From NCBI GenBank assembly GCA_965223425.1, contig OZ245003.1, forward strand, positions 1,536,001-1,600,000: 64,000 bases of DNA. Reading direction: 5' to 3'. The position numbers were made by a program, and so were the translations under genes. This DNA is from Nitrosopumilus sp. (GTDB taxonomy: Archaea > Thermoproteota > Nitrososphaeria > Nitrososphaerales > Nitrosopumilaceae). Shown piece by piece: positions 1-64,000 of the stretch. Below the pieces are notes generated by a model that was not told where the DNA came from, did no database searches, and was given only the letters and a program-made list of their open reading frames with translations. Positions within the stretch are counted from its first letter, which is position 1, and every line of letters begins with the position of its first letter.

Positions 1-566
1 GCATCATCAATTACATCTTTGAGTTTAACAATTTTTCCTCTCCTGTAGCCGCCATCAGCAGTAATTATGACTCTGGATCTTGAATCGCCAACTCTGTCAC
101 GTATTGATGCTGCACTAAATCCTGAAAATACCACAGTGTGTGTTGCGCCAATTCTGGCACACGCCAACATTGCAATTGGTAATTCGGGAACCATGGGCAA
201 ATAGATTGTAATCCTATCGCCTTTTTTGACACCAAGTGATTTTAGGACATTGGCGAATTTTTTGACTTGTACAAGCATATCGTGGTATGTCAGTATCCTG
301 GATTCGCCATTTTCTCCTTCCCATAATATGGCAGGCTTGTTGGACTTGGTATTCTGATGGACATCTAGGGCATTATATGATGCATTAATTGTGCCTCCGA
401 CAAACCATTTAGCAAACGGAGCTTGCCAGTCCAAGACCTTTTTCCAAGGAGAAAACCAAGTTAGATCTTCTGCTTGTTTTTCCCAAAAAGATACAAAATC
501 AGAATCAGCGCTTTCTCTTATACTAGAATCGTTGTTTCCAAGGCCAATATTGTATGTCTCAGACAT
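1..566 (-). CDS. acs: Acetyl-CoA synthetase, N-terminal part (runs off window start)
   Basis: Manual translation from ATG at 566: [13 protein letters not shown]...[16 protein letters not shown]...[38 protein letters not shown]...[11 protein letters not shown]; hallmark ACS motifs. Confidence 0.92.
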
Positions 567-622
567 CAAAAAATGTATGGACGTAGATCTTTCTAAATGT
601 TAAAAAAAATAAAATAAAAAAA

Positions 623-1507
623 TTATTGTGCTTCCATTCTAGCAAGCCAGTCGTTATCACTGTCTTCTTTTGGAGTTTCTGATTTCACCTGTTCGGGTGG
701 CTCTGGGAATGCAGTTGACACTTCAGTTTCAGCTGGAGATTCAGGTGTTGGTCGAGTCTCTGTTTGAATTGGTTCTGAAGGTGTGACTATTGGTTCTGTT
801 GGTGCTTCTGGAAGTATTGACTGAACTACTTGTTGTTGTTGTGGTTCAGGAGTCTCCAGATATGAAACGGCTGATTCTTGGATGTTTTGTTGTGGCGGAG
901 CTGTTGCCTCTTGCACTTCCAAATCAAGATCTGCAATTCTACTCTTTACATTTGCAATTTCTGCGGTTTCGTGAGTAATCCGCTCAATTACTGCATTTGT
1001 GCATGATTTCACGGTATCAAATGTTGCACTAGAGATTTCATTGCTCTTGGTTTGTACCTTTGCATCAAATAACAACATCTTTGCGGACTTCATTTCGTCA
1101 TCTAACTCAGTCAATCTTGCCTCAAGTTTGGCTTTGATCTCATTTTCTGTTTCATCTAATGTTACAAGTTTTGACTTGTATTTTTCATGAATGATTTCTG
1201 CATCTTCTTTCATTTCATCATTTTCAGAAACAATGTCAATCAAGGCCTTTAGACGACGTAGAGTTAGTTGTTTTTCACGAACGAGTCTTTGAGAGTCAAG
1301 TCTCCATTTTGGAATAAAAATAACAACATCACCTTGAACTACTAGCTGCTCATACTGGATTTGCTGTAATCCCTGAGAACCAGCGTCAATACCAACGGAT
1401 TGAATGCTACCGTCGATGTCAGTTATTGTTCCTACGACTTTACCCATGAATGTTCCATACATGTCTTTGACGTTCTTACCGATAATATCGATTTCGTCGT
1501 GGGTCAT
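623..1507 (-). CDS. cdvA: Cell division protein CdvA
   Basis: N-terminal PRC-barrel-like IGKNVKDMYG...IFIPKW, long coiled coil, acidic Pro-rich linker and short C-terminal helix; architecture of thaumarchaeal CdvA. Confidence 0.8.
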   Translation of the reverse strand: MTHDEIDIIGKNVKDMYGTFMGKVVGTITDIDGSIQSVGIDAGSQGLQQIQYEQLVVQGDVVIFIPKWRLDSQRLVREKQLTLRRLKALIDIVSENDEMKEDAEIIHEKYKSKLVTLDETENEIKAKLEARLTELDDEMKSAKMLLFDAKVQTKSNEISSATFDTVKSCTNAVIERITHETAEIANVKSRIADLDLEVQEATAPPQQNIQESAVSYLETPEPQQQQVVQSILPEAPTEPIVTPSEPIQTETRPTPESPAETEVSTAFPEPPEQVKSETPKEDSDNDWLARMEAQ

Positions 1508-1640
1508 GTGAGGTAATTATGGGATTTGTATAACCGACAAAGTGTAAGAAATGTTTTTAGTTTTAGTAAGATTATTTTCACTAACTCAGAATCACTTGGT
1601 TTTTAGTAATTTTAAAATTTAGAGGGGTGATAGTAGGCTC

Positions 1641-1934
1641 ATGATTCAAAGAGAAGAACTTGAACAAATTCTGAATTTTGTGGCAAAAAGATGGATGGAG
1701 GTTACGCAAGATCCAAACAGCAAACCTATGGAAAATTTACCGAGTGATTTTTGGATGAATTCTGTTGGCGGAAAAACTGCAAAAAATGGTTTTTGGGTTA
1801 CGTCGTTAATGTATACGGAAAATGAAGCTGATGCGGCAAATTTCAAAGAAGTGTTGCTAAGATGGCAAACCAAAGGACAGGACAAAGACAGGGACAAAGG
1901 TCCCGATCTAATTCAGATTGGGAAAAAGAAATAG
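1641..1934 (+). CDS. Hypothetical protein
   Basis: 97-aa ORF directly upstream of thyX. Confidence 0.6.
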   Translation: MIQREELEQILNFVAKRWMEVTQDPNSKPMENLPSDFWMNSVGGKTAKNGFWVTSLMYTENEADAANFKEVLLRWQTKGQDKDRDKGPDLIQIGKKK

Positions 1935-1945
1935 ACTATTAATAA

Positions 1946-3583
1946 TTGAAAAGCTGGACACAGTTATTGTCAGAATTTTCAATTAAAGAAAAAAAGATTC
2001 TATCAGATCACTTTTCAAATACAGATGGCAGCGTGTTTGCCATAATTACACCCAGACAAGTTGATCGTGGAGCTTTGATGTCAAGGTACAGTAGAACTGA
2101 CAAAAGCATGAGACGGATTTTTCTTGACGAGTTTTTAAAAAATAAAAACAGAGGAGAGGAATTTTACAACAGGGTGCTTTTAGAATATGGCGATGATTCG
2201 GTTGCAGAATTAGGTGAAGCACAAATTGCAATTGAAGGATTATCAAATATCGCAGTAAAAAAAATTGAAGACAGGCGAATTGGTCTGTCATATCTAGAAA
2301 AATCATCAAGATATGTCGCATGGAATAAAAAAGAAAAAGGGAAATACAGATTTTATAGAGACTCTGAAATTATGAAATCAAGGTTTGCAGACATGTATGA
2401 AGGTGCATGTAATTTTTCATTTGATGTTTATTCAAGAAACATAGAGCCAATGATAAGTTATGTTCGAGAAAAATATCCCATAGAAAAATATAGTTTCAAA
2501 GACTCCATTGACGGAAGAGAAAAACTTTTTTCCAAGTTAAAAAGAGAGGGGGACGTAAAATCTGCCAACATGATTTACAGAGGATCAACAAAAGCTAAAG
2601 CGTTAGATATTCTTAGAGGACTACTGCCCGCATCGACTCTAACAAATGTTGGAATTACCGGAAACGGCCGTGCATTTGAATACCTACTAACAGTTTTAGG
2701 CGCATCAGAGCTAAAAGAAGAGCAGGATTTAGCCTCAAAAATCAAAAAAGAACTTGAAACTACCATAAAATCGTTTGTTAGAAGGGCAGACGATAAATAC
2801 GGAAAGAAGTTTCAAAAATACCTAAGGGACGTTAAAAATAAATCAAAATCAATTGCTGCCAAGCAAATTAAAACAAAACCAACGATAGGAGCAGCTACAA
2901 AACTTGTGGACTATGAATCAGAAAAAAACGCACTAGATAAGATCATCACCAGCATAATATACGAACAATCACCAAGTACGTCATATCAAAATATTTTGCA
3001 GCAAGTTAAAAAAGCATCAAAACAAAACAAGATCAAAATTATTCATGAGTTCACAAAACTCAGAACAAATAGACGACATAGACCATCACGGGCATTTGAA
3101 ACTGTTTACTATACATTTGATTTATGCAATAACTTTGGAATGTTCAGAGATTTTCACAGACACAGGGCATTAACACTTGAAAGGCAGTTATTAACGACTG
3201 ATCACGGATATAGCGTACCAAATGAGATTAAAACTTTGGGAATTGAAAGCGATTTTAAAGATTGCATGAATAAAACCAGAGATGCATTTAACGAGATTAG
3301 AAAAAAATATCCAGAACAAGGACAGTATGTTGTCAACTTTGCATACAACTACCCATATTTTATGAAGTTTAATCTGCGAGAAGCTTGCCACCTTATAGAA
3401 TTAAGAACCGTGCCGCAAGGACATGTGGATTACAGACGCGTTGCACAGCAAATGTTCAGACAGATAAACAAAGTTCACCCCAACTTGAGCAAAATTATGA
3501 GATTTGTAGATTTAAAAGAATATGATTTGGAGCGGTTTGAATCAGAAAAACGAACTGAGGAGAAGAAAAAAGAATTAAAATAG
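1946..3583 (+). CDS. thyX: FAD-dependent thymidylate synthase (two-domain ThyX)
   Basis: [28 protein letters not shown] and ELRT motifs. Confidence 0.9.
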
Positions 3584-3619
3584 AAAAATATTCTAATATC
3601 AAATAAAACAACCCAAGTC

Positions 3620-4036
3620 ATGGCAGAAAAAATCAGAAAAACTCCTGAAGAGTGGAAAAAAGAACTGACACCAGAACAATACGAAATTTGCATTAACCAC
3701 GGAACAGAACCTCCATTTTCTGGGAAATATAACAGCAGTAAGCTAGACGGTGCCTTCAAATGCACATGTTGTGGCGAAAAACTTTTTTCATCAGATGCAA
3801 AGTTTGATTCGGGTTCAGGATGGCCGAGTTTCTGGAAACCAATTAATGGTGAAAAAATAGAGTATATTTCAGACACAACACATGGAATGACCCGTACAGA
3901 AGTCAATTGTAACAAGTGTGGCGCACATCTGGGCCATGTATTTGACGATGGGCCGCAGCCCACGAACAGGAGATATTGCATCAATTCCATCTCATTGCAA
4001 CATGAAAAAGATGAAGAAAAATTTGATTGCTTGTAA
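3620..4036 (+). CDS. msrB: Peptide methionine (R)-sulfoxide reductase
   Basis: [33 protein letters not shown] motifs. Confidence 0.95.
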
Positions 4037-4095
4037 CAAAACGTTTTTAGAAAACACAATTAATGATAAGAAAATCAAAAGAGAAGTGAAATGGT

Positions 4096-5106
4096 TTGAG
4101 AATAATATTATGTGGGTTTGGTGTTGTAGGTCAAAGCTTGGTGAAATTGTTTGATTCAAGGGCAGAAGATCTGTATGCAAAATATGGGTTAAAACCAAGG
4201 GTGGTAGGGGTGTTTGACAGTAAAGGAAGCGCAGTAGATTCATCAGGGCTGGAATTTAGCAAACTAGTCAAAGCGAAGAAAAAGTTTGGAACCGTAAAAA
4301 ATTATGCTGACACAAAAAATACAATGTCTGGAATTGAGATGCTAAAAAATGTCGAAGCAGACGTGCTGATTGAAACTACTGCAAGCAATTACAAGGATGC
4401 AGAGCCTGGAATGACCCACATCACGACTGCCATGAAAAAAGGCATACATGTGATCTCTGTAAATAAGGGCCCTCTAGCATTGGCATTTCCATCACTTGTG
4501 GAACTTGCCACATACAATCAAGTGATGCTAAAATTTAGTGGTACAGTAGGAGGAGGAACCCCAATTATAGATTATGCAAAAAACAGTCTCAGTGGAGAAA
4601 GAATAACGTCGTTTGCCGGAATCCTAAACGGAACCACAAACTACATCTTATCAAATATGGCTACAGGGCTATCTTTTGATGAAGCACTCAAAGATGCCAA
4701 GGACAAGGGATACGTAGAGGCTGATGAATCTTTAGACTTGGACGGACTGGATGCAGCTGCCAAACTGGTAATTCTTGCAAACTGGATAATGGGGATGAAA
4801 GTTACAATGCCTGATATCAACTGTACAGGAATACGAAGAGTCACAACAGAGGACATCAAAAAAGCGGACAAAAACAATTGTTCAGTGAAATTAATTGCAT
4901 CATGCAACAAAGAACTCGCTGTAAGTCCAAAGGAGGTATCAAATGATGATCCGCTTTGTGTAAATGGAACGCTAAATGCAATTGCATTTACTTCAGAACA
5001 TTCAGGCACTCAAACTATTATTGGGAAGGGAGCCGGCGGCATGGAGACTGCAAGTTCCATTCTAAGAGACTTGTTAGACATCAGACAAGAGATTGCAAGA
5101 ACTTGA
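4096..5106 (+). CDS. hom: Homoserine dehydrogenase
   Basis: GFGVVG Rossmann motif, VNKGPLA, GILNGTTNYIL, GAGGMETAS. Confidence 0.93.
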   Translation: MRIILCGFGVVGQSLVKLFDSRAEDLYAKYGLKPRVVGVFDSKGSAVDSSGLEFSKLVKAKKKFGTVKNYADTKNTMSGIEMLKNVEADVLIETTASNYKDAEPGMTHITTAMKKGIHVISVNKGPLALAFPSLVELATYNQVMLKFSGTVGGGTPIIDYAKNSLSGERITSFAGILNGTTNYILSNMATGLSFDEALKDAKDKGYVEADESLDLDGLDAAAKLVILANWIMGMKVTMPDINCTGIRRVTTEDIKKADKNNCSVKLIASCNKELAVSPKEVSNDDPLCVNGTLNAIAFTSEHSGTQTIIGKGAGGMETASSILRDLLDIRQEIART

Positions 5107-5579
5107 AATCAAATCTAATCTCAAAGAGCGAAACATCAGCACTCCTAAAAACAGTCTCAGAAAGATGGGGGATGGAATTGCCCAAAATCAAGAACCTAAA
5201 AGTCCATCAGATTTTGGATGACGCCCAAATTATAACAGGCGGAGGAATGAAGATATTGAAGGTTGATGAGGATTATTTGCCATTTCTATCAGAAACTGAG
5301 ACATTAGAAAGATTCCCAAACGTCATGGTGGATATGGGCGCTGTAAAATTCATGTGCAAAGGTGCAAACGTTATGAGACCGGGAATTAAAAAGTTTACAG
5401 AATTTGAAAAAGACAAACTTGTTTGCATCATAGAAGAGTCCCAACACAAGTTTTTGGCAGTGGGAAAGGCAATGGTCAGCAGCTCAGAATTAGAAAGTAT
5501 GGAAAAGGGGGAGGTGGTAAAAAACATTCATTACATTTCTGATAAATTTTGGGAAACTGGAAAAACGATTTACGATTAA
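5103..5579 (+). CDS. PUA-domain RNA-binding protein (MCT-1/Tma20-like)
   Basis: VDMGAVKFMCKGANVMRPGI PUA signature; probable TTG start at 5103 overlapping the hom stop. Confidence 0.85.
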   Translation: MKSNLISKSETSALLKTVSERWGMELPKIKNLKVHQILDDAQIITGGGMKILKVDEDYLPFLSETETLERFPNVMVDMGAVKFMCKGANVMRPGIKKFTEFEKDKLVCIIEESQHKFLAVGKAMVSSSELESMEKGEVVKNIHYISDKFWETGKTIYD

Positions 5580-6176
5580 CTATTTGATTTCTTCAGTAAA
5601 CTCTTCGGTTCCATCACTAGTGATCACAAGAACATCCAAGCCATCACCACTTGCAGAATCTCTCAGGGCAGCTGAGCGAACAGCACGTTTTGCCAAATCA
5701 ATTGCCTCGTCTTTAGTCATGTCTTTTTTGAATTGGGGATCTAAGACGCCCAATGCCATTTCAGCGCCTGTTCCAACTGCGGCATATTCATCAGGAAGAA
5801 CAGAACCTAGCGGATCAAGGGTATACATAATTGGCTTGTCAACGACCCCACCAACAATTACCTGAGTTAGCAATGGGAAATATCTTCTCTCATACATCAT
5901 ATTTGACATCATTTTAGCGACAGTGTTAGGAGGAACATCTCTTTTGAGCTCCATTTTTCTAATTTTTGCAAGTGCTGCAATCTGTAGTGATAGAATTTGC
6001 ATGTCTGCTACAAGTCCGGCGCAGGTTGCGCCTACTTTAGGAGTGATAGGGAATGTTTTCTTGGTAGATTTGCTCACAAGGAAATTTCCAAATGCAATTC
6101 TTTTTTCACTGGCAAAAACCACGCCGTCATCAAATGTAATTCCAACAGCAGTTGCTCCTGGCATATACATTGACAT
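5580..6176 (-). CDS. psmB: Proteasome beta subunit
   Basis: GATAVGI, AGLVADMQ, LDPLGS, RDSASGDG. Confidence 0.92.
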   Translation of the reverse strand: MSMYMPGATAVGITFDDGVVFASEKRIAFGNFLVSKSTKKTFPITPKVGATCAGLVADMQILSLQIAALAKIRKMELKRDVPPNTVAKMMSNMMYERRYFPLLTQVIVGGVVDKPIMYTLDPLGSVLPDEYAAVGTGAEMALGVLDPQFKKDMTKDEAIDLAKRAVRSAALRDSASGDGLDVLVITSDGTEEFTEEIK

Positions 6177-6273
6177 GATTCAAATAATTTTGTGGCATAA
6201 TAAAGGGTTTTCTACATTCCACGTATGATTTATGAGCAAAATGGTTATAATACTGAAAGTATAATGTAAGGTT

Positions 6274-6690
6274 ATGACCACGGCGGAGATTAGACAAAAA
6301 GTTCTTGACGATGTTGTCTTTATGGGTTTGAGATCAGCTATAGGCGTGATCTTTATCGTCCACGGCATGATGAAGTTTAATCCAGGATTCGCAGGAGCCT
6401 TGCCAAACATGGGACTGCCACCAGAGATGCAGATTCCAATTGCACTAGCTGAAGTCGTTCCGGGAGTTTTGCTAATCATAGGAATTCTTGGCAGATTGTC
6501 CACAGTGTTACTTTCAATAGTCATGCTTGGAGCAATTTTCCATGTCAAAGGAGCCCAAAGTTTAACTGGAGATGGAGGAGTAGAGATGGATTTGATTTTA
6601 CTTGCAGCACTACTGGTAATTATGATTGTGGGGCCGGGAAGAGTATCACTTGCACAGATTGTCAAAAAACTGCCAAGATGTCTTCACTGA
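6274..6690 (+). CDS. DoxX family membrane protein
   Basis: LR...FIVHGMMK, hydrophobic helices, GPGRVS. Confidence 0.85.
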   Translation: MTTAEIRQKVLDDVVFMGLRSAIGVIFIVHGMMKFNPGFAGALPNMGLPPEMQIPIALAEVVPGVLLIIGILGRLSTVLLSIVMLGAIFHVKGAQSLTGDGGVEMDLILLAALLVIMIVGPGRVSLAQIVKKLPRCLH

Positions 6691-8048
6691 TTTTTTCCAA
6701 AGTTTTGCATAATCAAACACATACACTTTGTTGTTTTCTTTAGCAGGTCAACTCTAGCAAATTCATTAGGTGAGTGAATTCTAGAGAACATATATGTACT
6801 TCCAACTGCAATACATGGAGCTTTTAGAATATCAACAAATGGGTACATAGGGCCTGTTCCAGCGTTTGAAACATTTAGGATTGATTTTCCAAAAGACTTG
6901 TCAGCTGCTTCCTTAACTTGAGATACAAAGGGCTCTGAGGAGTTGATTCGAGCAGCTGCCTCACCGTGAAATATTTTGATTTTAACGTCTCCAAATCCTT
7001 TTGATTTTAAATGATTTTTTAATCTCATAACCTGCTTTTTTGGCTCCATCTTAGGCACTAACCTAAAATCAATCTTGGCCAAAGCATCACCTGGAAGAAC
7101 TGTTTTGGCACCATCGCCAGCATATCCGGATACAAAACCTGCGATGTTACAAGTTGCACCCCCAACTAAGGCCTTTTTTGCATCCAGCCCCTTTCTGCCA
7201 CCTACAAAAGACTTGATTCCAAATTCTCTTTTGAAGACACTTTCATCAAATGGTTCCTTACCAATCAATTTCAAATCCTGTTTTGAAAATGGAGTCACTT
7301 CTTTGTACCAGTCCTTTACGAGTATTTTTCCACTAGAATCTCGTAGTGTCATTACAGCCTCGATTAACCGCCATGCAGGATTTTTTATCAAGACTGCCAA
7401 GCTAGAATGTGCATCTTGAATTGCTTCTTTTACAGACAATTCAACAAATAGCAACCCCTTCATTCCAAGACCGATAATCGGTCGATTTTTTGCATCAACA
7501 TATCCAAATTCCCAGATAACGCCATCGCAGGAAAATTTCTTTTTGTATTTTTTTAGATATTCTTCAATGTGAGCACTGCCAGTCTCTTCTTCGCCTTCAA
7601 TTACAAATTTAATGTTACAAGGAACATCGCCAGTTGTTTTCAGATATGCCTCAACTGCCTTGATTCTTGTAATTAATTCACCTTTATCATCAGTGGCACC
7701 CCTGCCAAAAATTTTGTTGCCCCTCCTAGTTCCACTAAATGGAGGATCATCCCACAAATCAAATGGCTCGGCAGGTTGGACATCATAGTGATTGTAAAAC
7801 ATCAAAGTTTTTGCCGGGTTTTGTTTTGATCTTATTTCTCCATAAACAACAGGCGCAACCCCTTTTTTTAGCCGTAAAATTTCAGATTTCAATCCTGAAT
7901 TTTTTAATAGCTTCTGTACAAGTTTGGCACATTCCTCAATCCCCTCGTTTTTTGCAGAAACACTTGGTTGCCTGATTAGAGTTTGTAGATCTGAGATGAG
8001 GCCATTCATGTTAGAATCTATGTGTTTTAACGGATTCATGAAAATCAC
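6684..8048 (-). CDS. M20/M25/M40 family metallopeptidase
   Basis: HYDVQP, GRGATDDKG, EGEEETGS, HSPNE. Confidence 0.92.
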   Translation of the reverse strand: MIFMNPLKHIDSNMNGLISDLQTLIRQPSVSAKNEGIEECAKLVQKLLKNSGLKSEILRLKKGVAPVVYGEIRSKQNPAKTLMFYNHYDVQPAEPFDLWDDPPFSGTRRGNKIFGRGATDDKGELITRIKAVEAYLKTTGDVPCNIKFVIEGEEETGSAHIEEYLKKYKKKFSCDGVIWEFGYVDAKNRPIIGLGMKGLLFVELSVKEAIQDAHSSLAVLIKNPAWRLIEAVMTLRDSSGKILVKDWYKEVTPFSKQDLKLIGKEPFDESVFKREFGIKSFVGGRKGLDAKKALVGGATCNIAGFVSGYAGDGAKTVLPGDALAKIDFRLVPKMEPKKQVMRLKNHLKSKGFGDVKIKIFHGEAAARINSSEPFVSQVKEAADKSFGKSILNVSNAGTGPMYPFVDILKAPCIAVGSTYMFSRIHSPNEFARVDLLKKTTKCMCLIMQNFGKNQ

Positions 8049-8908
8049 ACAATTTTATCAAAAGGCCTCATTATAGTTGGAATTTCATCTAAAAGATCCA
8101 TGGGAGTCATGTGTAATCCCAATCTCCTTTGAACTGTTTTTCCAGCTAATCCGTTGATGAAGGCTGCTGCTGCTGCCGCTTCCAGAGCGTTTCTGTTCTT
8201 AGACAGCAATCCTGCAACTAACCCAGATAGAACATCGCCTGTTCCGCCAACTGTCATAGCAGGAATTTTTTTTTCATATAGAAAAGTAGTTGAGCCATTT
8301 GAGATTACATCTGTTGCACCTTTTAGTAGAATTGTGATCCCATGTTTCTTTGCGTTTTTTTCTACTAGTTTGACTCGTTCATTTTTTGAGTTAGAAGGGG
8401 GCTCTCCAAACAGTCGCTTGAATTCTCCAGCATGTGGAGTCACTACAACATTCTTGTTTGCCAAAAGTGGTAAAACTTCTGGAATTAGTGCACTTGCATC
8501 CAGAGATAATCTGACATCTCTATCTAAAAGAGATTTTACAAGATGTAGCAAAGAATTTTTTTCTTGTATTGCAAGACCCATCCCAATTGTTGCAGAATGA
8601 AGATTACGTGGTAGCGCCCCTACAAGTTTGTTTACAGCACCGCGGGTTAATTTTTGATCAACTAAAGGGATAACAATAAGATTTGGAGAGATTGCACGTG
8701 TTGAAGTCACGTTGATTTTTGGAACTGAAGTGTAAACTAGATCAGTTCCACATCGAAGTGCGGCAATCGAAGATAAAATAGGAGCGCCATGATAGATGTA
8801 ACTTCCGCCAATTACAAGAACAATTCCATTGTCGCCTTTGCGGGATTTGGCTTTTCTTGACGGAATGAATTTCTTTACCACAGATACTGAAAGATTCTTT
8901 GGTACCAT
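8045..8908 (-). CDS. nnrD: ADP-dependent NAD(P)H-hydrate dehydratase
   Basis: KGDNGIVLVIGGS, TPHAGEF, GGTGDVLSG. Confidence 0.9.
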   Translation of the reverse strand: MVPKNLSVSVVKKFIPSRKAKSRKGDNGIVLVIGGSYIYHGAPILSSIAALRCGTDLVYTSVPKINVTSTRAISPNLIVIPLVDQKLTRGAVNKLVGALPRNLHSATIGMGLAIQEKNSLLHLVKSLLDRDVRLSLDASALIPEVLPLLANKNVVVTPHAGEFKRLFGEPPSNSKNERVKLVEKNAKKHGITILLKGATDVISNGSTTFLYEKKIPAMTVGGTGDVLSGLVAGLLSKNRNALEAAAAAAFINGLAGKTVQRRLGLHMTPMDLLDEIPTIMRPFDKIV

Positions 8909-8953
8909 ACAACATACTCTAAAAAATACTGGAATAAATCTTGTCTTGAATAA

Positions 8954-9793
8954 TTAAGAGGATTTTTTGATGGTTTTTTTGGCAGCCTTGGATTTTGTGG
9001 TTTTTTTGGTCTCTCTTCCAAAAAATGCCTTTCTAGCATAACAAAGATAGGTTGTATGGCCTATTCCTTGGAAAGAATGTCTTGTCTTTCCTTCTCTGGC
9101 CTCAATTGTACGTAGGATGTGTTCAGTTGATTCGATATCAGTAAACTCATTTTCGACCAGACTTGCAGTCAGTTTTTCTAGCTGGTTCATTGTGGGACAA
9201 ATTGCAAACATGGCACCACTTCCTTTGAGCATTTTTCTTACCTGAGGGATTATTATCCAAGGATCACCTAGATCAATCAAGGCAACATCAATGTCATCTA
9301 ATGGCATCTTTTTTGCAGCCTTTAAATCCAAATTATGCTGTGTAACATACTTTGAAACTCCTGCTTTTTTGATGTTTTTTTCAGCTATTTTCATAAACTT
9401 TTCATCAACATCAAAAGTGTAAACATGGCCGCGTGGTTTTACAATACTTGCTACAAAAGATGTCAACGAGCCACTTCCAGTTCCAATTTCTAAAATCTTC
9501 TGGCCACTTTCAATTCCAGCTCTTGCAACAATGTATCCGAGATCTTTCGGGTAGACAATCTGAGTACCATGTTGAATCTTCATGACATAATCAAACATTG
9601 TTGGTTTGAGAAGATAGACATACTTGTCCTTGTTTGTGGTTAATCTTGAGCCATACTCTTTTCCAACCGCATCAGAATGCTTGATTACTCCAATATGAGT
9701 ATGGAGTGATTCTTTTTTTGAAATTTTGACTAGCCATTTTTTTGAATGATTAAAGTAGAATAGTACAGGAGAGTTTTGCTTGATTTTATCCAT
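8954..9793 (-). CDS. trmI: tRNA (adenine-N1)-methyltransferase
   Basis: TQIVYPKD, EIGTGSGSL, DLGDPW, HTTYL. Confidence 0.9.
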   Translation of the reverse strand: MDKIKQNSPVLFYFNHSKKWLVKISKKESLHTHIGVIKHSDAVGKEYGSRLTTNKDKYVYLLKPTMFDYVMKIQHGTQIVYPKDLGYIVARAGIESGQKILEIGTGSGSLTSFVASIVKPRGHVYTFDVDEKFMKIAEKNIKKAGVSKYVTQHNLDLKAAKKMPLDDIDVALIDLGDPWIIIPQVRKMLKGSGAMFAICPTMNQLEKLTASLVENEFTDIESTEHILRTIEAREGKTRHSFQGIGHTTYLCYARKAFFGRETKKTTKSKAAKKTIKKSS

Positions 9794-9834
9794 AGGTTTT
9801 TCCTAAAAATTTTAGATAAGAACCTATGGTTAAA

Positions 9835-9934
9835 CAGCTAAGCGAAACGTTACCACGATTAAGAAAACCACTTTTCATGTGCAGGTTCAAATCGCTGATC
9901 TGATGTCAGATTTGAGATACATTTCGCTTAGCTG
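9835..9934. mobile_element. 100-bp MITE, family A (ISH3/IS4-like ends)
   Basis: Left end CAGCTAAGCGAAACGT, right end TACATTTCGCTTAGCTG; 5-bp direct repeat TTAAA at 9830-9834 and 9935-9939. Confidence 0.85.
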
Positions 9935-9980
9935 TTAAAGGGCAATACTAGAAATAATACCAAAATAACATAATAATGAA

Positions 9981-10331
9981 ATGGCAGAATTCAAGGTTCA
10001 AGGCTCTGGTGGCTACGTTATTGCTGAACTAACTGAAGAGCAGGCAAAAAAGGCAGATTTAGGTGTTGGAAAGTTGTTTTTGGCCCCAATTGGGAAATTA
10101 GAATCAGAGAAAATGCTCAAACATTATTGTAACAATTGTGAGACTGAATTTGGTAATCCACCAAAAATTCAACTAGAAGAGAGCACGGATGAGGAGGTAG
10201 CAGATAATTTGGTTTTAGTTGAGCGAGGACAGTACACTTGTGAAAAATGCAGCGGAATTATTGGGGAATACAGGGTATTCAAAAAGAATGATGAGACAGA
10301 CGAGGTAGGCCAAGCAAAACCATCTGAATAA
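9981..10331 (+). CDS. Zn-ribbon hypothetical protein
   Basis: Two CxxC pairs (CNNC, CEKC). Confidence 0.7.
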   Translation: MAEFKVQGSGGYVIAELTEEQAKKADLGVGKLFLAPIGKLESEKMLKHYCNNCETEFGNPPKIQLEESTDEEVADNLVLVERGQYTCEKCSGIIGEYRVFKKNDETDEVGQAKPSE

Positions 10332-10355
10332 ATATAGTAGTTTTTTAGAGATGCC

Positions 10356-10493
10356 ATGGCAAATCAAAAATGCGTATCATGTGGAATAGGATTTTTCTCA
10401 CCAACAGGTTCAGACAAATGTTCCAGATGTGCAGGTAAAGAATCGCAAGGGCATGAAGGTCATGATTCCTGTGGTTGTGGACACAGCCACTAA
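10356..10493 (+). CDS. Small Cys/His-rich metal-binding protein (45 aa, not in ORF track)
   Basis: Manual translation MANQKCVSCGIGFFSPTGSDKCSRCAGKESQGHEGHDSCGCGHSH*. Confidence 0.65.
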   Translation: MANQKCVSCGIGFFSPTGSDKCSRCAGKESQGHEGHDSCGCGHSH

Positions 10494-10539
10494 CCTTATT
10501 TTTCTAACTAACAGAACGTTTTTTTATTTTAATTTTTAA

Positions 10540-10610
10540 TGACTGATGATCGGTTTGCACTCCAACAACCCAAGAGGCAGCCAGATTCGCGTAGTGCACT
10601 CTCTGAGACA
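10540..10610 (+). ncRNA. Possible box C/D guide sRNA
   Basis: TGATGA (C box) near 10544 and CTGA (D box) near 10603, about 60 nt apart in a GC-richer intergenic patch; internal C'/D' boxes not clear. Confidence 0.3.
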
Positions 10611-12494
10611 TCACATTCTATCTGGAGCAACAATCCCAAGAAGATCTAGTGATTTTTCAAGAGTAATTTTAAATGAATTCACAATACAGAGACGAGAGTT
10701 TTCTAGTGCTTCATCATCTAAATCTAAAACATGGACATGCTCATAAAATGAATTGAATGCAACTGCTAAATCATGACAATATCTGGCAATCACTTTTGGT
10801 GAAATGTTCTTAGCAGCATCACGAACTTGAATATCAAATAGACCAATTGTTTTAATCAAATCTAATTCCGGTTGCTCTTTTAGCAGAGAAAAATCAACGT
10901 CAATTGAAGGCACACGTCCAGATTTTTCCAATATTCGAGCAGATCTTGCATGCGTATATTGTATGTAGGGAGCAGTATCTCCCTCCAAACTCAGAGATTT
11001 GGTTAAATCAAACACAATAATTTTATCCAGATCTTGTTTAATCATTTCATAGCGTAGTGTTCCAACTGAAATATCATGAGCAATTCGTTCAATTTCAGTT
11101 GAATCCATTTCAGGGTGTCTCTTTTGTGTTTCCTCAGCTGTTCTCTTTTTTAACAAGTCATAAACAGAATCAGCATTAACATAGAGTCCTTTTCTTCCAG
11201 ACATTTGAGCTTGCTTTCCATCAGTTTTCAATCCCAGAACTTTGGCAGTCTCAGAACTTAGCGTAACTGATTCGTAACTAAGATGCACATATGCGTCAGA
11301 AATGGATTTGAATTTAGCCATTAATGAGGTAATGATTTTTTGTAATCGGGCTTGTCTTGAATCAATTACAGTGATTACTTTATCACCAGTAAAGTTTTGA
11401 GAAGATTCATTGGCAGAATCCAAAGTCGTTTGCCATAAAACTCGTGAATTTTGTTCTTTTTCATATTTCTGATAATGAAAAGGATCCTCAATCAATCCCA
11501 ATTTCCAGGCAGCATATGGAATGTCTTTTGCAATGTAAGTCGCAGTTCCATTGCTTCTAACAACTACCTTGTCTTCTTCTTTGTCATCTCCACGAATCAC
11601 CCAACATCCAGCATTTTTACCCTCATTTTCAAACTCAATTAGATTCATTTCTTTGATTTTCTCAAAGATTTTACTCCACAAACCCGAACGAATTATTTGA
11701 GATTCAAAATTAAGGCAGTCATAGAATACGGACAGATTCCAACATGTTTCAAGCTGATTTGCCAAAACTCTTTTTGTAATTTTATCTGCAAATACAGCAG
11801 TTTCAGAATCACCATCTTCAAGTTCTTTAAGAACATTTTTTCGAATCTCTTCCAAGCTAGAATCGGATTCATATTTTTCAGTAGTCTTGACATACACATC
11901 ATCTCCACAATAATGATCAAATTTTTTTCCATCTGGCGGTTCCTGATCAAATCCAAAATGTTTGAATCCAACTATAATATCAGCAACTTGAAGACCGGAA
12001 TCATCGACATAGTTTAAAATATTAACTTTGTAATTTGCTTTTTCTAAAATTCTAGAAATAGTATCTCCGATGATAATATTTCTAATGTGTCCTATGTGAA
12101 GAGCTTTGTTCGGATTTACACTTGTGTGCTCAACTACAACTGCAGAATTTTTTCCAATATCAACATCACCAAACTCCGGAAGATTAGATTCTGATAAAAT
12201 TAGTTGGTTTAGTTTGTCCCAGTTAGCAAAGAAGTTAAGATTGCCTGAGGGATGAGATTCGGATTTTAAAACAAGCGTATTAGAACAATTTTGATATTTT
12301 TGGGATAGCATTTGGGCAATGTCCTTAGGGCTTTTTTTGAGTTGTTTTGAAAGCAAAAATGAGATATTAGAGCTAGCATCACCGAATCCTGGTTTTGCAG
12401 GTTCGACGGAGAATGTTACATCAGATATGGAGAGATCGTCTAGAATTTTGTTGAGATTGTTTTCAATTTCATCAATAATTGATTTGAAGGTCAT
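10611..12494 (-). CDS. argS: Arginine--tRNA ligase
   Basis: EHTSVNPNKALHIGHIRN (HIGH), MSGRKG, GDTAPYIQY. Confidence 0.95.
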   Translation of the reverse strand: MTFKSIIDEIENNLNKILDDLSISDVTFSVEPAKPGFGDASSNISFLLSKQLKKSPKDIAQMLSQKYQNCSNTLVLKSESHPSGNLNFFANWDKLNQLILSESNLPEFGDVDIGKNSAVVVEHTSVNPNKALHIGHIRNIIIGDTISRILEKANYKVNILNYVDDSGLQVADIIVGFKHFGFDQEPPDGKKFDHYCGDDVYVKTTEKYESDSSLEEIRKNVLKELEDGDSETAVFADKITKRVLANQLETCWNLSVFYDCLNFESQIIRSGLWSKIFEKIKEMNLIEFENEGKNAGCWVIRGDDKEEDKVVVRSNGTATYIAKDIPYAAWKLGLIEDPFHYQKYEKEQNSRVLWQTTLDSANESSQNFTGDKVITVIDSRQARLQKIITSLMAKFKSISDAYVHLSYESVTLSSETAKVLGLKTDGKQAQMSGRKGLYVNADSVYDLLKKRTAEETQKRHPEMDSTEIERIAHDISVGTLRYEMIKQDLDKIIVFDLTKSLSLEGDTAPYIQYTHARSARILEKSGRVPSIDVDFSLLKEQPELDLIKTIGLFDIQVRDAAKNISPKVIARYCHDLAVAFNSFYEHVHVLDLDDEALENSRLCIVNSFKITLEKSLDLLGIVAPDRM

Positions 12495-12495
12495 C

Positions 12496-13191
12496 TTATA
12501 TCTCAGATAATTTAGGTGCTAATTTATCTAATGCTTCAAGGACCCCATCACCGGCATTTGACGAGACAGCCATGGTAGCCTCAGATTTGACTTGATCAGA
12601 TGCATTTCCCAAAGCAATACTTGTTTTTGCCACTTTAAACAAAGGGATGTCAGTTGCACTATCTCCAATGGCAATTACATCACCCTTAGAGATAGAGAAT
12701 TTCTTCATGATTTCGCTAAACCCAAAACCCTTGTCAATTCCATGAGAATTGATGTGGTAAGCATATTGGCTGTCAGATAATTCCACATTGAGATTGTTTT
12801 CAGAAACGATCTTTCTGGCAATATCCAAATCAAATGTTCGCTCCAAAACGACTTCAGTCATTCTAGGAAAAACAGATTTTTCCTGTACGTTATCTATGCT
12901 GTTTTTAATTATTTGAAACGCATTGGTGCATTCTTCAATATTTCCCAATAGAATGTGATCATTGGAATCAAGAGTTATGCAACCACCGTTTTCACCAACA
13001 GAAATCTTTGTGGTTCCACCAAACACAGACAGCAAAAATCCTTCAACAGAAGAACGGCCGGTTACAAAAATCACATCGTGGCCCATGTTAGTTAATCGTC
13101 TTAGTGCATCAAGTGCATCTAAATGGATTCTACCGCCGCCATTTTCTGTAATTGTACCATCAATATCTACAGCAAATATCCGCTTTTTCAT
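12496..13191 (-). CDS. Phosphoglycolate phosphatase / Cof-type HAD hydrolase
   Basis: Start reassigned to ATG 13191 (MKKRIFAVDIDGTIT); TGR and GDSATD HAD motifs. Confidence 0.88.
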   Translation of the reverse strand: MKKRIFAVDIDGTITENGGGRIHLDALDALRRLTNMGHDVIFVTGRSSVEGFLLSVFGGTTKISVGENGGCITLDSNDHILLGNIEECTNAFQIIKNSIDNVQEKSVFPRMTEVVLERTFDLDIARKIVSENNLNVELSDSQYAYHINSHGIDKGFGFSEIMKKFSISKGDVIAIGDSATDIPLFKVAKTSIALGNASDQVKSEATMAVSSNAGDGVLEALDKLAPKLSEI

Positions 13192-13281
13192 ACAAATTGA
13201 TTTGTAGGCCGAATAATATTTGCTACGTAAGTAAAGTAATACGGTTTTATTTGAAAAGAATGTTGCAGGAGTTGGATAAAA

Positions 13282-14391
13282 GTGGGAATTCCTGAAAAAA
13301 TCAAGGCCATTCAAGATGAAATGGCAAAAACTCAGATTAACAAAGCAACAGAGCATCACATAGGATTACTAAAAGCAAAGATTGCAAAACTGAAAAGAGA
13401 GCAAGAAGACAATATTACCAAAAAATCAGGCATGAAATCAGACGGGTTTGATGTCCGAAGAACAGGAGATGCAACTGTTGTGTTTATTGGATTGCCAAGT
13501 GTTGGAAAATCCACATTACTAAACAAAATGACAGAAGCAAAATCAGTTGTTGGTGCTTTTCAATTTACAACACTCACTGTAGTTCCAGGGATGATGGAAT
13601 ATAGAGGGGCAAAAATTCAGATGTTAGATCTTCCAGGAATCATCAAAGGGGCATCTACAGGAAAAGGATTGGGAAAGAGAATTCTCTCTGTTGCAAGAAC
13701 AGCAGATCTAGTATTGCTTATGCTAGATGTATTTCAGCCATATCATGAAGACGTATTAGTAAATGAACTAGGAAACATTGGGATTAGGCTCAACCAACTT
13801 CTCCCAAACATTACAATTGAGAAAGCTGGGATGGGAGGAATCGCAATTGCACAGCAGGTTAAACTAACAAAGATTACAGAAAAACATCTTAAAGATATTT
13901 TACATCTTTATGGAATCGTAAGTGCACGTGTTGTTGTACGAGAAGATGTTACATCAGAGCAACTATCAGATCATATTGCTGGAAATATTAGTTATTCAAA
14001 ATCACTTACAATTTTAAATAAAATTGATTTAGTGGATAAACAATTTCTAAGGGATTTGAAAAAGAAAATAAAATCAAATGTGATTGAGGTGTCTGCAAAT
14101 TCAGACATCAATATTGAATTGCTCAAAGAAAAGATCTATGAGAAACTAAAATTCATTAGAATCTATATGAGGCCAAAAGGTGGAGAAACTGATTTCAAGG
14201 AACCGTTAATTGCAAGAGAAGGAGACACAGTTGAAGATATTTGTAACAAACTGCATAGAAGGATGAGAAAAGAATTCAGATATGGTTTAGTGTGGGGCAA
14301 AAGTGTAAAGTTTGGGGGACAAAGAGTGGGTTTAAGCCATGTTTTACAAGATGAAGATGTACTAACAATCATCAAAAAAAGAGGCACATAA
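13282..14391 (+). CDS. DRG/OBG-family GTP-binding protein with TGS domain
   Basis: GLPSVGKS, FTTL, DLPG, NKID; C-terminal TGS. Confidence 0.93.
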   Translation: MGIPEKIKAIQDEMAKTQINKATEHHIGLLKAKIAKLKREQEDNITKKSGMKSDGFDVRRTGDATVVFIGLPSVGKSTLLNKMTEAKSVVGAFQFTTLTVVPGMMEYRGAKIQMLDLPGIIKGASTGKGLGKRILSVARTADLVLLMLDVFQPYHEDVLVNELGNIGIRLNQLLPNITIEKAGMGGIAIAQQVKLTKITEKHLKDILHLYGIVSARVVVREDVTSEQLSDHIAGNISYSKSLTILNKIDLVDKQFLRDLKKKIKSNVIEVSANSDINIELLKEKIYEKLKFIRIYMRPKGGETDFKEPLIAREGDTVEDICNKLHRRMRKEFRYGLVWGKSVKFGGQRVGLSHVLQDEDVLTIIKKRGT

Positions 14392-14400
14392 CACAAAAAA

Positions 14401-14577
14401 ATGGATCAAGAAAATGAACACAGGTGGTGCAAATTTTGTATGGCAAAAACAAAGCAAGAACTGGTTTTCCTTCCTGAAATGGCCACATACAAGCGTAGAA
14501 GGAAGTACAAATGTACTATTTGTGGTAAAACTAGCTGGTTACAAGGTAGAAGACCATCAGCAGAAAGCGTTTATTGA
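14401..14577 (+). CDS. Small Zn-ribbon protein (58 aa, not in ORF track)
   Basis: Manual translation MDQENEHRWCKFCMAKTKQELVFLPEMATYKRRRKYKCTICGKTSWLQGRRPSAESVY*; two CxxC pairs. Confidence 0.7.
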   Translation: MDQENEHRWCKFCMAKTKQELVFLPEMATYKRRRKYKCTICGKTSWLQGRRPSAESVY

Positions 14578-14692
14578 AAAATTTTACGATCAAAAAATTT
14601 TTTGCAAAAAAAATTACTTGATTAATTGTTATCAGTTTGTGTAACTTTCTTTAGTTTAACCACTGAAAAACCATGAAAATGTCGACACGACA

Positions 14693-14965
14693 ATGGCTAC
14701 AAAAAGAAAAAGTGCAGTAAAGCGTAAAGCCACTCCAAAGAGAAAGGCAGCTAAACGCAAAGCCACTCCAAAGAGAAAGGCAGCTAAACGCAAAGCCACT
14801 CCAAAGAGAAAGGCAGCTAAACGCAAAGCCACTCCAAAGAGAAAGGCAGCTAAACGCAAAGCCACTCCAAAGAGAAAGGCAGCTAAACGCAAAGCCACTC
14901 CAAAGAGAAAGGCAGCTAAACGCAAAGCCACTCCAAAGAGAAAGGCAGCTAAAAGAAAACGATAA
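14693..14965 (+). CDS. Histone H1-like Lys/Arg/Ala repeat protein
   Basis: MATKRKSAV-(KRKATPKRKAA)x7-KRKR. Confidence 0.75.
   Translation: MATKRKSAVKRKATPKRKAAKRKATPKRKAAKRKATPKRKAAKRKATPKRKAAKRKATPKRKAAKRKATPKRKAAKRKATPKRKAAKRKR
14720..14950 (+). repeat. 33-bp tandem repeat x7 (coding VNTR)
   Basis: Unit AAACGCAAAGCCACTCCAAAGAGAAAGGCAGCT; only the first copy differs, at synonymous sites. Confidence 0.95.
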
Positions 14966-15036
14966 TCTCGTTTACAAACTAACAATCGTCATTTAGACGG
15001 CGAATTGTTTTCCTTTTTCTAAATTCTAAACTAGTG

Positions 15037-15321
15037 TTAACTAAACATTTGTCCAGGAGGTTGCGTATTAGTTCCTTTAACGGATTTTTTTTCAACTGAA
15101 AATTTTTTCTCAGGTGGAATAATGGATAATTTGATGGCAGTACTGATTGCATAATGAGGAGTGCCATCAGGATTTTTATAATTTACAGCTTTTCCAATTC
15201 TATCCAAATCAACTTTAACTTTAACTATGGTTCCATCATCTAATTGAAAAGATACAAAATCATTTTCTAATCTTTTATAATCTAACATTTCAAATTCAAT
15301 TTTATTTGGTTTTTCACTCAT
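15037..15321 (-). CDS. Hypothetical protein
   Basis: 94-aa ORF with normal composition, co-oriented with the collagen gene. Confidence 0.7.
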   Translation of the reverse strand: MSEKPNKIEFEMLDYKRLENDFVSFQLDDGTIVKVKVDLDRIGKAVNYKNPDGTPHYAISTAIKLSIIPPEKKFSVEKKSVKGTNTQPPGQMFS

Positions 15322-15343
15322 TGTAATTACTCATTTAACCTGC

Positions 15344-16849
<1,506 letters not shown>

Positions 16850-16936
16850 GTATTTCTGTATTTAGATCGCATGGGTCTATTCAAAATATAGCACAAATAG
16901 TGCTAGACGTACAGGATAGTATTTATCTAGATAAAA

Positions 16937-18067
16937 TTGCATTTTGAGCTAGTGAAAAAACCGTTCGGAAAAAAATCAAAGAAAGCAGATGAGGGGAAAA
17001 TAGAGAAAAAAGAAAACACCAGTCTGGTTGATTCTGATTATAATCGTAAGAAATTATTCAAAAAAGGGGTCAACCTCATGGCCGATGAAAAACTAGAAGA
17101 TGCTGTAGTAGTGTTTGAGCAAGCATTAAGAATTGATCCTGACAATGTAGAAACTTTGATGAAGCTAGGGTATGCGAGATTTCATTTAGATGATCATAAT
17201 GAAGCACTGAAAATATATGACAAAATTTTTGATATTGATGTTACAAATCCAGAAGCCTGGAATCTTAAAGGATTGGTACACTATGAGCAAAAAAATTATG
17301 CCAAAGCATTAGACTCAGTTGAAAAAGCAATTGAATCTGACCCAACATATGGAATGGCTTGGTACAACAAAGCTTGTTTCTTATCATTACTAAATCAGGT
17401 ACCTGAATCATTAGAAGCATTGAAGCGTTCAATTGAAATTGATGTCAAAAATGCCAGAAAATCAATTCGGGATGAAGATTTTAGAAATGTCAGAATAGAG
17501 GAGGGTTTCAAAAGAATTCAAGAAGTCGTGGTTTTAGAATCAGTAAGACAGGGATACCATACAATCGGTTCAATTGTTTGGACAACATTTCTGGATAAAG
17601 CTGATGCAGAAAGCGCATTACGAAAGCTGTTAGAAAAGGGACTAATCATACAAAATGAAAAACGTGATGGCTTGAGTAAGATTCCAATATATGATCTTGC
17701 ATCAAATGTTGCAGAAAAGATTGGAAAAGAAAAGAAAGGGCTGTTTGGAATTACAAGGAAAACATTACCAAAGCCGGTTAAAAATTTGAAAGAATTGAGT
17801 CAGGCTGTTCAATCTGTAAAAGAGGCAATTGATGAAGGAGACACAGAAAAAACTATGAAGGTTTTTGAAGAATTTATAGACTCAAAAAAATCAGGCGAAC
17901 AAATGATTGAAAATTTCTTTGAAGAGCACAGAGAAATAAAATTATGGAAAATCAGATTAAAAGACAGAGGGGAAGACTATCTAATTGACAACAGAGACAA
18001 GATGCTAGTATTATTTGATAACATTGAAGTAGCAATTACTAAAAAACTAAGAAGCGAAATCTCTTAA
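16937..18067 (+). CDS. Tetratricopeptide repeat protein
   Basis: Repeated TPR signatures (ALRIDPDNVE, AWNLKG, AWYNKA). Confidence 0.85.
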   Translation: MHFELVKKPFGKKSKKADEGKIEKKENTSLVDSDYNRKKLFKKGVNLMADEKLEDAVVVFEQALRIDPDNVETLMKLGYARFHLDDHNEALKIYDKIFDIDVTNPEAWNLKGLVHYEQKNYAKALDSVEKAIESDPTYGMAWYNKACFLSLLNQVPESLEALKRSIEIDVKNARKSIRDEDFRNVRIEEGFKRIQEVVVLESVRQGYHTIGSIVWTTFLDKADAESALRKLLEKGLIIQNEKRDGLSKIPIYDLASNVAEKIGKEKKGLFGITRKTLPKPVKNLKELSQAVQSVKEAIDEGDTEKTMKVFEEFIDSKKSGEQMIENFFEEHREIKLWKIRLKDRGEDYLIDNRDKMLVLFDNIEVAITKKLRSEIS

Positions 18068-18865
18068 TTATTCAGCAGATAAATCCCAATAGTTTGCATC
18101 TTCTTGTTTTTCAGTTGGTTTTTGAAGATTTTTCCATTCCTTAAAGGAGCGAACGTACAACTTTGGATTGGGCAAACCCGTAGATTTTAACGCATAATAA
18201 GCCAATCCAGAGAGAGTGCCTACGCTGCCACAATAAGTAATAATCTCTGAATTTCCAGCAATACCACGGTTTTCTAATAATCGCTTCATGTCTTCTTTGG
18301 GGCGTAGAATCTTGTCATTACTTGCAAGCGTTCGATAAGGTAGGCTGATCGCGCCTGGAATATGTTGTTCCAGATAATTCAATCGTTCTCTATTATCAAT
18401 CAGGATTACATCGTCTCTTTCTTTTGCGCTTTCCAAATAATCAGATGTAGCCAAAATAGCTGGTTGCAGATTCATAGAATGCTCTTTGGCTTGTATTTCA
18501 GGGATCAGAGAATCACTTTCTAATCCCAGAGATTTCCAACTACCATAAGTGGTCTCAAGTAAAGTCACATCAGAATGGCCGAGATATTCCAATGTCCAGG
18601 CCACTCTTGATGCCAAGGCACCAAAAGTATCGTCATACACAACAACCGGAGTTTCATTATCGATGCCCATACTGCTTACAAGATTTACAACACGTTCAGG
18701 AGTATCATCAGACAAAAGATTGGCCAATGGTAGATTTACAGCAGTAGGAATATGATCTTTTTTGTAGTCATCTTTACGTCTAACATCAATTACTCTAACA
18801 CTTTTGTCTCTCACTTCTGAACGCAAAGTGTCAACATCAGTTGTCACCTTACCAGATTCTGTCAA
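18068..18865 (-). CDS. Thiosulfate sulfurtransferase (two-domain rhodanese)
   Basis: DVR...HIPTAV, HIPGA, active-site YCGSVG; probable TTG start at 18865. Confidence 0.88.
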   Translation of the reverse strand: MTESGKVTTDVDTLRSEVRDKSVRVIDVRRKDDYKKDHIPTAVNLPLANLLSDDTPERVVNLVSSMGIDNETPVVVYDDTFGALASRVAWTLEYLGHSDVTLLETTYGSWKSLGLESDSLIPEIQAKEHSMNLQPAILATSDYLESAKERDDVILIDNRERLNYLEQHIPGAISLPYRTLASNDKILRPKEDMKRLLENRGIAGNSEIITYCGSVGTLSGLAYYALKSTGLPNPKLYVRSFKEWKNLQKPTEKQEDANYWDLSAE

Positions 18866-20670
18866 GCAGCGCATTCACCCTTTCCAGTTTTTGTATGATA
18901 GCTAGTCTCACTCCCATAATCAAGGTAAAAATCGGGATCATCTTCTTTCGTTGGAGGAACAGTTAATGGCTCGACAATTTTCTTGATATCACTAATTGAT
19001 TTTATTTCAGAGTCCTCATTGCCGGTTACAACCCTATGAATCCAGGATTTGAGGGTGTCATCAGATTTTTTATTTTCTTTGAACAAGTCAATGATTTTCA
19101 GGGTTACAGGTATTACTCTTTTTGCAGGAACCCTGAGACATGTTTCTCCCAACATGGTATCACCATCAGAACGCCCGCCTAAGGACATTTGGTAATTTGC
19201 ATACATGTCTTTTCCAACACGTCCCCCACCTCCAAAGAAACCAATAGTCGCAATTCCATGTTGCCCACAGGAGTTTGGACAACCGCTTATTTTGATGGAC
19301 GAATCGCCAAGATCATCATCTTCATCAAATTTGAGTTCAAGGAATTTTCTTTGAATTTCTTTTGCCAGTCTATGTGAGTTTGTTAATGCAAGGTTACATG
19401 AGGTGGTTCCAGAACAGCCAATAGGGGCAGTCATTGTTAATGCACCAGATTTTGCCAGTCCGACCTCTAAAAGGTCAGAATATAACCGTGGCAAATCATC
19501 CTCATGTACATAGCGTATGGCAATATTTTGTACAAAACCTGCCCTTGCATGTCCTTCTGATGAGAAATCACGTACAAAACCTGCCAACGAGGCAAGCTGG
19601 CTAGCAGTGATATCACCTGCTTCAAGAGTAACAAACACAGAGCGGTAATCAGATTGTTTTTGCTTGACGGTGTTTGTCTTTAACCACCTTGCAAAGCCAT
19701 CAGGTGCAGAACTGCCACTTTCATCAGTGACTCTAATTGGTCGTTTGATTTCATTTGGAGTGTTATCAACATCAAGTTGTGCAATTACAGATTGGGTAGC
19801 ACGCACGATAGCTCTTTCCTTTAGTACCAGGTTTTGGAATTTTTCCCATCCCATATCATTTACAAGATAACGCATTCTATTTCTTGCCATATTTTTTCTA
19901 TCACCTAGTCTATCAAAGATTCTCATTACCGCAATCGAGGTGTAAAGTAGATCTTCTTCGGGGGTGAATTCTTCTAGTTGATGACCAACATATGACTTGT
20001 TTCCCAATCCCCCACCAAGAAATATTTTAAAACCTCTTTGAGTAGTTCCGTCCATTTCTCTGATCTGAGGAATTAATCCAACATCAACCATTCTCACCAT
20101 GCCATGTTTTTCACAGCATGTGAAATTGAATTTGAATTTACGTGGAAGATTTTGTGCCATTGGATTTCTTAAGAAGAATCTCGCAGTTGCTAAAGCGTAT
20201 GGAGTGGCATCAAATTTTTCATCAGAACAAACGCCAGACAAAGGGCTACACATCACATTTCTTACCGTATTTCCACATGCCTCTCTTGAAGTAAGTCCGA
20301 CTTCGGCAAGATTTCTCAGTATTTCTGAAACATCTTCAAGTATTACCCAATGAAGTTGAATGTTTTCTCTTGTGGAGAGATGAGCGCTGCCAATTGAGAA
20401 TTGTTCGCTTAGCTGAGATATTTTTTCAAGTTGATTCGGGTAAATTTCACCGGCCGGAATTTTTATTCTGACCATTGCATAGTCACCGGTCATACGTGTA
20501 CCATAAGCGCCATGTTGGAGTCTGAATCGTCTAAAACTGTCCTCATCATATTTTCCTTGACGGAATAATTTCACAGTTTTAGCAAAATTATCTGCCTCTT
20601 CAATTCTAGCCCAGTTTATTCTTGGTTTTGCAGAATCAGATGACGATTGTTTTAGATCAGATACGGTCAA
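18862..20670 (-). CDS. sir: Ferredoxin-dependent sulfite/nitrite reductase
   Basis: STRENIQ, LPRKFK, siroheme/Fe-S cysteines CSGTTSC and SGCPNSCGQH. Confidence 0.9.
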   Translation of the reverse strand: MTVSDLKQSSSDSAKPRINWARIEEADNFAKTVKLFRQGKYDEDSFRRFRLQHGAYGTRMTGDYAMVRIKIPAGEIYPNQLEKISQLSEQFSIGSAHLSTRENIQLHWVILEDVSEILRNLAEVGLTSREACGNTVRNVMCSPLSGVCSDEKFDATPYALATARFFLRNPMAQNLPRKFKFNFTCCEKHGMVRMVDVGLIPQIREMDGTTQRGFKIFLGGGLGNKSYVGHQLEEFTPEEDLLYTSIAVMRIFDRLGDRKNMARNRMRYLVNDMGWEKFQNLVLKERAIVRATQSVIAQLDVDNTPNEIKRPIRVTDESGSSAPDGFARWLKTNTVKQKQSDYRSVFVTLEAGDITASQLASLAGFVRDFSSEGHARAGFVQNIAIRYVHEDDLPRLYSDLLEVGLAKSGALTMTAPIGCSGTTSCNLALTNSHRLAKEIQRKFLELKFDEDDDLGDSSIKISGCPNSCGQHGIATIGFFGGGGRVGKDMYANYQMSLGGRSDGDTMLGETCLRVPAKRVIPVTLKIIDLFKENKKSDDTLKSWIHRVVTGNEDSEIKSISDIKKIVEPLTVPPTKEDDPDFYLDYGSETSYHTKTGKGECAA

Positions 20671-20856
20671 TACAAAGAAATTCCTTTTAGTTTGGATATA
20701 AATTTTTGATATATGTATGTTTTAGGAGAGAATTTTTCAGCAACTTACATAATTTTCCTATTTTCCTGCTCATTTCAATCAAATTCAAATTAGTGTCACC
20801 TAATTTTTAAAAAATTTGTGGGAAAGTATTAATTGTTCAGAGAACGAATCATCGAT

Positions 20857-21675
20857 ATGCAAGAAGCAACAGTTGCAGAACAATCTTCTAAAATATTTAC
20901 AGATGTACGCGAAGTAGAAATAACACGTGCAATTGCAAATGAATTCCATGACGTTTTAATTGATAGGGCAGAATCAGATGTTATTATTATTGGCGCAGGC
21001 CCTGCAGGATTAACGGCAAGCAGGGAGCTTTCAAACATGGGTTACAAAGTTCTAGTCATTGAACAGAACAACTACCTAGGAGGAGGCTACTGGTTAGGGG
21101 GATACATGATGAATCCTGTCACAGTTAGAGAACCTGCTCAAAAAATTTGGGACGAATTAGGAGTTCCATACAAAAAAGTCGCAGATGGGTTGTATCTAAC
21201 ACCAGGACCGCATGCAGTATCAAAATTAGTTGCAGGTGCATGCGATGCAGGAGTAAAATTCCTTCAACTGACAAAGTTTGATGATTTAGTGTTAAAGAAC
21301 GGAAGAGTTGTAGGAATTGTTGTTAATTGGATGCCAGTGTCAGCATTGCCACGTAACATTACATGTGTTGATCCAGTTGCTTTCGAGGCAAAAGTAATCA
21401 TTGATGCATCAGGCCACGATTCTGTAGCTGTAAAAAGACTTGTAGATAGAGGGTTAGCCGAATGGAAAGGAATGGAACCAATGTTTGTCAACGACGGAGA
21501 AGAACACGTTGTCAACAAAACAGGAGAAGTGTATCCAGGGTTAGTTGCAACAGGAATGTCAGTCACTGAAACACACGGGTTGGCGCGAATGGGCCCAACA
21601 TTTGGTTCAATGCTGTATTCAGGAAAAAGGGCAGCTGAGATTACAGCAGCAAAAATCAAAGAGTTAGAAAGATAA
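20857..21675 (+). CDS. thi4: Sulfide-dependent thiazole synthase
   Basis: IGAGPAGL, CVDP, GHD, RMGPTFGSMLYSG. Confidence 0.92.
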   Translation: MQEATVAEQSSKIFTDVREVEITRAIANEFHDVLIDRAESDVIIIGAGPAGLTASRELSNMGYKVLVIEQNNYLGGGYWLGGYMMNPVTVREPAQKIWDELGVPYKKVADGLYLTPGPHAVSKLVAGACDAGVKFLQLTKFDDLVLKNGRVVGIVVNWMPVSALPRNITCVDPVAFEAKVIIDASGHDSVAVKRLVDRGLAEWKGMEPMFVNDGEEHVVNKTGEVYPGLVATGMSVTETHGLARMGPTFGSMLYSGKRAAEITAAKIKELER

Positions 21676-21698
21676 GCCATCATAAAAACAAGATATTA

Positions 21699-22466
21699 TT
21701 GAAAACCCGTAGAATCATTCTCTATAATGAGCCCAAGGTTACTGAAATACAAATAGAAAAACTAGCACAGTTTCTTGCAAAAATGTTTTCAATCGAAGTA
21801 GAAATCAGAGAAAATTTCTTTCAGGTTTCAAGTGATAAAATATTTGAAAAGATTGCAGGTACCAGAATTTTTGATTTAAGGAAATCATTTAAAAAACACA
21901 GTCCCTCATCTTTTGATGTTTCAATAGAAAAAGAAAACACGGACATGTCTCAAGAAGATGAGATGGTACTGTACGATGGGTTTGAATTTTACAAAACAAT
22001 ATCAGAATTTATTCCAGCAAAGGAAAATAAAATGGATATATTACACATAGTTTTTACAAGTAAACTTACATGTACTTTTGATGAAGATGATTGCAGATAT
22101 CATGCAAGGGCATTAATTGGATCCAATCCTACAATAATTTCAACAACAGGAATGGTGGAAGCGCCAGCAAAGCCTAAACAATACTACTTGGATCTAATGA
22201 CAAACTTTTCAAAAGAAAAAATAAAAGATGTTAAAAAAAAATACAGGGGGGAATTTTTGGAATATCATGATTTGCGAACATCAGAAATTGCAGAAGGATA
22301 TCTATTACAAGCCATCATGTATTATGAGACAGGGGAGGCATTTTGTGAGCACAAAGATTGCAGATTGTTTAATGCTCATTGGCAAAATGAACTTTTTTTC
22401 TCACAATTAGAAAACAGAAAATTTTGCAAAAAACATCAAGAAATTTTAGATGGGTTAAAAAATTAG
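21699..22466 (+). CDS. Putative metallopeptidase-like protein (DUF6775-like)
   Basis: YHAR, VEAPAKP, C-terminal CEHKDCRLFNAH...FCKKH. Confidence 0.6.
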   Translation: MKTRRIILYNEPKVTEIQIEKLAQFLAKMFSIEVEIRENFFQVSSDKIFEKIAGTRIFDLRKSFKKHSPSSFDVSIEKENTDMSQEDEMVLYDGFEFYKTISEFIPAKENKMDILHIVFTSKLTCTFDEDDCRYHARALIGSNPTIISTTGMVEAPAKPKQYYLDLMTNFSKEKIKDVKKKYRGEFLEYHDLRTSEIAEGYLLQAIMYYETGEAFCEHKDCRLFNAHWQNELFFSQLENRKFCKKHQEILDGLKN

Positions 22467-22550
22467 ATTAAAAATTGAGTTTTACAAATATCGGGCATGT
22501 TCAAAAAGGATATTCACTTAAATTATTGAAGCATGGCAGGGTGAATTATC

Positions 22551-23546
22551 ATGATGGCAGCAGATGAAGGCGCAACAGTACTTGAAACAAAAGATGATGA
22601 GCCAAAAATTCCAGACAAGGCAAAGACAAAATTTGATGTGATAGTTATTGGGGCAGGCCCTTCAGGATATACCGCAGGAATTTACTGCTCAAGGGCCGGA
22701 TATGATACCTTGATCTTATCAGGCATACTGCCAGGAGGGCAGCTAGTCAACACTACTGAAGTTGAGAATTATCCTGGATTTGAAAATGGGATCATGGGTC
22801 CGGATTTAATGATTGATATGAGAAAGCAATGTCAGCGAATGGGAACCACCATTATTGACGATGAAGCAGCTGATGTGGATTTTAGACGAAAATCCCTCAA
22901 AGTTTTAACAGCATCTGAAGAATACGAAGGACGGGCAGTGATTATTGCAACAGGGGCAAATCCTAGAAAGCTGGGATTGGAAGGCGAGCAAACGTTTGGA
23001 GGCAAAGGAGTCTCATATTGTGCAACATGTGATGGGCCATTCTTTAGAAATCAAGAACTGATAGTTGCAGGAGGAGGAGACTCTGCAATAGAAGAGGCAA
23101 CATTTCTGACAAAGTTTGCAACAACAGTTCATTTAGTTCACAGAAGAAGTGAATTGCGTGCAAGTAAAGTAATGCAAGAAAGGGCATTCAACAATGAAAA
23201 GATAAAATTTCATTGGGATTCTGCCGTAGTGGACATTAAAGGAGACCAAAAAATGCAGCAAGCAGTTCTAAAAAATTTGAAAACAAATGAAGAAACCACG
23301 CTTGATGTCGGGGGTCTTTTTGTTGCAATTGGACATGAGCCTAATACAAAATTATTCAAAGATCAAATTGAGTTAGATGATCAAGGATACATCATTCTAA
23401 AGGATAAGACACAAACAAACGTAGAAGGAGTTTTTGCTGCTGGAGATGTACATGATAGAAGTTATAGGCAAGCAGTAACTGCTGCAGGATATGGCTGCAT
23501 GGCTGCAATTGATGTAGACAAATATCTTACAGAAAGTGCAGCATGA
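22551..23546 (+). CDS. trxB: Thioredoxin-disulfide reductase
   Basis: IGAGPSG, CATCDG, GGGDSA, FAAGDV, QAVTAAG. Confidence 0.95.
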   Translation: MMAADEGATVLETKDDEPKIPDKAKTKFDVIVIGAGPSGYTAGIYCSRAGYDTLILSGILPGGQLVNTTEVENYPGFENGIMGPDLMIDMRKQCQRMGTTIIDDEAADVDFRRKSLKVLTASEEYEGRAVIIATGANPRKLGLEGEQTFGGKGVSYCATCDGPFFRNQELIVAGGGDSAIEEATFLTKFATTVHLVHRRSELRASKVMQERAFNNEKIKFHWDSAVVDIKGDQKMQQAVLKNLKTNEETTLDVGGLFVAIGHEPNTKLFKDQIELDDQGYIILKDKTQTNVEGVFAAGDVHDRSYRQAVTAAGYGCMAAIDVDKYLTESAA

Positions 23547-24054
23547 GACCACCTCTCGCCAGAACAGGCAACATTCCACAGCTTGGGAAGATATGCAGGC
23601 CAAAGAAAGTCACGAGCAGGGCAGGCATCAGAAAAATTCAGGATGTGGGTATGATAAAAAACCTACGGGTGTGATACGCATGAAAAAACAGACGCACAAA
23701 AGCAATTCAAAAAGATCCCATCATCAGATATGTCGTATAATGACCAAGAGTTACGTCAATTCTTCCTATGCGGATCATATGTTATCGCATCCTTTCTGAT
23801 CATTGCATGATACAGCAGAAGGCTCCCGTTCACCATATATCATCATTTTTGCGGCATTTTGTTTTTTATTCACCTGAGTCAGTCTGTGAAATGCCCTTGT
23901 ACATGGCAGCAATCCTTTGACTCAGGCCCACAGTAAGAAACATCACAAGATAAAACATCACAAGATGCAGAAAAGACTGTATAACGTCTGTAAAGCTGTC
24001 GTTGCCTAAACCGGAAATATGGATCTTTAATTGTGAGCCTAAACATAGAAGCTT

Positions 24055-24534
24055 ATGAGTCAGGATAAAGAAAATCTAAAGAAATTGGCCAAAGAATACA
24101 GTGACAAATTGGCAAAACTAGGAATGGAATTAGATGAAATTCAGTTTAGCTACAAGGTAGAAGAAAAACCGTCCAAAGAATATTGGGAGAAAAGAATCAG
24201 GGATTTTAAGAAATACAGTGAAAAAGGTATGGAATATTATAATCAAGTATATTCATTAATGAAATTAGTTAGTAATGAAGAATCACAGATGTTTCTATTA
24301 CATACAAGTAAATGTCATCAACTTGGAGCAACGTTAATCGAAGTTATGGAGAAAATAAAAGAAACTCCATCAATTAGTGATTCAAGGGACAAGCAACAAA
24401 GTCAATGGAGTAAGGAGATAAAAAGTCAGATCACAGAGCAGAGTAACAAATGCTTACATCACGAAATATACATGAATACATCATTTAGAGGATTTTATGA
24501 GAAACGTCTAAAGAAAATTTTAGAGCAAGTATGA
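24055..24534 (+). CDS. Hypothetical helical protein
   Basis: 159-aa ORF with host-like codon style. Confidence 0.7.
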   Translation: MSQDKENLKKLAKEYSDKLAKLGMELDEIQFSYKVEEKPSKEYWEKRIRDFKKYSEKGMEYYNQVYSLMKLVSNEESQMFLLHTSKCHQLGATLIEVMEKIKETPSISDSRDKQQSQWSKEIKSQITEQSNKCLHHEIYMNTSFRGFYEKRLKKILEQV

Positions 24535-25530
24535 TCAGTATGCCAATTCAGACATGTGTTTTGCATCTCTGACAGAACTGTCAAACTCTTCTTCAGTCAT
24601 GATGTTCTGAGTCGCATAAACACTCTTGAATTTTCGTCCATCATCAGCAAAAATTCCCACAACACATGCATCTTCTTTGATAGGATATTTTTTCATACAT
24701 GCATAAACTGCAGCAGATGAAGGACTGATTAAAAGTCTGTCTTTTTTGAATACTTCTTTTACGAATGAAAACGCCTCATCATTGTCTACTGAAACCCAAT
24801 CATCTACAACATTTTCTCTTTTCAAAAATAAATCCGGTTTTGCAGATTCTTCAAAATTTCTCCATCCTTGAATTAAGTGGTTTTGCTGTGGCTGACACCC
24901 AATTATCCGTACATCAGGATTCTTTTCCTTTAGAAATGCACCAATGCCAGTAATCGTTCCACCAGTACCCACACCTGTAAAGAAATGAGTCACTCTACCG
25001 TCAGTTTGCCTCCAAATTTCGGGTCCGGTTCCAACATAGTGGCCCCTGAAATTTGCTTCATTGGCATATTGATTTGGGGAATAATACGTGTCAGGCCTTG
25101 ATGATGCAATCGATGTTGCAAGCGCAATGCTTTGATCAGTTCCAGCGCCAACTTTTGGACACAAGTCATCGCTTGTCTCAAATATCTTGGCACCAAGATT
25201 TCGAATAATATCTTTTGTTTCATTACTAGCTTTTTCTGGAATAACTATCTCAACTTTGTAACCTAAAAGATTGGCAATGCCAGTCAATGCAATTCCAGTA
25301 TTTCCAGAAGTTGGTTCGATGATGATGCTTTTTCCTTTTGTTAGAATTCCTTTTTCCTCACCGTTTTTTATCATCCAATATGCCGCTCTATCTTTTACAG
25401 AACCAAACGGATTATGGCCCTCTAATTTTGCAAAATATTCTACGTTACTGTGAGAAAGAGAATCCAATTTTACGATAGGCGTGTTACCTACACGATTCAA
25501 TACGTCCGTATCAGCAACAGTAGTGGTCAT
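24535..25530 (-). CDS. cysK: PLP-dependent cysteine synthase family protein
   Basis: NPFGSVKDR, PTSGNTG, GVGTGGT. Confidence 0.88.
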   Translation of the reverse strand: MTTTVADTDVLNRVGNTPIVKLDSLSHSNVEYFAKLEGHNPFGSVKDRAAYWMIKNGEEKGILTKGKSIIIEPTSGNTGIALTGIANLLGYKVEIVIPEKASNETKDIIRNLGAKIFETSDDLCPKVGAGTDQSIALATSIASSRPDTYYSPNQYANEANFRGHYVGTGPEIWRQTDGRVTHFFTGVGTGGTITGIGAFLKEKNPDVRIIGCQPQQNHLIQGWRNFEESAKPDLFLKRENVVDDWVSVDNDEAFSFVKEVFKKDRLLISPSSAAVYACMKKYPIKEDACVVGIFADDGRKFKSVYATQNIMTEEEFDSSVRDAKHMSELAY

Positions 25531-25537
25531 GTTTTGG

Positions 25538-25768
25538 CTATTTCACCTTTTTAATTTGAAATGCAATTACGTTTCCATCTTTGGACATGCCTAATAACTC
25601 ATGACCATTTCTTGTAACCCATCTAGAGATATCATCTTCAGCAGCTGGATCATCTGCAAGCACAGTAATAGTTTCACCTGCTTGCATTCGCTCGATTTCA
25701 ATTTTTGTTCTAAACACAGGTTCAGGACAAAATAATCCAGTCGCATCTAATTTTTTTTCTTCAGACAT
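25538..25768 (-). CDS. tusA: Sulfur carrier TusA/SirA family
   Basis: LDATGLFCPEPV, DDPAAEDDI. Confidence 0.88.
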   Translation of the reverse strand: MSEEKKLDATGLFCPEPVFRTKIEIERMQAGETITVLADDPAAEDDISRWVTRNGHELLGMSKDGNVIAFQIKKVK

Positions 25769-25832
25769 TGATATCCAGTTCATCAAAGGCGTTTTGTCAT
25801 ATTAAAATCTATTTCAATTTAGCTTGTCCTAC

Positions 25833-26747
25833 TTACAATGCCATCTTGAATATCGTGCCAAGGTTTCGATCTTTCATAAAGATTGGATCTTTATTTTGGA
25901 AATTAATTTTTTGAGAAATTCGTTTCAAAAAATAAATTGCAATTTTGTAAGACAGTGGCCATAACGAGCTATTTTGATTTGAATTATAAATTTTTAGCAA
26001 TAATTTAAAGAGCCATTTTGTGTTTGGATAATGTTCAGAAACATAATCCATTATGTAGTCCTTTGAAGTGTTAATTTTGTACTTTAGATGATGGATTATT
26101 TCATTTTCTAATGCATAGCCTGTTTGAGAGATTCGAATTTTGCCACGTTTCATTGCATGTAAAACATCATCTAGGTTATTTTCTGAATCAATTACATTAA
26201 CACATCTGCCAAGAGTAGACAGTACATGGGAATCACTGCCAGATGCCTGGATCATGTTGTTATCTAATGCAAATTGAGTTGCACATGCGTTTGATAGCAA
26301 ATCAACATTATTGCTATTGAAAACTTCAACCATATCACATTTTTTAGAATTTTCGCGTAATGCATCAACTATACTGAACGGATGAGGCGCAGATGATATC
26401 CCATCTTGTTTTCTTATTTCATCGATTACCTCATCAATGGAGAGCCCAGGGCTGATTTTTTCATGAATTCCATATGCCAAGACATGGGCCCCACTATCAG
26501 TTGTGATCTCTTCGGCGGGAAGAACATCAATGTTTTTGAATTTATTATGATCATTTCTGTATTCTAATAACTGATTGTATCCATTCAGAGTGTTATGGTT
26601 TGTAACAAAAATTGCATCTAAACCTAATTCATATGATTGCTCTAATTGTTCCCTAATGGAAACATCGCAATCATAAGGCGGTTCTTTTTTGCCGAGATGA
26701 AAATTTGAAAAAGAGTTATGGCAATGTAGCTCAGTCTTTATGGACAT
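25833..26747 (-). CDS. PHP-domain phosphoesterase
   Basis: ELHCH, TNHN, HPF, GSDSH. Confidence 0.88.
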   Translation of the reverse strand: MSIKTELHCHNSFSNFHLGKKEPPYDCDVSIREQLEQSYELGLDAIFVTNHNTLNGYNQLLEYRNDHNKFKNIDVLPAEEITTDSGAHVLAYGIHEKISPGLSIDEVIDEIRKQDGISSAPHPFSIVDALRENSKKCDMVEVFNSNNVDLLSNACATQFALDNNMIQASGSDSHVLSTLGRCVNVIDSENNLDDVLHAMKRGKIRISQTGYALENEIIHHLKYKINTSKDYIMDYVSEHYPNTKWLFKLLLKIYNSNQNSSLWPLSYKIAIYFLKRISQKINFQNKDPIFMKDRNLGTIFKMAL

Positions 26748-26802
26748 TTTTCATAATAAATGAGTCTCTTTAGATTATAATCCTATTGAAAAAATCATAT
26801 AA

Positions 26803-27537
26803 TTATTTAAAAAGATCTTCGCCCTCAGGACGAATCAATTCAGCGATAACATGATCTTTCATCTCAAATGAATAGCCGCGAATTATTGCCACAGGACATT
26901 TCAAAGCTTTTCCCATCACTAATTCAGCTGCAGATGAGAGTTCATCAGCAATTGCAATTTCAGTTACGCGTAAAATTTTTTTAAAAGAATCCAATGTTCC
27001 AGCATAGTCCAAGATAGGATTCAGTCCGGATATTCCTATTGCACAGTTAGTTTGTCCTATTCTGAAAGGACGTCCAAAAGTGTCAGATATTATTACAGCC
27101 ACGTCTTTGTTGATTTTTTCCTTTATTGTATTACGTATTGTTTGAGCAGAAATATCTGAGTTAATTGGAAGTAATGTGGCATGTTCATCTTTTACATTAC
27201 TTTCATCAACTCCTGCATTTGCACAGATAAAACCATTATTAGTTTCGGCAATGATAATTCCATTTTCCATTCGTACAATTCTTTTTGTTTCGGACATTAT
27301 CAGTTCTACAACTCTGGGATCCTTTTGATATTGAGATGCAATCCCTTCAGATAGCAATGATGGCTCAACAGTGGATAAATCAACAATGCGCCCTTCTTGT
27401 TTTGAGACAATCTTTTGTGCAACAACAAGAATATCGCCATCATTTATTTCAGAAGAGGATAGTATTAATTCAGACAAATCATCAGAAGATTCAATTTCTT
27501 TGTCAATATAAAGTGGGATAATTTGCAAGTGATTCAT
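26803..27537 (-). CDS. cofE: Coenzyme F420-0:L-glutamate ligase
   Basis: KIVSKQEG, ANAGVDESN, DTFGRPFRIG, IADEL. Confidence 0.92.
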   Translation of the reverse strand: MNHLQIIPLYIDKEIESSDDLSELILSSSEINDGDILVVAQKIVSKQEGRIVDLSTVEPSLLSEGIASQYQKDPRVVELIMSETKRIVRMENGIIIAETNNGFICANAGVDESNVKDEHATLLPINSDISAQTIRNTIKEKINKDVAVIISDTFGRPFRIGQTNCAIGISGLNPILDYAGTLDSFKKILRVTEIAIADELSSAAELVMGKALKCPVAIIRGYSFEMKDHVIAELIRPEGEDLFK

Positions 27538-27562
27538 CTAAAGCAATGGAGTAAAAAATTGT

Positions 27563-28234
27563 TTATGCAGTAGCAGTAGTAGTTTCTAATTCTAATTTGT
27601 AGTGTTTGTTAATTATGTCTAAAATTTTTGAAAGATCTTTTTCTTCTAAAATCGAAGTGGCCAAATCCTTAACCAAATCTTGTGCCCTATAAGCAATTCC
27701 TAAACCGCATATATCAAATAGTTTTACATCATTTGCGCCATCAACAACACAGACAATGTCTTCTTTTTTCTCGCCCCACTCTGCAATCTTTATTTTTGCA
27801 GACTTTGACTTGTCAGAATCAATATTAATTATTACATCATCAAGCTTTCCGTCTTTGAACAACAGTTCATTAGAATATACATAATCCAAACCCAATTCTT
27901 GTTTTAATCTGTCCATCATTAGTGTAAACCCACCAGATACTGCCATAAGCTTCCACCCAGCAGCTTTGAGTATTCTACAGGCTTCTTTTGCACCAGTCAT
28001 AATTGGTAATGCATTTGCAACATCTTGACAAGTTTTTTCATCAAGTCCTTTTAAAGCAGCAACACGAGTTTTTAATCCATCTTCCCAGTTGATTTTTCCC
28101 TGAATTCCTTGTTTTGTGATTTCCCAAATTTCATCTTCTTTGTTGAGTTTTTCGGCAAGAATCGGAAGGTATTCTTCATCATACAAAACACCTTCAACAT
28201 CGAAAATTACTAACAATTGTTTTCTGATTTGCAA
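27563..28234 (-). CDS. serB: Phosphoserine phosphatase (HAD)
   Basis: FDVEGVL, VSGGF, DGAND. Confidence 0.85.
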   Translation of the reverse strand: MQIRKQLLVIFDVEGVLYDEEYLPILAEKLNKEDEIWEITKQGIQGKINWEDGLKTRVAALKGLDEKTCQDVANALPIMTGAKEACRILKAAGWKLMAVSGGFTLMMDRLKQELGLDYVYSNELLFKDGKLDDVIINIDSDKSKSAKIKIAEWGEKKEDIVCVVDGANDVKLFDICGLGIAYRAQDLVKDLATSILEEKDLSKILDIINKHYKLELETTTATA

Positions 28235-28506
28235 AAAAATTACTAATTATATTAAAGTAGTGACTGCTTTTGCGAACTTGATTTCACGAGTAGGAAATTC
28301 ACAGACAGACGCCAAGTTTTGTGAAAAAATCACATTTTACAATAGAACCGGATCAGGATTCACAATATTAGAAACGTGTTTTGAAAGAAATCAGATCTTA
28401 TCATATTTCATATGATTGTAGCGTGTTTTGTACTATCTTGTAGTACGGTAATTGACCTTGATTTTTGTTAATTTTTTCATCATATAGTAGATGCAACGAC
28501 AGGAAT

Positions 28507-28692
28507 ATGGTTTGGGGAACAGCGAATCAAGAAAACTACGTTACAGGAGATGCAGTGTCAGCACCAGCTGCACAACAAGGATCATTTTCCTCACCGTCAG
28601 GTTTTGGTGCAGGTTTGAATGAAGGGAAACGGCATGAAGAACCATTTGCAGAACTGGCCGCAGAGGCAACAGCTAAGCAAAATATGCTCTAA
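28507..28692 (+). CDS. Small hypothetical protein
   Basis: ATG at 28507: MVWGTANQENYVTG... Confidence 0.5.
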   Translation: MVWGTANQENYVTGDAVSAPAAQQGSFSSPSGFGAGLNEGKRHEEPFAELAAEATAKQNML

Positions 28693-28699
28693 TTCAGGC

Positions 28700-29360
28700 C
28701 AAATCGACTACAAAATGCAAACAGATCAATGAGGGTACGACCCCATGATTTTTGTTGTTGAGACAAAAAACCAGACAGAGCCGCGAACTGCTAAGCAATC
28801 CACGCATATGTGAAGATGTTGCAGACGGCGCCAAAAACATGCTTGCATGTGCCAACACATCAGACAGGTACAACGCAACGTTTGGAACCGATGATCTGAA
28901 CTGCGGCATGCTAAAGGATGCCACCATGATTCTTCTGTAGCAGATGCGCAAAGGCGCAAAGACACAAACGCTGCAACACCCCGTCTGGCAGGTGGATTGC
29001 ATCGGCAATCAAGGGATGAGCAGGATGCAATCCAGCACACGCTTGAAGGCCAGATAGCAAGGCATCTTGAAACCCTCAAAAGATGGGGCAGGGTTCCAAA
29101 AAAAGGACTGGACATAGCAATTGACATGCAGACATCCTGCTAGTCTTACAAAGAGAGTCTTTGTGTTCCAAAAAAAGGACTGGACATAGCAATTGACATG
29201 CGCCTCATACTGCGCTATGACAGGGTACTAGGCAAGGAGATGACACGTTCCAAATACAAGAACGGAGCCAAATACTTGGCGTTACATGAGTCCAGTGCGT
29301 AAATGACAAGATGTGTATCGTTCTTGCCGCCACATCATACCTGAAGATGCTTGAATCCTG
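28700..29360 (+). pseudogene. Degraded ISH3/IS4-like DDE transposase
   Basis: Frameshifted pieces ...RHLETLKRWGRVPKKGLDIAIDM(R)LILRYDRVLGKEMTRSKYKNG; AID+RY resembles the first-Asp region of ISH3-type transposases; GC-richer than its flanks. Confidence 0.65.
29093..29201 (+). repeat. ~37-bp direct duplication inside the transposase remnant
   Basis: GTTCCAAAAAAAGGACTGGACATAGCAATTGACATGC near 29093 and again near 29165. Confidence 0.85.
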
Positions 29361-29433
29361 ACGCATTCCTTTGGGACTTGTAAAATCAAAAATTAATTAA
29401 TTATTTATAAGTAAGAAATTTCTTACTATACAC

Positions 29434-29694
29434 ATGAGCAAGACTACACTAAAGACAGTTAATGTCTCAGAGAAGGGACAGATTACAATTCCTCGGGAAA
29501 TTCAAACGTTGTTGGGAATAAAAAAAGGAGATAGGCTTGTACTTGCAACAAAAAACAAAAAGCTTTTGATTCAAAAGGCTGCAAATTTGGAAAAACAGAT
29601 GGAATCTGATTTCAAGGACTTGTTAAAACTATCTGAGGAGACTGCAAAAGAAATGTGGGACAATAAAGATGACGAAATCTGGAATAAGGTTTAA
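29434..29694 (+). CDS. AbrB/MazE-family antitoxin
   Basis: VSEKGQITIPREI...LGIKKGD swapped-hairpin motif. Confidence 0.88.
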   Translation: MSKTTLKTVNVSEKGQITIPREIQTLLGIKKGDRLVLATKNKKLLIQKAANLEKQMESDFKDLLKLSEETAKEMWDNKDDEIWNKV

Positions 29695-30022
29695 GCGAGG
29701 TGAAATAATACTTGTGCCATTTCCTTTTACTGATATGTCAAAGTCAAAATTACGTCCAGTGTTAATTATCTCAAATGCATCTTATAGTAAAACATCATCA
29801 GATTTTGTTTGCTGTGGAATCACATCCAATCTAAGTAACAAAAACAATTCTGTTTTGATAAACAACACAGATGTAATTGATGGCATACTTCAAAAAAAGA
29901 GCAGAATAAAATTTTCAAATATTTTTACTCTACAAAAAGACTCTGCAATAAAGAGAATAGGTCAACTGAATTCAAAAAAGCTAGATATTGTAATTGGTTC
30001 AATTATGACTACGATCTCATAA
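29669..30022 (+). CDS. PemK/MazF-family toxin (type II TA)
   Basis: RGEIILVPFPFTD...KLRPVLIISN...ITSN; overlaps the antitoxin. Confidence 0.88.
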   Translation: MTKSGIRFKRGEIILVPFPFTDMSKSKLRPVLIISNASYSKTSSDFVCCGITSNLSNKNNSVLINNTDVIDGILQKKSRIKFSNIFTLQKDSAIKRIGQLNSKKLDIVIGSIMTTIS

Positions 30023-30041
30023 AAAAACTAACTCTCAAGAT

Positions 30042-30057
30042 CAGCTAAGCGAAATGA
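30042..30057 (+). mobile_element. Solo end of MITE/IS family A
   Basis: CAGCTAAGCGAAATG matches the terminal repeat at 9835 and 37944; no partner end seen. Confidence 0.65.
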
Positions 30058-30076
30058 ACACAGTTCCAAAATTAAC

Positions 30077-31060
30077 CTAGTTTTTTCTTTTAACTTCAAA
30101 AACTGTATAGCCATATTTCTGATTCATTTTATTATCAGATAATTGCTTAAACTCATATTCATGAAAATTCTTTAAAATTTGATACATATTATCACCGATT
30201 ACGAGGCTATTTTCTGGGCAAAGAGAATTAATTTTGAAACATTGATTAACAGTAGGTCCGAAAATATCACTAATATTTGAAGTAGTACTTTGAGCCACTT
30301 TTACAGAGCCGTATGTTACACTAACTTTATAATTTAATCCAGGCATATTTTCTGCTTTTAATTGTTCTTTGAGAACATCATGAGATTCAATCATGGATAT
30401 GCAACATTCTAAAATGTTTTTCATCAGTACAATATCGTTAGAATCAACATTTGAAAATCTAAACATTAGTGCATCACCAATATTTTTCACTACTTCACCA
30501 TTGTGTTCACGGACAATTTTTGCCATAAAGTTTAGAAAAATTTCATATAATTTTGTAACATCATCATCATCAGACAATTCAGCTGAAATAGCAGTCGAAT
30601 CCTTCATATCAATTACGCCTACACAATCGTTTTCAGTGTGCTGAGAAAATTTTAACAAAATCTCTTCTTGTTGTTGAATGACTTCTTCTTTTTGCTTAAT
30701 TGTAATTTGTGCCTCTTGTAGTTCTTTTGCCATAGAGTCAAAAGACGATGAAAGTTGGCCAATCTCATCACGTGATTTTATATTAGTTCTAACACTAAAA
30801 TCGCCTTTGGCAATTTTGTCAGCCGCATCACTTAGTTTTGTTATAGGGCCAGAAAGACGTTTTGAAAGAAAATATGTCAGAACACTTAATCCAACCATTA
30901 AAATCATACCAAGTATCACAATATTTTCTTCTAATTCAAAAAATGAGATTTTATCAAAATTTAGAAACAAAATTGTGGTAATCGATATTGAAATTACAGT
31001 TGCAGATAAAACCAATACCAGCAATTTTTTCTGAAGACTGAAAAAAATGGAATTAGACAT
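30077..31060 (-). CDS. Membrane HAMP-domain adenylate/guanylate cyclase
   Basis: Two TM helices, HAMP (DEIGQL), class III cyclase motifs IDMKDST, KNIGDA, DIFGPTVN; start probably ATG 31060. Confidence 0.85.
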   Translation of the reverse strand: MSNSIFFSLQKKLLVLVLSATVISISITTILFLNFDKISFFELEENIVILGMILMVGLSVLTYFLSKRLSGPITKLSDAADKIAKGDFSVRTNIKSRDEIGQLSSSFDSMAKELQEAQITIKQKEEVIQQQEEILLKFSQHTENDCVGVIDMKDSTAISAELSDDDDVTKLYEIFLNFMAKIVREHNGEVVKNIGDALMFRFSNVDSNDIVLMKNILECCISMIESHDVLKEQLKAENMPGLNYKVSVTYGSVKVAQSTTSNISDIFGPTVNQCFKINSLCPENSLVIGDNMYQILKNFHEYEFKQLSDNKMNQKYGYTVFEVKRKN

Positions 31061-31414
31061 GTTTGTTATTGTAGATACTTTTTGTTTATATTCTAAAGGT
31101 AACTGATCGGGTTCATGAAGTTCAGGCACGGATGGCCTCTGTGAGCCGGCAGTTACATGGGATCAGGCTGAAATATCGACTAATTCACCGTCGCAAGGTC
31201 GGAGATGGTGGGCGTTGTCAAGAAGCTGGGCGTTGCCGATGTCAGTTCGGCGTTGCCGTCTGAGTCCATCAGGGACACCTTGACGGTGTATAGTCGCCCG
31301 TCGGGCAGTCAGTCAAATGGGCCCGGTGCGGACCTTAGAGTCATCATCAAGATTGTTTATCACAGTAACATATCACGTATTCATTTTTTAATAGTCACAA
31401 AATAGCAAAAACAG

Positions 31415-33187
31415 ATGACAGAATATCAGCTTGGCAAATGGGATCTATCAGAATTGGCAAAAAATCCAAAGAGTCCTGCATTTCAAAAACAAATTAGAGA
31501 GTTAGAAAAACAGGCTAAAAAATTTGAAAAAATAAAATTAGAATTAAACTCCAAAATGGCTTCCAAGAAATTCATGGATATTCTAAAAAAAGTTGAAAAA
31601 ATTTCTGAGAAGATGAGCAAAATTGGGGGATATGCATCATTATCATACTCTTCAGATACTCAATCAGATGAAGCAACATCACTTATGTCAAGAATGTCAA
31701 AATTAAATTCTGAAATTTCTAACAAGATATTATTTTTTGATTTATGGTGGAAAACACAAGTTGATGAGAAAAATGCAAAAAGACTCATGAAAGATGCAGG
31801 GGAGTTAAAAGAATATTTGGCGTACAAAAGATTGTTTGCAAAATATGCTCTTAGTGAACCCGAAGAGAGAATCATCAACACATTAGATGTCACAGGCATA
31901 TCGGCACTTGTGAAACTTTATGACAAAATAACAAATGCTTACGAATACAAAATGAAGGTAGGCAGTAAAACCAAAGCGATGACAAGGGAAGAGCTAACAA
32001 ATTATGTGCGAAGTACAAACCAAAAGACTCGTGAAACCGCTTACAAGACAATTCTTACAAAATATACTGAAAATAAAGGGGTGATAGGAGAAATTTATCA
32101 AAATATTGTTCGCAATTGGAGAGATGAGGGGATTGAAATCCGAGGTTACAAATCCCCAATATCAATGAGAAACATTGGAAACAATGTGGATGACAAAACT
32201 ATAGAATCGCTCCTTTCAGTTTGTCAAAAAAATTCTTCTGTCTTTCAAAAATTCTTTATTCAAAAAGCAAAGATGTTAAAAATGAAAAAACTAAGAAGAT
32301 ATGACATTTACGCTCCAGCAGCTGCAAACATCAAAGAAAAAAACTACACGTACTCTAAATCAGTAAAACTGGTGTTTGAGTCATTAGGGAAATTTAGTGA
32401 AACCCTAGAAGGATTTGCAAGAAAGGTATTCAATGAGAATCATATTGATTCGTCAGTAAGGCAAGGAAAGAGGGATGGTGCATTTTGCAGCACTCTTTCG
32501 CCAAAAATAACACCGTATGTGTTAGTAAATTTTACAGGTAAATCAAGAGACGTCTTTACGTTAGCTCATGAACTAGGCCATGCAGTGCATAGTCAGGCAG
32601 CACAAGATAGATCAATTCTTGTCCAAGATGCTCCACTGCCTTTAGCAGAAACAGCTTCTACTTTTTCAGAATTGTTGCTATATGATAATCTATCAGACAA
32701 GATTTCAGATGACGAAAAGAAAATTATGTTATCAGAAAAAATTGATGACTTGTATGCAACAATTCTGAGACAATCATTTTTTACAATATTTGAAGTTGAT
32801 GCACACAGGCAGATTGGAAAAGGAACTACAGTAGATGAAATCTCAAAGACTTATCTACAAAATCTGAAAGAACAGTTTGGAAATTCAGTTAGTCTTTCTG
32901 ACGATTTTGCAATAGAATGGAGTTGTATTCCTCATTTTTACCACACGCCATTTTACTGCTATGCATATTCTTTTGGAAACCTGCTTGCGTTGTCTTTATT
33001 TCAAAGATACAAAAAAGAAGGGAATGATTTTGTTCCTTCATACATCAACATCCTTGTAGCAGGGGGCTCTAAAAAACCAGAAAAGCTTCTCTCAGAATAC
33101 GGATTTGACATAAGATCTCCAAAGTTTTGGAAAGAAGGTTTTGACTATGTCAATGAACAAGTCAAAGCATTATCAGCACTAACTTGA
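31415..33187 (+). CDS. pepF: M3 family oligoendopeptidase F
   Basis: WDLSEL, GKRDGAFC, HELGH, HFYHTPFYCYAY. Confidence 0.92.
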   Translation: MTEYQLGKWDLSELAKNPKSPAFQKQIRELEKQAKKFEKIKLELNSKMASKKFMDILKKVEKISEKMSKIGGYASLSYSSDTQSDEATSLMSRMSKLNSEISNKILFFDLWWKTQVDEKNAKRLMKDAGELKEYLAYKRLFAKYALSEPEERIINTLDVTGISALVKLYDKITNAYEYKMKVGSKTKAMTREELTNYVRSTNQKTRETAYKTILTKYTENKGVIGEIYQNIVRNWRDEGIEIRGYKSPISMRNIGNNVDDKTIESLLSVCQKNSSVFQKFFIQKAKMLKMKKLRRYDIYAPAAANIKEKNYTYSKSVKLVFESLGKFSETLEGFARKVFNENHIDSSVRQGKRDGAFCSTLSPKITPYVLVNFTGKSRDVFTLAHELGHAVHSQAAQDRSILVQDAPLPLAETASTFSELLLYDNLSDKISDDEKKIMLSEKIDDLYATILRQSFFTIFEVDAHRQIGKGTTVDEISKTYLQNLKEQFGNSVSLSDDFAIEWSCIPHFYHTPFYCYAYSFGNLLALSLFQRYKKEGNDFVPSYINILVAGGSKKPEKLLSEYGFDIRSPKFWKEGFDYVNEQVKALSALT

Positions 33188-33202
33188 TCGTTTAATAATT
33201 GG

Positions 33203-33231
33203 GGCTGACAGTCCAACGCAAGGACTGCCAG
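33203..33231. terminator. GC-rich intergenic hairpin between convergent genes
   Basis: GCTGACAGTCC-AACGCAA-GGACTGCCAGC; terminator or small RNA. Confidence 0.4.
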
Positions 33232-33304
33232 CTTGTTCCCCGAACGGTTTGAATTCGATGTCATTTTTCACACACTAATAACGGAATTTAAACGTTTGAA
33301 ATTA

Positions 33305-33874
33305 TTATAGGTCAAGTCTCTTTGGTTTTATCTTTCTAATCGTCCCAGCTAGGATGCCAATGGTAATTCCCAACTGATAAAGAAAATACAAAAGCACCTC
33401 AAATGTACTAGGGGTAAGATCCGTGAATCTACTCAAACCAGTCAGAAGTAATATGAATGCACTAAAAAAGAAAACAAACACTTTTGCTATTCCATGAATC
33501 TGTGTAAACTTTAAGAGAGCAAAAGTCATCACAGTAACAGAAATTGCAAGTACTGTTAGAAACCCAGTATTTACTCCAAAAATCAAGAAGAGTGTGGATA
33601 CAAATTCACCAGTGCTGCTTACTGACAAATTTGAGAATTCAATTTTCTCTGGAGAGGCAAAACGAGGGACGCTCAAAACCGCGTTTGCCAAAAATATTAC
33701 AAACAAGGAGATCGATACTGTCTTTACATGGTTTTGTAGCCTAGGAAATCTGACAAGAACAGCACGTCCTAGAACTGTGCCTTGAGATATACCAACGCCA
33801 AAAGCACTCAAGACTGCAATTATTGAAAAAATTGGATCTTGAAAGATGTCAACAAGAAATGGGATCAAAGCCAT
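33305..33874 (-). CDS. Multi-pass membrane protein
   Basis: About five hydrophobic segments. Confidence 0.75.
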   Translation of the reverse strand: MALIPFLVDIFQDPIFSIIAVLSAFGVGISQGTVLGRAVLVRFPRLQNHVKTVSISLFVIFLANAVLSVPRFASPEKIEFSNLSVSSTGEFVSTLFLIFGVNTGFLTVLAISVTVMTFALLKFTQIHGIAKVFVFFFSAFILLLTGLSRFTDLTPSTFEVLLYFLYQLGITIGILAGTIRKIKPKRLDL

Positions 33875-34021
33875 AGTTAACTAGTTATTGACAAAAATGA
33901 GGATATTAGCTGGTTGATAATGTATTTTTGTAAAAAAATAAAAAAAATTCATCTAACCACGTAATTGAAAAGGAGAAAATAAGAGTAAATTTAATAATTT
34001 CATCACTGGAATGAACAATCT

Positions 34022-35173
34022 ATGCGAAAAAATCTCTTTGTTTTAGCGTTAATTGTTTTGGTTGGAATTTCAACAAATTACGCCTATTCGCAAGAGCCAG
34101 GCCTTGCCACGTTTCAGGAAATTGCACAAATAGTAGTAGACAAGAGCATATCTCAGGACGTTACTGCATCAATTACATTACAAAGCACTAGCATTCAAGA
34201 AATCAAAATTCCTGTAGAAGTGGAACAGAAGATCAGGGAAAATAAAATAGTAAGAGCTGTAGTTTTGACTAACGAAGGACAATGCGTTCTTGGAGTAATG
34301 GATCAGTCATGTATTATGATAAATTTGGACAGAAATCCTGAGGATAAGGGCATCAGGGCCATTCAAGATTCTACAAAAATGATTGCTGACAAATACATTA
34401 ATGGAATTAATGAAGCATTTGACACAAATGCCAAATTTCATTCTGTCTTTGTTCACACTGATGATAAAACAAACAAGGCACTTGAAACCTCAGGAGTGGT
34501 TTCTGGCAGAGGCATTGTATCGGCCATTTACACAATGCCTATGGAAGATACCGATTCAATGTATCAGAAGGTTTCATCCATGCTTATTCCAAAAGCAATC
34601 AGAGAAGGAGGAGGATTTTATGATGTTGCAAGTAATTTATCAGTCGAGAAAAATGCAAAAATGATATTTTCATTGATTCCGTTAGATACAAAATCGCTAT
34701 TGCAGTTAAAATTATCAGTAGACTATCCAAACAAAGCCGCAACAGTTTCTCAAATTAATCCATTAGAATTTCTCAAAGCTGAAAGCCTTGATAGATCAGA
34801 TTATTTTTCAGAGGGGTTTTATCCGTTAAATTCCATAATTCAAGTAGTTGTTTTATCACCTGAAAACACAAATGTTTCAGATATCAAGGGAGGCATTGTT
34901 CCAACACAAATCATTGACAATGAAAAAATTCCCACAGATCTTACGAAAAATGGATGGATTTTTGATCCTGAAGAAGGGCAAAGAATTCAGGGCAAGTACG
35001 TTTTTGGTGAAAAAACATCCGTAGATCAAGAGGAATTAGAATTTTCATTGGGAGTGGAACCACCTATCATACAACCTAAAACAGAATTTGATGAATCAAT
35101 TCTAATGGTAATTATAATTACAATTGTTGCAATTGCAGCTGCAGTGTTTTACCTGAAAGGATATAAAAAATAA
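34022..35173 (+). CDS. Secreted, C-terminally anchored surface protein
   Basis: Signal peptide, C-terminal TM helix with basic tail. Confidence 0.75.
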   Translation: MRKNLFVLALIVLVGISTNYAYSQEPGLATFQEIAQIVVDKSISQDVTASITLQSTSIQEIKIPVEVEQKIRENKIVRAVVLTNEGQCVLGVMDQSCIMINLDRNPEDKGIRAIQDSTKMIADKYINGINEAFDTNAKFHSVFVHTDDKTNKALETSGVVSGRGIVSAIYTMPMEDTDSMYQKVSSMLIPKAIREGGGFYDVASNLSVEKNAKMIFSLIPLDTKSLLQLKLSVDYPNKAATVSQINPLEFLKAESLDRSDYFSEGFYPLNSIIQVVVLSPENTNVSDIKGGIVPTQIIDNEKIPTDLTKNGWIFDPEEGQRIQGKYVFGEKTSVDQEELEFSLGVEPPIIQPKTEFDESILMVIIITIVAIAAAVFYLKGYKK

Positions 35174-35725
35174 TTAAAATATTAAACCTGCGGCAGCAAA
35201 GACAGTAGTCCATTTACCATCTTTGTGGCCTTTAGCTGATTGGGTAATGTTACGAGTGTTATAGATTTCACCTGAAATTGACCATTGTTGCCGTTTTTCA
35301 TTCCAAGCTTTATCAACATCAAATGGAATTCCTAAGGAGGATGCAAGCATTTGTGCTGCAATATCTTCGGCATAATCACCTGCCTGGATTTCATTTTGAC
35401 CAAAAGACTCGTATTCGGATAAATACCCATATCTTGTTTTGTCTTTTGGTTGTGCAAGACCTACTGATGCAGTACACATTCTATGTGGTTCATTGGTTTG
35501 ATTCTTTGAATAAATTGTAAAAAGAATCTGTCCGGGCTTGATTTGTTTTAGACCTTCTTTTCTTGGTATTAGTTTTGCATTTGGTGGAAATATACTAGAA
35601 ATCAATACAAGATTGGTTCCTGCAATTCCGGCATCTCTCAAGGCATATTCAAAACTAGTCAATCGATCTTCATGAACGCCTTTGCCTTTTGTAAGAAACA
35701 GTTTCTTGGCCACTAAATCCAACAT
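35174..35725 (-). CDS. pdaD: Pyruvoyl-dependent arginine decarboxylase
   Basis: SFEYALRDAGI, NLVLISSI (SS self-cleavage site), GYLSE. Confidence 0.9.
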   Translation of the reverse strand: MLDLVAKKLFLTKGKGVHEDRLTSFEYALRDAGIAGTNLVLISSIFPPNAKLIPRKEGLKQIKPGQILFTIYSKNQTNEPHRMCTASVGLAQPKDKTRYGYLSEYESFGQNEIQAGDYAEDIAAQMLASSLGIPFDVDKAWNEKRQQWSISGEIYNTRNITQSAKGHKDGKWTTVFAAAGLIF

Positions 35726-35777
35726 TTCTGAATTGATGAAAGAAAGTTATTATTTATACTTTAATTGATAGTGTCTT

Positions 35778-36239
35778 TTATAATTGATTTAAAAAAGTGG
35801 CAATCTCCTGACCGTGGTGTTCAACATCAATATCTCGAAAAATCTTTCGGATGATTCCTTTCTTATCAATAATAAATGTGGAACGCTTTGCCAATCCAAC
35901 AAAATTCAACCCAGCATATTTTTTGCAAGTGTCCTTTCTAGTATCACTTAGATGAAGATATGGTATGCTGTATTCCTTGACAAATTTAGCCTGATCTTCA
36001 ACTGTGTCTATAGAAATGGCAAGAATCTCAGTATCAGTTGACGTAATATCAGAATATGATGAAATCACACTTTCAGCCATTTTGAAAACTTTTTTTGAAG
36101 GACAACCAAACAGATGGTTTTTTGGATAAAAACATAGAACTACATTCTTTTTGTCTTTAAAGGAGTCAAGACGTAGAAAACTTCCATCGTGAGACAACAG
36201 TTCAAAACTCGGAGCTGATTGGCCTTCTTGCATGTTCAT
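35778..36239 (-). CDS. Peroxiredoxin, BCP-like
   Basis: FYPKNHLFGC, RSTFIIDKKG. Confidence 0.82.
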   Translation of the reverse strand: MNMQEGQSAPSFELLSHDGSFLRLDSFKDKKNVVLCFYPKNHLFGCPSKKVFKMAESVISSYSDITSTDTEILAISIDTVEDQAKFVKEYSIPYLHLSDTRKDTCKKYAGLNFVGLAKRSTFIIDKKGIIRKIFRDIDVEHHGQEIATFLNQL

Positions 36240-36303
36240 AATTATCTTTTGAATATATAACAACTAAGATTAGCAAAACGAATTTACTAGATTTTGGTAG
36301 AAT

Positions 36304-36543
36304 CTATCTGTCCTTTCTTTTTTTCTTTCTTTTATCAGGTTCTTTTTGGATTTGTGTTAGAAAGATAAATACGAAAAATGCGCCTAGTCCAATGTTTACG
36401 ACTCCCATAAAGGTGATAATTATAGTCATGGAGGGAGGGGCAATAACTAATCCAATTATTAGGCCCATTGTACCGGTTGCAAAAAATAACATCATTAGTA
36501 CTTTGACTCTAGTTGGTTCGATGTATCTCAATAAAAGTACCAA
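36304..36543 (-). CDS. Small two-TM membrane protein
   Basis: Two hydrophobic helices and a basic tail. Confidence 0.65.
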   Translation of the reverse strand: MVLLLRYIEPTRVKVLMMLFFATGTMGLIIGLVIAPPSMTIIITFMGVVNIGLGAFFVFIFLTQIQKEPDKRKKKRKDR

Positions 36544-36986
36544 AAGAGGACATTATTATAAACTGACGGTTAATCAGTTATTTTCACTATATTTATTTAT
36601 TAAAATCACATTTTTAATTTCATGTCAAAAGCATATGAATACAGAGTTGTCTCAAAGATAGATAAAGACAAGATTCCAAGATTATCATCGCGCATTGATG
36701 TCTGTGATTGACAGTTCTATATTATCTGTTTTGAAAACTGTGAGCAGTTATACAAAAAAATTACCTAAACCATCCAAGACGCACCAATGTAGAATTAACA
36801 TCTTCATATTATCTGTATCAAAAAAGAATTTTGTGGGCGGGTAGATAGATTGTATGCCTATCATGTACGAATTAGATATTGATTATGTTTTTTCATATTC
36901 AATTAAGAATTCAACAGCCGCCAATACCAACACCGAAGATTTAGAGAAATTAGCTATGAACGGTCTTGATGAACGAGTGAGAAAAA

Positions 36987-37063
36987 AGTACTGTTAACAA
37001 TAGAGGATCTTTTGCCAGCTGACACGCTCAATAAGCATCTCGGATCCTCAAAAGTTAAGTGCC
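36987..37063. mobile_element. MITE family B copy 1 (IS6-like ends)
   Basis: AGTACTGTTAAC...GTTAAGTGCC; direct near-copy of 37657-37735. Confidence 0.7.
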
Positions 37064-37167
37064 CATAGGGTACTACAAATTTTGGTCTATTCAAGGCATT
37101 GTACATTTACAAAGGATTTGATCTGATTTGCCGACATGTTTTTAATTCTTGAAGAACAATCAAACTC

Positions 37168-37252
37168 GTCAGGGTCGCCAAGTTAGGTATGGCGTGTGTC
37201 TGAAAAACACATATCTCCTTCGGATGCATGGGTTCAAATCCCATCCCTGACG
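37168..37252 (+). tRNA. Atypical tRNA: GAA anticodon, long variable arm, G73 (Ser-like body)
   Basis: Acceptor GTCAGGG/CCCTGAC, D arm GCC/GGC, anticodon stem TGTGT/ACACA with loop CTGAAAA, variable TCC-TTC-GGA hairpin, T arm ATGGG-TTCAAAT-CCCAT; TATA-like TTTAATT about 27 nt upstream. Confidence 0.75.
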
Positions 37253-37292
37253 GGTTTATAGCATCTGTGTGGTATTGAGTCTTTAAAAAGTT

Positions 37293-37479
37293 TCATTGTT
37301 TGGTCTTTGCTAATTCCTTGAGTATGTCTCCATTACATGGTTTGGGACTGCACCAGCATCCCAAAACCCTGTTTTTTAGTTCAGGCAGATCTGCGATCAG
37401 TTCTGGTTGTGTCATGATCCATATGCGATACTGCAATAACCTGTTTGCGTGTGCCGTCTCTTCGGATGACAAATGGATT
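37293..37479 (-). pseudogene. DUF4326 pseudogene (copy of 62397-62654)
   Basis: NPFVIRRDGTR / WIMTQPELIADLPELKNRVLGCWCSPKPCNGDIL, with a 2-nt deletion frameshift and no N-terminus. Confidence 0.8.
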
Positions 37480-37656
37480 GCTGTCAATTCCAAAAGTTTG
37501 CAGTCGTAGACAGTACAATTCGTAGAAGTCTTTGTCATACATCATATTCACATATTTTTTATAGAAATAGACGGTCAATACGACAAAAAGTAATGTGGCC
37601 ATTCCCAAAATAATTATTGCAATTCCACTGTCGGTCATTTTCTTTCTCCCCTGATG

Positions 37657-37735
37657 GGTACTGTTAACAATAGAGGACTTTTGCCAGCTGACACGCTCAA
37701 TGTGGCGTCTCGGATCCTCAAAAGTTAACGGTGCC
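37657..37735. mobile_element. MITE family B copy 2 (IS6-like ends)
   Basis: Imperfect TIR GGTACTGTTAAC / GTTAACGGTGCC, resembling the GGCACTGT ends of IS6/IS26. Confidence 0.7.
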
Positions 37736-37831
37736 TTGATCTGGCGGTTAAATCAAACAGATCAGGCCAGTTAGAATGTGTAAATCAACCTTGGTAACGT
37801 TTTAAACCTGAAAAATTTCATTTTATTTTGT

Positions 37832-37906
37832 GCCAATGTAGCTCAGCCTGGTTAGAGCAGCTGATTTGTAATCAGCAGGTCGTGGGTTCGGATCCCGTCA
37901 TTGGCT
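37832..37906 (+). tRNA. tRNA-Thr(TGT)
   Basis: GCCAATG/CATTGGC acceptor, GCTGA-TTTGTAA-TCAGC anticodon arm, GGTTCG T loop. Confidence 0.93.
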
Positions 37907-37943
37907 TTTAAATTTCTTAAATCAAGTTATCATCATACAATTT

Positions 37944-38063
37944 CAGTTAAGCGAAATGTAAACAGAACATTCCTTTTGTTTTGTTATTAAACACAATTTG
38001 AGTCACATTCCAATTGTTCTATTCCTATTTTTTGTCCGATTTTTAGTACATTTCGCTTAACTG
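37944..38063. mobile_element. 120-bp MITE, family A
   Basis: Perfect 17-bp TIR CAGTTAAGCGAAATGTA / TACATTTCGCTTAACTG; 5-bp TSD AATTT on both sides. Confidence 0.9.
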
Positions 38064-38109
38064 AATTTGGCAATACGATTAAGTATGCAAGAATTTTGAA
38101 CAAATTCAA

Positions 38110-39060
38110 ATGAGTTCAGATGATTTTGAATCGAGTAAAAATAGTGATCAAAGCACTGAGCAAAATAGTGATCAAAGCACTGAGCAAAATAGTGATCAAA
38201 GCACTGAGCAAAATAGTGATCAAAGCACTGAGCAAAATAGTGATCAAAGCACTGAGCAAAATAGTGATCAAAGCACTGAGCAAAATAACAATAAAAAAAT
38301 ATCTGTGAAAAAATCAACATTTAATGGACTAGTCATAGGACTGATTGCAGCAGTTGGAATTACGGCGTTTCTGGCAGGATCATATGCATCAAATCTGAAC
38401 TCAGATCAGATTTCCCAAGAAGACTTGGAAAACGCTATTGCCAAACTAGAACTTAAAATATTGCAAAACCAGTTACCGACAGAGCAACCCAAACCAATAG
38501 TAAAAATTTCAATAGATGATGATCCCATTATTGGAAATCCAGATGCCGCAATCTCAATAATTGAATTTTCAGATTTCCAATGCCCATTTTGTGCACGATT
38601 CCATATTCAAACACTTCCATCGATTCTTGAAGAATACATAGACCAAGGCAAAGTAAAACTAGTTTTCAGGGACTTTCCAATTCAAAGTATTCATCCAAAC
38701 GCATTGCCTGCATCAGTAGCTGCAGAATGTGCAAATGAACAAAACAAATTCAAAGAAATGCACGACATGCTATTTGAGAATCAAAATGAATGGGATAAAC
38801 AAGAAACCGCAGATGCAATATCTTTGTTTAATCAGTACGCTTCTGAAATTCAACTAGATCAAGATGAATTTGTGTCCTGTCTTACTGATGAAAAACAGAT
38901 TGATGAGATCAGAAAAGATCTTGATGATGGAAGAGAGTATGGTGTGTCAGGAACACCGGGATTCTTTGTAGGAAATGACAAGATAGGATATGTCGAGATA
39001 AAAGGAGCCCAGCCATTTGAAAGCTTCAAAAAAATCATCGATGCTCAACTAGACGCATAA
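38110..39060 (+). CDS. Membrane-anchored DsbA-family oxidoreductase
   Basis: EFSDFQCPFC, GVSGTPGF, GAQPF; TM helix. Confidence 0.9.
   Translation: MSSDDFESSKNSDQSTEQNSDQSTEQNSDQSTEQNSDQSTEQNSDQSTEQNSDQSTEQNNNKKISVKKSTFNGLVIGLIAAVGITAFLAGSYASNLNSDQISQEDLENAIAKLELKILQNQLPTEQPKPIVKISIDDDPIIGNPDAAISIIEFSDFQCPFCARFHIQTLPSILEEYIDQGKVKLVFRDFPIQSIHPNALPASVAAECANEQNKFKEMHDMLFENQNEWDKQETADAISLFNQYASEIQLDQDEFVSCLTDEKQIDEIRKDLDDGREYGVSGTPGFFVGNDKIGYVEIKGAQPFESFKKIIDAQLDA
38140..38283 (+). repeat. 24-bp tandem repeat x6 encoding NSDQSTEQ
   Basis: Unit AATAGTGATCAAAGCACTGAGCAA, identical copies. Confidence 0.95.
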
Positions 39061-39162
39061 AAATAACAAGCGTTTATTAGACCTAAACCAAGACGGCAAA
39101 CATCAGAATAATGACGAGCAGGCAATGAGCTTTTTCGTCATTGCTTAAGAGAAGAAAACAAA

Positions 39163-40470
39163 ATGACAAAGTTTGACGAATTAGGATTAAAAGAAGAGAT
39201 ACTAAAAGGAATTCGTGATCTTGGGTATGAAGAGACATTTCCAATACAAGAAGCGGTAATCCCAGTGCTAATTACAGGAAGAGATGTTGTAGGACAAGCT
39301 CATACTGGTTCTGGTAAGACTGCAGCTTTTGCACTATCAATGTTACAAGAAATCCAACCAAAAAATGGAATCCAGGGACTAATCATGGCACCCACAAGAG
39401 AACTTGCAATGCAGATTACCGATGAGATTAAAAAATTTAGCAAATATACCAAAATTAGAGTAGCAACAGTTTATGGAGGACAAGGGATGGGACTACAACT
39501 GGATGCTCTTGAGAGAGGAGTAGAAATTGTTGTAGCAACACCTGGCAGACTAATAGATCATCTCAAAAGAGGGTCAATTGATCTCAGAGATGTCACACAT
39601 ATTGTTCTAGATGAGGCAGACACAATGCTAGATATGGGATTTATTGACGATATTCAGTTCATTTTAGATCTAGCACCAGAAGAAAGAGCAATGTCATTGT
39701 TTTCAGCAACAATGCCAACTGAAATTCTTAGACTCTCTGAAGAATATCTAAAGAATCCAAAGCAATTCCTATTGGATGCAGATGATCTTAGTGGGGAAGG
39801 GATAGACCAATCATATTTAGTAATTAAAGACAGAGACAAATTCAAGTATCTAATTGATTTTATCAAGCCAGTAAAAGGCCAATGCATTGTGTTTTGTTCA
39901 ACAAAATACAGAACCAGAGACGTAGCAAAATTCCTGCATCAGGAGAAATTTGTTGCAGTGGCAATAGAAGGAGACATGTCACAGCACAGAAGAGAGCAAT
40001 CAATGAGCAAGTTCAGGAGCGGGAAAGCTGATGTTCTTGTTGCCACAGATGTAGCATCAAGAGGCATAGATGTTCCAAGAGTGGAATTGGTAATCAACTA
40101 TGACGTACCAAATCAAGAAATGGTGTATTTCCACAGAATAGGAAGAACAGCTAGGGCAGGTGCAAAAGGCAAAGCAGTAACATTTGTTTCATATTCATCT
40201 GTTGGGGATTGGAACATCATCAAACGTCAAATCAAGGTTCCTATCAAAGACCTGAATCAAGAAATGGGAATTGAAATTTCAATTCCAGATCCTCTAAAAA
40301 GACAAGTTCCATCAAGAAGGTATGGGGGTCAATCAAGATCTAATTATTCCAGAGGAGGATATGGAAGAAGTGGCAGAAGCCGGGATTCTAGAGATGACAG
40401 AGGCAAAGGTAGAAGAAGATTCAATGACAGAGGCGGTAGGAGCAGATACGGTGGACACAGCAGATGGTAA
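39163..40470 (+). CDS. DEAD-box RNA helicase
   Basis: GSGKT, PTRELA, DEAD, SAT, HRIGRTAR; RGG-rich tail. Confidence 0.95.
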   Translation: MTKFDELGLKEEILKGIRDLGYEETFPIQEAVIPVLITGRDVVGQAHTGSGKTAAFALSMLQEIQPKNGIQGLIMAPTRELAMQITDEIKKFSKYTKIRVATVYGGQGMGLQLDALERGVEIVVATPGRLIDHLKRGSIDLRDVTHIVLDEADTMLDMGFIDDIQFILDLAPEERAMSLFSATMPTEILRLSEEYLKNPKQFLLDADDLSGEGIDQSYLVIKDRDKFKYLIDFIKPVKGQCIVFCSTKYRTRDVAKFLHQEKFVAVAIEGDMSQHRREQSMSKFRSGKADVLVATDVASRGIDVPRVELVINYDVPNQEMVYFHRIGRTARAGAKGKAVTFVSYSSVGDWNIIKRQIKVPIKDLNQEMGIEISIPDPLKRQVPSRRYGGQSRSNYSRGGYGRSGRSRDSRDDRGKGRRRFNDRGGRSRYGGHSRW

Positions 40471-40522
40471 TTACTGTAAAACTTAAAGGGCTGAACCACG
40501 TAAATTAATACAAGATAAAGTA

Positions 40523-40756
40523 ATGCACAAAGGCTTCATTTTATTAAATTGTGATCTTGGCGCTGAAGAATACATCGTAGATGAGTTAAAACAGTTACAG
40601 GAAATTAGTAACGCATATCTTACTTTTGGAGCATATGATGTAATTGGGGAGATTCAAACAGAAAACCAAGAAGAGTTTGAAAAAACAATTGCAGTAATAA
40701 GAAAACTCTCCAGAGTGGTCAGCACAATGACACTAAATGTGATTAGCCCCGAATAA
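40523..40756 (+). CDS. Lrp/AsnC ligand-binding domain protein
   Basis: FGAYDVI...VSTMTL RAM-domain pattern. Confidence 0.85.
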   Translation: MHKGFILLNCDLGAEEYIVDELKQLQEISNAYLTFGAYDVIGEIQTENQEEFEKTIAVIRKLSRVVSTMTLNVISPE

Positions 40757-40788
40757 TTGTTATAGGAGTTAATTCGGATTATTTCAAA

Positions 40789-41079
40789 TTGCAGAAAATT
40801 GAGTATGAAGGAACAGTCTGGGTACTAAATTACAATAATCCTCAACCATTATTAGATCACGCGCTTCACATGCTAGAAAGACACGGAGTCAAACGTGAAG
40901 ATATGGAAATAACAGAAACACCAACTGCCAAAGTAGGCGCAATAGTAGTTGAGATTTGGCCATACGAGTTGGTAGTGGCCAAAGTCAGAACAACTCGCAA
41001 TGACTCATTTATCAGCGGTACTGAATTTACAATTGAACTAAAATTAGACGAGGATGGAAATTATATAGATTATCTTTGA
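40789..41079 (+). CDS. Hypothetical protein
   Basis: 96-aa ORF in an operon-like run. Confidence 0.7.
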   Translation: MQKIEYEGTVWVLNYNNPQPLLDHALHMLERHGVKREDMEITETPTAKVGAIVVEIWPYELVVAKVRTTRNDSFISGTEFTIELKLDEDGNYIDYL

Positions 41080-41765
41080 AGAAAAAGAAAATTCAAAACA
41101 TCATAATTGTCGGAATTGCCATTAGCATTATTGGCGCAATTGCCTCATACAACTATTCAGTTGAGCAGACCAAACAAAAAGGCCTTCAATTCGGAATGGC
41201 ATTAGAACGAATTGAAAAAGATGTAAGCGATTTACAGACAAAATTTTATTCTGAAAAAAACAGTTGGCAAGAAGGGGACATTTCAAAAGAAAGACTGTTA
41301 GAATTTTATGAAATACATTTGAATGAGTTTAAAGAAATAATTTCCAAGTATGACGAATTAACACCGCCAGAATTATTCAAAAGTTCAGTGGTACTGTTAA
41401 AACTCTCGTCTGAAACTCAACTACAAAGTGACTCTGAATATATTGAATGGATAAAAACAGGAGATGAGTCAGCAAAAATAAGATCAGATACATTAATTCA
41501 AGAAGCTTATGAATATCAGAATTTGGGATTGGCTGAATTTCAATCAGCCAAAGCAGGTGTAAAACATTACGTTGGAGGGGAAAAGTTTGAAGAGCCACAG
41601 AGCATTTCATCACAAAAAGTCATACAAGTATCAGAAAACATGAAAAGCATGTGTGAAAAAGAATTTAGAAATGAGTCAGGAGGGTTTGACTCTGATCAAA
41701 CAGAAATTGATTGGTTTAATTGCGTGAATGAGGCCGAAGGATGGAAAACCGAACACCTGCCATAA
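41076..41765 (+). CDS. N-terminally anchored hypothetical protein
   Basis: TM helix followed by a helical domain. Confidence 0.7.
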   Translation: MKKKKIQNIIIVGIAISIIGAIASYNYSVEQTKQKGLQFGMALERIEKDVSDLQTKFYSEKNSWQEGDISKERLLEFYEIHLNEFKEIISKYDELTPPELFKSSVVLLKLSSETQLQSDSEYIEWIKTGDESAKIRSDTLIQEAYEYQNLGLAEFQSAKAGVKHYVGGEKFEEPQSISSQKVIQVSENMKSMCEKEFRNESGGFDSDQTEIDWFNCVNEAEGWKTEHLP

Positions 41766-41814
41766 CATCAAGTATCAACAAAAACTTCTTTAAAGAACAT
41801 AACTCAAACCAATT

Positions 41815-42573
41815 ATGGAAAAATTTTTTATCATTGCAATGATTCTTGTTGGGTTTATGCCAATAGCATTTGGCGAAGTGTTGATTCAAAATGATCAACA
41901 GTATGTCGGAGACGATGGCACATTTCACGTTGTTGGCGAGATTAAAAATGACTTGGAAGCTCCATTAAGCCAGATTAGCGTTCATGTAACTATGTTTGAC
42001 GAAAATCAAAACCCAATTGTAACAAAAGAAACCAATTCCTTAGTCAACACAGTCATGCCAGGAATGAAGGCCCCATTTGATCTTGTTTTAGCAGATAGTA
42101 AAGCAGGAAACATTGAATCGTATTCGTTGGAATTAGATTACAAAGTTAGCCCTCCAAAAAATCAAGTCATAGATATCATAGAATCAGAGTTGACTAGAGA
42201 CAGTCACAATAATTTGATGATAACTGGAACTGTCACAAATAAAGGGGATATCACAGCTAACACGGTTGCAATAATTGCAACACTATACGACAAAGAAGGC
42301 AATGTTGCTGCAGTGTCTAGAGTTCACCCAGAACCAGACTATCTTAGGGTAGAAGATAATGCATTCTTTTTAGTGACAGTTCCAGATAAAATTCAAACTA
42401 ATGGCATCAATGATTTCACACTGATTGCAGAATCCGAAGAGTATGCAGCTGTTCCAGAATTTCCCATAGGCACGCTTGTTTTGCTGGCAGGTACTTTGTC
42501 TGCATACATTGGAATTACAAAGTGTTCAGGCAGAATCATAACAAACCTGATTTCTGCAACAAATCTAAAGTAG
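41815..42573 (+). CDS. FxLYD-domain surface protein with PEF-CTERM sorting signal
   Basis: Signal peptide, VTMFD/ATLYD repeats, VPEFP followed by a TM helix. Confidence 0.8.
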   Translation: MEKFFIIAMILVGFMPIAFGEVLIQNDQQYVGDDGTFHVVGEIKNDLEAPLSQISVHVTMFDENQNPIVTKETNSLVNTVMPGMKAPFDLVLADSKAGNIESYSLELDYKVSPPKNQVIDIIESELTRDSHNNLMITGTVTNKGDITANTVAIIATLYDKEGNVAAVSRVHPEPDYLRVEDNAFFLVTVPDKIQTNGINDFTLIAESEEYAAVPEFPIGTLVLLAGTLSAYIGITKCSGRIITNLISATNLK

Positions 42574-42997
42574 GAAAGATTTCCTCCATCAACTCTGTTT
42601 TTTCAAGGGGGATGGGTTTTGAAAACTTTACTTGAAAAGTAATTGTCAACATGTCCTGGTCAGTGTGAGAGATTCTAACAGAATGGACATGACGATCAGT
42701 TTGGGATAGGAAATTTTTCCATTTTTCTATATGTCCTGCTACACGAGCCACATTTTTTTCTACTGTAGAGATATCAGTATCCAAATCAGTATCAAATAAC
42801 CCAAATTTGACAAGAGGAACCATGATTACTCCGCCCAAAACTTTATCATGGTTTTGTAGCATTGTAGAAATAATTTTTTCATGATTTTCTTTAGGATAAA
42901 TATCTCCATAATCAGGATCAAAATATCCTGCAATCATTTTTTTAGAGTCATATATACGAAAAAAGTCTTCGTCAGATTCTAATTTCCACAACACCAT
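42536..42997 (-). CDS. Hypothetical protein (last host-like gene before the element)
   Basis: 153-aa ORF with host-like composition. Confidence 0.7.
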   Translation of the reverse strand: MVLWKLESDEDFFRIYDSKKMIAGYFDPDYGDIYPKENHEKIISTMLQNHDKVLGGVIMVPLVKFGLFDTDLDTDISTVEKNVARVAGHIEKWKNFLSQTDRHVHSVRISHTDQDMLTITFQVKFSKPIPLEKTELMEEIFPTLDLLQKSGLL

Positions 42998-43077
42998 GAA
43001 AATAATTTATGAGTAAATAAACGATTAACCATCCGTTTTCACTAACTTTATTTATTAAAATCACAAAAACTAGGCAC

Positions 43078-44760
43078 ATGACAAAGGAAGAACATCAATA
43101 CAGAGTAATATCAAAGATGGATTGCAAAAAAATATCTAAAAAACTCAGATCCACAATTTTAGAGTTAAATGTAGGTGATGAGATCAGCGTAAAATCCTTT
43201 TTTGAGAAACATAAACAGGCACTTGATTTTAAAAATGACAGGACTGCCAGAAACAGAATCGCAAATGCGTTTAAAATAGCACATGTGGAAAACACGATTG
43301 AGAGAATAAATGACCCGGCCGCTCCCGAATGGTTCAAAAAACTGGATACTGTCTCTTTCTGGCAATTACAGCTTCGCGGCAGCAAGTTCAAAAACTCAGA
43401 TGGCACAAAAACCTCCACTACAAAAACACAGTACCTGTTCCATTTGTGGCATTTCAACAAATGGATATTGGAAAAAACATTCACAATAAACACACTTCAG
43501 GCAGGCAGTGGGGGCCATTTTTTACAAAAGACAGAGGCAAGAAAATTCAGGAATGTCGAGGAGGTTCTGAGGATTCTGGAACAGCCGTTTTTCGATCAGA
43601 AAAATGTAATCCGGATCATAAAGCAGTATCTCTTGGATGCTTCTCTGCATTCGCATAAAAAGGCATCATACATGGCTATAACCAAAAACGCAATCGTGTC
43701 ATACTTTGAGAAAAACGAGTACCCACTGAAAATCATGTTCAATCCAAAGGTACCATACAATACGGAAAGTGAGGACCAGAACATGTCCCTTTCAGACCTT
43801 ATGGAGTTTTTAACTACCGGAAAGCCGTCAATATTGGAAAAAACCGTATTCCTATGCAAGTTTCAAAGGGGACTGGATGTATCAACACTTGTTGACAGGT
43901 TCAACTATGAGGCATGGGAACAGGTTGCAAAATGGTTCGGTTCAGAGAACCATGACTCGTGGGATTTGGAAAAGTGTCCGGTGCCCGTATCCCTTGTTCG
44001 GATAAAGACAGACTACAAGCACGTTGGATTTTTGGACAGGGATGCAATTGAGATGTTGCAGAAATATCTGGATTACAGAAAAACAAAAACAGAAACAGAT
44101 ATGCAAAAAGGGGAACCGTTATTTCTGAATAAATTTAACAGGGCGATATCTGCTGGATGGATGTTTAATAGTTTCTCACGCATTGCAAAAAGGGCCGGAA
44201 TCCAAAAATTTACGGAAATCAATGGCAGAAAACAGTACAAGATGGACTCGCACGAACTGCGGGACCTGCTAAAATCCACACTGATTGATTCCGGGTGCAG
44301 AATTGATGTGGCAGACCACGTCATTGGCCACAAGCCAAGGGACTCGTATGAGAAGCAGGCAATACTGTACCCCGAAACCCTGAGAAGGGAGTACTCCAAG
44401 GCCTCAAAGAGGCTCAACATATTTACAAAGTTCACAAGTGTCGTGTCAGGAAATGATGATGCAGACGAGCTGGGGGTGGAACTGCGGGAGAAACTGTCGG
44501 AACTGGAGAAGATAAGGGAAGGCAGGCTTGATGAGGAGGCGGCAAGGTATCGCAGCGAAATGGTTGCAGCAGAGCAGAAGAGGCAGATGGGGGGCCTCCT
44601 GGATACGGTAAACGAGCTCAAATCACAGATTGATTCCATGAAAAATGGCGGCCCCAAAAAACTAGAGTTTTGCTGCATTGACTGCAGTACCGTACATGGA
44701 AAACAAGAGTGTCCTTCCTGCGGTTCCATGATGAAGAGGATTTACGAGTCTTCTTCATGA
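43078..44760 (+). CDS. Tyrosine recombinase/integrase with C-terminal coiled coil and Zn ribbon
   Basis: RIKT (K), HELR (HxxR), IGH, SY (catalytic Tyr); CCIDC...CPSC tail. Confidence 0.85.
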   Translation: MTKEEHQYRVISKMDCKKISKKLRSTILELNVGDEISVKSFFEKHKQALDFKNDRTARNRIANAFKIAHVENTIERINDPAAPEWFKKLDTVSFWQLQLRGSKFKNSDGTKTSTTKTQYLFHLWHFNKWILEKTFTINTLQAGSGGHFLQKTEARKFRNVEEVLRILEQPFFDQKNVIRIIKQYLLDASLHSHKKASYMAITKNAIVSYFEKNEYPLKIMFNPKVPYNTESEDQNMSLSDLMEFLTTGKPSILEKTVFLCKFQRGLDVSTLVDRFNYEAWEQVAKWFGSENHDSWDLEKCPVPVSLVRIKTDYKHVGFLDRDAIEMLQKYLDYRKTKTETDMQKGEPLFLNKFNRAISAGWMFNSFSRIAKRAGIQKFTEINGRKQYKMDSHELRDLLKSTLIDSGCRIDVADHVIGHKPRDSYEKQAILYPETLRREYSKASKRLNIFTKFTSVVSGNDDADELGVELREKLSELEKIREGRLDEEAARYRSEMVAAEQKRQMGGLLDTVNELKSQIDSMKNGGPKKLEFCCIDCSTVHGKQECPSCGSMMKRIYESSS

Positions 44761-44918
44761 TATTGCCGGTGCGGCTTTTTCTTCCTTGATAGGAGATATC
44801 CATAGCATCCGTTGCAGAGTTTCTCACCGTCCCTTGATGCAGTCAGTTTTGATTTTTTCTGCCCTTTGCACCTGGCGCAGACAAACTCGACTGGCGTATC
44901 ATGGCGTATCAGCTTCAT
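44742..44918 (-). CDS. Small Zn-finger protein (58 aa, not in ORF track)
   Basis: Manual translation MKLIRHDTPVEFVCARCKGQKKSKLTASRDGEKLCNGCYGYLLSRKKKPHRQYHEEDS*. Confidence 0.65.
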   Translation of the reverse strand: MKLIRHDTPVEFVCARCKGQKKSKLTASRDGEKLCNGCYGYLLSRKKKPHRQYHEEDS

Positions 44919-45057
44919 TGGTGGCAGTTGATCATGATATGGTATATGACTTGTTGTGACGCCAGTTCCAAATAATGCGATTCCTGCCTAAACAGTGCCG
45001 TTAAATCCGCATTAGAAAATGAAAAAAATATTAGTGGATTTTTAATGGAGTGGGATT

Positions 45058-45384
45058 ATGGAGCCTGACTGTTATTCTGGCATGGCAACTGACCTGTTAA
45101 ACGCAGGAATGGGAGATGTCGGCAGACTGGAGTTTATACTCAAATGCATCAAAAATCAAAAGCCCTTGTACAACACTGACAAGTCATATCTGACACGAAA
45201 ACACCTGGAACTTGAAACAAAACTGGAGACATTGTCAGGGAATAAAAAACCCGGGATCGCAACACCTGAAAGCGAGTCAGACAGGATTGTGGACCGGGCA
45301 CTGTCCAGGGGAAAACATACTGGGACTGCCAGGCTTCCGGACAAGAAGGGTTCGTTTCTTGTAAGGCTGTTTGGCAGAAGATGA
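45058..45384 (+). CDS. Hypothetical protein
   Basis: 108-aa ORF; GDVGRLEFI...PLYNTDKSYL segment. Confidence 0.6.
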   Translation: MEPDCYSGMATDLLNAGMGDVGRLEFILKCIKNQKPLYNTDKSYLTRKHLELETKLETLSGNKKPGIATPESESDRIVDRALSRGKHTGTARLPDKKGSFLVRLFGRR

Positions 45385-45396
45385 CAAAAAATCCTG

Positions 45397-45837
45397 TCAG
45401 CAAAAGGACTCTATCTGTTTTTCATTCAAATGCTCGCAGATCCGTTTTTTGCAGTCATCCTGATTTTCATAAGAGATGATTTTTGCCCCGTGCTTTTCCA
45501 GCAGTCCCAGAATAAATCGGGATGGCTGGCTTGCAACGTCATACACGCATATGACGTCCTTTCCGTCCTGAATGGCCATTGCAATCTCGGCACCCATTCC
45601 AGTTGAGGGCTCGTCGATGACTGCCAGTATCTTGTCGGAGCTCTCCAAATTTTTAAAGTCCATCTCAAAAACCTGGCTGAATGACAGCTGGGTGTGGACT
45701 GCCGGGTCGCTTTTCTTGTGTGGGAGATAAGGCTCGTGTCCGCATTCTGCGCAGACTGATCCAAGCCATTCATAAAACTCGTAAATTTTTTTCCTGTCCG
45801 ATACGACCTTCAGGGCCCCGGAAATGTATATCTTCAT
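45397..45837 (-). CDS. Nucleoside 2-deoxyribosyltransferase / DNPH1-like N-glycosidase
   Basis: KIYISGAL, PYLPH, VFEMD...SD...PSTGMGAEIAMA signature. Confidence 0.82.
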   Translation of the reverse strand: MKIYISGALKVVSDRKKIYEFYEWLGSVCAECGHEPYLPHKKSDPAVHTQLSFSQVFEMDFKNLESSDKILAVIDEPSTGMGAEIAMAIQDGKDVICVYDVASQPSRFILGLLEKHGAKIISYENQDDCKKRICEHLNEKQIESFC

Positions 45838-45956
45838 AATGGGTATCGGCCGTCTGAATATAATAGTTTTTTTGTGGTTTTTGTCATTGGCCGTTTGATG
45901 TAATTTGCTGGCATGTCTTTTTTCTCCGCAAAAGGATGTCCGTTCTATTTGTAGTT

Positions 45957-47555
45957 CTATCTTGTAATCCTTTCCTCAAAGACATCGGGGTGAATTATGT
46001 GCAGCCTGCCGCCCGTAATTTCATTTATCTCATCTGAAAATAATATAATGTCCCCGTCTCCCGTTAGCAGGATCACCCTTTCGTTTTCTGCCTTTCTCAT
46101 CGCATATGCAATTATCCTCATGTCGTTTTTTGCCTTTACAAACAGTCCTTGGAGGGCCTCCTTTCTTAGTTCGACATTAAGGTGTGGAATATCGGCCAGA
46201 TGTCTCTCATCCCTCTTTTCCTTCAATGGGAGATCATTGTGTCCTTTTTTGCTCAGTATGTCCCACACGTCACCTGCCTTCATTCTGAGCCATTCTCCTG
46301 CCTCTGATGAATTGTAGTCGCTTATGAGGTAGGAGTACATGTCGTTTAACAGCTTTAGATTCTTATCGTCGTCTTTTGCCATTTTTTCGAGAACATGGTC
46401 ATATAGATCCCGGTCCTCCTCTGTCTTGGCTGTTGCGGGTTCCGGATATTTGTATTCCTTCCAGACCTCCGGTGGTATGTCCACCATGTTGAGGTGCTCT
46501 TCCATAAATTTGAAAGTTGCAGATCGACAGAGCTGTGGAAATTCCCTGCCTTTTCTGCGCGCTACAAAATCAATCAGAACATTGGCATCAACCATTATGC
46601 GCTTGCCGTATACCGTATCTAAACTGTGTGTGCCGTGCGGTTCTTTATTCGGCGTTCCCTGTGATGAGGACTGCTCGTAGTGAGTTCTTTGTGGATTGGT
46701 GTTCTGCTCCCGTGCCGGTTTGTAAGGCGTTCTGTGGTAGCCTGAGTATTGTGGATAATTCTGAGGAGGGTAGTATACTTGCACTGGATATGGAATATGT
46801 CCTCCACCCCCTCCAACTTTGCCGTATCTTTTTATTCTCCTGTAAACCAGTAGGATAATTTTAATCAGAATTATGGGGAATGATATCATTATGATTATTA
46901 TGAGGATTACGGTGAAGCCTGACCGCTGTGATTCGGTCTCAAACATTATTTCAAGAAATGACACATAGGTATCAAAGGCGTTCTGCAGGTGAACAATTGC
47001 GATGTCTTGGGCCGTATCTGCGTAGCTGCCCACCATGTCCGTGACAGGCTCTGTTGACTCGAGAAATTGGTTGAAGAGATATGTCCTTTCTCCTTCTTCT
47101 TCCTGTTGATGTCCTGCCGGTGATGCCGGACTGTCGACATAGAACGTTGCGGTTCCCACCTCGCCTCCAAGCTCCGTATACACCAGCACCTTGTATTCTC
47201 CTGCGGGTTCTGCACTCTGTCCAAATACCGTGTATGCCGCACTTGACTTCCACAGGTCATTGCGATAGTCCTCCACAAGCAGGTTTGTCTCCTTGACTAT
47301 TTCCCCGTCGTGGGTGACAGTCATGAAATAGTGGCCGTCAGACGGGTTGTAGTTTTCAATTATAACTCCGATCTGCATCACCCTCTCATTATTCTCAAGG
47401 TGCAGCGTGTCCCCGCCTGGAAAATCCACAGTGATTCTCGTATCCTCGTATGCATGTGCGGCACTGCCGTCCAAGTACGGAAGCATCATAGTAGAAGCTG
47501 CCGCAATGAAAATGAGGGACATAATACTGCCGGCGGCCGGGTCAGTGCGACACAT
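45957..47555 (-). CDS. Single-pass membrane protein with cytoplasmic PIN domain
   Basis: Signal-like N-terminus, beta-rich extracellular region, TM FTVILIIIIMISFPIILIKIILLVY+RRIKR, then IMVDANVL...EVWKE...NDMRII...LLTGDGD. Confidence 0.75.
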   Translation of the reverse strand: MCRTDPAAGSIMSLIFIAAASTMMLPYLDGSAAHAYEDTRITVDFPGGDTLHLENNERVMQIGVIIENYNPSDGHYFMTVTHDGEIVKETNLLVEDYRNDLWKSSAAYTVFGQSAEPAGEYKVLVYTELGGEVGTATFYVDSPASPAGHQQEEEGERTYLFNQFLESTEPVTDMVGSYADTAQDIAIVHLQNAFDTYVSFLEIMFETESQRSGFTVILIIIIMISFPIILIKIILLVYRRIKRYGKVGGGGGHIPYPVQVYYPPQNYPQYSGYHRTPYKPAREQNTNPQRTHYEQSSSQGTPNKEPHGTHSLDTVYGKRIMVDANVLIDFVARRKGREFPQLCRSATFKFMEEHLNMVDIPPEVWKEYKYPEPATAKTEEDRDLYDHVLEKMAKDDDKNLKLLNDMYSYLISDYNSSEAGEWLRMKAGDVWDILSKKGHNDLPLKEKRDERHLADIPHLNVELRKEALQGLFVKAKNDMRIIAYAMRKAENERVILLTGDGDIILFSDEINEITGGRLHIIHPDVFEERITR

Positions 47556-47758
47556 GCATTGTGTATTGTGGCAAGTATGTTTTAACCCATGCGATCATGC
47601 GACGGCCTATTCCAAAGGACTGTCATAATGTGAGATTTATGACTGGTTTTATGGGGCGTGGAGACGACCCGACTCTGGGATAGTGGCCACTAAATTACAA
47701 ATCCTGGATTTGGAAAAAAACTCATTTGACAGTCGGCTTTTGTGCGATTGAATTGAGG

Positions 47759-47859
47759 GGAATGAGAGGCCAACCGAAAATGATTTGTTCAGAATGCAAG
47801 CTCGTATGTGCTTACCGTCTCATCCCCATTTTTCTATATCTTAGCTAAACTTGAATTTT
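47759..47859. repeat. ~100-bp repeated element, copy 1
   Basis: Diverged direct repeat of 49235-49333 with terminal stem GGAATGAGA/TCTCATCCC. Confidence 0.85.
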
Positions 47860-47875
47860 ATGAAATTGTCCGGCT

Positions 47876-48559
47876 CTATTCTTGAATACCTCTCAACTTT
47901 TTGAGGTTATCTTCCACTTTGTTCGGATACATTACCCACAACATGTCTCCTGTTATCTTTTTCATGTACCAGTCAAGTGTGGTGTGATCTCCGTCGTTTG
48001 ATATGAAGAACACATTGCATTTTTTTGCAAGTACGGCCGCCTGTGCAAGTAATAATGTGTCCCTTCCGCTGCGGGCAGATTTCTTCAACTTGCTTAACCG
48101 TTCCCTTTTCTCTGATGCCGAACATGTCACGTACGTTCCAAGTCCTTTTTTGACAAGCCAGTCGTGTGATTCCCTTCTGTCCGGATTGTTTGCCATCCAT
48201 AGTTGACGTTTTTGTATCTTGTCAAGTTCTTCTGCATGATTGCCTATCTTGTTTTCATAGTTTTCAAACCCGTCTTTTTGCAGTCCCTCATGTAGTTTGT
48301 CCATGGCCTCTTTTGTTTTATCTTCAAACATTGCCGTCCTTTTCCTGCTTGACGGGGTGTTTTTATTGCACATTATCAGTCGTCTTTCTACCTGGCTTGC
48401 ACTGGTCTTAAAGAATACCTTCCTTTCATTTTTTAACAATGTTTTTCTTAGACGGAGTACCAGCTCCTCTTCGGCTTCCTCCCTTTCGTCTCGTATATTC
48501 TGCAATCCAAAATAATACAATAGCGTGCTTGTGTCAAATGTTATGAGCAGTTCCTTCAT
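47876..48559 (-). CDS. Soluble PIN-domain protein (paralogue of the 45957 PIN domain)
   Basis: ITFDTSTL...RDTLLLAQA...FISNDGD. Confidence 0.75.
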   Translation of the reverse strand: MKELLITFDTSTLLYYFGLQNIRDEREEAEEELVLRLRKTLLKNERKVFFKTSASQVERRLIMCNKNTPSSRKRTAMFEDKTKEAMDKLHEGLQKDGFENYENKIGNHAEELDKIQKRQLWMANNPDRRESHDWLVKKGLGTYVTCSASEKRERLSKLKKSARSGRDTLLLAQAAVLAKKCNVFFISNDGDHTTLDWYMKKITGDMLWVMYPNKVEDNLKKLRGIQE

Positions 48560-48565
48560 TTCGGG

Positions 48566-48943
48566 TCAGACCCTCGATGGATGACGCTTTAACCCATTTG
48601 TTATCAGTATCTTTTGTACATCCGGAATCTTCCATGCGTACTGTACGCGTATGCAGTCTGGTTCCTCGCAACAGTTGCACCATGAGTTTTTTCCTTTCTT
48701 AAAGTATATGGACATAATTCTGCCAATCTTGTCCAGCCCGTCATCAAGTATTTTCACATGATCATCATGCATGTTGATGTGCGTCAACCGTTCTGAATAT
48801 TCCCGAACCAATTTTTTTATCACATCTGTAACGAATTGACTCTTGTTTTGCAATCTGAAATTTTTCACACATTCCGAATCCGAGATTTTTTCAATCGAGT
48901 CCGGTAACGATTTCGGTATTTTTTCCGTTTCCAATTCTGCCAT
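48566..48943 (-). CDS. Putative RHH-type regulator/antitoxin with Cys cluster
   Basis: KSQFVTDVIKKLVREY (RHH helix-like) and WCNCCEEPDC; directly upstream of the PIN gene and divergent from the early operon. Confidence 0.55.
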   Translation of the reverse strand: MAELETEKIPKSLPDSIEKISDSECVKNFRLQNKSQFVTDVIKKLVREYSERLTHINMHDDHVKILDDGLDKIGRIMSIYFKKGKNSWCNCCEEPDCIRVQYAWKIPDVQKILITNGLKRHPSRV

Positions 48944-49234
48944 ATGTTAAATTTTACACATATGTTATTAATTTTGCATGTTTTCAGGCTGTGAAGTTAT
49001 GGGAATATGGACATGAAATACGGATCTTCACACAATCACAGATTTCTTAATGTGGTTTGGACTGATTTTGAATCTGAAGACGCATCAAATCCTGTCTTTT
49101 TGGCATCTGATCCTTTGGCCCAAATGACCATTTACAATCAAGGACGACTGGTTGACGATCTGTTTTTATCGATCTAAACCGTAATTTACGGTACTATGAT
49201 TTACAAATTTCTGGTTTTTAAGGAAAATTCTGAT

Positions 49235-49333
49235 GGAATGAGAGGCCACGAAAATGATTTGCTTAGAATGCACACTCGTATGTACTTACCATCTCATTCC
49301 AAATTTGCTGTATATTAGCTAAACTTGAATTTT
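49235..49333. repeat. ~100-bp repeated element, copy 2
   Basis: GGAATGAGA...TCTCATTCC stem plus conserved TTAGCTAAACTTGAATTTT. Confidence 0.85.
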
Positions 49334-49645
49334 GCGATCAAAGTCAACTTTTTATATTTGTCAGTCCTTATAGAGTCTGCTTAGAATTGTCACACGAGAA
49401 AAAATCGTATGTATGGGAAGTAATAGCTTGCAAATCAAGAAAGCATGGTGATATTTGGCATGCCGATAATTACATGATTGAATTTGTAGCGGCCGCAAGT
49501 CTTCCTCTCTGGGCACTGTTGTTCCAGGGAGTGATGATGGTCTGACTCTGGAACAACATCCATTAAAAATTACAAATTACAACTTTGATTTTCGTTCTCC
49601 GTCCCTCGAAAATGTGTCCGCATGTAGAGTGGAGGTCGGCACATA

Positions 49646-50423
49646 ATGGCCTCACAAAAAAGCCACATACGGCACAGTTCCTGCGGAATTGTTCTCAACA
49701 AGCTTTACTTCGTCCTATACAACCCCAAGCGAAAGGGCGGCGAGACAACTTTCTGTCAGGAGTGGATGTGGTGCAACAAATGCCGTCACCCAGTCAAAAT
49801 CAACCAGTCTGATCCGCTAACAGAGGAGATAACAAATTGATGATTCAGCCAGTAACACGCTGTTGTAAAAACAACCCAGAGTATGAGATAACGTATCCAA
49901 CAAGTGACGCAAATAAAACACAGATTGTCCGCGTGTGCAACTCCTGTTTCCACCTTGAGAAAAAATCCAAAAACTATCCGGACAGGCTGATAAAACCGTT
50001 CCGGCGCGGGGCAAAAATCATACTATGCACAAAGTGCGGAACGGACATCAAAAGGGCCGGCCGGTGCAAAAAGTGCCATCCAAAAAAGCAGGGAGAAGAC
50101 CAGAGATGACTGCCCTTAGAGCAATAATTAAAAACAAGAACGGACACGGGCACCATTATTTTCAAATAAGGCCCAGGCAAACGCGGGACGTTGCAAACGA
50201 GACGCCCCAAAGATGGTCCTGCTGGTGCGGAGAGATAGTAGAGGAGGTAGTCTAAATGAATGAGATATTATTGGAATTTCATGAGCTGAAGGAAATTGCG
50301 AACTATCTGAAAATAGCTGTCCGAAAAGGCAACACAACATCCCCGAAAATACAGGCAGTTGTGTCCCTCATGGAGAGCGGCAGGAATCCAGTCTGCAAAA
50401 TTTCAGTGGAGGAGAAGAAATGA
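49646..50423 (+). CDS. Run of four small overlapping phage-type ORFs (49646-49840, 49837-50109, 50106-50255, 50256-50423), mostly Cys-rich
   Basis: TGA/ATG-coupled ORFs with CxxC motifs. Confidence 0.6.
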
Positions 50424-51091
50424 GCCATTCTGACCCAGTTGTGCCGGACTCTGAGATTTACAAAAAATTTGACGAGCAGGACGAAATCCAGATAATCAAC
50501 TCGGAAAAATACCTCGCAAGCGGACAGTGGCTCTACGAGGTGCAGGGACAATACTCCATATCATACGACGGCATACGCGCATTTGCCTCGTGGCTTGCCA
50601 GACACGGCATCACGGTACAGACCATATCATCTGAAATCACAATGCGCGGAGAGAAAGAGGAGGGGATGTTCCACGCCAAGGTCCGCGTCAAGGAGGCCAA
50701 CACCGGCGTGATATTTGAGGGCATATCCTCCCAGTCACAATACGGCGCAAGAAAGGACGGCACAAGATACTATGATTCCACGGCAGAGACAAAGTCACAC
50801 TCCAAGGCAGAAAGAAACGCGATAAGAAAGCACATTCCTCCCGACCTGATAGCGCAGTTCATCGAGGAGACAAAAAAGACCGGCAAGGTAAAGACGCTAA
50901 AGGAGACGGGAGAATGTCACAAATCCCATCCGAACAAAAAAACCAACTCAACATGGTGCAAGTGCGAAAAACCAAAGGTGCGCTTCCGGGCAGAAACGCA
51001 AGGCAAACACGCAGGATGTCATACATGCGTTGCCTGTGATCTGCCCGTACAGAACGCAGAGCAGATGCTAAAGGATGGGGACAAAGCATGA
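50420..51091 (+). CDS. Putative single-strand annealing protein (Rad52/Sak-like) with Zn-finger tail
   Basis: FHAKVRV...EGISS...AETKSHSKAERNAIRKHIP resembles the SSAP core; early-operon context. Confidence 0.5.
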   Translation: MSHSDPVVPDSEIYKKFDEQDEIQIINSEKYLASGQWLYEVQGQYSISYDGIRAFASWLARHGITVQTISSEITMRGEKEEGMFHAKVRVKEANTGVIFEGISSQSQYGARKDGTRYYDSTAETKSHSKAERNAIRKHIPPDLIAQFIEETKKTGKVKTLKETGECHKSHPNKKTNSTWCKCEKPKVRFRAETQGKHAGCHTCVACDLPVQNAEQMLKDGDKA

Positions 51092-51627
51092 CCTGGATAA
51101 CGAGGAAAATAAAACATGTCCATCCGGATGCCCAGTACATCACAATCTATCAAAAATCAGAGAAAGTGTCTAAAGTCCGAATGAAACATGTCCGTCTGGA
51201 TACCCATTACTACCTCGGAATTGCAAGCATATGCAACCAAGCGCGCCTCGGCAGCGGAACACAAGACATCACTTATGAGCCGCACATTGGACCACGCCTT
51301 AAATTCTGTCAGATCTGCAAAAGGATGCTAAAAACAGAAAAGATGTGTAAGATTGTAGCGGCAATAAACGACAGGATAAGCACGGCCCAGAGAAAACTAA
51401 ATGAGGGCGGCCTGCCTGACACCGCCCTCCAAGACATGGTGATGAATTATCTCTGTCACCCGGACACGCAAAGGCCGGTAAAAATATCAATACTCCAGGA
51501 AGCTATCAGAAACGAGTGTCCGAATGAATGTTTGGAATATCTTCTGATTACGCTGCTGACATCCGGCAGAATATCAATTTCAGACGATAAAATAAGTCCG
51601 TGTTTAATCGGGGAGATACCATCATGA
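51088..51627 (+). CDS. Hypothetical element protein
   Basis: ATGA-coupled to both neighbours. Confidence 0.6.
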   Translation: MTWITRKIKHVHPDAQYITIYQKSEKVSKVRMKHVRLDTHYYLGIASICNQARLGSGTQDITYEPHIGPRLKFCQICKRMLKTEKMCKIVAAINDRISTAQRKLNEGGLPDTALQDMVMNYLCHPDTQRPVKISILQEAIRNECPNECLEYLLITLLTSGRISISDDKISPCLIGEIPS

Positions 51628-52185
51628 TCAACTGCATATCTTATGTTACATGTGTCGGAGACCCTTCTGCCAGGGGGATGTCCGGCGCAGATGGTATGCA
51701 GCTGACGCGCGGGGTAAGTCGCACCCCCCGCGCATTCTGTTGTTTTCTATCTCAAATCATTTCAAATTTCGCTAATCGTTTCATGCGGTGTCGTCAAAAT
51801 ACTGTTGGCACGGGGAAACCGGCCATCCAGCACCGCATCCTTCATAACATACTGGCAGAATATTTTATAAAAAAACTGCGTGCGAGTCACACACACGGCA
51901 AAAACACTAGTAGCATCATGAGGATCTGCAGGTGCAATCATGAACCCCGGGATTCTGCGGGCCAAATGGCGCGCATGATGAAGGGGCGAGCGTTTGCATT
52001 TCTGGAATGCGCGAAAATGCATATGTCGTGTGTCAGTAACTTCAATAACTTCATACGACGTACAATAACATCGTTTACGTGTGGGAAGACAAACCGCTTT
52101 TTGTCAAAGTTTCGGAATCATGTCGTTGTCCTTCCATTCATGCCGAGAATTTTTTCACTGAAATACAGTCTGGTGAGAATATAAA

Positions 52186-52611
52186 ATGAATAATAATAAA
52201 GAGCTGAAACAACAAACCGACAACAATATCTATCTGAACCTAGAACGCGTGCACGGAGGATGGTATACACGTGATATCAATCGTGCTATAGAGTACATAC
52301 GGCATTTTGTTTTTCCAATGCAGGGTCTTGGTGTCAGAGCAAGTCATACCGGCGAGGGCTGGACACTGAGTGATCCTGTCACCATGACAGACAGGTATCT
52401 ATTTGATAGACATGCAGTGGTGAATGGCCGTACAACTTGGGAATTACTGTCCAGGAAGGAAATTGCAGAACAGCTTGTCAAGATTAAAAAGATTGCAGTA
52501 AATTGCAGAGGGAGCGACATTATCGACTACCAAAAAAACCTGGAAAGAACGAGATTGTTCCACGTGCAATATGAGAAGGAACTCGCAAAGAAGAAGGGTA
52601 AGATGGAATGA
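52186..52611 (+). CDS. Hypothetical element protein
   Basis: 141-aa ORF in the operon. Confidence 0.6.
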   Translation: MNNNKELKQQTDNNIYLNLERVHGGWYTRDINRAIEYIRHFVFPMQGLGVRASHTGEGWTLSDPVTMTDRYLFDRHAVVNGRTTWELLSRKEIAEQLVKIKKIAVNCRGSDIIDYQKNLERTRLFHVQYEKELAKKKGKME

Positions 52612-53903
52612 GTGTCAACGAAGAGCGGAAATCTAGAATCGACTGGGACTTTTTGTTCAGTTTGTCACGTGCAATTTTTCTATTTTTTATGATTTTTGTT
52701 TCTCCGTTTTTGTTGCTTTGGTACTTGAATGAATTTCACGGGATTAGGAGTATTATGTTAGAATTTGGAGTTCTCGTGTATATGGCCATGTTAGTGGCCG
52801 GTACTATCGCAGATGCGATAGAAGACTGATTATGGGAAACTATACAAACCCCAAAGTAAAATTTGAAAATCCAGAGGTGTCAGCATCAAAATGAAAGGTA
52901 TTGATGTGGCGGGCTTGTTTATTCTAGCTTTTTTGATACTGACATTCAGTTATGGGTTGCACTCATACGATTTCATATCAGAACTTGGAGCCCTCTGCAA
53001 TGATGATGTAGCAGACAAGGTCAAATGCTTGGAATCTGTGTTTTATACTCAAGTTATCTATGTTTTATTACTCGTGCTAATGTTGGTAGTAATGATACTT
53101 GTGGTTCTAGTGCAGATTTATGGCCATATACAATCCAAAAGAAAAAACATAAAGGAAATAGTGCCGGAATAATGCCACACATTTTTCACGTTTGCAGAAA
53201 ACACTATAAGCAGATCGACTTTGATACTCTGGCCAAAGTCGTTTATCCAGTTGGTGATAATTCCTATTGCGACGTTGACGGCTGTATTGCTCAGAGCTGT
53301 GTCGATGTCGTGTACAAAGAGTCCACTATGTTCACTGCACTTCGGAATTCTACTATGCGTGGCGTGGAGGACTGTGAACAGAATGTGTAAAGAAAATAAA
53401 GTATTGGGAGTGAAAAGAGAAGTATTTTTTGAATTTTTGAAAAACTTTTCTTTAATTTTTGGAGGATTTGGTTTGCTAATAACCGGCTGCCATGTTCCTG
53501 CATATATGATGATTAGTGACAGGGAGCATTAGGACAGATGATTAAAAAACTATTCAGAATCCTACCACATTATTTGATATGGGTTAATTTTTCACTGTTC
53601 GCGGTTTTTGGGACACTTATGACAAGTCTAGGTGTATTAGGAGATAAAGCTTGGATGATAATTGTTGGCTTTGTTCTTGTGTTTTTTGCTGTACTTTCTT
53701 TCTTTATAACAAAACCTTATGCAAATGAAATGGGACAACCTTATTTTGCCTGCGATGATGATCTCAGTATGGTATGTATTTACTCATGTATTCCCAAAGA
53801 AGAACTGGGAATAGTTCGTGTGAGAGAGCCGCATCCATGCTACATGACAGGCTGTCATGTTCCTGCATATATGATGATTTTAAACAATGAGTATCAGGAC
53901 TGA
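52608..53903 (+). CDS. Cluster of small membrane/Cys-rich proteins (52608-52829, 52891-53172, 53172-53390, 53383-53532, 53538-53903)
   Basis: AT-rich short ORFs, most with 1-2 TM helices. Confidence 0.55.
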
Positions 53904-54264
53904 TACTGTAACAGGTACTATAACGCCTACCAAGAAAAAAATGTTTGACAGAATAAACACAAGTGAGAAAAACATGTCTCCACGGGACAAGAACGGTACG
54001 CACGGCCACAACTGCGCGCTTGAGCAACTGAGAGAGAAAAGGATCGAGCAGTCACTTGCCAACATTTTTCTCCTCCGACAAAAGGCAATGAGTCTGGCAT
54101 CTGATCTGGCAGAGGCGGAAAACAAAACCGTTCCGGATGGGGAGTCATCAATTTCATTTCTGCATGACATGTCAGTCGGGCAGGCAAATTATGCGAGGCT
54201 GTCGCTGAAGAGGACTGTAGGGGAGCTGCTGCGGGAAAGAGCCAGGCATAGTGGATACCAGTAA
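53887..54264 (+). CDS. Hypothetical element protein
   Basis: 125-aa ORF in the operon. Confidence 0.5.
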   Translation: MSIRTDTVTGTITPTKKKMFDRINTSEKNMSPRDKNGTHGHNCALEQLREKRIEQSLANIFLLRQKAMSLASDLAEAENKTVPDGESSISFLHDMSVGQANYARLSLKRTVGELLRERARHSGYQ

Positions 54265-54480
54265 CATGGCAGGACGAAAATATACAAAGGCGGAGGCACG
54301 GATGCGCAGAAAAGAAATCGACGTAACTGTGCAGAGGTACATCATACTGTCCGCACCTGACAGGAATACTGCCGAATGCCTGCTGGAGTGGTGGAGAAAT
54401 TGAGCGCGCTTTCATCTGTGTGTGATGAGCTGGAAATATACGACATGGAAGAAGAGCATGACGGAAAAAAACAATGAGCC

Positions 54481-55170
54481 ATGCCAAATCAACTATTTTG
54501 CCAAGTAAAAATAATCTGTGCAGGAGAAGGTGGTATCATGACTACAGATGATGAATCAATTTATGATCATGCACAACTGTTGGGTCATTTTAACAAAAGA
54601 GCCATGAAAGAAATATCTAAATCAAAGCCATATTATAAATATGCCATAACAGGATTAGGTCTAAAATACAGAGCACATCCATTAGGAATTGCATTCGCAC
54701 TTGGGCATATTCCAAAACTTAAGAAATGGATCAAAAACAAACAATATAACGCAAACCGAATTAGAAAAATTTTATCCCAAACATCGGACATATCCCCACT
54801 TTACCCAGAATTTAATGACAGAACAAGCTCGTATTACACTTTTCCTATGATAATAGATAAGGAAATTACTGGTTTTAGCCGCGAACAGCTGGTGGATGCT
54901 ATGCATGCAGAGGGTTTTTCTGATATCGACATACCTCGTTCTACATCTCCTTTACATAACTTCGCGGCATTTAAAGAGCCATTGTCTCCAGTAACTAAAT
55001 ACCATAACTCTTGTGTAAGTGGGAGATATCCAGTCGCTGAAAAGATTTCATCACAAATTGTCAAAATGTCCGTTCCATTTGAGGCATCAGAAGACCCAAG
55101 GGGAGTCAGATTCATTGAATGTTTTGAGAAGGCATTGTTTAAAATACTGTCAAAACTGCAATCCAGATAA
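54481..55170 (+). pseudogene. DegT/DnrJ/EryC1/StrS aminotransferase, C-terminal half only
   Basis: Begins at the PLP-lysine region (KIICAGEGGIMTTDD), LGLKYR, YPVAEKIS; N-terminal half absent. Confidence 0.75.
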
Positions 55171-55182
55171 GGTGTATACAAC

Positions 55183-55665
55183 ATGCAAAAAATAAAAGAT
55201 GGTATGCAAAACGAACTAGTCAGTCTGGCCAAGAGGGACAAAATATCAAAGTTTGCAACGGGTGGAATAATCGGAAGAATGCAAAATAAAAGACTGGAAA
55301 TTCTCGTCATTACACGTTCCCCACTTGACTTTATGCCAAGCATTGAAGAGCTGCCCGGAGGTAAGGTCGAAGACGGTGAGACTCTGACTGATTCATTAAG
55401 GAGGGAGATTAAAGAGGAAACAAATCTGACTGTGGTTGAAATCACAGGACATCTTTTCAGTTTTGACTATTCTTCACCACATGGTGCCACAAGGCAGTTT
55501 AACTTCATAACCATGACAAGGGATTGGGAATATGTGCATCTGTCCGACGAACACGTATCCCATCGATGGATAGACGGCTCGCAGGTTTCTACAAGCAAGC
55601 TAACTGACAATATCAAGAGCGTGATAATGGCAAAGTGGAACGAGATTCAAAGGTTTTACGAATAA
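55183..55665 (+). CDS. Nudix hydrolase
   Basis: Nudix box LPGGKVEDGETLTDSLRREIKEETNL; LSDEH. Confidence 0.92.
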   Translation: MQKIKDGMQNELVSLAKRDKISKFATGGIIGRMQNKRLEILVITRSPLDFMPSIEELPGGKVEDGETLTDSLRREIKEETNLTVVEITGHLFSFDYSSPHGATRQFNFITMTRDWEYVHLSDEHVSHRWIDGSQVSTSKLTDNIKSVIMAKWNEIQRFYE

Positions 55666-55727
55666 ATCAGACACCTATAACTGAGATTTCCAAAGTCACA
55701 AAATCAAACCAAAAATTAGAATAAAGA

Positions 55728-56054
55728 TTGTTCAAAAGGAAAAAAACGGCAATGAGGAGATTCAATGAGGAGACCGCACGTTGTGATGAAGCCATCTACT
55801 CTTACATGGCAATCAAAATCAGGGTGAAGTGGCTCATAGAAAAATATCCCAATGTCATAAATTACACCAGTATTATGTTCGATCCGAGTATAGACCTAAA
55901 TGACGACATGGAAATTCCGGATGATTTTCAAGAGTACTGCGAGGAAGTAGGACTGAAAATCAAGGCCGTTTCCAAAAAAATGTCACACCGCCTCAAATCT
56001 GAATTCTACTATCGAATCAATTTCCACGTAATCGAGAATGATGCCGCAAAATGA
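55728..56054 (+). CDS. Hypothetical element protein
   Basis: 108-aa ORF. Confidence 0.55.
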   Translation: MFKRKKTAMRRFNEETARCDEAIYSYMAIKIRVKWLIEKYPNVINYTSIMFDPSIDLNDDMEIPDDFQEYCEEVGLKIKAVSKKMSHRLKSEFYYRINFHVIENDAAK

Positions 56055-56811
56055 ATGCCAAATTTGTCCCACAAATAATTTGAAAGAGAGGAACCGCATC
56101 CAACTCCAAATCAACCCGCAATACCTGGAGCTGGTTCCACGGGCAGAACCCAAACAGCTGAGAGGCCTGAAAAATTCCATGCAGAAGGACGGACAGCAGG
56201 TCAAAATAATCACAAACCCCGAAGGCGTGATCCTTGATGGCCACACAAGGTTTATGATCTGCAAGGAGCTGCACATGGAACCAAAATATGTAGTCAGGAA
56301 ATTCGACTCACCTGAAAAAGAAAAAGAGTTTGTAGTCTCTGTGAATCTCAACCGGAGACATATGTCGCTGTTTGAGCGGGGGGAGTGTATGCTGGAGTGG
56401 TGGAAGGAGGAGAAGAGAAGAAGCAGAATCGAGGGTGGATTTTTAGCAAAAGCGACAAGAAATACAGGAATAACCCACGGTGGAACAGTAAACGGAAAAA
56501 AGGACAGGCTGTTAAACAGGTTTTCGAAAATCATTGGAACAAGTCCGACCAGCACCTATGAACTGATATGGCTGATGCTTCACGCCCCTGAAAGCGAAAA
56601 GGAAAAACTGAGAAACGGGGAGATCGCCATTGATACGGCATTTTTGAAATTGGCAAAGCCGAAAAGAAAGTCCAGAAAAGACTACAAGAGGGATGGCAGG
56701 GTCTATCTGGCATACCCAAAATGTCTGAACTGTGCCAGACCGACAGTTGTGGCAAAGGACTGTCATGTGCACGGCACGTTGTGCTGCCTAAAATGCGGAT
56801 GGGGAATCTAA
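56038..56811 (+). CDS. ParB/Srx-like N-terminal domain protein with C-terminal Cys/His cluster
   Basis: LKNSMQKDG...ILDGHTR...NLNRRHMS; tail CLNC...CHVHGTLCCLKCGWGI. Confidence 0.82.
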   Translation: MMPQNECQICPTNNLKERNRIQLQINPQYLELVPRAEPKQLRGLKNSMQKDGQQVKIITNPEGVILDGHTRFMICKELHMEPKYVVRKFDSPEKEKEFVVSVNLNRRHMSLFERGECMLEWWKEEKRRSRIEGGFLAKATRNTGITHGGTVNGKKDRLLNRFSKIIGTSPTSTYELIWLMLHAPESEKEKLRNGEIAIDTAFLKLAKPKRKSRKDYKRDGRVYLAYPKCLNCARPTVVAKDCHVHGTLCCLKCGWGI

Positions 56812-57549
56812 GTGCAAAAAACGAAGATAAAACCGAGAATCAATGCGGCATATTACGACTTTATCCCAAGACCAAACGCAAAAGACCGAAGAAGACTGAA
56901 GGAATCAATCAGAAGGAACGGGGTCGAGATTCCATTAATCCTGAACAGGGACGGATTCATCATGGATGGCCATACCAGATATGAAATCTGTCAGGAACTG
57001 GGAATAACTGACATTCCGACTGAGATCAAGGAATTTTCTGATGAAGAGTCAGAAAGAAAGTTTGTGATAATGACAAATCTGTCAAGAAGGCATCTGAACA
57101 GGTTTCAAAAAATCGAGCTGTCACTGCCACTGCTTGAACTGGAAGAGAAAAGGGCAAAAGAGAGGATGAATTGGAGAAAATTACATCCCGAACTGGCAAA
57201 GATCAGCGGGAATGGACATGCAACCAAAATGAAGGGTAGGATCAAAGAGGGGGGTGCAGCTGAGATTTTTGGCAAAAAAATAGGAATAGGAAAGACGACT
57301 GTAGCTTACTTCAATTACCTGAAGAAAAACGCGCCAACAGAACTGCTCCTCAAGTGCAGAAACGGCGAGATTGCCATCCAGAATGCCTATTATCTTCATG
57401 TGGGACAAAGACTGATGTCCTCAGGGGTGCGGCCCGAAAAGACAGTCGACTTTTGTCCCAAATGCAACTCAAAGACTGCAAGGCCAAAGCGGACAAAATG
57501 CCACGTGCACAAGTGGTTCTGCTGCGAGCACTGCAAGTGGGGGATATGA
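56812..57549 (+). CDS. ParB/Srx-like paralogue with C-terminal Cys/His cluster
   Basis: LKESIRRNG...IMDGHTR...NLSRRHLN; tail CPKC...CHVHKWFCCEHCKWGI. Confidence 0.82.
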   Translation: MQKTKIKPRINAAYYDFIPRPNAKDRRRLKESIRRNGVEIPLILNRDGFIMDGHTRYEICQELGITDIPTEIKEFSDEESERKFVIMTNLSRRHLNRFQKIELSLPLLELEEKRAKERMNWRKLHPELAKISGNGHATKMKGRIKEGGAAEIFGKKIGIGKTTVAYFNYLKKNAPTELLLKCRNGEIAIQNAYYLHVGQRLMSSGVRPEKTVDFCPKCNSKTARPKRTKCHVHKWFCCEHCKWGI

Positions 57550-57712
57550 CATGAGAATCAAATGCAGAAAGTGCAGTCTTTGATAAACGGCAAGAAAGGG
57601 ATGCAGAAACTAGAAATTGATTGTAAGTGCAAAAAACATCAAATGACAAAAAGAAACCCACCAAAAACGGGCACATGGTCTCAGTGGGAATTAATATTGA
57701 GAAAAAAATAAC

Positions 57713-58519
57713 ATGAAACCGCATGACTACCAGATTGACGCAAAGAACGCAGTTGCTATAATCATATCTGCCGCAGTCATAATAATTCTATTAAATTCAT
57801 TCGCAGAAGAATTCCTGGTTGATTTTGGTGTAGAGAAAAAATATCATGCTGGTTCGGATAAAATATCCGAGATCATTCTAATGAACACGGGTTTGATTCA
57901 GGCAGAGGATGTCATGGCGTACATACAATTCGATTCGGAAATCCCAACACCGGACATGGAATGCCCAGAAGGAAGCCTGTCTCACAACAAGGTGGAAATA
58001 TCAATTGATTTTGAAAGAATGTCTATCAATGTCTTCTGTAAGATAAATTTTCCTGAATCGGACAACTATGACACAACTATAATCGTAATCACGTCAAACA
58101 ATCATTCAGCCGTATATCCAGAACAAAAGCCACCCTATTATTTTGGGATGCCCGCATATGTCATGTTGGGGCTTGTACTGGTAGGAGAACTGTTTGTGAT
58201 ATTTTACTTTTCAAAATCTGTATATGATAAGTTTTTGCAGTTGTTTTCTCGGCATCACAAAAAAATCAAATGCTGGAAAAAGACCAGAGAAAAAATAAAA
58301 CAAGCCCACAATATCAAAGTGAACCCTTATGACGTGTCGATTCTTTGCAGTATCACACATGGGAATTATACCGCATCCCAGATATGTGCGGACACAAAAA
58401 TCATAAAAAGATACGTCAAGAGAAGAATTGAATTTTTGCAAAAAAATGACATCCTACTTCCGGATAAAATACAGATGTATGACTCCGTCAAAACATCAAT
58501 CAGGCATCTCTGCGACTGA
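57713..58519 (+). CDS. Two-TM protein with extracytoplasmic loop and C-terminal winged-HTH-like domain
   Basis: TM at about aa 12-30 and 147-165; tail YTASQICADTKIIKRYVKRRIEFLQKNDIL is HTH-like. Confidence 0.55.
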   Translation: MKPHDYQIDAKNAVAIIISAAVIIILLNSFAEEFLVDFGVEKKYHAGSDKISEIILMNTGLIQAEDVMAYIQFDSEIPTPDMECPEGSLSHNKVEISIDFERMSINVFCKINFPESDNYDTTIIVITSNNHSAVYPEQKPPYYFGMPAYVMLGLVLVGELFVIFYFSKSVYDKFLQLFSRHHKKIKCWKKTREKIKQAHNIKVNPYDVSILCSITHGNYTASQICADTKIIKRYVKRRIEFLQKNDILLPDKIQMYDSVKTSIRHLCD

Positions 58520-58565
58520 TTCCAGTGTGTAAAAAGTCTCATCCAAATTATTCAAAAAACAGACA

Positions 58566-58796
58566 ATGAAGATAAAACTATCCCAAATCAGTACGGGGGG
58601 GAGGATCAGAAAAGACATGGGTGACATTGAGGAGCTTGCAGAGAGTATCAAAAACGAGGGATTGTTGTCGCCGATACTGTTGATGAAGACTGGCAAGAAC
58701 AGATACAGACTTCTTGCCGGCAAGCGAAGACTGAAAGCGCACAAACTGCTGCGGCTGACAACAATTGAGGCAATAATCAAAGAGAGACCAGCATGA
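58566..58796 (+). CDS. Stand-alone ParB N-terminal domain
   Basis: IEELAESIKNEGLLSPI...LLAGKRRLKA. Confidence 0.85.
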   Translation: MKIKLSQISTGGRIRKDMGDIEELAESIKNEGLLSPILLMKTGKNRYRLLAGKRRLKAHKLLRLTTIEAIIKERPA

Positions 58797-59926
58797 AGAA
58801 ACTGTCCAGAACAGAACTCCTGAAGAACGTACCATATCCTCTCAGGATCGAGATAATCGAAAACGAGTTTCGAATCGATCTCTCCGAAAGCGACAAGGCG
58901 GATCTTGCAGAAAGGATAAGGCCGTATCTCAAAGACCAGACAAAGCCTGGAAGGCGTACGGACTTGGAGAAATCAACCTCGGGCAAACATTTGCCCGAGG
59001 TTGCGCCAGAAAGGGTCAATGAAAAAATCGGCAAAATCCTCAAAGAAAGTAAGGAAACGGTCAGAAAAAGGGACAAGGTTTTTGAAAGTGTCGACGAGGA
59101 CATGAAAAACGACCTGAATTCCGGTGCAAAGTCACTGCATTCGGCATACCAGCAGACTGTGGCGCGACAGAATGCAACAAAGAAAATCCCGCCACTGCCA
59201 TCTGGAAAATTCAACCATATAGTAGAGGATCCGGGATGGGATTTTGCCAACAAAAACATCGGGGGCTCCGGGGAGTCAGGCGCGTCATACAAATACCGGA
59301 CACAGCCTACAGCCAAGATTGCAAGGATCCCAATATTAGACATAGCAGCTGATGACGCAATACTGTACATGTGGACGACAAACCAGCACCTGATAACCGG
59401 CTCCATGCTGGCAAGCGAGTATCATGCAATCCTGGAGGACAACAGACTGAAGCAAACCAAAACCAAAAGCGAGTCAAAAATAAATAAACTCAAGGTCGAG
59501 ATTAGGGAAAAGAAGCGGCTGCTTAAGGACACGCTGGGAAAGCAAAAGGTGCAAAGCGATGCGCTGTCCGTAATGCACTGCCACGGGTTTGCCCCCAAAT
59601 ACATCATAACGTGGGAAAAGGAGGGAAAGGAGGGATGGGGCGGCTACGGCTTCAACAATGTGACCGAGCACCTGTTGATCGGAGTCAGGGGAAAGGTGGC
59701 GGCATTTGGCCTGAGCGAAAAGACCATAGTAAAAACAAAATACCGTCGCAATTCACACTCTGAAAAGCCAGATGCAATGTGGCATTTAATAGAAAAGTGC
59801 GCCAAAACGCAGAGATGGAAGGGCAGAAAACTGGAACTCAACTGCAGAACGCCAAGAAGGGGATGGCATCCGCACGGTGATCAAATCGCCGCAAATGACA
59901 TTGCTGAATGGAAAAAACTGAGATAG
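58793..59926 (+). CDS. ParB C-terminal half fused to MT-A70-family adenine methyltransferase
   Basis: IENEFRIDL, PGRRTDL; DPGW, LYMWTTN, ITWEK, TEHLLIGVRG, HSEKP, KLELNCR. Confidence 0.85.
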   Translation: MKKLSRTELLKNVPYPLRIEIIENEFRIDLSESDKADLAERIRPYLKDQTKPGRRTDLEKSTSGKHLPEVAPERVNEKIGKILKESKETVRKRDKVFESVDEDMKNDLNSGAKSLHSAYQQTVARQNATKKIPPLPSGKFNHIVEDPGWDFANKNIGGSGESGASYKYRTQPTAKIARIPILDIAADDAILYMWTTNQHLITGSMLASEYHAILEDNRLKQTKTKSESKINKLKVEIREKKRLLKDTLGKQKVQSDALSVMHCHGFAPKYIITWEKEGKEGWGGYGFNNVTEHLLIGVRGKVAAFGLSEKTIVKTKYRRNSHSEKPDAMWHLIEKCAKTQRWKGRKLELNCRTPRRGWHPHGDQIAANDIAEWKKLR

Positions 59927-59951
59927 CAGGGAATTACGTAACTCCACAGAC

Positions 59952-60668
59952 ATGTCGAAAAAATATTCCATAACCGACTCTGAGATTGATTCTGAGACAC
60001 AGTCAATACTTGATACCGTGCTGCCCTTTGTCAGCAGAGAAAGGATTCGCGGCAAAACGCGTGATGAGACGCACAGGCATCTCACAGACATTACAAATAT
60101 GATAATTGAAAAGGTCTACAAGTGCGAGCAGTCCAAGAAAAAGTCATGAAAAAAGACATTACGCAACTGATCAATATCGTCAAAAGAAAGCGCACAAAGT
60201 CTGCGATAATCTCCGGACTTGGGACGTGGAGCCTTGATAATCTCGGCGATGCCATATTTGTAAAAAAGATTGGTCACAAGACGACATTCTGCCTTGACTT
60301 TGAATCGACTGATTCGGATGCGGAACTTGTGGAAATACGCATGACCACCAGTGATGACGGCAGTCGCGTAAATAAGAGCGAGTACACCCCCAACTGTGGG
60401 AGATCCGCATGACTGTAAACAATGACTGCAACTGCGCAAATGATATTGTATATATTCTGAAATGACGAATGGAAGGATTGCCGTTCCTGGAATATTTCAC
60501 ACCCTGCTTGCTGTTGCGCTGGGACCTGTTGCCGGTGCAGTACTGCTCCATCGCTACAAGACTACGGCCGACTTTGAGACCGGGCGGTATCTGTGGAGGC
60601 TGTCAATAATCTCATCTGTTTTGATGTCATGGGTCGTCATAACAGTTGGAACGGTAATGTGCACATGA
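59952..60668 (+). CDS. Three small hypothetical ORFs (59952-60149, ~60146-60412, 60462-60668)
   Basis: Co-oriented short ORFs; the last has two TM helices. Confidence 0.5.
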
Positions 60669-60694
60669 CTTTGATACGTGACAGAAAAGAAGAG

Positions 60695-61138
60695 TCATTT
60701 GCATTTCCTATCCAAAACGTAATTCAAAAACTCACTTTTGAACTTGTGATGATTGCCAGAGTCGCTTATCCATTTTTTATGAACCTTCATCTCGGCGTGG
60801 ATTACAGGCTCCCATGTTATCCTGTTGTCTGCATTGTTTACCGTCCGGTCATACACAGTTTCACACACGTTCCACACCATGTACGCATATGCCTCATATC
60901 TTATCAACTGGTTTCCAGCAAAGGAACTCTTGTAATCAGATGTCTTTTCCTTGTCCCTGAATTCGGGATTGTCAATTCCAATCTTGAGAATCTCCATGTA
61001 CATTCTGTCAAGGTCGGAATACGAGCTGCTTTCAACGGTCTTTTTGAAGGTATAAACGGAAAACCCGAGGGCCGCAATTCCAGTAAAAATGGCAAGAATG
61101 AATCCCATCAAATTCCAAAATGCGCCGGAATCCATCAC
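60695..61138 (-). CDS. N-terminally anchored hypothetical protein (DUF4760-like)
   Basis: TM helix, then YSDLDRMY...NPEF...WNVCETVYD. Confidence 0.6.
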   Translation of the reverse strand: MMDSGAFWNLMGFILAIFTGIAALGFSVYTFKKTVESSSYSDLDRMYMEILKIGIDNPEFRDKEKTSDYKSSFAGNQLIRYEAYAYMVWNVCETVYDRTVNNADNRITWEPVIHAEMKVHKKWISDSGNHHKFKSEFLNYVLDRKCK

Positions 61139-61767
61139 AGATCACCATCCACAACTTTGCTTCTCTCACTTGTGACAGTCTCAGAGTCGAGTCCGGAGAT
61201 GCCGTATACTCCGTCATGAATCTCAGATATCATCTCATCGACTGTTTGTTTCCGGTCGTTCCATGCAGACACGTCAGGATGTGTGATCCCCATGAGATTC
61301 ATCACCTCGCTCCCGCCGCTTCCGTATCCCGGCATGACATATTTGTCTGTGATCAGAAACGCGCCGTGTCTCTTCCAGAACCTAATTCTGTCAGTCTTTT
61401 TTCGGATGTCCGGCTCCATTTCCTGCTGGATCTCCATGAGCATGACTGGGATCTCCGCAGAGAGGACATTTGACTTTAGGTACCATACCATCTCCCCTCC
61501 TATCCCTTTTCCGCGCATGTTCTTGCGGACTGCCATATAGTCAATCAGCACAAAGTGTTTTGAGAAATACAGCAGCATTACACCCACTATTGACTTGTCC
61601 ATCAATGCCACGAACATTTTGTACCTGTCATCGCCTGCAAGAAGCGACACAGTGGCATCCACGGGCCGAACCTCATTTGCCGGAAACGCCTGGATATAAA
61701 TGTCGACTGCCTGTGCAAACGCATCAGAATCATAGTCATCTAGCATGCTGATTTGTATCTCATCCAT
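61135..61767 (-). CDS. GNAT family N-acetyltransferase
   Basis: AFPANE, IDYMAVRKNMRGKGIG, RIRFWKRHG. Confidence 0.88.
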   Translation of the reverse strand: MDEIQISMLDDYDSDAFAQAVDIYIQAFPANEVRPVDATVSLLAGDDRYKMFVALMDKSIVGVMLLYFSKHFVLIDYMAVRKNMRGKGIGGEMVWYLKSNVLSAEIPVMLMEIQQEMEPDIRKKTDRIRFWKRHGAFLITDKYVMPGYGSGGSEVMNLMGITHPDVSAWNDRKQTVDEMISEIHDGVYGISGLDSETVTSERSKVVDGDL

Positions 61768-61912
61768 ACGAACACAACAGTTGGTTTACATCGGGCAATT
61801 AAATCAGTATCGAAGCATGTGCGCATGATTGGACAGGACAGAATTTGAAAATATCCAGCTTGATGAAGAACGTCTGCTATGACGTTAAAACCGGCCATAA
61901 ACTGAGGGAATA

Positions 61913-62221
61913 ATGTACCCAGACCAGATAGAGACTGTTAAAAAATTCATGCCGAAATTCGGATGCATACAGAACCACATAATCAGGTTTGTACGGGCGC
62001 ACAGGCTGCTGGATGGCGTGGAGGACAAAAAATGCTCGATGATGGTACATGAGATGAGAATTGGGGGGTGTGCATATGTGTATAATGGTGCATCCCTTGG
62101 AGTCAAATCCGTCTTCTGCTCGGACTTGGAGTGCTTTTTGGGCGGTCTTGACAGAACTTCTGTCGTAAAATTCATCGGTGATAAAAAAATGACTGGCAAA
62201 AAGCAGTCATCAGCGACTTGA
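61913..62221 (+). CDS. Hypothetical protein
   Basis: 102-aa ORF. Confidence 0.45.
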   Translation: MYPDQIETVKKFMPKFGCIQNHIIRFVRAHRLLDGVEDKKCSMMVHEMRIGGCAYVYNGASLGVKSVFCSDLECFLGGLDRTSVVKFIGDKKMTGKKQSSAT

Positions 62222-62396
62222 TAATAATTGCAAAAAAGTGCTATCTGTGCGGTATTGAGATGCCGGAGGTGCGCGACCACTTGAGGGCAAATCAGGGGAA
62301 ATACGTCATAACAGGCGTTGCAAGAAGGTGCAGGTACGGACACTTGGTGCCAAACGATTTTGAGGATGAGCACTAGATTTAGACAGGAGATTAAAA

Positions 62397-62654
62397 ATGA
62401 TTAGAATAGTCCACAACAAAAATGAGAAATACGATATTTTAATCGACAGGACGGGCAAGTGGGGAAATCCATTTGTCATCCCAAGAGACGGCACACGCAG
62501 GGAGGTTATTGCAAAGTATCGCGCGTGGATCATGACACAGCCACAGCTGATCGCAGATCTGCCCAGACTAAAAAACAAGGTTTTGGGATGCTGGTGCAGT
62601 CCCAAGCCATGTCACGGGGATGTACTGAAAGAATTGGCAGAGGCCGAGCAATGA
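62397..62654 (+). CDS. DUF4326 domain protein
   Basis: IDRTGKWGNPF...LGCWCSPKPCHGDVL. Confidence 0.9.
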   Translation: MIRIVHNKNEKYDILIDRTGKWGNPFVIPRDGTRREVIAKYRAWIMTQPQLIADLPRLKNKVLGCWCSPKPCHGDVLKELAEAEQ

Positions 62655-62694
62655 AACTTTTTAAAGATTCAAGACCGCACAGATACTATAAACC

Positions 62695-62774
62695 CGTCAT
62701 GGATGGGATTTGAAACCGTGGTACACGATCAGTGGTTTTCAGTCACCCGCCATACCTAACTTGGCGACCCTGAC
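62695..62774 (-). tRNA. Degenerate second copy of the GAA-anticodon tRNA-like gene
   Basis: Reverse complement GTCAGGGTCGCCAAGTTAGGTATGGCG-GGTGA-CTGAAAA-CCACT...TTCAAATCCCATCCATGACG; mismatches in the T and acceptor stems. Confidence 0.6.
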
Positions 62775-62803
62775 GAGTTTGATTGTTTTTTAAGAATTAA
62801 AAC

Positions 62804-63253
62804 ATGTCGTCAAATCCTTGTAAATATACAATGCCATTGAATGAATCAAAGTTTGTAGTCTCCTATGGCGGCGGTGTGAACTCCACTGCAATGATAATAT
62901 GGCTAATCACCCACAAAAGGCCGATTGACTGTGTCATATTTTCAGATACCGGAAACGAGGTGCCTGAAACCTACAAATACATAGAACGGCACATGGGGCC
63001 GTATCTGGAAAAACGCAACATTCCGTTTGTTGCAGTATACAACTATTCAAAAATATCCCTGTGGGCAAAATGCATGGTAAGAAGGGTATTCCCCGACACG
63101 TACCGCAGATGGTGCACAGGGGATTTCGAGGTACGACCAATACGCCGATTCTACCGGACTCAAAAAAACGGTTCTGTAACGTTGTTGGTACATGAGATAT
63201 GGATCAAACCTACTTATATAATACACGTGTGTTTACTAAACGATAGAAAATGA
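62804..63253 (+). pseudogene. PAPS-reductase-family (PP-loop) protein, probably C-terminally truncated
   Basis: VSYGGGVNSTAM, DTGNEVPETY, RWCT; resemblance ends after RPIRRFYR. Confidence 0.72.
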
Positions 63254-63447
63254 AGAGTGTGTTTAGATTCTGGGATAATATTTTTATCGAATTTGCTTTA
63301 TTGATATCTTTGTTAACAGCTGGCATTATGGTTGCCATGCAATATGGTATCAATGACGTGTATTCAGTTCTTGCAATAGTTGCAATTTTTGCCATTGCAT
63401 CACTGTTTATGATTCGTACATGTGCGTATATTGTATATCAACATTGA
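63250..63447 (+). CDS. Small two-TM protein
   Basis: Hydrophobic 65-aa ORF. Confidence 0.5.
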   Translation: MKSVFRFWDNIFIEFALLISLLTAGIMVAMQYGINDVYSVLAIVAIFAIASLFMIRTCAYIVYQH

Positions 63448-63549
63448 TCAACAGATACCATTAGCATACATATATCCCATGTACCGACAACGTTATAGAA
63501 CCAAAAAAACAAAAAACACTTATCCCTCCACCATTAATAAAAAACAAGA

Positions 63550-64000
63550 TTGAAAAAGATAACCGCCAATCCGATATCCTACCGCCTCAAGGAGGTTCCG
63601 ATTAATTCCGTAACTGTCTGGGACGAGGCGCAGTCAAGGACACTTGATCATGACGGCATATCCTCACTTGCAAAATCTATCCAGCAGGAGGGACTGCAGA
63701 ACCCTCCAATGGTGCAGAGAAATGGCAAAGATGAGTACCTGCTGATGGCAGGACAGAGAAGGCTGGAGGCGCTCAAAAAGCTCGGCGCCAAGACCATTCC
63801 CGTACTCGTACTTGATAATGACAGTGCCTGTGACATAATTGACGCAAAGGCAGTATCTGTGATAGAGAACGTACACAGAAAGGAGATGAACCCGTCGGAC
63901 ATGACAGCATCATGCCAGTTTTTGGTGGAAAAACTTGGCAGGGCAGATGCCGCAAGGGCCCTTGGGATAAAGTCCTCCACTCTGCGCGAGCACCTCGGAT
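63550..64000 (+). CDS. ParB/RepB/Spo0J-family protein (runs off window end; not in ORF track)
   Basis: Manual translation from TTG 63550: ...LAKSIQQEGLQNPP...LMAGQRRLEALKKLG...IENVHRKEMNP...AARALGIKSSTLR. Confidence 0.88.
   Translation, partial: MKKITANPISYRLKEVPINSVTVWDEAQSRTLDHDGISSLAKSIQQEGLQNPPMVQRNGKDEYLLMAGQRRLEALKKLGAKTIPVLVLDNDSACDIIDAKAVSVIENVHRKEMNPSDMTASCQFLVEKLGRADAARALGIKSSTLREHLG

Follow-up and report, generated by a model that had tools for sequence, protein, structure and literature searches.

The 64-kb window (the whole stretch of 64,000 nucleotides of Nitrosopumilus sp. DNA that was analysed) contains two tRNA genes called by ARAGORN, a Phe(GAA) tRNA at 37167-37253 and a Thr(UGU) tRNA at 37832-37906. 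The first of these, referred to here as copy 1, is a class II gene whose features are collected in Table 1 together with those of its surroundings. Read directly from the sequence, its cloverleaf is fully paired: an acceptor stem of 7 bp is followed by U8-C9, the D stem is GCC(A)/(U)GGC, the anticodon stem UGUGU/ACACA closes the loop C-U-GAA-A-A (CUGAAAA), and the T arm AUGGG/CCCAU has 5 bp; CCA is not encoded. Folding of the copy 1 precursor gave -39.9 kcal/mol (z = -4.6), and 0 of 200 shuffled sequences were as good. The features that a preliminary description had listed for 37162..37258, namely a paired cloverleaf, the CUGAAAA loop, a hairpin arm of ~16 nt, G73 and a TATA-like box, were all present, and copy 1 is confirmed as a real tRNA gene with a real mismatch between body and anticodon. 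Upstream A/T runs of at least 6 nt at -38..-18 recurred in 26 of the 30 members of the family alignment described below and in 12 of 14 further members, which is weak evidence in DNA that is AT-rich. The leader of copy 1 forms a 6-bp helix with the trailer, discriminator included; this flank pairing had been described as conserved, and while the flanks are the same in both copies of the window, at least five contiguous pairs were formed in only 20 of the 30 family members, making the pairing frequent and not universal.

An intron of the bulge-helix-bulge type in the variable region would show a 4-bp helix flanked by bulges of 3 nt on either side, and its excision would leave a normal class I tRNA. 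The variable arm was considered as such an intron and rejected, as it forms a simple, bulge-free hairpin whose length varies and whose stem carries compensatory changes. ARAGORN run in intron mode still called copy 1 as intron-less.

Table 1. Positions of the tRNA copies, their structural elements and the associated features in the 64-kb window.
Feature	Position	Strand	Basis or remark
Class II tRNA gene (copy 1), 85 nt	37168..37252	+	ARAGORN; Rfam tRNA (RF00005) 58.1 bits, gathering score 29, no non-standard pair; family model R1 100.5 bits
Anticodon GAA	37202-37204	+	Read from sequence
Discriminator G73	37252	+	Read from sequence
Variable arm, 16 nt: hairpin of 5 bp (two of them G.U) closed by a 5-nt loop, with one 3' base left unpaired	37212..37227	+	
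TATA-like box TTTTTAAT	37139..37146	+	22-29 nt upstream of G1 (-29 to -22)
Leader AAACUC	37162..37167	+	Complementary to G73 and trailer GGUUU (37252-37257)
Alternative helix, 5' strand: tRNA positions 28-34, comprising four bases of the anticodon stem plus C32, U33 and G34	37196..37202	+	MFE fold, covariation; partner 37221-37227
Alternative helix, 3' strand: last 7 nt of the variable region	37221..37227	+	
Truncated DUF4326 frame, convergent with the copy 1 tRNA	37293..37538	-	Pfam E 1.3e-9; covers only profile positions 34-82 of 82
Direct repeat of 70 nt that forms a hairpin and borders the 0.6-kb tRNA/DUF4326 module on the left	36989..37058	+	
70-nt direct repeat, second copy, right flank of the module	37660..37728	+	
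Tyrosine-recombinase (integrase) gene at the low-GC/high-GC boundary	43078..44760	+	Pfam, PHROGs, GC profile
Intact DUF4326 gene in convergent orientation to tRNA copy 2	62397..62654	+	Pfam E 1.7e-26; covers profile positions 2-82 of 82
Decayed tRNA copy 2: CUGAAAA loop kept, 4 non-standard pairs, short variable region	62695..62774	-	Rfam 32.3 bits

The second tRNA of this type in the window, copy 2, shares its flanks with copy 1, received no ARAGORN call, folded with z = -2.0 and scored only 56.7 bits, versus 100.5 bits for copy 1, on R1, a covariance model of the family built from six copies. It is a decaying duplicate and not an independent functional witness. The two tRNA copies form the core of an inverted repeat of ~340 bp (37140-37479 / 62466-62802, 85-92% identity), and their inverted orientation is not readily explained by simple schemes of integration or inversion. 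Copy 2 had been put forward as an argument against a one-off GGA-to-GAA mutation; it does keep the CUGAAAA loop, but since it is degraded and lies inside the inverted repeat it is weak evidence taken alone.

Both copies stand convergent with a DUF4326 frame, and the state of the two partners is crossed, the intact DUF4326 gene lying by the decayed tRNA and the truncated frame by the intact tRNA. DUF4326 proteins have been proposed to act as phosphatases on ADP-ribose derivatives in virus-host conflict (PMC9503650); a sequence search of DUF4326 against the PDB gave a best match of only E = 0.066. The direct repeats that bound the copy 1 module each fold as a long hairpin, and the neighbours on both sides of the module are of housekeeping type (PvlArgDC, AhpC, tRNA-Thr(UGU), a DsbA-like protein and a DEAD helicase), with the tRNA-Thr(UGU) being the sole copy in the genome.

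Copy 2 lies within a large integrated element that starts at the integrase gene, where GC content steps at ~44 kb from ~0.36 to 0.44-0.50. The genes that follow the integrase encode several ParB-like proteins, an MT-A70 methylase, a NUDIX protein, a nucleoside deoxyribosyltransferase-like protein and a PAPS-reductase-like protein, and beyond the window the element continues with a TFIIB homologue (TFB), two D5-like primase-helicases, a family B DNA polymerase (PolB), helicases, methylases and a Dnd cluster. Similar surroundings were seen elsewhere: transposase or integrase frames were found near 11 of 18 family loci when 1.5 kb was scanned on each side. Locus L035 repeats the arrangement of the window, with a PAPS-reductase-like gene, tRNA(s), DUF4326 and MT-A70, and carries four tandem tRNA copies within 1 kb, the last of them without its 5' acceptor strand; locus L003 has a 5'-truncated copy. 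In genome G009, two near-identical tRNA copies sit in inverted repeats of 1.6-1.9 kb that bound a 37-kb element encoding PriX and an archaeal integrase, which the tRNA adjoins, and housekeeping genes lie outside. The earlier proposal that the tRNA is borne by a mobile element is thus borne out by the integrases, transposases and ParB/methylase genes beside family loci. The companion proposal was that of a decoy for anticodon nucleases such as PIN/VapC; neither a PIN/VapC domain nor any other recognised tRNA nuclease appeared in the 47 frames scanned with Pfam between 30 and 64 kb.

The genome (2.64 Mb in two contigs) encodes an archaeal AmoA, and the host is therefore an ammonia-oxidising archaeon. 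Its canonical tRNA-Phe is 75 nt long and has G20, G37, A73 and the anticodon GAA, and all four of its tRNA-Ser are present, the Ser(GGA) gene with an intron. Given this complete set, the class II GAA gene is an extra one. The same genome holds another, diverged class II GAA gene (C1:1117192-1117281) and a pair of class II 'Ile(GAU)' genes.

Searches with R1 yielded 29 matches of at least 70 bits in 18 of 151 genomes of the genus, and a search of 151 sampled genomes of the order added two more matches, both in one genome of a sister genus. The next-best match in every genome was tRNA-Ser(GCU) at about 60-66 bits, and one Ser(GCU) from outside the genus reached 71.3 bits, so the 70-bit cut-off is not sharp. 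Thirty family members were aligned (alignment A4). Their cloverleaf was paired in 97.2% of 599 cells, with double-sided changes in 17 of 20 pairs; 0 of 500 shuffles matched this value, and slid controls gave 37-48%. The anticodon loops read CUGAAAA in 16 members, UUGAAAA in 12 and CUGAUAA in 2, which corresponds to 28 GAA and 2 GAU.

Independent loci were picked by a 3'-end pattern that leaves out the anticodon, giving 8 metagenome and 18 genome loci, the latter with titles naming Nitrosopumilus, Nitrosotalea, Nitrosarchaeum and unclassified Thaumarchaeota MAGs. All 14 of the aligned loci outside A4 (13 distinct sequences, from metagenomes and MAGs) carried GAA. This brings the full-length relatives to 44, of which 42 have GAA and 2 have GAU, with the cloverleaf kept through compensatory changes. 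Lower-scoring relatives included single cases of GGA, ACG, CAU and CAG, more GAU, and other class II bodies with GAA. Viral contigs gave 0 matches to the 3'-end pattern, in an exact-pattern scan by which absence is not proven. Contigs of four sequencing runs showed the locus and relatives to be present but yielded no transcript ends, and no RNA run containing the locus was listed. The preliminary description had held that mostly Ser or Leu anticodons among homologues would speak against it; homologues instead keep GAA, and because the anticodon is conserved across the family, a recent GGA-to-GAA point mutation is ruled out. Taken together, these results establish a real, conserved tRNA family of ammonia-oxidising archaea that is associated with mobile elements and combines a Phe (sometimes Ile) anticodon with a Ser-leaning class II body. 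Our literature searches turned up no description of an archaeal class II GAA family.

The published identity rules bear on which synthetase such a body would attract. Archaeal Phe identity is ascribed to A73, G20, C13-G22 and the anticodon bases G34-A36, the last being the strongest determinants, and G73 is described as a strong Ser identity element for both bacterial- and methanogen-type SerRS, with G30-C40 as a weaker, second element (PMC9976931). The same source reports that G73 is an antideterminant for H. volcanii LeuRS and that a change of A73 to G73 can turn Leu identity into Ser (PMC9976931). Copy 1 has the Phe anticodon but lacks both A73 and a short variable loop, and shows U20 and A13-U22 where archaeal Phe has G20 and C13-G22; its loop also has A37 versus G37 in the host tRNA-Phe. 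Across A4, the Phe marks outside the anticodon were equally scarce (A73 in 2, G20 in 1 and C13-G22 in 2 of 30 members). Ser marks were present in copy 1 as the long hairpin arm, G73 and G30:C40, and in A4 as G73 in 28/30 and G30:C40 in 25/30, with a variable region of 14-21 nt that formed a hairpin of at least 3 bp in 28/30. As for Leu, copy 1 has G73 in place of A73 and a D loop shorter than that of the host tRNA-Leu.

Isotype models, both small, were built from 7 tRNA-Ser of the host and related genomes (R2) and from 4 host tRNA-Leu (R3). In 28 of 30 members the score on the Ser model exceeded that on the Leu model; for copy 1 the values were 72.2 bits on R2 versus 55.1 on R3, on models of only 7 and 4 sequences, respectively. 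For reference, an independent true tRNA-Ser scored 96.8 bits on R2 and true tRNA-Leu scored 52-63, leaving copy 1 only about 9-20 bits above true tRNA-Leu on the same model. Canonical archaeal tRNA-Ser is the nearest canonical isotype under both R1 and R2, and the family resembles it in the long hairpin arm, G73, G1:C72, U8-C9, G30:C40 and a Ser-like D-loop length. It differs in its non-Ser anticodon, in U2:A71 (28/30 members, versus C2:G71 in all four host tRNA-Ser), in a variable-arm sequence unlike that of the host tRNA-Ser, in score (72 vs 97 bits) and in lying outside the core genome. The proposed Ser-type body is supported in so far as G73, the long arm, G30:C40 and, within the limits of the small models, the ranking of R2 over R3 in 28/30 lean to Ser; judged by these sequence marks, Phe and Leu identity are clearly excluded and the body leans towards Ser, yet it is an atypical tRNA-Ser. 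The host has one SerRS, of standard type, with an N-terminal tRNA-binding arm.

In addition to the cloverleaf, the family appears to encode a second fold. The minimum free energy (MFE) fold of copy 1 has no anticodon stem; positions 26-34 are instead paired with the 3' half of the variable arm, and this alternative form removes both the variable-arm hairpin and the anticodon stem-loop. The alternative helix was paired in 91.8% of 269 cells in A4, and both sides had changed in 32 cells, spread over four pairs; none of 500 shuffles reached this value and slid controls gave 24-49%. Position 32, which is unpaired in the cloverleaf, covaries in the alternative helix (C-G 17, U-A 8, U.G 4). The core helix, in which positions 28-34 meet the final 7 nt of the variable region, was complete (7/7 bp) in 22 of 30 members and reached 6/7 in another 7, compared with 3-5/7 for the same core in canonical tRNA-Ser and 5/7 in tRNA-Leu. 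The 14 independent sequences gave a similar result, with 89.9% of 89 cells paired (slid controls 21-53%); the helix was first read off copy 1's own fold, and both test sets consist of related sequences. Under constrained folding the two folds lay within a few kcal/mol of each other (median difference -1.3), and the alternative was at least as stable in 17 of 30 members. Since many of its pairs are G.U, the alternative helix exists in RNA of the tRNA strand, and since covariation is seen in both folds, the family RNA looks bistable, switching in the modelled structures between the cloverleaf and a newly recognised, conserved alternative fold that canonical tRNA-Ser and tRNA-Leu lack.

The same genome also holds a second group of mismatched tRNAs, these being class I molecules of 72-73 nt with the acceptor top G3:U70 of tRNA-Ala. 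Four are present, with the anticodons GAG, CAG, GAA and AAG; the AAG molecule has G73 and the other three have A73. Relatives occurred in 4 other genomes of the 151 searched. Over the nine loci, own genome included, ARAGORN called five as GAA, one as CAG and one as AAG and left two uncalled; positions 32, 33 and 38 vary in this family, with C33 occurring twice. At one of these loci a class II GAA copy is only 0.9 kb away. SerRS and AlaRS are the two synthetases that do not read the anticodon, and two unrelated bodies, bearing the marks of these two enzymes, converge on hydrophobic anticodons with A35. Such convergence is expected of a design for missense insertion; neither a decoy nor a helper tRNA-Phe nor a recombination site would lead one to expect it.

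We also examined the use of Phe codons in the element. In seven Phe columns of the element's MT-A70 methylase (133 cells; 20 of 44 matches aligned), the residues were F (77%), Y, L, M, A, W and I, with no S in any cell. Phe made up 4.39% of codons in element frames versus 4.31% in host-side frames, and the TTC share of Phe codons was 83/239 (35%) in the element versus 95/437 (22%) on the host side. A reassignment of Phe codons to Ser in the element was rejected on these data, as the Phe columns never show S and Phe is not avoided. Because Phe codons are used normally, any insertion of Ser would be mistranslation and not a new code, and the element would poison itself unless the tRNA were tightly controlled.

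Few tRNAs found in nature carry an anticodon at odds with their body, and the biology of those that do is not yet settled. The bacterial allo-tRNAs are like the archaeal family in having Ser-type or Sec-like bodies, mostly with non-serine anticodons, and in lying near toxin-antitoxin genes and transposable elements, and some of them are serylated and active in E. coli, while some are inactive or toxic (PMC5389517, Mukai et al. 2017). Unlike the archaeal family, the allo-tRNAs of that survey are bacterial, have 8/4 or 9/3 acceptor/T architectures and carry mainly UAU, GCG and GUC, with Phe anticodons rare among them (PMC5389517). The family studied here is archaeal, has a 7/5 architecture (a 7-bp acceptor and a 5-bp T stem, both covarying), nearly always has GAA (with some GAU) and possesses the alternative helix. 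The nematode nev-tRNAs likewise have class II bodies with non-Ser/Leu anticodons (Gly CCC, Ile UAU) and raise a similar question of code ambiguity (Hamashima et al. 2015, PMC4300185). They are, as that report describes them, eukaryotic nuclear genes whose products are charged with Leu in vitro (PMC4300185), whereas G73 of the archaeal family argues against Leu (PMC9976931).

The mechanism best supported by these comparisons of sequence and structure, though we hold it at a little below an even call, is that of a mobile-element tRNA charged by SerRS, which would decode UUY, a Phe codon, as Ser and would be gated by a structural switch. The class II tRNA gene would be functional and selectively maintained while travelling with integrated elements of ammonia-oxidising archaea. 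SerRS ignores the anticodon and reads the long arm, G73 and G30:C40, so the host enzyme should serylate the family tRNA, and by the same identity rules PheRS and LeuRS should reject it. Once charged with Ser, the tRNA would read UUC/UUU and place Ser where Phe is encoded, making it a mistranslating and potentially toxic molecule. Its activity may be gated by the alternative fold, in which the feature that SerRS recognises would be lost together with the anticodon stem-loop. For the element, the gain might be that of a weapon, an addiction device, abortive infection, or a rescue of ribosomes when the host tRNA-Phe is attacked. Weighing against this mechanism are the Ser-model score of copy 1, well short of a true tRNA-Ser, the U2:A71 pair and the unlike variable-arm sequence, and the normal use of Phe codons by the element's own genes.

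An engineered parallel exists in yeast, where tRNA-Ser(GAA) and tRNA-Ser(GAU) of the same design, with a Ser body and A37, are reported to be conditionally lethal, placing Ser at Phe or Ile codons, and where, of 64 anticodon variants compared, the 11 that were most strongly depleted included both GAA and GAU (Zimmerman et al. 2018, PMC6125640). Those constructs were made in the laboratory and rendered harmless through tRNA decay (PMC6125640), whereas the archaeal family is natural, is carried on mobile elements and may have the alternative fold as a safety catch.

Among the other readings, one that we consider unlikely, yet the likeliest of them, places the RNA outside translation, either as an off-ribosome decoy or sponge for a protein that reads a GAA loop (such as a host anticodon nuclease targeting tRNA-Phe, or PheRS) or as a two-fold regulatory RNA. 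GAA is the sole feature common to the two unrelated bodies, the variable positions 32, 33 and 38 of the Ala-type tRNAs, with C33 twice, are poor for decoding, A37 replaces the G37 of the host tRNA-Phe, and bistability would be fitting for a regulatory RNA. DUF4326 and NUDIX proteins, encoded nearby, belong to NAD/ADP-ribose conflict systems (PMC9503650), and allo-tRNA(UAU) species of bacteria were judged possibly unused in translation (PMC5389517). Phage tRNAs with altered anticodon loops evade tRNA-targeting defences and, like the archaeal family, are encoded by mobile elements and differ in the anticodon loop from the host isoacceptor; as described, however, they keep a cognate body and amino acid, whereas the predicted identity of the archaeal family is changed (PMC10264068, PMC11555353). 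The simplest decoy would moreover be a copy of tRNA-Phe, whereas both bodies keep the marks of anticodon-blind synthetases (G73 with the long arm; G3:U70 with A73), all four cloverleaf stems, acceptor included, are under compensatory selection, and the Pfam scan of 47 frames offered no tRNA nuclease, PIN/VapC or otherwise, as a partner.

It is distinctly improbable, in our assessment, that the tRNA is a helper charged with Phe, in which PheRS would accept the odd body by way of GAA and the tRNA would help the GC-richer element to decode UUC/UUU. In favour of this, Phe identity depends most strongly on the anticodon bases (PMC9976931), the element has the higher TTC share noted above, and its genes need Phe at Phe codons. 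The remaining Phe marks are nevertheless nearly absent from the family (A73 2/30, G20 1/30, C13-G22 2/30), and its long variable arm is unlike tRNA-Phe. We know of no tRNA-Phe that has such an arm. The host tRNA-Phe already has GAA, so a helper would leave the decoding range unchanged; GAA and GAU alternate on one body, so acceptance by two different synthetases would be demanded; and the Ala-type bodies with GAA do not fit.

The reading of the tRNA as an attachment site or relic, in which tRNA-like DNA is kept as an integrase target or crossover with the 7-nt loop as overlap region and a functionless RNA, draws on the truncated (L003) and tandem (L035) copies, on the integrase-adjoining and element-bounding copies of G009, on the position of copy 1 between 70-nt direct repeats and on the frequent integration of thaumarchaeal elements in tRNA genes (PMC6563490), but is hardly credible given that compensatory changes keep four stems, that the G.U-rich alternative helix is possible only in RNA of the tRNA strand, that with only 18 of 151 genomes of the genus having the tRNA it is not a general chromosomal target, and that in L035 and copy 2 the tRNA lies between conserved element genes (PAPS-reductase-like, DUF4326).

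Extending the SerRS-charged, switch-gated reading to both groups of tRNAs, one may speculate that the elements encode 'tRNA toxins', in which Ser and Ala bodies are aimed at Phe, Ile and Leu codons, are masked by the switch and, when released by superinfection, element loss or stress, corrupt the proteome as an abortive-infection, addiction or host-takeover device; we rate this extension as quite unlikely. For annotation, it is relevant that tRNA finders label members of the family as extra tRNA-Phe. With its covarying alternative helix, the family would provide one of the few examples of an on/off fold encoded in a tRNA. The combination of a Ser body with GAA or GAU, which proved lethal when built into yeast, is conserved here, by record titles in at least three genera of ammonia oxidisers and invariably within accessory, mobile DNA, and if the tRNA is charged as predicted, mobile elements of these archaea would be using controlled mistranslation as a tool.

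The 0.6-kb module around the first copy of the class II GAA tRNA (a Ser-type, long-arm body with a Phe anticodon), which also holds a truncated DUF4326 frame, is bounded by two copies of a 70-nt repeat, with a third elsewhere in the source genome, G000. The repeat folds into a long hairpin and shows compensatory changes from copy to copy, and a search of Rfam with it returned no match. Beyond the module, the ~120-nt sequence immediately 3' of tRNA-Thr is multi-copy in G000, with further copies at 95-96% identity, and the 5' end of the neighboring DsbA/thioredoxin-like gene carries a tandem repeat with a 24-nt unit and a 12-nt sub-period.

Unusual tRNA genes were also observed elsewhere. One member of the class II GAA family, in genome G007, holds a 24-nt tandem duplication in its D arm; its loop is UUGAAAA, and the ARAGORN call of an intron-containing Ser(UGA) tRNA is a misreading. 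G000 itself encodes a pair of class II tRNAs with G73 and the Ile anticodon GAU, spaced 1.1 kb apart and sharing the acceptor GGUGAGU, which is identical in a relative (L072) whose anticodon is GAA. At 96 nt, the sole tRNA-Val(CAC) of G000 has ~18-19 nt of inserted sequence in its variable region, probably a non-canonical intron.

Additionally, G000 and some other genomes carry class I tRNAs of 72-73 nt which combine identity marks of tRNA-Ala, among them G3:U70, with Leu (GAG, CAG, AAG) or Phe (GAA) anticodons. All have A73 except the AAG copy at G000:C1:1629480, which has G73; positions 31 and 39 are mismatched in the majority, and two have C33. Such tRNAs were found in 5 of the 151 genomes of the genus, including G000. 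At L153 the distance between one of them and a class II GAA copy is 0.9 kb.

Coordinates of the repeats, tRNAs and element features
Feature	Location	Remark
70-nt repeat	window 36989-37058, 37660-37728; G000:C1:2117191-2117266	
~120-nt sequence	window 37943-38064; G000:C1:1356966, 792900	
DsbA/thioredoxin-like gene	window 38110-39060	
Tandem 24-nt repeat	window 38114-38329	
D-arm duplication tRNA (L027/L047)	G007:C1:554905-555014	
Class II GAU tRNAs	G000:C1:1696868-1696955, 1698002-1698091	
tRNA-Val(CAC)	G000:C1:931660-931755	minus strand
Ala-marked class I tRNAs	G000:C1:129092-129164, 769460-769531, 1454122-1454193, 1629480-1629551	
Further Ala-marked loci		L146, L147, L149, L150, L153
Direct-repeat pair	window 47775-47859/49249-49333	86% identity
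Direct-repeat pair	window 53479-53567/53844-53932	72% identity
Element continuation (L154-L155)	G000:C1:1600001-1640000	
G009 inverted repeats (L105/L106)	G009:C1:553000-563000, 590000-600000	

The integrated element, which contains two direct-repeat pairs with units of 85-89 nt, extends tens of kb past the window. Its continuation encodes a TFIIB homologue, two D5-like primase-helicases and a family B DNA polymerase, together with SNF2 and other helicases, methylases, ParB genes, and DndB-E plus a cysteine desulfurase. Genome G009 holds a 37-kb element with integrase, PriX and transposase genes, and HicA at one edge, lying between inverted repeats of 1.6-1.9 kb. Within each repeat lie the 5' part of the integrase gene and a class II GAA tRNA that is intact, and the inverted orientation of the repeats is not the outcome expected from simple site-specific integration.

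What the first reader, a model, noticed from the sequence alone, without database searches (positions are those of the whole stretch)
45957..48943. Membrane receptor-PIN nuclease paired with a soluble PIN paralogue: candidate new defence or signalling system
Seen: 45957-47555 reads as signal peptide, beta-rich extracellular domain, one TM helix with a positive-inside RRIKR, a Pro/Gln/Tyr linker and a PIN domain with its acidic residues present (VDANV, E, ND, GDGD). The next gene, 47876-48559, is a stand-alone PIN aligning by eye with the same insert and tail (EWLRMKAG/DWLVKKGL; LLTGDGD...EITGGRLHIIHP / FISNDGD...KITGDMLWVMYP). It is preceded by an RHH-like gene. Known: PIN/VapC domains are usually soluble tRNA/rRNA endonucleases in type II toxin-antitoxin pairs. 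Inference: an outside-sensing RNase, architecturally analogous to a receptor nuclease, could let the element trigger abortive infection or superinfection exclusion on virion contact, with the soluble paralogue as co-effector or inhibitor.
Basis: partly seen in the sequence, partly recalled or inferred. Interest (0 to 1): 0.8.

Follow-up and report, generated by a model that had tools for sequence, protein, structure and literature searches.

The report
Membrane-anchored PIN nuclease on archaeal mobile element
A mobile-element region of a Nitrosopumilus (ammonia-oxidising archaeon) genome encodes a single-pass membrane protein with a small domain outside the cell and a PIN-type nuclease inside, next to a soluble relative; the design is real, recurs in related genomes and looks undescribed, but what it does is still unknown.

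Summary
The three minus-strand genes exist as described. AlphaFold models of both larger proteins match VapC-type PIN domains almost end to end: P0003 Z 11.5, and residues 318-524 of P0002 Z 12.9. The four canonical acidic positions are kept.

The two proteins are distant paralogues (hhalign 97.2%, E 4e-11). They belong to a PIN subfamily that Pfam does not detect in them. It carries a long helical insert with an invariant Trp and a nearly invariant Lys. I found it in 18 of 401 Nitrosopumilaceae genomes.

The layout signal peptide, beta-sandwich, TM helix, linker, PIN recurs in two other genomes and one metagenomic protein. So the fusion is not a one-off join.

The locus lies in a GC-shifted tract next to a tyrosine integrase. 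One relative sits beside VirB4/VirD4 conjugation genes, another beside a fragment of a similar integrase.

The gene trio itself was not found elsewhere. The upstream gene belongs to a near-universal family with no PIN linkage, and "RHH" is unverified. Nothing matches a known defence system.

Verdict: a real new variant of a known kind. The receptor-nuclease or defence function is plausible but untested.

The parts
45957..47555 (-). P0002, 532 aa: single-pass membrane protein with a C-terminal PIN domain (whole gene, stop codon included)
   Evidence: ORF; translation; AF2 model; fold matches.
47451..47555 (-). Residues 1-35: N-terminal hydrophobic segment, read as a signal peptide ending in AHA|YED
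   Evidence: Hydropathy. In the BLASTP alignment this stretch lines up with the AYA|DEN stretch of the secreted homologue L069. Cleavage is inferred.
47130..47450 (-). Residues 36-142: beta-rich ectodomain, tentatively an Ig-like beta-sandwich
   Evidence: Eight strands in the model, but pLDDT is only 40-80. VIA-align: 6oe6_B Z 8.1, 3d33_B Z 7.9. Foldseek: 3d33_B E 3e-3. 33% identical (E 8e-21) to a ~200-aa secreted protein of another genus.
46920..47129 (-). Residues 143-212: acidic unstructured spacer and a juxtamembrane helix
   Evidence: pLDDT below 50 for 144-183; helix at 182-208.
46845..46919 (-). Residues 213-237: transmembrane helix, followed by YRRIKRYGK
   Evidence: Kyte-Doolittle peak 3.14. 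Flank charges are 1 K+R before and 5 after. Helix 214-245 in the model.
46617..46844 (-). Residues 238-313: positively charged stop-transfer stretch, then a P/G/Y/Q-rich disordered linker
   Evidence: Composition; pLDDT below 50 for 248-313.
45960..46616 (-). Residues 314-532: PIN domain with a helical insert. Acidic residues D323, E366, D478, D500 (+D502); W422 invariant and K426 nearly invariant.
   Evidence: pLDDT 80-97. 6a7v_A (VapC11) Z 12.9, rmsd 2.7, 132 of 135 residues aligned. Conserved columns.
47876..48559 (-). P0003, 227 aa: soluble PIN paralogue (D9, E58, D167, D189, D191; W134, K138)
   Evidence: Model pLDDT 83, pTM 0.82. 6a7v_A Z 11.5, rmsd 2.6, 134 of 135 residues aligned. Four ENA homologues at 45-50% identity. 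hhalign against the P0002 group.
48566..48943 (-). P0004, 125 aa, 6 nt upstream of P0003: member of a widespread Nitrosopumilaceae family with invariant His and Cys residues. The N-terminus looks RHH-like by eye only.
47759..47859 (.). Copy A of a ~100-nt imperfect direct repeat, starting 17 nt downstream of the P0003 stop
   Evidence: the repeat finder gives an 85-nt core at 86% identity. blastn extends it to ~100 nt and finds only these two copies in the genome. The repeat also shows in the contigs.
49235..49333 (.). Copy B of the direct repeat, about 290 nt upstream of the P0004 start
43078..44760 (+). Tyrosine recombinase/integrase (560 aa), convergent with P0002, at the left edge of the GC-shifted tract
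   Evidence: Pfam Phage_integrase 1.3e-8. NCBIfam XerA-like, weak. GC profile.
45397..45837 (-). Nucleoside 2-deoxyribosyltransferase-like gene (146 aa), 119 nt downstream of P0002 on the same strand
   Evidence: Pfam PF05014 8e-8, 32.9 bits against a cut-off of 28.8. PHROG nucleoside 2-deoxyribosyltransferase 5.6e-6.

Best explanation
Shown: P0002 is a type-I single-pass membrane protein. It has a signal peptide, a small beta-sandwich outside the cell, one TM helix, a roughly 65-residue flexible linker, and a cytoplasmic VapC-like PIN domain that keeps all four canonical acidic positions. P0002 and the adjacent soluble P0003 are deep paralogues in a previously unnamed PIN subfamily. That subfamily has a 70-110-residue helical insert with an invariant Trp and a nearly invariant Lys. 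I detected it in Nitrosopumilaceae and in a few other genomes of the class Nitrososphaeria. The locus sits in a GC-shifted tract next to an integrase. Membrane-anchored relatives in other genomes also lie in mobile-element settings.

Inferred: P0002 is cargo of an integrated, possibly conjugative, element. It works as a membrane-gated nuclease. PIN nucleases usually act as dimers. An event at the ectodomain, such as contact with a virion, a mating partner or a disturbed cell surface, would change the oligomeric state or release the tethered PIN domain. The nuclease would then cut RNA, or incoming nucleic acid, just under the membrane, in an exclusion, defence or addiction role. P0004-P0003 is most likely a separate transcription unit: a small Zn-binding regulator plus a soluble PIN nuclease. 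It may have been brought in as a cassette bracketed by the ~100-nt repeat.
For: PIN fold: models of both proteins match VapC chains nearly end to end, with Z 11.5 and 12.9 and 132-134 of 135 residues aligned. Nearly all of the top 40 rows are PIN domains.

Sequence: 9 of 21 family members hit Pfam PIN_4 and 5 of 21 hit PIN (best E 3e-6). L015 passes both cut-offs.

Active site: D478 and D500 are invariant and D502 is nearly invariant across 21 rows. The beta1 Asp (D323) is Asp in most rows that cover that column and Glu in 2. E366 is mostly kept, by my reading of the alignment. These positions sit at the end of beta1, in the helix after beta2, at the start of the helix before beta4, and after beta4.

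Topology: hydropathy and flank charges. The signal-peptide region aligns with secreted homologues.

Recurrence: the same layout occurs in P0010, L014 of G250 and L067 of G422. A mirror form, PIN-linker-TM-extra domain, occurs in L015 of G110.

Mobile context:
- An integrase and a GC step from 0.34-0.40 to 0.39-0.48.
- ParB-like and MT-A70 genes downstream.
- The G250 relative lies beside an M10 peptidase, VirB4-like and VirD4-like genes.
- G000 has 50-56% identical VirB4/VirD4 genes 94 kb downstream, within the same GC-raised tract.
- The G422 relative lies about 345 nt from a fragment 58% identical to the window's integrase, in the same convergent order.

Patchiness: the PIN part was found in 18 of 401 family genomes.

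Separate transcription units: a 6-nt gap between P0004 and P0003 against a 320-nt gap before P0002. That gap holds a T7 run and an A/T-rich box, and there is a TATA-like box 22-32 nt upstream of the P0004 ATG. These are my readings.
Against: No function was measured, and no RNA run holds the locus.

The trio P0004-P0003-P0002 was found in no other genome.

There is no PADLOC, PHROG or NCBIfam match for any of the three proteins, and none in 2 scans of viral contigs.

The tree does not show the membrane forms as one clade: 3 changes, no better than shuffled labels. So a shared 'receptor' ancestry is unproven.

The ectodomain model has low confidence, and nothing says that it binds a ligand.

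Element borders were not found: no att-like repeat of 16 nt or more. The VirB4/VirD4 genes 94 kb away may belong to a different element.

Some family copies elsewhere are split into pieces (L038 and L041; L005), as expected for dispensable cargo.
Confidence: 0.4

Rival explanations
1. Plain tether, no signalling. The TM helix only stations a constitutively active, or partner-regulated, PIN nuclease at the inner face of the membrane. There it would act on nucleic acid that enters or leaves through the envelope (conjugative or viral DNA/RNA) or on membrane-proximal transcripts. The ectodomain would only anchor the protein to the S-layer or cell surface.
For: Membrane-tethered PINs without a sensor domain are on record: PIN.COG4956, with four TM helices plus PIN plus TRAM and unknown function (passages of PMC5499597). 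The G250 relative lies in one same-strand array with VirB4-like and VirD4-like transfer genes. The P0002 ectodomain is homologous to small secreted proteins that carry a conserved C-terminal motif, which looks structural rather than ligand-binding. A mirror-topology member exists (L015). This suggests that membrane location, rather than a fixed sensor-to-effector order, is what recurs.
Against: An always-on PIN nuclease is usually toxic, and no inhibitor partner is evident. The long flexible linker and the extracellular domain recur in all three lineages. That is more than a bare anchor would need.
Confidence: 0.25
2. P0004-P0003 is a VapBC-like toxin-antitoxin or regulator-nuclease pair that has nothing to do with P0002. 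On this reading the two PIN genes are neighbours only because mobile-element cargo accumulates at this spot.
For: There is a 6-nt gap between P0004 and P0003, with the small gene upstream, as in type II TA operons. A ~100-nt direct repeat brackets just these two genes, as if they were one cassette. A 320-nt gap with a T-run separates them from P0002. In the tree P0003 falls in a well-supported 7-row clade of stand-alone soluble forms that excludes P0002.
Against: P0004's family occurs in 352 of 401 genomes as a near-universal gene. In 0 of the 9 loci of its closest homologues is there a PIN-family gene within about 1.5 kb. I saw no such gene upstream of the P0003 relatives that I read. At 227 aa with a large insert, P0003 is unlike compact VapC toxins. 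These are the only two family members in the genome, and they lie 320 nt apart. Paralogue pairs also occur in G172 and G292, which hints at linkage.
Confidence: 0.25
3. The PIN domains are not nucleases here. They would serve as binding or scaffolding modules, for example ribosome- or RNA-binding, as the ribosomal protein S17e-PIN fusions in relatives might suggest. Alternatively, P0002 is a decaying chimera with no function.
For: Family members are fused to ribosomal protein S17e in P0009/L003 and L021 (Pfam 1.3e-10 and 2.7e-17). Two rows have Glu instead of Asp in beta1. Some copies in other genomes are broken. Neither P0002 nor P0003 hits a Pfam PIN model.
Against: All four acidic positions are kept in P0002, P0003 and each membrane-anchored relative that I read. 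The P0002 frame is intact over 532 codons. It reads identically, with no differing letters, in contigs of two runs from different studies, although either run may be the source of the assembly.
Confidence: 0.1

Closest known systems
VapC-type PIN-domain endoribonucleases (type II toxin-antitoxin toxins; e.g. M. tuberculosis VapC11, PDB 6a7v)
   Same: Same fold over the whole VapC chain: Z 11.5-12.9, rmsd 2.6-2.7, 132-134 of 135 residues aligned. The four acidic positions lie in the canonical places, and the C-terminal pattern D..I.A.A...hhh(S/T).D.D is the same.
   Different: About 215 residues against about 130, because of a helical insert with an invariant Trp and a nearly invariant Lys. P0002 and P0003 do not reach any Pfam PIN model. 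There is no conserved antitoxin partner. One member is membrane-anchored.
PIN.COG4956 (YacL-like): PIN + TRAM with four N-terminal TM helices (Matelska et al. 2017, PMC5499597; passages read)
   Same: A PIN domain fixed to the membrane; function unknown.
   Different: COG4956 has four TM helices, no extracytoplasmic domain and a TRAM domain, and is mostly bacterial. P0002 has a signal peptide, an ectodomain, one TM helix, a long linker and no TRAM.
IRE1 (lumenal sensor, TM, kinase, KEN RNase). Named from my own knowledge as an analogue in logic only.
   Same: It would work alike: an outside or lumenal sensor domain, one TM helix, and a cytoplasmic RNase switched on by oligomerisation.
   Different: No kinase or KEN domain. 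The nuclease fold is unrelated, there is no homology, and activation by clustering is only conjectured here.
Entry/surface-exclusion proteins of conjugative elements, and membrane-tethered RNases (RNase Y, RNase E). Named from my own knowledge.
   Same: Small membrane proteins encoded beside transfer genes (the G250 context), or RNases stationed at the membrane.
   Different: Known exclusion proteins carry no nuclease domain. RNase Y and RNase E are housekeeping enzymes with other folds.

Membership tests
PIN domain-like superfamily (VapC-like group) | Alpha/beta/alpha fold with a parallel five-stranded sheet | tested here: met
   AF2 models. VIA-align against about 48,000 PDB chains: VapC11 Z 11.5 for P0003 and Z 12.9 for P0002 residues 318-524, with PIN entries filling the top of both lists. 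These are predicted structures, not solved ones.
PIN domain-like superfamily (VapC-like group) | Four conserved acidic residues at the C-terminal ends of the strands and the N-terminal ends of the helices | tested here: met
   D323/E366/D478/D500 in P0002 and D9/E58/D167/D189 in P0003. D478 and D500 are invariant across 21 rows. The 3-D geometry of the site was not measured.
PIN domain-like superfamily (VapC-like group) | Match to a curated PIN profile | tested here: inconclusive
   P0002 and P0003: no Pfam PIN hit at E <= 1. Relatives: PIN_4 in 9 of 21, PIN in 5 of 21, PIN_8 in 3 of 21, PIN_12 in 3 of 21. L015 is above the cut-off for PIN_4 (24.9 against 21.9 bits) and PIN (24.8 against 23.6 bits).
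PIN domain-like superfamily (VapC-like group) | Metal-dependent nuclease activity | not testable with these tools
   Needs biochemistry.
Type II VapBC toxin-antitoxin module (P0004-P0003) | A small upstream gene, tightly spaced, in one operon | tested here: met
   6-nt gap, same strand.
Type II VapBC toxin-antitoxin module (P0004-P0003) | Antitoxin with a recognised DNA-binding fold (RHH, AbrB, HTH, PHD) | tested here: inconclusive
   No Pfam hit for 10 family members. The profile gives nothing convincing against PDB sequences. One Atlas cluster has RHH_1 in 14% of its members.
Type II VapBC toxin-antitoxin module (P0004-P0003) | The pair recurs together in other genomes | tested here: not met
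   0 of 9 loci of the closest P0004 homologues hold a PIN-family gene within about 1.5 kb. No P0004 homologue turned up next to the P0003 relative in L032. I saw none upstream in L037, L038 or L040-L042 when reading the ORFs.
PIN.COG4956 / YacL-type membrane PIN | Four N-terminal TM helices and a C-terminal TRAM domain | tested here: not met
   Two hydrophobic segments only: the signal peptide and one TM helix. No TRAM hit. The definition is taken from PMC5499597.
Known anti-phage defence systems (PADLOC-DB 2.0) | Match to a model of a described defence protein | tested here: not met
   0 families at E <= 1 for P0002, P0003, P0004 and the downstream gene. Of 10 neighbouring proteins, only two matched, both to type II methyltransferase models.
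Integrated mobile element (as context) | Integrase, a shift in composition, patchy distribution, defined att borders | tested here: inconclusive
   Integrase, GC step and patchy distribution are met. No att-like direct repeat of 16 nt or more was found between the left flank and the next 215 kb.

The most novel reading that the evidence does not exclude
These proteins are one-component transmembrane receptor nucleases of archaeal mobile elements. A divergent Ig-like ectodomain detects an event at the cell surface, such as virus adsorption, contact with a conjugation partner or S-layer damage. Through one TM helix and a flexible linker it switches on a cytoplasmic PIN nuclease. That would be an archaeal counterpart of IRE1-type logic and a new class of exclusion or abortive-infection system. 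The soluble paralogue P0003 would be a second effector or a modulator.
Probability: 0.2. Interest if true: 0.85.

Novelty: new variant of a known kind. Interest (0 to 1): 0.55.

Why it matters
PIN nucleases are among the commonest conflict and RNA-processing enzymes, yet the described ones are almost all soluble.

Here a receptor-like, single-pass membrane form recurs on mobile elements of ammonia-oxidising archaea. These organisms are globally abundant, and little is yet known about their defence and mobile-element biology. If the ectodomain gates the nuclease, this would be a compact transmembrane signalling nuclease, and a direct link between events at the cell surface and nucleic-acid destruction.

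Even if the gating idea fails, three things remain useful for annotating Nitrososphaeria genomes:
- a new PIN subfamily that current profile libraries miss;
- its fusions to ribosomal protein S17e;
- its placement beside conjugation genes.

Tried and rejected
Direct sequence annotation failed. Pfam, PADLOC, PHROGs and NCBIfam give nothing for P0002, P0003 or P0004. PDB sequence search gives nothing for P0002 and only one chance-level row (E 1.6) for P0003.

The word-indexed search of 5.8 billion proteins found only P0002 itself, both with the single protein and with the three-row alignment A5. That tool did not even recover P0010, so this is no evidence of rarity.

HMMER over 1.84 billion representatives with the PIN part gave 3 weak hits. 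Two of them, P0009 and P0010, proved to be true relatives.

Foldseek alone was weak for P0003: best E 0.027, although PIN entries led the list. VIA-align settled the question.

Complex prediction on the PIN part of P0002 with P0003 returned no verdict (score 0.00, controls not run). This is no evidence either way. I ran no job on P0004-P0003.

The look-up of sequencing runs listed no RNA holder. Contigs of runs X1 and X2 carry the whole stretch with no differing letters, but either run may be the source of the assembly. X5 and X6 cover it only in pieces.

Viral contigs: 2 scans, no relative. Metagenome contigs: 2 scans with P0002 and P0010, none.

I looked for att sites of the element and found none of 16 nt or more.

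Rfam found nothing in 44700-50500. The ~100-nt repeat folds no better than shuffled sequence (z -0.7 to -2.4).

The tree could not decide whether the membrane forms have one origin.

I rejected a recent tandem duplication as the origin of the P0002/P0003 pair. The two share about 17% identity in alignment A4, sit in different subclades, and the flanking repeat is 86% identical.

I rejected an assembly chimera, because the same architecture occurs in other genomes.

Supplementary tables of PMC5499597 (per-sequence TM predictions) were not opened. They could list single-pass PIN proteins that the main text does not mention. My statement that the architecture is undescribed rests only.

The tally of 352 of 401 genomes for the P0004 family includes 7 handles flagged as unpublished: G496, G420, G550, G132, G327, G283 and G231. 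All seven had matches, so without them the tally is 345 of 394. No locus described here comes from them.

Full report
**What is there.**
On the minus strand lie three genes:
- P0004: 48943-48566, 125 aa.
- P0003: 48559-47876, 227 aa, 6 nt after P0004.
- P0002: 47555-45957, 532 aa, after a 320-nt gap.

A gene resembling nucleoside 2-deoxyribosyltransferase follows 119 nt further on (45837-45397; Pfam 8e-8). A 560-aa tyrosine recombinase (43078-44760, plus strand) converges on this group.

GC content steps from 0.34-0.40 upstream to 0.39-0.48 from about 44 kb to the end of the window. The raised tract continues to about 1.76 Mb of a contig whose mean GC is 0.41. Organism titles printed for related loci place the host family as Nitrosopumilaceae and the genus as Nitrosopumilus.

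**Architecture of P0002.**
Hydropathy shows two hydrophobic segments, residues 7-25 and about 210-241.
- The first ends in AHA|YED. In the BLASTP alignment it lines up with the AYA|DEN stretch of a secreted homologue.
- The second is followed by YRRIKRYGK: 5 K+R against 1 on the outer flank.
- The AF2 model (21-row alignment A4) shows eight strands in residues 40-140, at low to moderate confidence.
- Next come a disordered acidic spacer, a juxtamembrane helix, a TM helix and a disordered P/G/Y/Q-rich linker (248-313).
- The last part is a confidently modelled domain, 319-531, with pLDDT 80-97.
- This fits the beta domain outside and the C-terminal domain in the cytoplasm. It is a prediction, not a measurement.

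**PIN fold.**
Pfam, NCBIfam, PADLOC, PHROGs and PDB sequence searches see nothing in P0002 or P0003. The models are clear, though.
- P0003 (pLDDT 83, pTM 0.82) aligns to VapC11 (6a7v_A) at Z 11.5, rmsd 2.6, over 134 of 135 residues. Nearly all of the top 40 rows are PIN domains.
- P0002 residues 318-524 give Z 12.9, rmsd 2.7, 132 of 135 residues aligned.
- Foldseek alone was weak but pointed the same way.
- Relatives do touch Pfam PIN models: PIN_4 in 9 of 21, PIN in 5 of 21. One relative is above both cut-offs.
- In the 21-row alignment W422, D478 and D500 are invariant, and K426 and D502 nearly so. The beta1 Asp (D323) is Asp in most rows that cover that column and Glu in 2. E366 is mostly kept.
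- These residues lie where PIN catalytic residues lie.
- The extra 80 or so residues form helices between beta3 and the helix that carries the third Asp. They carry the Trp/Lys pair.

**Paralogy and family.**
BLASTP links only the last 39 residues of the two proteins (E 0.002). A profile of P0002's PIN part plus two relatives matches the P0003 family at 97.2% probability, E 4e-11, and hits P0003 in the genome at E 2.6e-7.
- With that profile, 23 of 401 sampled genomes of the class have a match. By taxonomic family, without G000, the counts are 19 of 223, 2 of 78 and 1 of 9.
- With the 21-row profile, 26 of 401 genomes of the family match at E <= 1e-5. Eight of those match only the ectodomain part, which leaves 18 with the PIN part.
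- G000 has just the two copies, side by side.
- In a maximum-likelihood tree the two are not sisters. P0003 sits in a supported clade of stand-alone forms and P0002 outside it.

**The fusion recurs.**
- P0010 (499 aa, metagenomic) has signal peptide, beta domain, TM helix, long linker and PIN. It matches P0002's PIN at E 1e-8.
- L014 in G250 (635-645 aa) and L067 in G422 (639 aa) have the same order, with two Ig/MG2-like domains outside.
- L014 and L067 are close kin. That makes three lineages counting P0002, and the tree neither shows nor excludes a single origin.
- L015 in G110 is the mirror image: PIN, linker, TM helix, C-terminal domain.
- Other architectures exist. Ribosomal protein S17e is fused to the PIN domain in P0009/L003 and L021. 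There are forms with C-terminal extensions, and same-strand paralogue pairs in G172 and G292.
- P0002's own ectodomain is 31-34% identical (E 9e-15 to 8e-21) to about 200-aa secreted proteins of other genera. G000 has no stand-alone copy detectable with that query.

**Mobile context.**
- In G250 the membrane PIN lies in a same-strand run with an Eco57I-like methylase, an M10-like peptidase, a VirB4-like ATPase and a VirD4-like protein.
- G000 carries 50-56% identical VirB4/VirD4 genes 94 kb downstream, within the GC-raised tract.
- In G422 the membrane PIN lies about 345 nt from, and convergent with, a fragment 58% identical to residues 402-482 of the window's integrase.
- Downstream genes in the window include ParB-like genes, an MT-A70 methylase, NUDIX, GNAT and a PAPS-reductase-like gene.
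- No virus hallmark gene and no described defence system were seen.
- Borders were not found.

**The upstream gene and the repeat.**
- P0004 belongs to a family present in 352 of 401 family genomes (235 of 246 high-quality ones). There is a core copy elsewhere in G000, and closer extra copies in a subset of genomes.
- Its members share invariant H55, H62, C89, C92 and C97, which suggests metal binding.
- None of the 9 closest homologue loci holds a PIN-family gene.
- 'RHH-like' remains a by-eye reading with one weak Atlas lead.
- A ~100-nt direct repeat (86% identity; 47759-47859 and 49235-49333; only these two copies in the genome) brackets P0004-P0003.
- Together with the 6-nt and 320-nt gaps, a T7 run and A/T-rich boxes (my reading), this suggests that P0004-P0003 is a cassette and a transcription unit separate from P0002.

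**Reading.**
- The structural claim is solid: a catalytically plausible PIN nuclease tethered to the inner face of the membrane, with a small domain outside, encoded on a mobile element.
- The functional claim is inference. The best guess is a membrane-gated nuclease used in conflicts between elements, or between virus and host (confidence 0.4).
- The rivals are a plain tether acting on incoming nucleic acid (0.25), an unrelated TA-like pair next door (0.25, not exclusive), and a non-catalytic or decaying protein (0.1).
- The closest known kinds are VapC PINs (same fold and site) and the four-TM PIN-TRAM group COG4956 (PMC5499597, passages read).
- I found no description of a single-pass PIN with an ectodomain. 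The supplements of that paper were not opened.

**Verdict.**
This is a new variant of a known kind, of moderate interest.

Noticed in passing
P0009; L003:1468-2073 (G203); L021:1282-2484 (G305); L084:1210-1812 (G000): In some Nitrosopumilaceae, ribosomal protein S17e is fused through a linker to a PIN domain of this same subfamily (Pfam Ribosomal_S17e 1.3e-10 and 2.7e-17). G000's own S17e gene instead has a long acidic repeat tail and no PIN. A search for 'S17e' plus 'PIN domain' found only two unrelated phage papers.
   Followed up: partly
window 48566-48943; G000:C1:2246448-2246672; L044-L052: P0004 belongs to a ~130-aa family found in 352 of 401 Nitrosopumilaceae genomes (7 of them unpublished handles). 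It has invariant His and Cys residues (H55, H62, C89, C92, C97) and no Pfam or PDB match. There is a core copy plus extra, closer copies in some genomes. It looks like an uncharacterised Zn-binding regulator.
   Followed up: partly
L069:1477-2079, L070, L073-L078: A family of ~200-220-aa secreted proteins: signal peptide, the beta domain shared with P0002, an acidic linker, and a conserved C-terminal motif of the form IPxWVxNIFxWYAxxxISExELLxALxYLIxxGII. It was found in 8 of 401 family genomes. Function unknown.
   Followed up: no
window 47759-47859 and 49235-49333: A ~100-nt imperfect direct repeat (86% identity) brackets the P0004-P0003 pair. Each copy holds an internal inverted repeat. There is no Rfam match, and it folds no better than shuffled sequence.
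   Followed up: partly
G000:C1:1664000-1684000 (L085), outside the window: A conjugation-like module: two surface proteins of about 1,040 aa, a small membrane protein, a VirB4-like gene (619 aa) and a VirD4-like gene (906 aa). It lies 94 kb downstream of the locus in the same GC-raised tract (1.58-1.76 Mb). It may be part of one very large integrative conjugative element, or a separate one.
   Followed up: partly
L038 (G250), L041 (a Nitrosopumilus MAG), L005 (G281): Copies of the soluble PIN gene that are split over several frames or interrupted by stops. In G250 an intact copy (L037) and a broken copy (L038) share similar upstream sequence, as if they were part of a repeated element.
   Followed up: no
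window 56038-57549 and 58793-59926: Two adjacent ParB-N-like genes and an MT-A70-type DNA methyltransferase (PADLOC MTase_II 1.9e-32) with no restriction partner identified. This is typical mobile-element cargo.
   Followed up: no
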